This document shows positions 1 through 18,815 of a stretch of DNA of 18,815 bases, one piece after another. The stretch is from Thermoplasmata archaeon (GTDB lineage Archaea > Thermoplasmatota > Thermoplasmata > GCA-020350865): the NCBI GenBank assembly GCA_020348445.1, contig CP070751.1:2361506-2380320 (forward strand), written 5' to 3'. Under the pieces are notes generated by a model, which worked only from the letters and a program-made list of their open reading frames with translations, had not been told where the DNA came from and did not search any database. Both the position numbers and the translations under genes were made by a program. Position 1 is the stretch's first letter, and every line of letters starts with the position of its first letter.

Positions 1-233
1 GAGCGCAGCATAACTTAACAAACCGCCCAAGTCAACCCCCCCCAGTCCCGTCTCTCTCCCATTTTGAAAGGTACAGGCTGAAAGCCTTACGTGGCGCGGG
101 TTTCACGCTCGAGCTTTACCTTGTTTTGTCCCATTTATTTTAAAAAAATAATTTGCGAAAAAACTTGACAGGGTTTTGTACCTTTGGCCGCTTTTTGCGT
201 GTCAAATGTATTTATACTTATATTGTGCGGTCA

Positions 234-443
234 TTACTCTTGACTAGCGGCTTTCTTTTTGCTAGCGCGTTTCTTCTTCGCCGCTGTCGCTTTAGCTTCG
301 GCGCAAGGCTCGCAGACCTGGGTCGTAAAGGGAGCCATATTCGGTCGCTCTTTCTTTAGTTGCTCGATCTTAACCTCGGCTGCGTCCTCGGACTTAGCGT
401 ATGCTCGCCGGTTTCCGTTTTTATCTAATATCTCTAACGTCAT
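234..443 (-). CDS. Small basic hypothetical protein (CxxC plus K/A-rich histone-like tail)
   Basis: 69-aa ATG ORF, last gene of the minus-strand operon, ending in a double stop TAATGA; contains CEPC and a C-terminal AKATAAKKKRASKKKAA. Confidence 0.65.
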   Translation of the reverse strand: MTLEILDKNGNRRAYAKSEDAAEVKIEQLKKERPNMAPFTTQVCEPCAEAKATAAKKKRASKKKAASQE

Positions 444-498
444 AGTATTTTTTTAAAAAACCTCTTTAGCTTTTGGATTAGCCGACTTACCGCTCGTC

Positions 499-858
499 TC
501 ACTCGGTCGATAAATCGGTCGGCTCTTTTGGGACTCGGACCAGGATCGCAGTAATAGTTATCGCGTTACTCTGGTCGCTCTCGAGCTCGGGCTTAGTCTC
601 GAGGTCCGTTCCCTCGGGGAAAGCGGTAAGCGTTAGCGCGTACTCTCCTGGGACGCTGAGCGCTGCTACGTCGGCAAGCGGATACTGGTATCGACCGTCC
701 GGATTAAGCGAGCCAGGAAACGTCGAGACCGGCGCAGCGTCGACGTAAAGCCGATAAGTTAGCGCGTAATCTATATCGCTCCCGTCTACGTTTTGCGTCG
801 GAGCTAGCCAGGTTAACAGCGTTATAAGCTCGCCGAGAGCGTTTCTGAATTCAAGCAT
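499..858 (-). CDS. Fibronectin type III/Ig-like domain protein (possible virion accessory)
   Basis: Pattern LTW.AP..N.DGS...Y.LY...Y.LTLTA...ES..SN...P..P..L is typical of phage FN3-like domains; start overlaps the endolysin stop by 8 nt. Confidence 0.65.
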   Translation of the reverse strand: MLEFRNALGELITLLTWLAPTQNVDGSDIDYALTYRLYVDAAPVSTFPGSLNPDGRYQYPLADVAALSVPGEYALTLTAFPEGTDLETKPELESDQSNAITITAILVRVPKEPTDLSTE

Positions 859-1252
859 AAGACCATAACCTCGGTCGTGGATGATCGGGCGCAGTTAGGT
901 CGTCGAGGTGAATAAAGCGCTTATCGTGCGGTCCTTTTTGGTTAATGCCGATCCCGGTAAACCATCCTCCGAGGCTCGACTGCGTAACCAGGCGAAAAGC
1001 ATCCTCTCCCGAAATGAGTACATCGGCCGCTCGGCCGGTCGTATGCGGTCCGTTAAAGCCGGTCGTCGAGACCTGGTCGTTATGCCAGGGACACCGATAG
1101 CCGCTCGAGATATGCAGCGGAAAGCCTAACCTGGTCCGCAGGTCGTCGAGCGTTAGGATAAAGCTAAGCGACATACGCTCCTCGCCGCAGCATCGACACC
1201 GAAACTCGTCCGGCCGAAAGTACGTAATCTGCTCCCAGGTCGGCTCGCTCAT
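851..1252 (-). CDS. Peptidase M15 (Peptidase_M15_3-like) Zn-dependent endolysin
   Basis: Motifs YF..EF.C.CCG, LR..LG.P..ISSGYRC..HN..V, H..GRAAD and terminal FIHLD; ATGA-coupled to the upstream gene. Confidence 0.92.
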   Translation of the reverse strand: MSEPTWEQITYFRPDEFRCRCCGEERMSLSFILTLDDLRTRLGFPLHISSGYRCPWHNDQVSTTGFNGPHTTGRAADVLISGEDAFRLVTQSSLGGWFTGIGINQKGPHDKRFIHLDDLTAPDHPRPRLWSYA

Positions 1253-1455
1253 CCTGGCCGGACCTCGAGGCTCGTCCCTGAGAGCTTACCGTCGACGATC
1301 CAGCCGACCTCGGTAAGCGCCAGGTAGTCGCCATGATTAACGCGGACGAGCTCGGGAGCCTTTCCTTTCCATGCGGTTATTTCGCGCTGCATTTTCTCGA
1401 TCTTGTCTCGAGCTCGCAGCGCTCGCCGTTTTGTCCTGGCGCTCGAGTCCCGCAT
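1249..1455 (-). CDS. Hypothetical protein
   Basis: 68-aa ORF fills the gap exactly, with TAATG and ATGA overlaps on either side. Confidence 0.7.
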   Translation of the reverse strand: MRDSSARTKRRALRARDKIEKMQREITAWKGKAPELVRVNHGDYLALTEVGWIVDGKLSGTSLEVRPG

Positions 1456-1937
1456 TAAACCGTCTGACCTTGCACGAGCGCCCAGTGATTCGTAACGTTT
1501 GTTAGGTCGTCGTTAATAATCATCCGGAGCGACTGACCAGGCTCGAGCCGGATCGGAGAGCCTCCTCGAGTAAAGGTCCAGCGGACACAAAAATAATCAT
1601 CGCCGCCTCCCCAGGAGATAAGCTGCGCGTCGTAGCATAAGCGAGCCCAGTCGCCGTTAGTCTTAACTGGGAGTCCGTCCGTTAGGTCCTGTAGTACCGT
1701 CGATCCGTCGCGTCGGATAACCTTAACCTCGATCCCGGTCGTTAGCGCGGCGTTAAGATTCGCATACTCGGAGACGTTTCCTCCGGTCCCGTCCTGATAT
1801 GTAACGATCATCCGGTAAATATCGAGACTCTGCGTAGTATCGACGATGTAATACTCGTCCGCAGTCGTCGACATATCCTTTGTCCCGCTCGTCGTTCCGT
1901 CGGTCGAGAGGTATCGAGAGAAGTATCGGTTAGCCAT
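1455..1937 (-). CDS. Putative beta-rich virion/decoration protein
   Basis: 160-aa ORF in the coupled late operon; alternating beta-strand pattern (VKTNGDW, VRWTF, IRLEPG, INDDLT). Confidence 0.7.
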   Translation of the reverse strand: MANRYFSRYLSTDGTTSGTKDMSTTADEYYIVDTTQSLDIYRMIVTYQDGTGGNVSEYANLNAALTTGIEVKVIRRDGSTVLQDLTDGLPVKTNGDWARLCYDAQLISWGGGDDYFCVRWTFTRGGSPIRLEPGQSLRMIINDDLTNVTNHWALVQGQTV

Positions 1938-1938
1938 G

Positions 1939-2208
1939 TTAAGTCCCTGGTCGAAGTAACGTATCGAGGAGCGGCTTTCCGGTCGCAGTCTCGCCAGGAG
2001 CCGGACTCGCTTCGATACCTGGGAGCGTCGGCGTAGGAGCCGCTAGAGCTTTGTCTAACGCCGGTCCCAGGAGGTCGGCGCTACCAGTCGAGGGAAAGCT
2101 AAGCGCTCCGCCTGGGCTTCCCTGCGGTCCCTGCGGGAGAGAATCCGCGACCTCGAGTATCCGGTTAACGACGCTCTCGGCGATATGTACGGTCGGAAAC
2201 TTAATCAT
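1939..2208 (-). CDS. Hypothetical Pro/Gly-rich protein
   Basis: ATG with SD AGGAGAG upstream; ATGA overlap with the upstream gene. Confidence 0.7.
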   Translation of the reverse strand: MIKFPTVHIAESVVNRILEVADSLPQGPQGSPGGALSFPSTGSADLLGPALDKALAAPTPTLPGIEASPAPGETATGKPLLDTLLRPGT

Positions 2209-3602
2209 CGGTTAACTCTCCTATTCCTGCCGCGTCGTCCCTGGGTCGGCCGCGCCGGTCCTGCTTGACTACCAGGATTAACCGGCACCCATTCGATACG
2301 ATTGTCGCCGTGATCCACTCGGTAAAACTCGTTACCGTATTGGTCAGTCATTACTCGCTCGGGAGCGACCTCCTCGAGCGTTCCGTCCGCTCGTCGGATC
2401 GCGTTCCGTCCGTCCGGTGTCTGTAGCAGCGTCTCGCCGCGCAGTTGCCGCGCTACCGATCCCGCGAGCTCCTCTGCGCCTTGTACCGTATCCGCGATAA
2501 AACCGGCGCTCCTGGGCTCCTCCTGCGCCTCGAAGGGAGAGCCAGCCGGGACCGGGATTCCGGCGTTAACCGGATTAAACTGCCTAAACTGGTTAATCGC
2601 TTGCGCGTCCGTCGGGTCGATCCTTACTTGCAAGTGTTTCTGATATGCGGTCCCGTCGAGACCGGCCTCGATGCCGAGCTCCTGGTATTCCGCGTTACGC
2701 TGCATCTGGTCGCGGCGCATCGGGAGATAATTCTCGGCGATAACGCTCATAAGACCGTCCCTAACGTCGTCGTCGAAACCTGCGGTCCCGTCGATAAGCG
2801 AGTTAAGATATCCCGCCATCTGCTGAGTAAGGCTCCCGGTCGCTTGGATCATCTTAGAATCCCCGTCGGTAACGATAGCGCCAGGGTCGATCATCTGAGC
2901 GGTCAGATAAATAAGAGCCATATCCGATTGTGGATTCGGCCGCTCGTAAGCTAGCTGCGCCTTATTCCAGGTCTCCTGAGCTCCGAGGAAACGCTGCGAC
3001 TTAGCCGTTAGCTTCGCGTCGAGGGACTGGTAATTACTAAAGTGCGTCTGACGCTGCTCCCGAGCTCGAGCGTCCGCCTCGAGGCGCTGCGTCTCCCAGG
3101 TATCCATATCCGTTTTAAGCGTCCCTGCGGTCGTCTGTAAACCGAGGAGCGCGTTTCGCCGGACTGCGGGATCGGGATCGTGGACCGCTGCTCCCCATGC
3201 CTGGACCTGCTCGCGGCGCATATTCAGGTCGGCGAGCTCCTCGGGATTCGTCGCTTGCGCTGCCATGTTATCGAGCGCGTCGTTAGCCTCCTTTAGATGA
3301 TCCCGCTCCGAAGCTAGCGCAGCGTCCGCGTAAGCCTCCGCCTCCCTGCGCTGCTTCCCCGCAAAATGCTTTGCGACCGCGAAACCGATTAGTCCGCCGA
3401 GCGGTCCGAAAACCCATCCGGCTCCGGCTCCGGCGAGCGCGGCCGGGACAATATCGTTAGGGAGCCCCGCAGTCTCTCGCTCGATTCGCTGCTGCGCCTT
3501 ATAGCGACTCTCGTCGACGAGCTCGACCGGCTTAGCGCCAGGAGGAGGAGGGAGCGCCGCGCTAGCGAGCCCCGCATTAAAGACTGTGCTTACTCTCGCC
3601 AT
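2205..3602 (-). CDS. Internal virion/DNA ejection protein (465 aa)
   Basis: Start moved to the ATG at 3602, 1 nt after the upstream stop (the track's 3728 start overlaps the previous gene). Glycine-zipper hydrophobic segment GAGAGWVFGPLGGLIGFAVA, coiled coil, and the D.ALIY..A.MIDPGAIV.DGD motif seen in podophage ejection proteins; position after the tail genes. Confidence 0.7.
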   Translation of the reverse strand: MARVSTVFNAGLASAALPPPPGAKPVELVDESRYKAQQRIERETAGLPNDIVPAALAGAGAGWVFGPLGGLIGFAVAKHFAGKQRREAEAYADAALASERDHLKEANDALDNMAAQATNPEELADLNMRREQVQAWGAAVHDPDPAVRRNALLGLQTTAGTLKTDMDTWETQRLEADARAREQRQTHFSNYQSLDAKLTAKSQRFLGAQETWNKAQLAYERPNPQSDMALIYLTAQMIDPGAIVTDGDSKMIQATGSLTQQMAGYLNSLIDGTAGFDDDVRDGLMSVIAENYLPMRRDQMQRNAEYQELGIEAGLDGTAYQKHLQVRIDPTDAQAINQFRQFNPVNAGIPVPAGSPFEAQEEPRSAGFIADTVQGAEELAGSVARQLRGETLLQTPDGRNAIRRADGTLEEVAPERVMTDQYGNEFYRVDHGDNRIEWVPVNPGSQAGPARPTQGRRGRNRRVNR

Positions 3603-3603
3603 G

Positions 3604-4455
3604 TTATTTACCGAAACCGAAGTTAAAGGATTTTCCGGAGGAGCTCGAGGAGCTCTGCGACGAGCTCCGCGATCCTGCGCGGCCGGTCGTCGTATCGAAT
3701 CCGAAATCGAAAGACTCCGAGCCGCCAAAAGAGGTCGCGCTCGACTCGGTAAGCGCTGTTACTGGTCCGACAATCTGCGAGAGGACACTAAACGGCTCGA
3801 GGCTCGCCAGGTTTCCGGTCCGGAGGAGCTCGAGGACCGGAGAGAGTCCCGCGATCCCTTGCGTCGCTCGAGCGGTCTCGTCGGCCGAGAGCGCCTGGGC
3901 AATCTGGTCCGTCGCCGCTCGTTCCCTGGCGCGGATATCGACCGAGCCTCTCGCAAACTCCTCGACCGCGCCTCTCGAGGCTATGCCGCGCTGTACCTCG
4001 CCGCGACCTCCGCCGAGCGTTCCCGCCTGGACGCCGCGCTCGGTTATTGCCGGATTAACCGTCTCCGAAAGAAACCGTCCGATATCCTGCTCGAGTAATC
4101 CGACCTGCGCATTAACCAGGTCGTCGGACATAGCGAGCCGGTCCTCGAGGAAACCCGCTCCGGCGCCGCCGGTCGATAAGGTATCGAGGAAACGATTACC
4201 GCTCCCAAAAAGTAAGTTAGCCGCGTCGGTCGTCGAGCCGGTATTGATACCGGCCGCTGCGCCGGTCGCGCCGCCGAACATCTGCGCAAAAATATCCTGA
4301 AACGCGACCGACTGCGTCGACGCCGACTGCGAGCCTTGCGCCGAGGTCGAGCTCCCGATATTAACGCCGAACTGGTCGAGGTTATCGAAAGAGCTCGACG
4401 ACGAGCTCGACGAGCTACTGCTTTTCTGCTTACTTCCACCGAAACCGAAGGGCAT
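3604..4455 (-). CDS. Putative DNA ejection/pilot protein (P22 gp7/gp20-like position)
   Basis: Strong SD AGGAGG; G/S/A/Q-rich, with GTLGGGRGEV..G motif and poly-Ser termini; located in the ejection-protein slot of a podovirus layout. Confidence 0.7.
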   Translation of the reverse strand: MPFGFGGSKQKSSSSSSSSSSSFDNLDQFGVNIGSSTSAQGSQSASTQSVAFQDIFAQMFGGATGAAAGINTGSTTDAANLLFGSGNRFLDTLSTGGAGAGFLEDRLAMSDDLVNAQVGLLEQDIGRFLSETVNPAITERGVQAGTLGGGRGEVQRGIASRGAVEEFARGSVDIRARERAATDQIAQALSADETARATQGIAGLSPVLELLRTGNLASLEPFSVLSQIVGPVTALTESSATSFGGSESFDFGFDTTTGRAGSRSSSQSSSSSSGKSFNFGFGK

Positions 4456-4460
4456 TTTAT

Positions 4461-4655
4461 TTATCCTCCTGCGGGAACCGTAGCGACCTGAAACGTCGCC
4501 TCCCAGTTCCCGAGTCCGTCGTTAACCAGGTCGACACTGTCCGGAGTAAAGTCGATAAAGCCGAGCTCCCTCGCTTTCGTTCCGACTACCGTAGCGAGCT
4601 CCGCGTTAGTTAGCGAAACCTTAACGACGCGGTCGTCGCTTTGCGTTACTGCCAT
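4461..4655 (-). CDS. Hypothetical protein
   Basis: 64-aa ATG ORF with SD GGAGG, 5-nt gaps on both sides. Confidence 0.7.
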   Translation of the reverse strand: MAVTQSDDRVVKVSLTNAELATVVGTKARELGFIDFTPDSVDLVNDGLGNWEATFQVATVPAGG

Positions 4656-4660
4656 TACCG

Positions 4661-6112
4661 TTACCCTCCGAAATAATAAACGATAAACCGCCGAGTCCCT
4701 CCGGTCCGGTTTTTAATTGAAAGCGTATAATTGCCGCTCATGTAGCAGTTAACATCCCCGTCGACATTTGGGTTAGTACCGGCGTCGCCTAATTGGAAGT
4801 TAGCGCCGCCTCCCCATTGTGTTACCGACTGCGCGGTCTGCGCGAACATACCATCTCCGGAATCGTCCCAGGAATTTTTTACGATCCATATCCCATGCGC
4901 GGTGTTAGTCGGAGAGTTAAACGTCGCAGTCCCGTCGTCAGCTATCGTAATATCCTCGAAAATGTAAAAGATGCCAGGGTTGCCCGATCCCGCCTGTAAG
5001 TAAACGTCGCCAACGTCGTTCCACATATACAGCGTCTCGTTTCCCGAGGACCCATAGCCGATAAAACCCATGCGAGACGCAGCGGAGTCGTCCCATTGTA
5101 TCCACGAGTTAGCCGCATTACCCGTCGATCCCGCCTTAAGCGTTAGCGCTTCTCCGTTCCCTGGTTGGATATGGGTCTGCCCGTAGAAGTAACACTGTTT
5201 ACTCGTCTCTGTAAATCTCGCTATCGCTCCGGTGCCACCGTTCCAGATATCTATTTGTCCGTTACCTGGGACCTGCAAATAGCCTATCGTCGACGTATAT
5301 TGTCCGACCCGCATCCCGGTCGGATTAGTCTGGTAAGACGAGCCGCGGACTTCGAGCGCATGGGTCGAGTCCAGGTCGAGCAATACATCGTCCGGCGTAT
5401 TGATGATGTACTTGCCGGGACTTATGCCGGTCGTTCCGGTCTGGAAGTCCGTCCCGTCGTGATACATATACATCGCGTCGCCGCCGGTGCTATCGTACAC
5501 GCGAAGCTGCGTCGTCGTTCCTGGGTCGTAGACCTGCACATAATGACCGGAGCCAGCGCTTAAACGGATATGCTGCGTCGAGTCAATCGTAAAAGCGTCG
5601 GCTGCCATTGTTTGCGACGCCAGGTCGGTCCCGTCGTATTGCAAAACTAGCTGCCGATTTTCCAGGTCGATATTAAAAACGTTAACGGAGCTCGGCGTCC
5701 GGTCTTGGAATCGAAATACATTCGCCGAGGAGTCCCATCTCCACAATGCGGTAAGCGTACTATCTAAAATCCACTGAAAGTCGACATCGTTATCGGTGTC
5801 GACATCAAAAACCAGCGGAGTATTCTCGTCTAAAAATGTAATCGTTCCCGCTTTGTCGGGATCGAGTCCGCCCGAGAGATAGGTCCAGGCTCCTCCGATC
5901 CGTCCGTAATATCCCTCTCCGTTCCCTGGGTCGTAGTCGCTTCCGTTCGCGTAGATTAGCTGCCCGTCCTCGATCTTATCGGGAGCGGCCGCGAGCTCCG
6001 TTAGCGTTACCGAGCTCGCCAGGTCGGACGAGCTCCCGATCCGCACGAGCTCCTCTCGGAGATACCCGCGCATATCCCCGCTCGCCGGAATAGGTTTCGG
6101 AGCGTATTTAAT
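4661..6112 (-). CDS. Tail fibre/receptor-binding protein with conserved N-terminal ~80-aa tail domain
   Basis: N-terminus Y.P.P.P....YL..EL..I...P....GQLIYA.G..YDPG.GEGYY...GAW.YL resembles the small protein that follows nozzle genes in podophages; followed by ~400 aa of beta-rich G/T/D repeats. Start uncertain: TTG 6151, ATT 6112 or ATG 6073. Confidence 0.75.
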   Translation of the reverse strand: MKYAPKPIPASGDMRGYLREELVRIGSSSDLASSVTLTELAAAPDKIEDGQLIYANGSDYDPGNGEGYYGRIGGAWTYLSGGLDPDKAGTITFLDENTPLVFDVDTDNDVDFQWILDSTLTALWRWDSSANVFRFQDRTPSSVNVFNIDLENRQLVLQYDGTDLASQTMAADAFTIDSTQHIRLSAGSGHYVQVYDPGTTTQLRVYDSTGGDAMYMYHDGTDFQTGTTGISPGKYIINTPDDVLLDLDSTHALEVRGSSYQTNPTGMRVGQYTSTIGYLQVPGNGQIDIWNGGTGAIARFTETSKQCYFYGQTHIQPGNGEALTLKAGSTGNAANSWIQWDDSAASRMGFIGYGSSGNETLYMWNDVGDVYLQAGSGNPGIFYIFEDITIADDGTATFNSPTNTAHGIWIVKNSWDDSGDGMFAQTAQSVTQWGGGANFQLGDAGTNPNVDGDVNCYMSGNYTLSIKNRTGGTRRFIVYYFGG

Positions 6113-6488
6113 CTTTACCTCCCTGCCAGGTCCGCACGATATGAGCGGCAAAATAAAAGCCCATAATCATAAGAAAGGGAGCGTTAACAATCTGGTCGAG
6201 CGTCGAGAATACGAAAGCGCTATAACCTGGGTCGAGCTTCCATAGCGCGATCCCCAGGAGGACCAGGAGCGCCCATAGCAGGACGACGACGAGCGCGATA
6301 AGTCGCCGCGCCAGGTTTTGCGGCTGCGTCGCCGCCAGGTACTTAAGCCACCACTCCGCGAGCGCGGCGCTCGCTTCGGCTTTCTCCTCTTTCGTAAATA
6401 TCATCTTATCTATCCCGAGGACCGCTCCCTTAACGAGCTCCTGGGTCGTCTGCGCCGAGCCGAATATCGCGCCGAGTAACTTTCTCAT
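6108..6488 (-). CDS. Putative holin (GTA_holin_3TM-like)
   Basis: Amphipathic N-terminus, ID...T.EEK motif, two hydrophobic segments (LIALVVVLLWALLVLLGIALW; PFLMIMGFYFAA) and a charged C-terminus. Confidence 0.65.
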   Translation of the reverse strand: MRKLLGAIFGSAQTTQELVKGAVLGIDKMIFTKEEKAEASAALAEWWLKYLAATQPQNLARRLIALVVVLLWALLVLLGIALWKLDPGYSAFVFSTLDQIVNAPFLMIMGFYFAAHIVRTWQGGKD

Positions 6489-6640
6489 TCTGGCTTATAC
6501 TCCCCGCACCAAAAATCGGCCGGAGCCGGGATTATCGGCCAATAATTCGGACTATGGACCGGCTCGAGCGGAGGATACCTCCTGCACTCTCCGGTTTCCT
6601 CGTTATGCCATTTACAGGTCTGACAAGTCTTTTCCGCCAT
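6485..6640 (-). CDS. 51-aa Cys-rich metal-binding protein (not in the ORF track)
   Basis: Translated by hand: MAEKTCQTCKWHNEETGECRRYPPLEPVHSPNYWPIIPAPADFWCGEYKPE. Fills the gap exactly, with a TAATG overlap upstream and an ATGA overlap downstream. Confidence 0.85.
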   Translation of the reverse strand: MAEKTCQTCKWHNEETGECRRYPPLEPVHSPNYWPIIPAPADFWCGEYKPE

Positions 6641-8175
6641 TAGTGATAGCCTCTTATCTCCGCCTCAATATCGACGCCGGTAATCTTAAACGGTAGCGTC
6701 GTCGTCGCTGCTATCTCGACGGAGATATATTTTCCGATTGCCTCGACGTTAATAAACCCATCGTCCGAGTTAACGGTCCTCGAGACCGTGTACGCGACCG
6801 ACTCTCCGGTCGAGTTTCGCGTCCCGATCCTAACGTTAAAGTCTATCGAGCTCGCCGCTTCGACTCGTATATATACTCGTCGGACAAACTTAAAGCGCTC
6901 CGGCTCGTTAAAGTCGATATCGTTTTTCGCCCAGGTCGACGTTAAGCTCTCGGCCGTATCGTTAGCCGAGAGAAAGTCCGGCGTCGACTGGTCGGCTAGC
7001 ACGAGCTCCTGCTCGGCGAGCGAGTACGTCTGCGTATTCCATACGCGAGCGGTCGAGTCCCAGGTCGTCGACGCGGAGTCCCAGGTATCGTCGGGCGTCG
7101 AATCCGAAACAATACCGGGCGCAGCGTAAGCGATATTAGCGAGCTCCCGGTCTCCCCATGCGTCGTTAGCTACGTCGTAAATCATAGCGCGGCTCGCGTA
7201 AGTCTGACCTGCCTCGGGGAAGCATATCCAGACCTCGTTCCTCCTGCGCCAATACGTGACAAAAAGATTGTCGAAGTTATCTTGATCTAACTGGTTAAAG
7301 AGAAAGCGCTTCCGGCGATTCTGCGCTATCGAGCGCGGAGTCTGCCCGTCGTGCAAAACGATATCCCCGTCCGTTACGATAAAATGCGAGCCGTTAACGT
7401 CAGTAACAGCGTGACGAGTAAGCGCTCCCAGTTGCGAGAATAGCGTCCGAAACGAAAAGACCTCCTCGCCGCCGATATAATCGACCAGGGTCGTCGAGCC
7501 CTGTTTATAGATTGCGAGGGAGCTCCGTAAATTGAGACCGCTAATAATCGGACCGGGAGTATCGGCGAGAATCGCGCTCCCCGCCTCGTTAGTCGCGGCC
7601 GGAGTCCACGAGCTCGGGACCGTACCAGGAGCCGCAGCGTCGCTAAATTTGACCTGCTCCGGAAACGTTCCGCTAGGTCCGTCTATATTCATAGCGAACA
7701 AGTGAAAGCGGTGCGCGACCATAACCTCGCAGGACTCCGTACTCGTCCAGCCTGGGAGGTCGACAAAATTGTTAGTTATTACTCCGTCCCAGTACATCGG
7801 CTCGTCGAGCGAATTATTAAAAATCGGTACTTGGTTTAAAAGCTCGAGCGAGAGCTTACCGATAGTCGTCTGCGAGTTTTGTCCTCCCGCATGGGTTACG
7901 TCGGTATGCGTCGAGCCGGTTACTACATAGCTCGCAGTCGCGCCGCAATATACCCAGTAATTAGTATCGCCAATTTGCACGTTTCGGATGATATACGGAG
8001 CGACGCTCGGCGGATCGTAAACCTGGCCGAATCCCTCCGGCCGCTCCGCGACTCCCTGGCGAAAGACCAGGTTATCCGCCTGGTCGAGCGTATCGACTGG
8101 GTTAGCCCAGGCGGGGAGGTCGGCCGCTGCGCCGCGCCTGGGTCGGAGTCGGAGTAATTTTTTCGGATAGCTCAC
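6640..8175 (-). CDS. Tail nozzle/DNA stabilization protein (P22 gp10 / T7 gp12-like)
   Basis: 511 aa, beta-propeller-like; VKFSD...PG.VP.SW.P...NEAG...LA.TPG and AIYK motifs; EVWICFP and W.....TWD..W repeats; GTG start in a GTGA overlap. Confidence 0.8.
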   Translation of the reverse strand: MSYPKKLLRLRPRRGAAADLPAWANPVDTLDQADNLVFRQGVAERPEGFGQVYDPPSVAPYIIRNVQIGDTNYWVYCGATASYVVTGSTHTDVTHAGGQNSQTTIGKLSLELLNQVPIFNNSLDEPMYWDGVITNNFVDLPGWTSTESCEVMVAHRFHLFAMNIDGPSGTFPEQVKFSDAAAPGTVPSSWTPAATNEAGSAILADTPGPIISGLNLRSSLAIYKQGSTTLVDYIGGEEVFSFRTLFSQLGALTRHAVTDVNGSHFIVTDGDIVLHDGQTPRSIAQNRRKRFLFNQLDQDNFDNLFVTYWRRRNEVWICFPEAGQTYASRAMIYDVANDAWGDRELANIAYAAPGIVSDSTPDDTWDSASTTWDSTARVWNTQTYSLAEQELVLADQSTPDFLSANDTAESLTSTWAKNDIDFNEPERFKFVRRVYIRVEAASSIDFNVRIGTRNSTGESVAYTVSRTVNSDDGFINVEAIGKYISVEIAATTTLPFKITGVDIEAEIRGYH

Positions 8176-8543
8176 GATAAATTAGCCCACGTTAACGACA
8201 CTGTGCAGGAAATAGTGGCTGTTTTATTAAAAACCGTATCGGTGACAGTACACTTCCAGCCTTCGGTGTTATCGCTATCGGCGTCGCAGCGAGTCGCGGA
8301 CCAGGCAGTCGACGCGCTAGTTGATGCAGTAGCATTAAACGGGTTTCCGTCCGCGCTGCTAGTTCGTTCCCATAAATAGGTATAGGTGCCGCTGCCGCCT
8401 CCGGTTACGCTGACCGTGTTTACGTTACTCGTTACTGCGCCGCATGGCGCGAAGTCGGAATCGTTGCCCGACGGTGTCGAGTCCGTTTGCGATAACGTCA
8501 ACGCCGGTCGGACGCTATTTAGCGCTAGCAGTATCCCGCCCAT
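8172..8543 (-). CDS. Ig/PKD-like tail-fibre-associated protein
   Basis: GGGSGTYTYLW and WKCTVTD motifs typical of Ig-like folds; directly after the fibre gene (TAAATG). Confidence 0.65.
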   Translation of the reverse strand: MGGILLALNSVRPALTLSQTDSTPSGNDSDFAPCGAVTSNVNTVSVTGGGSGTYTYLWERTSSADGNPFNATASTSASTAWSATRCDADSDNTEGWKCTVTDTVFNKTATISCTVSLTWANLS

Positions 8544-9542
8544 TTATTGATCCGTTGAGCCATATTTCCAGGCAGTCGAGGAGACCTTTTCGATAACGGC
8601 TTTATTGTTATCGCTTAAGGTCCTCGTCCCGGTGCTCCCCGTCGCCCATTGTTCGAGAGTATCCGACGTTATTGCGATACTTAAGTCGCCGCCTCCGTCG
8701 TTCTGAATCTCGATAATCGTTCCGGTCGGAAACGCGACGCTCGCGTTAGCCGGTATCGTTATCGTCTCTCCCGCGCCTCCGCTCGCTTTACGGATAATCT
8801 TTCCTGCGTCCGCCAGGACGAGAGTGTAGTTTCCGTTTTGCGTATTGATCGGCGCTCCCTTAAACCCAGGCTGCGCGGCGTCCGTATTAGTCGCCGAGAG
8901 CGCGACGCTCTCCTCCGCGAAGTCGTCCGGGTCTTTACTGTTAAGCGTTCCGCTAAAGGTCCAATTACCGGAGACCGTCTCGGTCGCGGACTTATCGAGC
9001 AAGTTAGCGGACGCGATCCCGCCAAAGGTTACAGCGGTTAAAGCCTGAAAGTCCCAGGTCGCTCCGCTGATCGTTTCGCTCGCGGTTTTGTCGACGAGAT
9101 TCGCCTCGGTAATCCCTCCGTAACTCGTCGCCGTTATCGCGTCAAAGTCCGCGTCGACCGTTCCGGCCGCGATAGCAGTAATGCCAGTAATGTTAATATC
9201 GGTCGTCGTCGTGCCGACGATATTAAGGTCGGTCCCGTCGTGCGAAACCGTAACGTCGTCGACGTTAGTCGAGTCCTTAATAACCAGGCTATTGCCACCG
9301 AGAATCGAAACCGACCCGTCGAAGGTATTAGCAGCGGTGAAAGCGTTAGCCGCTGCTAACTGCGCTGCGTCGTTAATCTGCGTATGCGTAAGCGTAACGG
9401 CTCCGGAAATCGACGGAAAACTAGCGAGCAATACGGTCTTAAGTCCGCGTATATGATCGTCTCCCTCCGCGACCGTATCACTCGCTCCGACTGGGTTACT
9501 CGAATTAAGCGAGGTTATATAGGTAAAAGATTCGAGTCCCAT
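8544..9542 (-). CDS. Tail fibre protein
   Basis: N-terminal anchor NP......GDDHIR..K.VL..SFP.I.GAVT.TH..IN; C-terminal YTLV..DAGK...ITIP.N.SVAFP.GT.I domain common in phage fibres; SD GGGAGG. Confidence 0.85.
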   Translation of the reverse strand: MGLESFTYITSLNSSNPVGASDTVAEGDDHIRGLKTVLLASFPSISGAVTLTHTQINDAAQLAAANAFTAANTFDGSVSILGGNSLVIKDSTNVDDVTVSHDGTDLNIVGTTTTDINITGITAIAAGTVDADFDAITATSYGGITEANLVDKTASETISGATWDFQALTAVTFGGIASANLLDKSATETVSGNWTFSGTLNSKDPDDFAEESVALSATNTDAAQPGFKGAPINTQNGNYTLVLADAGKIIRKASGGAGETITIPANASVAFPTGTIIEIQNDGGGDLSIAITSDTLEQWATGSTGTRTLSDNNKAVIEKVSSTAWKYGSTDQ

Positions 9543-9545
9543 TTT

Positions 9546-10178
9546 TTAGCGCCTCCCGTAAGAGCTCATATCGTAATAACCTCGAGTCCTTTGTCCGCCG
9601 ACCATTCGACCGGCTTGCTCGTTAAGCGACTCGATAGCGTTAATGCCGCTCTCGCTATGTACGCTTGCGAGCTCGAGGTCTTGCGTAAATTTGTAAAGCG
9701 CCTCGAGCGCCAGGTCGAGATAGATTCCCTCGTGATTCGTAAGGATCGAATTAGTCGCAGTCGTGGCGAGCGGATCGGGTCGAGCGAAATAGATTAGCTC
9801 GATAGTATCGCTCGTCCCTGGGACTCCGCGAAACTCGACCTCACTCGGCGAGATAACATTAAACCAGCGCGTCGGCGCGGAGCCGGATAATTGCCGGAGC
9901 TCGGCGAGCGAAACCTTTTCGAGCCAATAGTCCGGACTCCCGACCAGGTAAAAAGAGCGCTCCTCGAGAAAGTCGCTCGGGAGCGTAAAGAATCCCTCGT
10001 CTACGGTAACGCGATCCGAGTCCGTAATGTCGACCCGCGTTAGCATCTCCGCGCAGCGTAAGCGCCGAGCGATTACTCCCTCCGCGTAACGGATAAAATC
10101 CGGAGCCTCGGCCGTGAGCTCGGTGCGGTGCGCGGTCGAGAGGATAAGCGTCTGTAAGGTCGTGTAATTGAGGCTCAT
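9546..10178 (-). CDS. Head-tail adaptor (P22 gp4 / T7 gp11 / SU10 adaptor-like)
   Basis: M.NY..L...I......L....PDFI..AE..I.R.LR...M...LPSDFLE pattern; position between capsid and tail genes. Confidence 0.8.
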   Translation of the reverse strand: MSLNYTTLQTLILSTAHRTELTAEAPDFIRYAEGVIARRLRCAEMLTRVDITDSDRVTVDEGFFTLPSDFLEERSFYLVGSPDYWLEKVSLAELRQLSGSAPTRWFNVISPSEVEFRGVPGTSDTIELIYFARPDPLATTATNSILTNHEGIYLDLALEALYKFTQDLELASVHSESGINAIESLNEQAGRMVGGQRTRGYYDMSSYGRR

Positions 10179-10525
10179 TTAATAACCCTCTTAATCGTCC
10201 GTCCGACTCGATACGGCTCGGAGAGCGGAGACTTAGCGAAGCGCTGCCACTCCCTATGACGCTCCTCGTTATTGCGGCTTTTTAAGCCAGGGAACATCGC
10301 GCATATAAACGGATAATCAAACTCCGGTATTCTCATGGCGACGCGACCGAAACCGTCCGAGCTTCCGATATTGCGCGGAGCCGGATCGACTCCGTCTCGC
10401 GCTCGCTTGTTTTCCTCGAGTACCTGGCGGCGCTTCGGGTCTCCGCCGGTATGCGTAAAGGCGGGAATCCCGATAACTTCCGCCTGGTTAATTCCCTCAA
10501 ACTCTCGGCTATCTATCTCGGACAA
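10175..10525 (-). CDS. Conserved hypothetical protein found after SU10-type capsid genes
   Basis: VLEENKR...GRVAMRIP motif; TTG start, overlaps both neighbours. Confidence 0.7.
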   Translation of the reverse strand: MSEIDSREFEGINQAEVIGIPAFTHTGGDPKRRQVLEENKRARDGVDPAPRNIGSSDGFGRVAMRIPEFDYPFICAMFPGLKSRNNEERHREWQRFAKSPLSEPYRVGRTIKRVIK

Positions 10526-10814
10526 TTTCCTCGAGCTCCTTAATCTCTTTTTCCAGGCGAGCGTGTTCCCGCTCCGCCTCCTGGCGATAATAGCGGTCGA
10601 CCGTTTTTCTCGAGAGCTCCTCCCTTATCTGCGTTATCGAAGCGCGGACCTCGAGGAGCTCTTGTCCATGCTGCCGCGCTACGTCGAGCGCTATCTCGGC
10701 GTCCTTTTGGACCGAGACAAACATATTGAGCACGAGCGTCATTAGCGCGAGCAAGCCTCCGCCTCCGAGTCCGGCGAGATACTTTAGACCTCTTACTTGA
10801 TGCTCTACGTCCAC
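10509..10814 (-). CDS. Single-TM plus coiled-coil protein (possible lysis accessory)
   Basis: Hydrophobic segment YLAGLGGGGLLALMTLVLNMFV followed by a heptad-like charged helix; GTG start. Confidence 0.65.
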   Translation of the reverse strand: MDVEHQVRGLKYLAGLGGGGLLALMTLVLNMFVSVQKDAEIALDVARQHGQELLEVRASITQIREELSRKTVDRYYRQEAEREHARLEKEIKELEEIVRDR

Positions 10815-10816
10815 TC

Positions 10817-10847
10817 ATAAAAAGGGAGCGGACCGAAGTCCGCTCCC
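10817..10847 (-). terminator. Intrinsic terminator after the major capsid gene
   Basis: Minus strand GGGAGCGGAC-TTCG-GTCCGCTCCC-TTTTTAT: perfect 10-bp stem, C(UUCG)G tetraloop, U-tract. Confidence 0.9.
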
Positions 10848-10854
10848 GTACTCC

Positions 10855-11907
10855 TTATGCTGTCCAGGCTGCGTCCTCGTCGATATCCCGATAGACCATG
10901 TGCGCCTTTTCCTCGTAAACCTTAACGCACCAGTCCGCGCTAATCTGCCAGCGCTCCGAGAGACCGAGCTTAGAAAGCCGCTCGGCAATCGGTCGGTGCA
11001 TATACGAGAGCGCGACCATCTGCGGGTCGATCCCGAAAAGGCTCGCAGCGGTATTAGAATTGTAATCCTGCTGCAAACGATTCGGATGCAGTTCGAGCGT
11101 AAAGCCGAAGTCTGTAACCATCGTGGTTATATAGCCCTGGCTCGTCTGACCGACTCCGCCTCCGTCTCCTCGGATATTCGCGGTCGGAGTCGCTACCCTC
11201 GAGGACGAGAATAGCCGGACCGCGAGCCGCTTAATGCAAGCGGGAGTACTCATTAACACGGTGGGATTCGCGTTATTTTCGTATGCGGTCTCGATAAGCG
11301 CGGAGAGTCGCGCCTCCGTTCCTGCGACTGCGGTCGTCGCGTTCGTATGCGCGTCGACAATTTTGGTCGAGGTATTAAAGCCTCCCGTCGCGGCTCCCGC
11401 TTCCGAATTGTCGATATTGGTCTCGATCCAATTATCGAAACCGCCCGACTCTCCTGCGGTCGTATTGTTATCGTCCTCGACGCTCGCGTTATTCTCGAGA
11501 GCCATAGCCTCGATATCTCGCTTAAGCTCTTTCTGCCGCTGCATCAAGCCGTAAGCGAGCTCGCCGGAAACGCCGCGACCGATTACGTTCGAGTTTTGCG
11601 CTCGAGTCGTAACGTAGACGTACTTAACCGAAGTCTGTGAATGATTGCCGACGCGCTTTCCGTTGCTATCGGTTTTCGATCCTGCGTCTGCGCCACTGAC
11701 GACCGCATTGGTTACGTCTACAGCGTTTAACGAGTCCTGCGTCCATTCGCAGTAAGCGTTATCGTGCGAGTCGCTACCGACGAGGTCGGTAAACGGGAGC
11801 GGATAATCGGAGATATCAAAAATCCGAGACATAACGTCCTCGGAAACTAAACCTCCGGCCGCGACCGCTTTTAGGTCCTGGGAGTCCCAGTAGTCACTAG
11901 CTGCCAT
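10855..11907 (-). CDS. Major capsid protein (DUF5309/SU10_MCP-like)
   Basis: EDV..RIFDIS....PF, EW.QDSL, RVGN..Q...K.V.VT, ELAY.L....KELKRDIE motifs; SD AGAGG; follows the scaffold gene. Confidence 0.93.
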   Translation of the reverse strand: MAASDYWDSQDLKAVAAGGLVSEDVMSRIFDISDYPLPFTDLVGSDSHDNAYCEWTQDSLNAVDVTNAVVSGADAGSKTDSNGKRVGNHSQTSVKYVYVTTRAQNSNVIGRGVSGELAYGLMQRQKELKRDIEAMALENNASVEDDNNTTAGESGGFDNWIETNIDNSEAGAATGGFNTSTKIVDAHTNATTAVAGTEARLSALIETAYENNANPTVLMSTPACIKRLAVRLFSSSRVATPTANIRGDGGGVGQTSQGYITTMVTDFGFTLELHPNRLQQDYNSNTAASLFGIDPQMVALSYMHRPIAERLSKLGLSERWQISADWCVKVYEEKAHMVYRDIDEDAAWTA

Positions 11908-11919
11908 TGTTTAAAGCCT

Positions 11920-12783
11920 CTATTTTCCAGAAAGTAAACTCTGGACCGCTGCGACCTGGGAGTCGGCTGCGCGGCTCGAGCCTCGCGTCGATACCTTTCC
12001 GCCTGGTCCCTTGCGATTAACCTTGCCAGGTCTCGAGCTCCGCTTAAGTCCGGTCTCGTGTACCTGGCGGACTTTCGAGAGAGCCTGGTCGACGCGATCC
12101 TTTCGCAGCGCTGCATCTCGCAGCATAGCCAGGGAGCGGTGATCGACCAGGGTCTCGAGGTAGTCGCTCGGGTGCCCAAAGTCAGAAAGGTAAGAGCGCA
12201 TAAGCTCACGGTCTCGAGCTTCGACTGCCTCGTCGGACCATTCTCGTATTACCGCTTTGGTTAGAGCTCGCTCCCTTGCGGCCGACTTCGCTCGCTGCGC
12301 TTGTATTTTCTGCGTTAGCGCCGGAGTAATGACCGACTCGGGGAGACTCGCAATAACGTCGGCGAGGTCCTGCCTATGCTGCCGAAGCTCTCGCTCCGCT
12401 GCCGCTTTATCCTCCTCGAAGGTTAAGCGATCCACCGATAAGGACTCGGACTCGTTAACGCGATCCTTAAGCTCGCCGAGCGTTATCGGCTTACTCGTTC
12501 CGTCTCCGGTATCCAGGTTAAGCGTTACCTCGTACAAGTCCGCGACCTCGAGCCCTAACGTCTCCGCTAGCGCCTCGAGGCTTCTCGGAGCTTTCTGGTC
12601 TCGAGTCTCCTCGTTAAGCTCCTGCTCCGACTCCTCCGCCTGGTCCGCCTCGAGCTCGTCCTGAGTCTCCTCGTCGAGCTCCTGGCGCTCCGGCTCCTTG
12701 CCTCCCAGTATCTCGAGGACCTGGTCGACCTGGTCGAGAGTCGTCTCCGTCTCCGGAGTTTCAATCGTTTCCAAATTCTGCAT
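11920..12783 (-). CDS. Capsid scaffolding protein
   Basis: Very acidic N-terminus, long helical coiled coil, basic C-terminus; directly upstream of the MCP. Confidence 0.8.
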   Translation of the reverse strand: MQNLETIETPETETTLDQVDQVLEILGGKEPERQELDEETQDELEADQAEESEQELNEETRDQKAPRSLEALAETLGLEVADLYEVTLNLDTGDGTSKPITLGELKDRVNESESLSVDRLTFEEDKAAAERELRQHRQDLADVIASLPESVITPALTQKIQAQRAKSAARERALTKAVIREWSDEAVEARDRELMRSYLSDFGHPSDYLETLVDHRSLAMLRDAALRKDRVDQALSKVRQVHETGLKRSSRPGKVNRKGPGGKVSTRGSSRAADSQVAAVQSLLSGK

Positions 12784-12973
12784 ATAAGTTATCCCTTAGT
12801 CCCTCGAGCGCTCGAGCTTCCGCCCATAAGCGCTCCCGCTTATCCTGGTCCTCCTCTACGGTCCAGGCTTGTTTAATCTCCTCGAGTCGCTCGTCGAGTA
12901 ACACTGGGAGGAGCTTGTTACTCTTTAGCGCTTTCGCGTATCGAGCTCGCTCCTCCTGGCTAAGCGCTGCCAC
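12761..12973 (-). CDS. Small helical hypothetical protein (portal-scaffold interval)
   Basis: 70-aa GTG ORF overlapping both neighbours; W...ED...RERLW...RALE pattern resembles small proteins found after SU10-like portals. Confidence 0.7.
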   Translation of the reverse strand: MAALSQEERARYAKALKSNKLLPVLLDERLEEIKQAWTVEEDQDKRERLWAEARALEGLRDNLYAEFGND

Positions 12974-13175
12974 CTGGCTTAACCGTATCGTCGTCGAGGT
13001 CGAGCTCCGACTGGTCCGCCTCCTTAATGGCGCGGAAAAGTATCCCGTTGAGCTCGACCCAGACCGGAGCCTCTCGGCCGGTCATCTGCGCTCGATTGCC
13101 AAAAGCGATTAAGTCTCTAATCTGCTCCTCCGTTAGCCGAAGCGTTATCACTCTCGGTCGGTTTTGTACTTCCAT
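12960..13175 (-). CDS. Hypothetical protein
   Basis: ATG with strong SD GGAGGT 7 nt upstream; overlaps the portal 3' end by 59 nt. Confidence 0.65.
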   Translation of the reverse strand: MEVQNRPRVITLRLTEEQIRDLIAFGNRAQMTGREAPVWVELNGILFRAIKEADQSELDLDDDTVKPGGSA

Positions 13176-15147
13176 TCGATTTACCTCCGTTAAAGCGCGT
13201 CTGCGCGATTAAGTCTGCGGTCGCTTTCCCTGCTATCTTCGCCTCCTCTATCTCGGCGCGAAGCGTCTCGGACCAGACCTTAAAGCTCGTCTCCTGGTCC
13301 GCCTTGTATTTATCGAGCGCCGCTCGCATCTGCTCGAGTCCGACTGCCTGGGACATAAGCGCTCGGCTCGCCGCGCTCTCCTGCGCCGCTGCCGCTTGCT
13401 TATCCTTAAGCGCTTTCTGACTCGCTTCGCTCGCAGGATCGAGAAAATACTGCTCCGGATTCGGGAGCTCGGCCGCTCGGCCGAGGTCGGTAAGCGCCTT
13501 ATAAAATCCGTCGATATTAACGAGGACCTCGTCCATACCCTCTCGAGCTAGCGCTATCTGCGAATCGACTACGCCGCGCAGATTAGCGACCTTACGCGCT
13601 CGCTCTCCTGGGCTCATACCGATTTTAACCGTGACCGAGGTCCTCGGCTCCCAGGTCGCAGGGACCGGCGATAACCAGCGTCCCTCGACGCGCAAGTTAA
13701 CAGGCTGGTCGAAAAATTGTCGGAGCGTAGCGTGACCGATTAAGTAAGCGCCTCGTATTAACGTCGAAGCGATATTTTTTGTCATGTGCGAGGCTAGTTG
13801 CTCCATAACCGAAAAGGCGCGGTCGACTCCCTCCGAGCCGATCCGTCCTCCGCTCATCTGCATATTGCCGGTCGCAAGCTCGAGCGACGCTCCGCCGAGC
13901 TCCGTCCGGTTTTGCTTTTGATATTCCAGGTTAGCCAGGATACCGCCGGATATGTCCGGCTGCGTAAAGGTCGTTATCGCGTTTTGCACGTTACCGACGG
14001 AGGCGCGGACTCGGATATTTCCATTCGGCCGACCGTCCGCCAGGTCCTCGGTATTAACTTTCCCGTCGAGGTATGCGGTCCGCGACTTGATAACGCTGTT
14101 AACGTTATCGAGGAGCGCTCGCTCGAGGCTCGTGTTTTTGTCCTGCTGCTGCTTGAGTTTATCGAAAAGAGATATCCCGGTGAGCCGGTGCGGAGCGATA
14201 AACGGAGTCCCGGTCGAGTACGGGACCAGGCTATGCGGTACGTCCTCGAGAATCGAATCCTGGTTAACTCCCGCGACCGAGATCCTGCGGCGCTCGCTGG
14301 TCCCGTCGCCGGAGTCCATAAGGACATAGCACTCGAACCACTCGACGAGCTCCTGCGAGGAGTCGACCGCGACTGGGACTTGCGGTATCTGCTTAACGTC
14401 CCTGGCGAGCGAGTCGAGCTTAGTATCCCAGTCGAAGCGCTTAAGCCGGTTTACTTTCGACTTCGGGAAACCGCGCTCGATTAGCTTCGACCTGGTCTCG
14501 ATATGCCGCTCCGCAATAAACGGAGTCTCCTGGGTCTCGCTTCGATTCCACTGGGGGAGATAAAGCATATTAGCCGGGTCGATAGACTCGCAGCGAAACC
14601 GGAGCGCGGTTTTCGTTACGCGGAGCTTCGCGTAATGCGAGCCGCTCTCGTACTCGAGGAGCTTAACGCGCATCCCTGGCATATTGCGGAGCTCGGAAAT
14701 AGCCTCGGGAGTCGCGTTCTCGAGCTCGAGCGTCTGCGTTCCCTCCTCCTCCTCGACCCATATCTTAAGCCAGCCGTTGCGGAGTAAGAGCGCGTCCTTA
14801 ATCGCGGTCCCGAGCTCGTTATAACCGTTATTATCCGCCCATAAGAATTTAGAAACCGTAAAGCTCTCGAGCTCCGCCTGGTCGTCGTCGGCCGGTCCTC
14901 GAGCATCGAAGTCGGCGAGATGCCAGGAGCTAAAGCTCTCGAGCATCTGCGCGAGATTAGCCTCGACCATCGAGCTAACGTCGTTCGAGATAACGTTACT
15001 CCGACCCGCTGCCTCGTCGCCGCGCTCTCTCTGGAAATAGTAACCAATAGCCTCGATACGATCCTGGCTAATCTGGTCGGCGTCCCATCCGGCGCACTCG
15101 TGTAATAGTTGCCGGATTTTTGTCCCTAACTCTCGTAAGTCGCTCAT
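13117..15147 (-). CDS. Portal protein (P22/SU10-like)
   Basis: 676 aa; R.EA..YY....GDE..GRS.VIS.DV...VE...QML..F, KDALL.RNG..K, APHR..G.S..DKL motifs; ATGA-coupled to terL. Confidence 0.93.
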   Translation of the reverse strand: MSDLRELGTKIRQLLHECAGWDADQISQDRIEAIGYYFQRERGDEAAGRSNVISNDVSSMVEANLAQMLESFSSWHLADFDARGPADDDQAELESFTVSKFLWADNNGYNELGTAIKDALLLRNGWLKIWVEEEEGTQTLELENATPEAISELRNMPGMRVKLLEYESGSHYAKLRVTKTALRFRCESIDPANMLYLPQWNRSETQETPFIAERHIETRSKLIERGFPKSKVNRLKRFDWDTKLDSLARDVKQIPQVPVAVDSSQELVEWFECYVLMDSGDGTSERRRISVAGVNQDSILEDVPHSLVPYSTGTPFIAPHRLTGISLFDKLKQQQDKNTSLERALLDNVNSVIKSRTAYLDGKVNTEDLADGRPNGNIRVRASVGNVQNAITTFTQPDISGGILANLEYQKQNRTELGGASLELATGNMQMSGGRIGSEGVDRAFSVMEQLASHMTKNIASTLIRGAYLIGHATLRQFFDQPVNLRVEGRWLSPVPATWEPRTSVTVKIGMSPGERARKVANLRGVVDSQIALAREGMDEVLVNIDGFYKALTDLGRAAELPNPEQYFLDPASEASQKALKDKQAAAAQESAASRALMSQAVGLEQMRAALDKYKADQETSFKVWSETLRAEIEEAKIAGKATADLIAQTRFNGGKSNGSTKPTESDNASANGGAD

Positions 15148-16538
15148 ATAACCCTCGAGTCGTGCGCTTCGGTGCTCGGCGCGTTATGCCAGCCGCCGAC
15201 CTCGAGCGGCTCGCTAGCGCGGTGCGTAGCGAAAACCTCGACCGACCGAGCGTAATGCTTCTCCCAGGAATTTACCGGCTCGTTAGTAAAGCTCTGACCG
15301 GCTCGAGCCGGAGAGAAACGATAACCGAGGAGCGAGTCGACGACGTTCTCGTTATTCGGCTCATTATCGGTCCACGAGCGCGGCTCGTTATCAATATAAA
15401 ACGTCGCTAATTGCTCCCTGGTCGTCGAGTACGGAGTTTCGAGCTCGGGAGCCGCGTCGGTTATCTCGCCGCGATTCTCGAAAGCCTCGACGACCTCGGC
15501 CGGAGTCGCTGGCGGGATGATATGCCGCGCAATATAACGCCAGGGGAGCTCGTGCTTTGCCTGGTCGATACAGTCGCCGAGCGACTCGAAAGGATACGAC
15601 GCGCAGCCGACCAGGGTCGACGCGGAGCCGCGAGACTGCCAAAAGGTCGCGGTGTATTGGTCGTGATTCTCGAGGGACCAGGCTGCGATAACCGGCCGCG
15701 ACGAGTCGTAAGGGAAATTTCCGAGCCGCTGCATCTCGACCAGGGAATCGAAGCTCTTTCCGTAGATTGCGCCAGGGAGCGAGGCTATCGGATCGCAGTA
15801 ATACTCCTGGCGGATCATAGCCTCGGACATACCCTCCGAGCGCTCCGCCTCGATATCCGCCGGCGAGAGGATCGGCTTTCCGTTAATGTCCGTCGTATCG
15901 TCGACCGTCCTTACGTCGACGTACCAGTCCGGATGATCGCGGAGCTTTTGCATCATCCTATAAGCGTGGTTTTTGCCTCTGAGAGTCGTGATAAAGATTA
16001 TCCAGCCACCGTTCTCCCTCAAAATCGGCCGAATGTAATCCCAGGCTCTCGGATCGCAGAGAGCCCACTCTGAGACGACCACTCCGGCCGGATTCGCGCC
16101 GACCAGGGAATCGTATCGGTCGCTCCCGCATAGCTGCCATATCGAGCCGTTTTTATACTCGATAGTCATATCCTGCTTAAGCGTCGACTTGCGGAGCTCC
16201 TGCGGAAAGGCGCGGTCGAGAAACTTAACGCGAGCTCGCGGGTCGATTCCGTTCCAGATACTTCTACGCGCCTGGGTATGGGTCGGATATAAATGCCAGT
16301 AATTACCGGGATTCCGCTGCATCTCTCGACCGGCGAGGTCGAGCGCCTCGATATCCTTACCGGCTCGCCTATGCCATACCCTTAGTTGCCGACGGAGACC
16401 TCGGTCGAAAGCTCGCCGCGCTTCCGCCTGGTACGGTCGGAGGGTGAGGGAGGGACTCTCCGTCGAGACGAGCTCTCGGGAGAGTACCCTCTCCTGGGGG
16501 AAATCGGGCTCCGGAGGATAACGGTAATAATCCGACAA
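15144..16538 (-). CDS. terL: Terminase large subunit; ATPase intact, nuclease catalytic residues substituted
   Basis: LRPYQ (Q motif), WHRRAGKD (Walker A), GVVVSE (Walker B), FITTLRGKNH (motif C). C-terminal RNase H-like region aligns in register but lacks the catalytic Asp residues. TTG start. Confidence 0.93.
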   Translation of the reverse strand: MSDYYRYPPEPDFPQERVLSRELVSTESPSLTLRPYQAEARRAFDRGLRRQLRVWHRRAGKDIEALDLAGREMQRNPGNYWHLYPTHTQARRSIWNGIDPRARVKFLDRAFPQELRKSTLKQDMTIEYKNGSIWQLCGSDRYDSLVGANPAGVVVSEWALCDPRAWDYIRPILRENGGWIIFITTLRGKNHAYRMMQKLRDHPDWYVDVRTVDDTTDINGKPILSPADIEAERSEGMSEAMIRQEYYCDPIASLPGAIYGKSFDSLVEMQRLGNFPYDSSRPVIAAWSLENHDQYTATFWQSRGSASTLVGCASYPFESLGDCIDQAKHELPWRYIARHIIPPATPAEVVEAFENRGEITDAAPELETPYSTTREQLATFYIDNEPRSWTDNEPNNENVVDSLLGYRFSPARAGQSFTNEPVNSWEKHYARSVEVFATHRASEPLEVGGWHNAPSTEAHDSRVI

Positions 16539-16657
16539 GAGATATCGCTCGTTAGTATCGCTCTTTAAGAAAAGAGCGAGGGAGCCTCGGAGAGAAAAAC
16601 CGACCGGAAAAACGCTCCGCAGGTCGAGGGACCGGACAAGCTCCCCGCTCCCGCCGG

Positions 16658-16696
16658 ACCGTATCAGTAAAGCCGGTTATTGTAAAGCCGATTTTT
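16658..16696 (-). promoter_or_regulatory. Sigma70-like promoter P2 for terL/late operon
   Basis: Minus strand TTTACA (16681-16686), 17-nt spacer, TG-A-TACGGT extended -10 (16658-16663); AAAAATCGGC box directly upstream of the -35. Confidence 0.6.
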
Positions 16697-16975
16697 TCGG
16701 CGATAAGGAACCCATACCGGGGAGCCTACGACCACGCGGCCGAGCCTTTGTAATCCCGATATCGTCGGTTATGCCTCACTCGATCCTCGAGCGGCTCCCC
16801 ACCAGGTCGTAGGGTCGACGGAGCCTGGGTTTTATCGCTCATACCTCGCTTTTACGGATGGGAGCACAAGGCGGACTCCGCTGCCGATCCTGGCCGCGAG
16901 CGAGCACTCGAGGCAGGACGCCGAGAGAGATACGTCCGGTCAGGATAGACCGGCCGGATCGGTGCTCTCGAGCGG
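16690..16975 (-). ncRNA. Candidate structured non-coding RNA or long leader
   Basis: No ORF of 60 aa or more; lies between promoters P1 and P2; several long stems (16884-95/16952-62, 16862-66/16963-67, 16701-14/16826-37, 16725-33/16805-13, 16719-26/16793-800). Confidence 0.35.
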
Positions 16976-16981
16976 TCTCCG

Positions 16982-17020
16982 ATTCTGTGAAATACCGCCC
17001 AAAATTACAAGCCGATTTTT
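16982..17020 (-). promoter_or_regulatory. Sigma70-like promoter P1 (leftward)
   Basis: Minus strand TTGTAA (17005-17010), 17-nt spacer, CAGAAT (16982-16987); the same AAAAATCGGC box abuts the -35. Confidence 0.5.
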
Positions 17021-17021
17021 C

Positions 17022-17050
17022 TAGATTTTTTTTTTAAAAAAATCCATAAT
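17022..17050 (+). promoter_or_regulatory. Sigma70-like rightward promoter for the + strand cluster
   Basis: TAGATT (17022-27), 17-nt T/A-tract spacer, CATAAT (17045-50), about 40 nt upstream of the ATG at 17092; back-to-back with P1. Confidence 0.45.
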
Positions 17051-17091
17051 AGAGGTCCCCCAGGGGAAAACCGACCAAAGGAAACCGACCC

Positions 17092-17367
17092 ATGAACGAG
17101 AAAGAAAAGCAAAACCTCGCAGTCCGACGGGAGCTCGAAAAGCTCGCCGAGGTCGTCGAGGGATTCCGCGACCTGGCAGACCAGGCTAAAGCCGAAGCGA
17201 AAGAGCTCGAGCTTTGGTGTCGCCGCATGGATAAGCTACGCGGAGACCTCTGGCTCGATAACGCTATCTCCGAGCTCGAGGACCTGGCAGAAACCTATAA
17301 GAGCCGAAAGCGGGACCGGCTCTCCGCTGTACTCTCTTTCCCGCATAACGAAAAGGAAACCGACTAA
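17092..17367 (+). CDS. Hypothetical helical protein
   Basis: ATG with SD AAGGA; TAATG coupling to the next gene. Confidence 0.75.
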   Translation: MNEKEKQNLAVRRELEKLAEVVEGFRDLADQAKAEAKELELWCRRMDKLRGDLWLDNAISELEDLAETYKSRKRDRLSAVLSFPHNEKETD

Positions 17368-17585
17368 TGAACGCATATCTAAAAATCGACTATTCTCGCG
17401 CCGGACTTTGGGACCTCGAAAAAATGTCCGACGAGGCTCTCGGAGCTATCACTCGCGCCGCGCTGCAATCCGCTATCGCGCAGCGTCTCGACTCCGATTA
17501 CGGGACTTACGCCGCGATAGCCTGGGAGGTCCAGGTACGCGACGAGGAGCCGCAGAAAGAGGAGGACGAGGAGTCCGAGTCGTGA
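17367..17585 (+). CDS. Hypothetical acidic protein
   Basis: ATG with SD AAGGA; GTGA coupling to the next gene. Confidence 0.75.
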   Translation: MNAYLKIDYSRAGLWDLEKMSDEALGAITRAALQSAIAQRLDSDYGTYAAIAWEVQVRDEEPQKEEDEESES

Positions 17586-17791
17586 GCCAGGTCACGATGA
17601 TAAAACGCGAGCTCGAGGCAGGAGGTAAGGTCTCGCAGCTATCCGCGCTCCGCGATTACGGGTGTATGCGCCTCTCGCACGTTATCTGGAAACTCCGGCA
17701 AAATGGGCTTAATATCGAGACCGACTGGAGAAACCAGCGCGGGAAGCGATACGCTGTCTACCGGCTTGTAAGCCCCGAGGACGAGACCTAG
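17582..17791 (+). CDS. Winged helix-turn-helix protein (HTH_39-like)
   Basis: True start is probably the GTG at 17582 (SD GAGGAG, GTGA overlap), not 17408. SQVTMIKRELEAGGKVSQLSALRDYGCMRLSHVIWKLRQNGLNIET...YAVYRL matches the phage HTH_39 pattern. Confidence 0.8.
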   Translation: MSQVTMIKRELEAGGKVSQLSALRDYGCMRLSHVIWKLRQNGLNIETDWRNQRGKRYAVYRLVSPEDET

Positions 17792-17827
17792 CAGGAGGGA
17801 ATAGTAAGGCTAGGGCCTACCCTTGCG

Positions 17828-17869
17828 CCGCGCCACGAGGCTCCTATTAGCTCTGGCGCGGTTTTTTTT
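17828..17869 (+). terminator. Intrinsic terminator after the HTH_39 gene
   Basis: CCGCGCCA (17828-35) pairs with TGGCGCGG (17854-61), with an inner bulged stem, followed by T8. Confidence 0.8.
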
Positions 17870-17887
17870 GGTTTTTTTTTGGAAAAA

Positions 17888-18223
17888 ATGAGCGATAACG
17901 ACCAGGAAACAAGTACCTACAGTCGACCTCCGGACCTGGAAAAGTACGCAGAGTCCGCGCCGACCAGGAGGGAGTTAGCCTGGGCTCTTTTGAAGCAGAC
18001 GAGAAACGCGACTTACGTCGCCATGAGGTATGGATATGATATCGACACTATGGAGAAAGCTCTCGAGCGCATACCGGAGGAGGAACCCTTACATCGGAAA
18101 CTCGCACGACGAGGCTACCGTCCAAATTCCTTACTGGGTCGAAGCGAATCCGAGCAAGCAGCAGAAACGCTACCGGAAAGTTTTAGCCGAGAGCCAGGAT
18201 CGGACGACGACCTCGGAGAGTAA
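17888..18223 (+). CDS. Putative HTH DNA-binding protein
   Basis: ATG at 17888 (track start 17879 is TTG). ATYVAMRYGYDIDTMEKAL fits the classical HTH register (A5, G9, hydrophobic 4/8/10/15); acidic tail REPGSDDDLGE. Confidence 0.6.
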   Translation: MSDNDQETSTYSRPPDLEKYAESAPTRRELAWALLKQTRNATYVAMRYGYDIDTMEKALERIPEEEPLHRKLARRGYRPNSLLGRSESEQAAETLPESFSREPGSDDDLGE

Positions 18224-18260
18224 GGCGCTCCGTCCCGGTCTGCTCGATTTACTCGACGAG

Positions 18261-18560
18261 CTATAAGCCGAGCTCGCGGAGGCAGTCTCCCAGGTCTCGC
18301 ACAATAGCGACCGGCCGACCCGTCCACGTTTCGATAAAGTCCGCCTGGTCAGGCTCGAGCCGGTTTTTACCTGCGGGATTTTTTACCTCCCATAAGTGCG
18401 TAATACCGTTATAGCCGACGACCAGGTCGACCGGCTTACCGATAACGACGACCTCGATCCCTGGTATCTGCTCGAGCGCTGCGACTAGCTCCTTTTGGTT
18501 ATCATCCTGGCGCGGATTATGGCCGCGATAGCCGCGAGACTGGTAGCGGTGTCTAGGCAT
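18261..18560 (-). CDS. VRR-NUC / PD-(D/E)XK nuclease (Holliday-junction resolvase-like)
   Basis: D.NQ..LV..L...PG..V.....PVDLVVG..G...LWEVK...L...Q..F...W.G pattern with catalytic D and ExK intact; SD AAGAGG 7-8 nt upstream. Confidence 0.85.
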   Translation of the reverse strand: MPRHRYQSRGYRGHNPRQDDNQKELVAALEQIPGIEVVVIGKPVDLVVGYNGITHLWEVKNPAGKNRLEPDQADFIETWTGRPVAIVRDLGDCLRELGL

Positions 18561-18569
18561 ATTTTTTCC

Positions 18570-18805
18570 CTCTTGTCAAGCCCCACCATAAAAAAATTTC
18601 GGTGTCAAGGGAAAATATCAGCGCAAAATAATTTACCAATAATCCCCGCCAAAAATCGTGCCAAGTTTTCGCTCGAGTCTTAACCCATACCGAAAAAAAC
18701 GCCAATAAAAACAGGCATTTACGGCCGATTTTCCCTCCCATTTTCCGCGACTTGACAAAACTTGAGATAAACGTTACGCTCGCCGCGACGTTGCTCTTGA
18801 CAAGC
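18570..18805. repeat. CTCTTGWCAAGC direct repeat containing the palindrome CTTGWCAAG
   Basis: CTCTTGTCAAGC at 18570-18581 and CTCTTGACAAGC at 18794-18805; further CTTGACA copies at 18603-09 (minus) and 18751-57. Confidence 0.75.
18752..18780 (+). promoter_or_regulatory. Sigma70-like promoter pointing out of the right end
   Basis: TTGACA (18752-57), 17-nt spacer, TACGCT (18775-80). Confidence 0.6.
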
Positions 18806-18815
18806 GGCCGACTTG

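Follow-up and report, generated by a model that had tools for sequence, protein, structure and literature searches.

Introduction

To our knowledge, all tailed phages but those of the phi29 group are taken to have a terminase with nuclease activity. In RNase H-like enzymes the Asp of strand beta1 bridges both metals, and enzymes of the Hjc and VRR-NUC kinds are structure-specific resolvases. In poxviruses a nuclease-less packaging ATPase, A32, works beside a separate Holliday-junction resolvase, A22, which resolves the concatemers. The nuclease of the G20c and P74-26 large terminases uses a two-metal RuvC-like mechanism, and the G20c mutants D294N, D347N and D429N are inactive, having the lowest nuclease activity among the mutants (PMC5389553). 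The packaging ATPase gp16 of phi29 has a vestigial nuclease as its C-terminal domain (CTD), with a reduced 4-stranded core (Mahler et al. 2020, PMC7672431).

Here we analyse the large terminase (TerL) of a small phage genome of 18.8 kb; the window is the whole stretch of DNA analysed, 18,815 nt. In this TerL the canonical two-metal nuclease site is gone, and the fold and the ATPase are kept. We propose that the protein is probably a working packaging ATPase carrying a CTD that keeps its fold with no catalysis, so that the motor only translocates unit-length linear genomes, the ends of which are made without the terminase.

Results

The terminase gene and its ATPase half

TerL stands beside the portal gene, where the morphogenesis operon begins. 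The features of the gene are as follows.

15144..16538, minus strand: large terminase (TerL), 464 aa, TTG start (ORF and translation, PHROG_2, AF2)
15729..16439, minus strand: ATPase domain (residues ~34-270), motifs intact (phmmer alignment to P74-26; VIA)
15204..15728, minus strand: C-terminal RNase H-like 'ex-nuclease' domain (residues ~271-445), lacking the metal-ligand carboxylates (VIA-align; CTD length)
15675..15677, minus strand: S288 (TCC) at the end of strand beta1, replacing the Asp that bridges metals A and B (translation, hhalign)
15507..15512, minus strand: P343-A344, replacing the H-D of the LPHD motif, a metal B ligand (translation, hhalign)
15237..15272, minus strand: last-helix motif N423-S424-W425-E426-K-H428-Y-A430-R431-S-V-E434 (translation, family alignment)

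An earlier note on this DNA, made from the letters alone, had claimed an unbroken ORF with an intact ATPase and an apparently dead nuclease. The ORF is indeed unbroken, with the translation of 15144-16538 on the minus strand giving a single 464-aa frame, and the ATPase claim stands as well. In the phmmer alignment K61, E157, R141 and T184/T185 pair with the Walker A Lys, the catalytic Glu, the Arg finger R139 and the coupling motif of P74-26, and W55-H-R-R-x-G60-K61-D62, S156-E157 and T185 do not vary among 79 homologs, canonical and non-canonical, with the Walker B Asp being replaced by Ser (S156) throughout the family, canonical members included. By VIA the domain superposes on the P74-26 ATPase domain with Z 22.6 and an rmsd of 2.5 over 211 residues. 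PHROG_2 'terminase large subunit' matches only residues 29-286, that is, the ATPase half (E 8e-20), and the Pfam search with TerL (Terminase_6 / Terminase_6C and relatives) gave no match at E <= 0.01. Since precomputed Pfam domains are likewise missing from the relatives of TerL, the canonical ones too, the missing match reflects the coverage of the family rather than the loss of the ligands.

The nuclease domain without its metal ligands

The AF2 model of TerL (pLDDT 90.8) has a complete terminase nuclease fold, with the TerLs of D6E, T4, Sf6 and HK97 as its top structural matches. Residues 254-455 superpose on the nuclease domains of P22, SPP1, G20c, P74-26 and RB49, which have the RNase H-like/RuvC-like fold, the VIA-align Z of the CTD being 15.3 for the P22 gp2 nuclease (170 aa), 14.4 for SPP1 G2P, 14.3 for G20c, 14.1 for P74-26 and 13.6 for RB49. 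The CTD is of full length, 195 aa, equal to that of the canonical relatives.

In this fold all three metal-ligand carboxylates, namely the beta1 Asp, the post-beta4 Asp/Glu and the last-helix Asp, are missing, their places being taken by S288, A344 and R431. By hhalign S288 corresponds to D294 and A344 to D347 of P74-26 (probability 79%, E 2e-5), while R431 pairs with D429 in the hhalign of the CTD only, at low confidence. In the last helix the canonical D431 has become Arg and the canonical R434 has become Glu, that is, the charges are swapped. The residues and codons given in the earlier note are correct (S288 = TCC at 15675-77, A344 = GCG at 15507-09, R431 = CGG at 15246-48, as well as P343 and N423/S424/W425), except that the Asp said to be retained at 292 in the first motif is D293, position 292 being His. 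The canonical motifs that it gave are real in this family: the canonical relatives read (W/F)DLG..D, LPHD and SH.ADA.RY, in exact register with TerL and gapless at motifs I and III. Alignment to close homologs finds the Asp residues swapped, as had been claimed, and superposition on the nuclease structures of P22 gp2 and SPP1 G2P finds the fold kept. The further claim that these are not read errors is also upheld: the same residue state is found in about 60 different proteins with identities of 52-64%, so it arises neither by chance nor by read error.

Distribution of the loss and constraint on the domain

The TerL phylogeny comprises 256 sequences, including a 117-member outgroup from phages of ~40 kb. 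In this tree about 100 TerLs, on SU10-type phage contigs of ~18 kb, are without the triad, and their nearest canonical relatives have 41-46% identity. The support of the ingroup is 1.0, and subclade B is non-canonical in 100 of its 100 members (the inner 96 having support 1.0), so the loss is shared by a whole clade, the alternative that the earlier note had left to a phylogeny. Sixty-one sequences make up the window clade, and 24 sequences inside subclade A form the canonical ingroup group.

The Asp triad is kept in 97-100% of the canonical ingroup group (n=24) and the ~40 kb outgroup (n=117), with the canonical Asp at positions 288, 293, 344 and 431 present in 100, 97-100, 100 and 97-100% of the sequences, respectively. 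In the window clade the same four positions are acidic in 0, 69, 36 and 0%, position 288 being Ser in 89% and acidic in none. As position 344 is acidic in 36% of this clade, the constraint there is relaxed. The sister clade to which the PolB phages belong shows the S288/R431/E434 state in basal branches, too, and a second, nested clade, reading 'FDRST/MPPGA/LANAF', has lost two of the three ligands independently.

The mean pairwise identities of the CTD and the N-terminal domain are 0.50 and 0.69 in the window clade and 0.49 and 0.65 in the canonical relatives, so the CTD is under constraint and the gene is not decaying. E434 is 98% conserved. The window clade and the canonical relatives share conserved D383, D401, E426 and H428, which the PolB lineages have lost. 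The CTD of these lineages is shorter, with a median length of 182 and a minimum of 158, and at 0.30 identity it has diverged further.

Genome ends, PolB and ITRs

Both ends of the window are non-coding.

1..498: far terminus, non-coding; motif CCGCCC..GTCAACCCCCCCC 22-44 nt from the contig end
18561..18815: near terminus, non-coding; read inward, it begins CAAGTCG

The independent contig G006 (TerL ~52% identical) has the far-terminus motif too, at 11-34 nt from its own far end, and likewise begins with CAAGTCG, so that both terminal motifs are common to the two, agreeing within ~10 nt. Nine window-clade contigs, from several assemblers and sources, stop in one common intergenic region, TerL lies 2.2-4.4 kb from the non-coding end in every window-clade contig, and the ends of L166 and L167, one phage from two samples, are 57 nt apart. 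By contrast, the canonical contigs of ~18.7 kb are circularly permuted and break within genes at arbitrary places, as with L170 and L171, one canonical phage in two samples with different break points. A/T tracts abound in the end regions, together with repeats of promoter-like boxes.

Searches for ITRs and DTRs at the ends of the window and G006 gave shuffle-level scores, where ITRs shorter than ~10 nt or lost at ragged ends could escape, and no palindromic junction, hairpin or inverted-repeat junction was seen at these ends. The window contains neither a PolB (PF03175) nor a terminal-protein candidate, and the window-clade records G006-G008 likewise contain neither a protein-primed PolB nor a terminal protein. 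In the sister lineages, however, the protein-primed PolB (PF03175) is present in five of the five L017-type records and in L175-177, L111 and L195, and G001, G002, G004 and G005 carry ITRs of 80-225 nt; G004 and G011 are labelled as ITR genomes by IMG/VR.

The stretch upstream of TerL

At 77 canonical loci a conserved family of small ORFs overlaps the start of TerL. We call it TerS-like by synteny only, a PHROGs search with it being without match. The family is found at none of the 33 loci with a lost triad and is missing from the window too; in the tree subset the ORF is present in 47 of 117 canonical against none of 22 (Fisher p 5e-5, uncorrected for phylogeny). At its place the window has the following.

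16539..17091, minus strand: gene-free stretch of 553 nt where the canonical relatives have the TerS-like ORF (no ORF of >=60 aa)
16707-16836: conserved structured element within this stretch (RNAalifold, covariance model)

RNAalifold finds compensatory change in 13 of the 27 pairs of the element. The covariance model detects it in the close subclade only, and the Rfam search with it gave no match.

Other genes of the window

13117..15147, minus strand: SU10-type portal, its start overlapping the TerL stop (PF23899 SU10_portal, E 3e-107)
9546..11907, minus strand: capsid-adaptor segment (major capsid protein, two small ORFs, adaptor)
10855-11907, minus strand: SU10-type major capsid protein (PF17236, E 3e-55)
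9546-10178, minus strand: SU10 adaptor (PF24175, E 5e-21)
17092..18223, plus strand: divergent early operon of four small genes (91 aa, 72 aa, a 63-aa HTH_39 wHTH and a 114-aa HTH-like protein)
18261..18560, minus strand: 99-aa Hjc/VRR-NUC-type PD-(D/E)XK nuclease, the first gene at the near genome end (phrog_93, profile, AF2/Foldseek)

Of the P22/SU10-type virion named in the earlier note, the SU10 type is borne out by the portal (PF23899), the major capsid protein (PF17236) and the adaptor (PF24175). The core families of the early operon are common to the window-clade contigs, and in 17092..18223 there is no polymerase, primase, integrase or terminal-protein candidate. The terminal nuclease matches phrog_93 endonuclease (E 6e-6), its family profile matches Hjc 1HH1 (E 1e-3) and VRR-NUC 4QBN (E ~1e-3), and the top Foldseek matches of its AF2 model are VRR_NUC 4QBO/4QBN (TM 0.58), followed by Hjc; Pfam VRR_NUC gave no match. 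It has the alpha-beta-beta-beta-alpha-beta core and the D...(D/E)xK motif of the VRR-NUC/Hjc families, with D19, D45 and E58-x-K60 intact, D45 and E58-x-K60 being conserved. Such a gene lies at most ~750 nt from the contig end in all window-clade contigs checked, and among the triad-less lineages it is seen only where PolB is missing. As VRR-NUC genes are found also in canonical relatives (L083 and several 40-kb phages), its presence is not specific to the triad-less phages.

The window contig is a GC outlier within its MAG and lies between N spacers. Its membership of the bin therefore does not fix the host, and the contig is not integrated.

Discussion

Taken together, the loss of the ligands, the loss of the TerS-like gene and the constant linear ends make it most likely that the motor only translocates. 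The ligand-free CTD is fixed throughout a large group of uncultured SU10-type podophages with genomes of ~17-20 kb. The TerS-like partner has been lost from them as well, and their assembled genomes are linear, with ends that do not vary. On the proposed reading the motor would load unit-length linear genomes, with the ends being produced without the terminase, and the retained CTD may serve the contact with the DNA or the portal. In the sister lineages the unit-length substrate would come from protein-primed replication with PolB and ITRs, in a phi29-like way. In the window subclade, having neither, the ends would be made another way, the sole candidate seen being the Hjc/VRR-NUC-type terminal nuclease.

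The earlier note had put forward a translocation-only motor that packages pre-formed linear DNA or relies on a nuclease in trans, convergent with phi29 gp16. Of the first part, the loss of the site, its clade-wide extent, the absence of the TerS-like gene and the fixed-end contigs are in favour, although the window phage has no PolB, terminal-protein candidate or ITR. That TerL lacks nuclease activity, and that the window phage packages unit-length DNA, we infer; for the window genome it is the conserved contig ends, and only these, that suggest pre-formed linear DNA, and such ends could also arise from cos-type cutting or from assembly breaks in promoter-rich, A/T-tract DNA. For a nuclease in trans the only candidate is the constant terminal Hjc/VRR-NUC-like gene, whose role in packaging, if any, is putative. 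As for the convergence, it is real at the clade level, in an SU10-type virion, because the sister lineages encode PolB and have ITRs, and the phi29 solution seems to have evolved a second time; for the window genome the logic of phi29 would be hypothetical, since the subclade is without PolB, terminal-protein candidate and ITRs.

It might be argued that TerL still cuts, for instance at a cos-like site, by a remodelled active site made of E426, H428, E434, D383, H339 and S288. The CTD is as conserved as in the active relatives, the almost invariant E434 and the residues D383, D401, E426 and H428, kept in the window clade and the canonical TerLs and not in the PolB lineages, may keep a residual function in play, and the ends are unique, with neither ITR nor DTR, as cos genomes would show. 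However, the three ligands indispensable in G20c are Ser, Ala and Arg here, the beta1 position is never acidic across the window clade, the R431/E434 pair looks like a swap of the canonical D431/R434 and hence structural rather than catalytic, the same state is found in basal branches of the PolB-containing sister clade, and the TerS-like partner is missing, so we consider such cutting quite unlikely. It is also unlikely, if slightly less so, that replication yields concatemers or circles and a separate nuclease, either the terminal Hjc/VRR-NUC-like protein or a host enzyme, trims them to unit length or by a headful mechanism, with TerL only translocating and the constant ends being partly assembler breaks. 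This would fit with the intact D..D..ExK motif, with the gene at the terminus of all window-clade contigs checked and, among triad-less lineages, only where PolB is missing, and with the A/T tracts and repeated promoter-like boxes that fill the end regions. Yet enzymes of the Hjc and VRR-NUC kinds need a particular DNA structure, whereas neither a palindromic junction nor an ITR was seen, the same nuclease family is present in canonical phages, and the nine window-clade contigs stop in one intergenic region, two of them matching at the nucleotide level at both ends. That the window is a decaying phage remnant with its terminase out of use can be given hardly any weight: at 18.8 kb it has no replication, integration or TerS genes and the contig was placed in a MAG bin, but the virion-plus-lysis module is complete with every ORF intact, ~60 diverged relatives retain the gene set and a conserved CTD, the contigs cluster at 17-19 kb with none embedded in host DNA, and the GC content and N-spacer flanks indicate that it is not integrated.

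With the preferred reading, in which the motor only translocates, a tentative and rather doubtful extension is that the window subclade uses a packaging strategy undescribed for tailed phages, with no terminase nuclease, TerS, protein-primed polymerase or ITR, where the two different fixed ends of a unit-length linear genome would be made by the terminal Holliday-junction-resolvase-type nuclease, a phage counterpart of the poxvirus scheme, or by the borrowed replication and end-making machinery of a co-resident element, e.g. a PolB-encoding relative. The family would then form a graded series, from active nuclease to dead full fold to split gene to eroded domain, showing the origin of the vestigial nuclease of phi29.

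If the proposal is true, a clearly canonical terminase family holds a large radiation that gave up its cutter at least twice. Each time the TerS-like gene went as well and the genomes changed from permuted to fixed-end, and some branches additionally gained protein-primed replication. This would independently repeat the route suggested for phi29 gp16, in which the making of unit-length genomes renders the nuclease dispensable, and its intermediates survive: the ligand-free full fold, a TerL that is split at the linker, and a CTD that has eroded. The non-cutting roles of a nuclease fold in a motor would become testable. It is also noted that 'terminase large subunit' calls by annotation pipelines would wrongly imply headful or cos packaging here.

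Comparison with known systems

Like phi29 gp16, TerL combines an ASCE packaging ATPase with an RNase H-like CTD without catalytic carboxylates; both phages are podophages with small genomes (~18-19 kb) and no TerS, and in the sister lineages of the window clade, as in phi29, PolB and ITRs supply unit-length DNA. The differences are that sequence kinship between gp16 and TerL is undetectable, TerL being a bona fide member of the canonical family with 41-46% identity to active-looking relatives; that its CTD, at 195 aa, is not reduced but of full size, no secondary-structure element being missing; that the virion module of the window is SU10-type; and that the window subclade has no PolB, terminal protein or ITR. 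As to the phi29 pRNA, the window has only the conserved structured element upstream of TerL, not an established pRNA.

The canonical TerLs of podophages (Alteromonas phage ZP6, Vibrio phages VP2/VP5, Stenotrophomonas BUCT phages and Mx9, at 30-35% identity) and of the ~18.7 kb relatives share with the window TerL the family, the domain order, the ATPase motifs including S156-E157 and the position directly upstream of an SU10-type portal, whereas they have D288, D293, D344 and D431 and a TerS-like ORF overlapping the TerL start, and the ~18.7 kb relatives have circularly permuted contigs, which the window has not. The G20c and P74-26 nucleases have the same fold (Z ~14, 165-167 aligned residues) with corresponding motif positions, but their essential D294, D347 and D429 are Ser, Ala and Arg in the window TerL. 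Finally, poxvirus A32/A22 resembles the window in pairing a cutter-less packaging ATPase with a resolvase-type nuclease of its own genome, while A32 is FtsK-like rather than a terminase ATPase and A22 is RuvC-like rather than PD-(D/E)XK.

Residues, ATPase motifs and fold of TerL

The TerL gene translates as one ORF of 464 aa, unbroken as the earlier note had stated, and the residues and codons that were given there for the nuclease part (S288 TCC, A344 GCG, R431 CGG, N423/S424) are exact, with one correction, namely that the retained Asp is D293 and not D292. The canonical motifs, which the note had listed as known for this subfamily, are borne out by canonical relatives (those with the metal-binding Asp at positions 288, 344 and 431; 41-46% identity), where (W/F)DLG..D, LPHD and SH.ADA.RY stand in gap-free register with the window TerL. 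The homolog set comprised 2,327 sequences. A PDB sequence search with the protein and with the profile returned the P74-26 ATPase as the sole match, and for residue mapping in the C-terminal RNase H-like nuclease domain (CTD) the P74-26 TerL sequence was taken from GenBank. By hhalign of the family profile against it (E 1.7e-5), S288 pairs with D294 and A344 with D347, while R431 pairs with D429 in a weaker alignment of the CTD alone. It is noted that in the near-identical G20c TerL the ligands of metal A are D294 and D429 and those of metal B are D294 and D347, and that every D-to-N mutant of D294, D347 and D429 was lowest in activity (PMC5389553).

The AlphaFold2 model of the protein (pLDDT 90.8) matches the P74-26 ATPase domain with its N-terminal half (Z 22.6), and its residues 254-455 match the nuclease domains of P22, SPP1, G20c, P74-26 and RB49 with Z 13.6-15.3. 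Based on these fold matches and on the mapping to the P74-26/G20c ligands, the nuclease fold is complete while the ligands are gone. The CTD of the window clade (61 TerLs including the window's) is of full length, 195 aa, and relative to the ATPase half (NTD) it is as conserved as in the canonical relatives, with CTD/NTD conservation of 0.50/0.69 and 0.49/0.65, respectively; in the branch bearing a protein-primed family B polymerase (PolB) the CTD is shorter and eroded (0.30/0.60). The ATPase motifs, reported earlier as intact, are indeed so, being invariant in canonical and non-canonical (triad-less) members. Note also that the Walker B Asp is replaced by Ser (S156-E157; window 16071-16073) throughout the family, canonical members too, so that S156 is a family trait unconnected with the nuclease loss.

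Distribution of the loss

In a FastTree phylogeny of 256 TerLs, the outgroup of 117, from phages of ~35-47 kb, is nearly all canonical, and the ingroup of 139 (support 1.0) comes from contigs that cluster at 16-20 kb. Within the ingroup, subclade A consists of canonical forms and a nested clade that keeps the first Asp only ('FDRST / MPPGA / LANAF'), while subclade B (100 sequences; support 1.0 for the inner 96) is non-canonical throughout, including the 61-member window clade, so a whole clade shares the loss. The catalytic set was thus lost at least twice.

Table. Acidic occupancy at TerL positions 288, 293, 344 and 431, in that order
Canonical groups: 100%, 97-100%, 100%, 97-100%
Window clade: 0%, 69%, 36%, 0%
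PolB-bearing branch: 15%, 50%, 10%, 25%

In five IMG/VR relatives from a sub-branch of the window clade (L046:2205-3460, L057, L067, L128 and L039), TerL is divided between an ATPase ORF and a CTD ORF, the split falling in the linker of the two domains near residues 266-277; in L046 stop and start overlap as ATGA. Stand-alone halves also occur among the representatives, as the CTD protein P0138 (198 aa) and the ATPase protein P0132 (272 aa).

The contig and its genes

The window is one complete 18,815-bp contig between N runs, not chromosomal sequence, in a MAG that was concatenated with 100-N spacers. Its GC content of 56.5% makes it an extreme outlier of the bin, where the median is 41.7% and the highest other contig has 48.9%. 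The contig is therefore probably mis-binned, and the bin gives no indication of its host. A prophage or a gene transfer agent was considered and rejected, since the window is a single whole contig in an N-spaced MAG and a GC outlier of its bin. Members of the window clade were absent from 185,579 GTDB genomes, which thus offer neither prophage context nor host; the nearest TerL match in the phage isolate collection has 35% identity, and the JGI metagenome contigs are almost devoid of close relatives, the sole one (L086) being at 61%. Both termini of the contig are non-coding, Rfam and tRNA scans of it gave no matches, and the genes are arranged as follows.

Minus strand, one long operon: TerL (15144-16538), SU10-type portal, scaffold-like protein, SU10 major capsid protein, SU10 adaptor, tail proteins and M15 peptidase
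17092-18223, plus strand: divergent short operon of four small genes
18261-18560: gene of a 99-aa nuclease

The conserved early set of the window subclade consists of two genes for helix-turn-helix (HTH) proteins, one for a protein of 91-108 aa and one for a nuclease of 99-124 aa; the subclade has neither integrase nor PolB. When the early proteins and the window's nuclease of 99 aa were compared with Pfam, HTH_39 was the sole family recognised. The 99-aa nuclease has a conserved D45 and E58-x-K60 motif, its profile matches archaeal Hjc and the VRR-NUC protein 4QBN at E about 1e-3, and the structures nearest to its AlphaFold2 model (pLDDT 84) are VRR_NUC 4QBO/4QBN and then Hjc. Its gene lies at most about 750 nt from a terminus in every window-clade contig checked. 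Among the non-canonical lineages the nuclease and PolB are mutually exclusive, each being seen only where the other is absent. The same nuclease family is carried by canonical phages, namely L083 and several 40-kb genomes, so its occurrence is not specific.

PolB (PF03175) is present in five of five IMG/VR records of the L017 type, where TerL lies at the other end; it adjoins TerL in the contigs L175-177, and occurs in L111 and L195 as well. A ~129-aa protein family is encoded beside PolB in every PolB-bearing lineage (L175:3200-3589, L111, L178-L182), and a 408-aa gene lies at the very terminus of L175-177; they are candidates for replication accessory proteins and terminal proteins. Both lack a family annotation, and PHROGs gave none for the putative terminal protein of the PolB relatives. 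Four PolB-bearing genomes have inverted terminal repeats (ITRs) of about 80-225 nt, and two are labelled as ITR genomes by IMG/VR. By contrast, the canonical relatives carry Prim-Pol or Toprim with an AAA_25 helicase, or small early genes only.

The region upstream of TerL

In canonical ingroup genomes an 82-98-aa ORF overlaps the TerL start, and its family, with 77 loci altogether, occupies the same position in many outgroup phages. We call it TerS-like by synteny alone because PHROGs gave no match for these ORFs. None of the 33 non-canonical loci examined has it; among loci in the tree it is found at 47/117 versus 0/22 non-canonical ones (Fisher p 5e-5, with kinship ignored). Where relatives have this ORF, the window has a gap (16539-17091) with a conserved structured element at 16707-16836 (minus strand), for which RNAalifold, applied to 6 sequences, predicts 27 pairs, with compensatory changes in 13. 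The element has no Rfam match, and its covariance model finds matches in the close subclade only (window, L002, L166/167, L168, L169, L086). Candidates for its identity are a leader, an sRNA and a packaging RNA, as well as a site acting as DNA. Separately, a near-consensus sigma-54 promoter, TTGGCAC-N5-TTGC, stands just upstream of TerL in L002 (~3185-3205), L166 (~2985-3005), L168, L169 and L086; in most relatives of the window clade its place is between TerL and the structured element, but the window lacks it, and no gene for an enhancer-binding protein was found in the genomes that have it.

Genome ends

The ends of the canonical ~18.7 kb contigs fall within genes, at arbitrary positions, and one such phage sampled twice (L170/L171) has different break points in the two samples, which makes its map a circular or permuted one. 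By contrast, the end positions of non-canonical contigs are constant per lineage. In window-clade contigs (window, L002, L166, L167, L168, L169, L046, L057, L039) the distance between the TerL start and a non-coding end is 2.2-4.4 kb, and in other B lineages the start and the contig end are separated by 50-590 nt or about 3.6-4.0 kb. The ends of one phage found in two samples (L166/L167) are 57 nt apart. CAAGTCG opens one end of both the window and the independent contig G006 (TerL about 52% identical), and CCGCCC..GTCAACCCCCCC stands at the opposite end of both, within 11-22 nt of the terminus. The search for inverted or direct terminal repeats in these two genomes, the ones of the window subclade with both ends, gave shuffle-level scores, and no hairpin-type fold-back was seen by eye at contig ends. 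The hexamer CAAGTC has 8 copies in the window, on both strands, three of them within 65 nt of the ends and in inverted orientation:

28-33, plus strand: CAAGTC
18749-18754, minus strand: CAAGTC
18810-18815, minus strand: CAAGTC

An ITR made of these copies was considered and dropped, since the motif is not kept in all relatives.

As a side observation, the contig of P0095, a TerL of the 'FDRST' clade (ENA ERZ23486238), has 37,520 bp, exactly twice the unit length, with 670 nt between TerL and one of the ends; a second 'similar place' was also reported. The contig may be an inverted dimer, as hairpin-ended or ITR genomes would give.

Discussion

The reading that needs the fewest assumptions is that this TerL no longer carries out canonical two-metal cleavage and is a motor for translocation only, the triad-less state going, as we propose, with genomes that arrive at it as linear molecules of unit length. 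The basis for this reading is narrower in the window phage than in the PolB/ITR lineages, consisting of the inherited dead site, the missing TerS-like gene and the positionally conserved ends; the resolvase-type nuclease encoded at the terminus may be what makes these ends. The main caveat is that the active site of the window-clade TerL may be remodelled: D383, D401, E426 and H428, which the PolB lineages have not kept, are conserved in the window clade and the canonical relatives, and E434 is near-invariant in the window clade. However, R431/E434 resembles the canonical D431/R434 pair with its charges exchanged.

Returning to the translocation-only motor, our literature search retrieved the phi29 work, and no nuclease-less terminase outside the phi29 group and no SU10-type protein-primed phage. 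The convergence with phi29 that the earlier note proposed holds for the PolB/ITR lineages, which would have reached this state independently, in an SU10-type virion and with a terminase that has active-looking close relatives, and is more tentative for the window subclade, which is without PolB or, by the terminal-repeat search of its two genomes, ITR. The PolB/ITR lineages fit the scenario that was put forward for phi29 gp16 by Mahler et al. (PMC7672431). The TerL is a packaging ATPase with a vestigial nuclease, which is a known type, and the PolB-less window subclade may be something beyond it.
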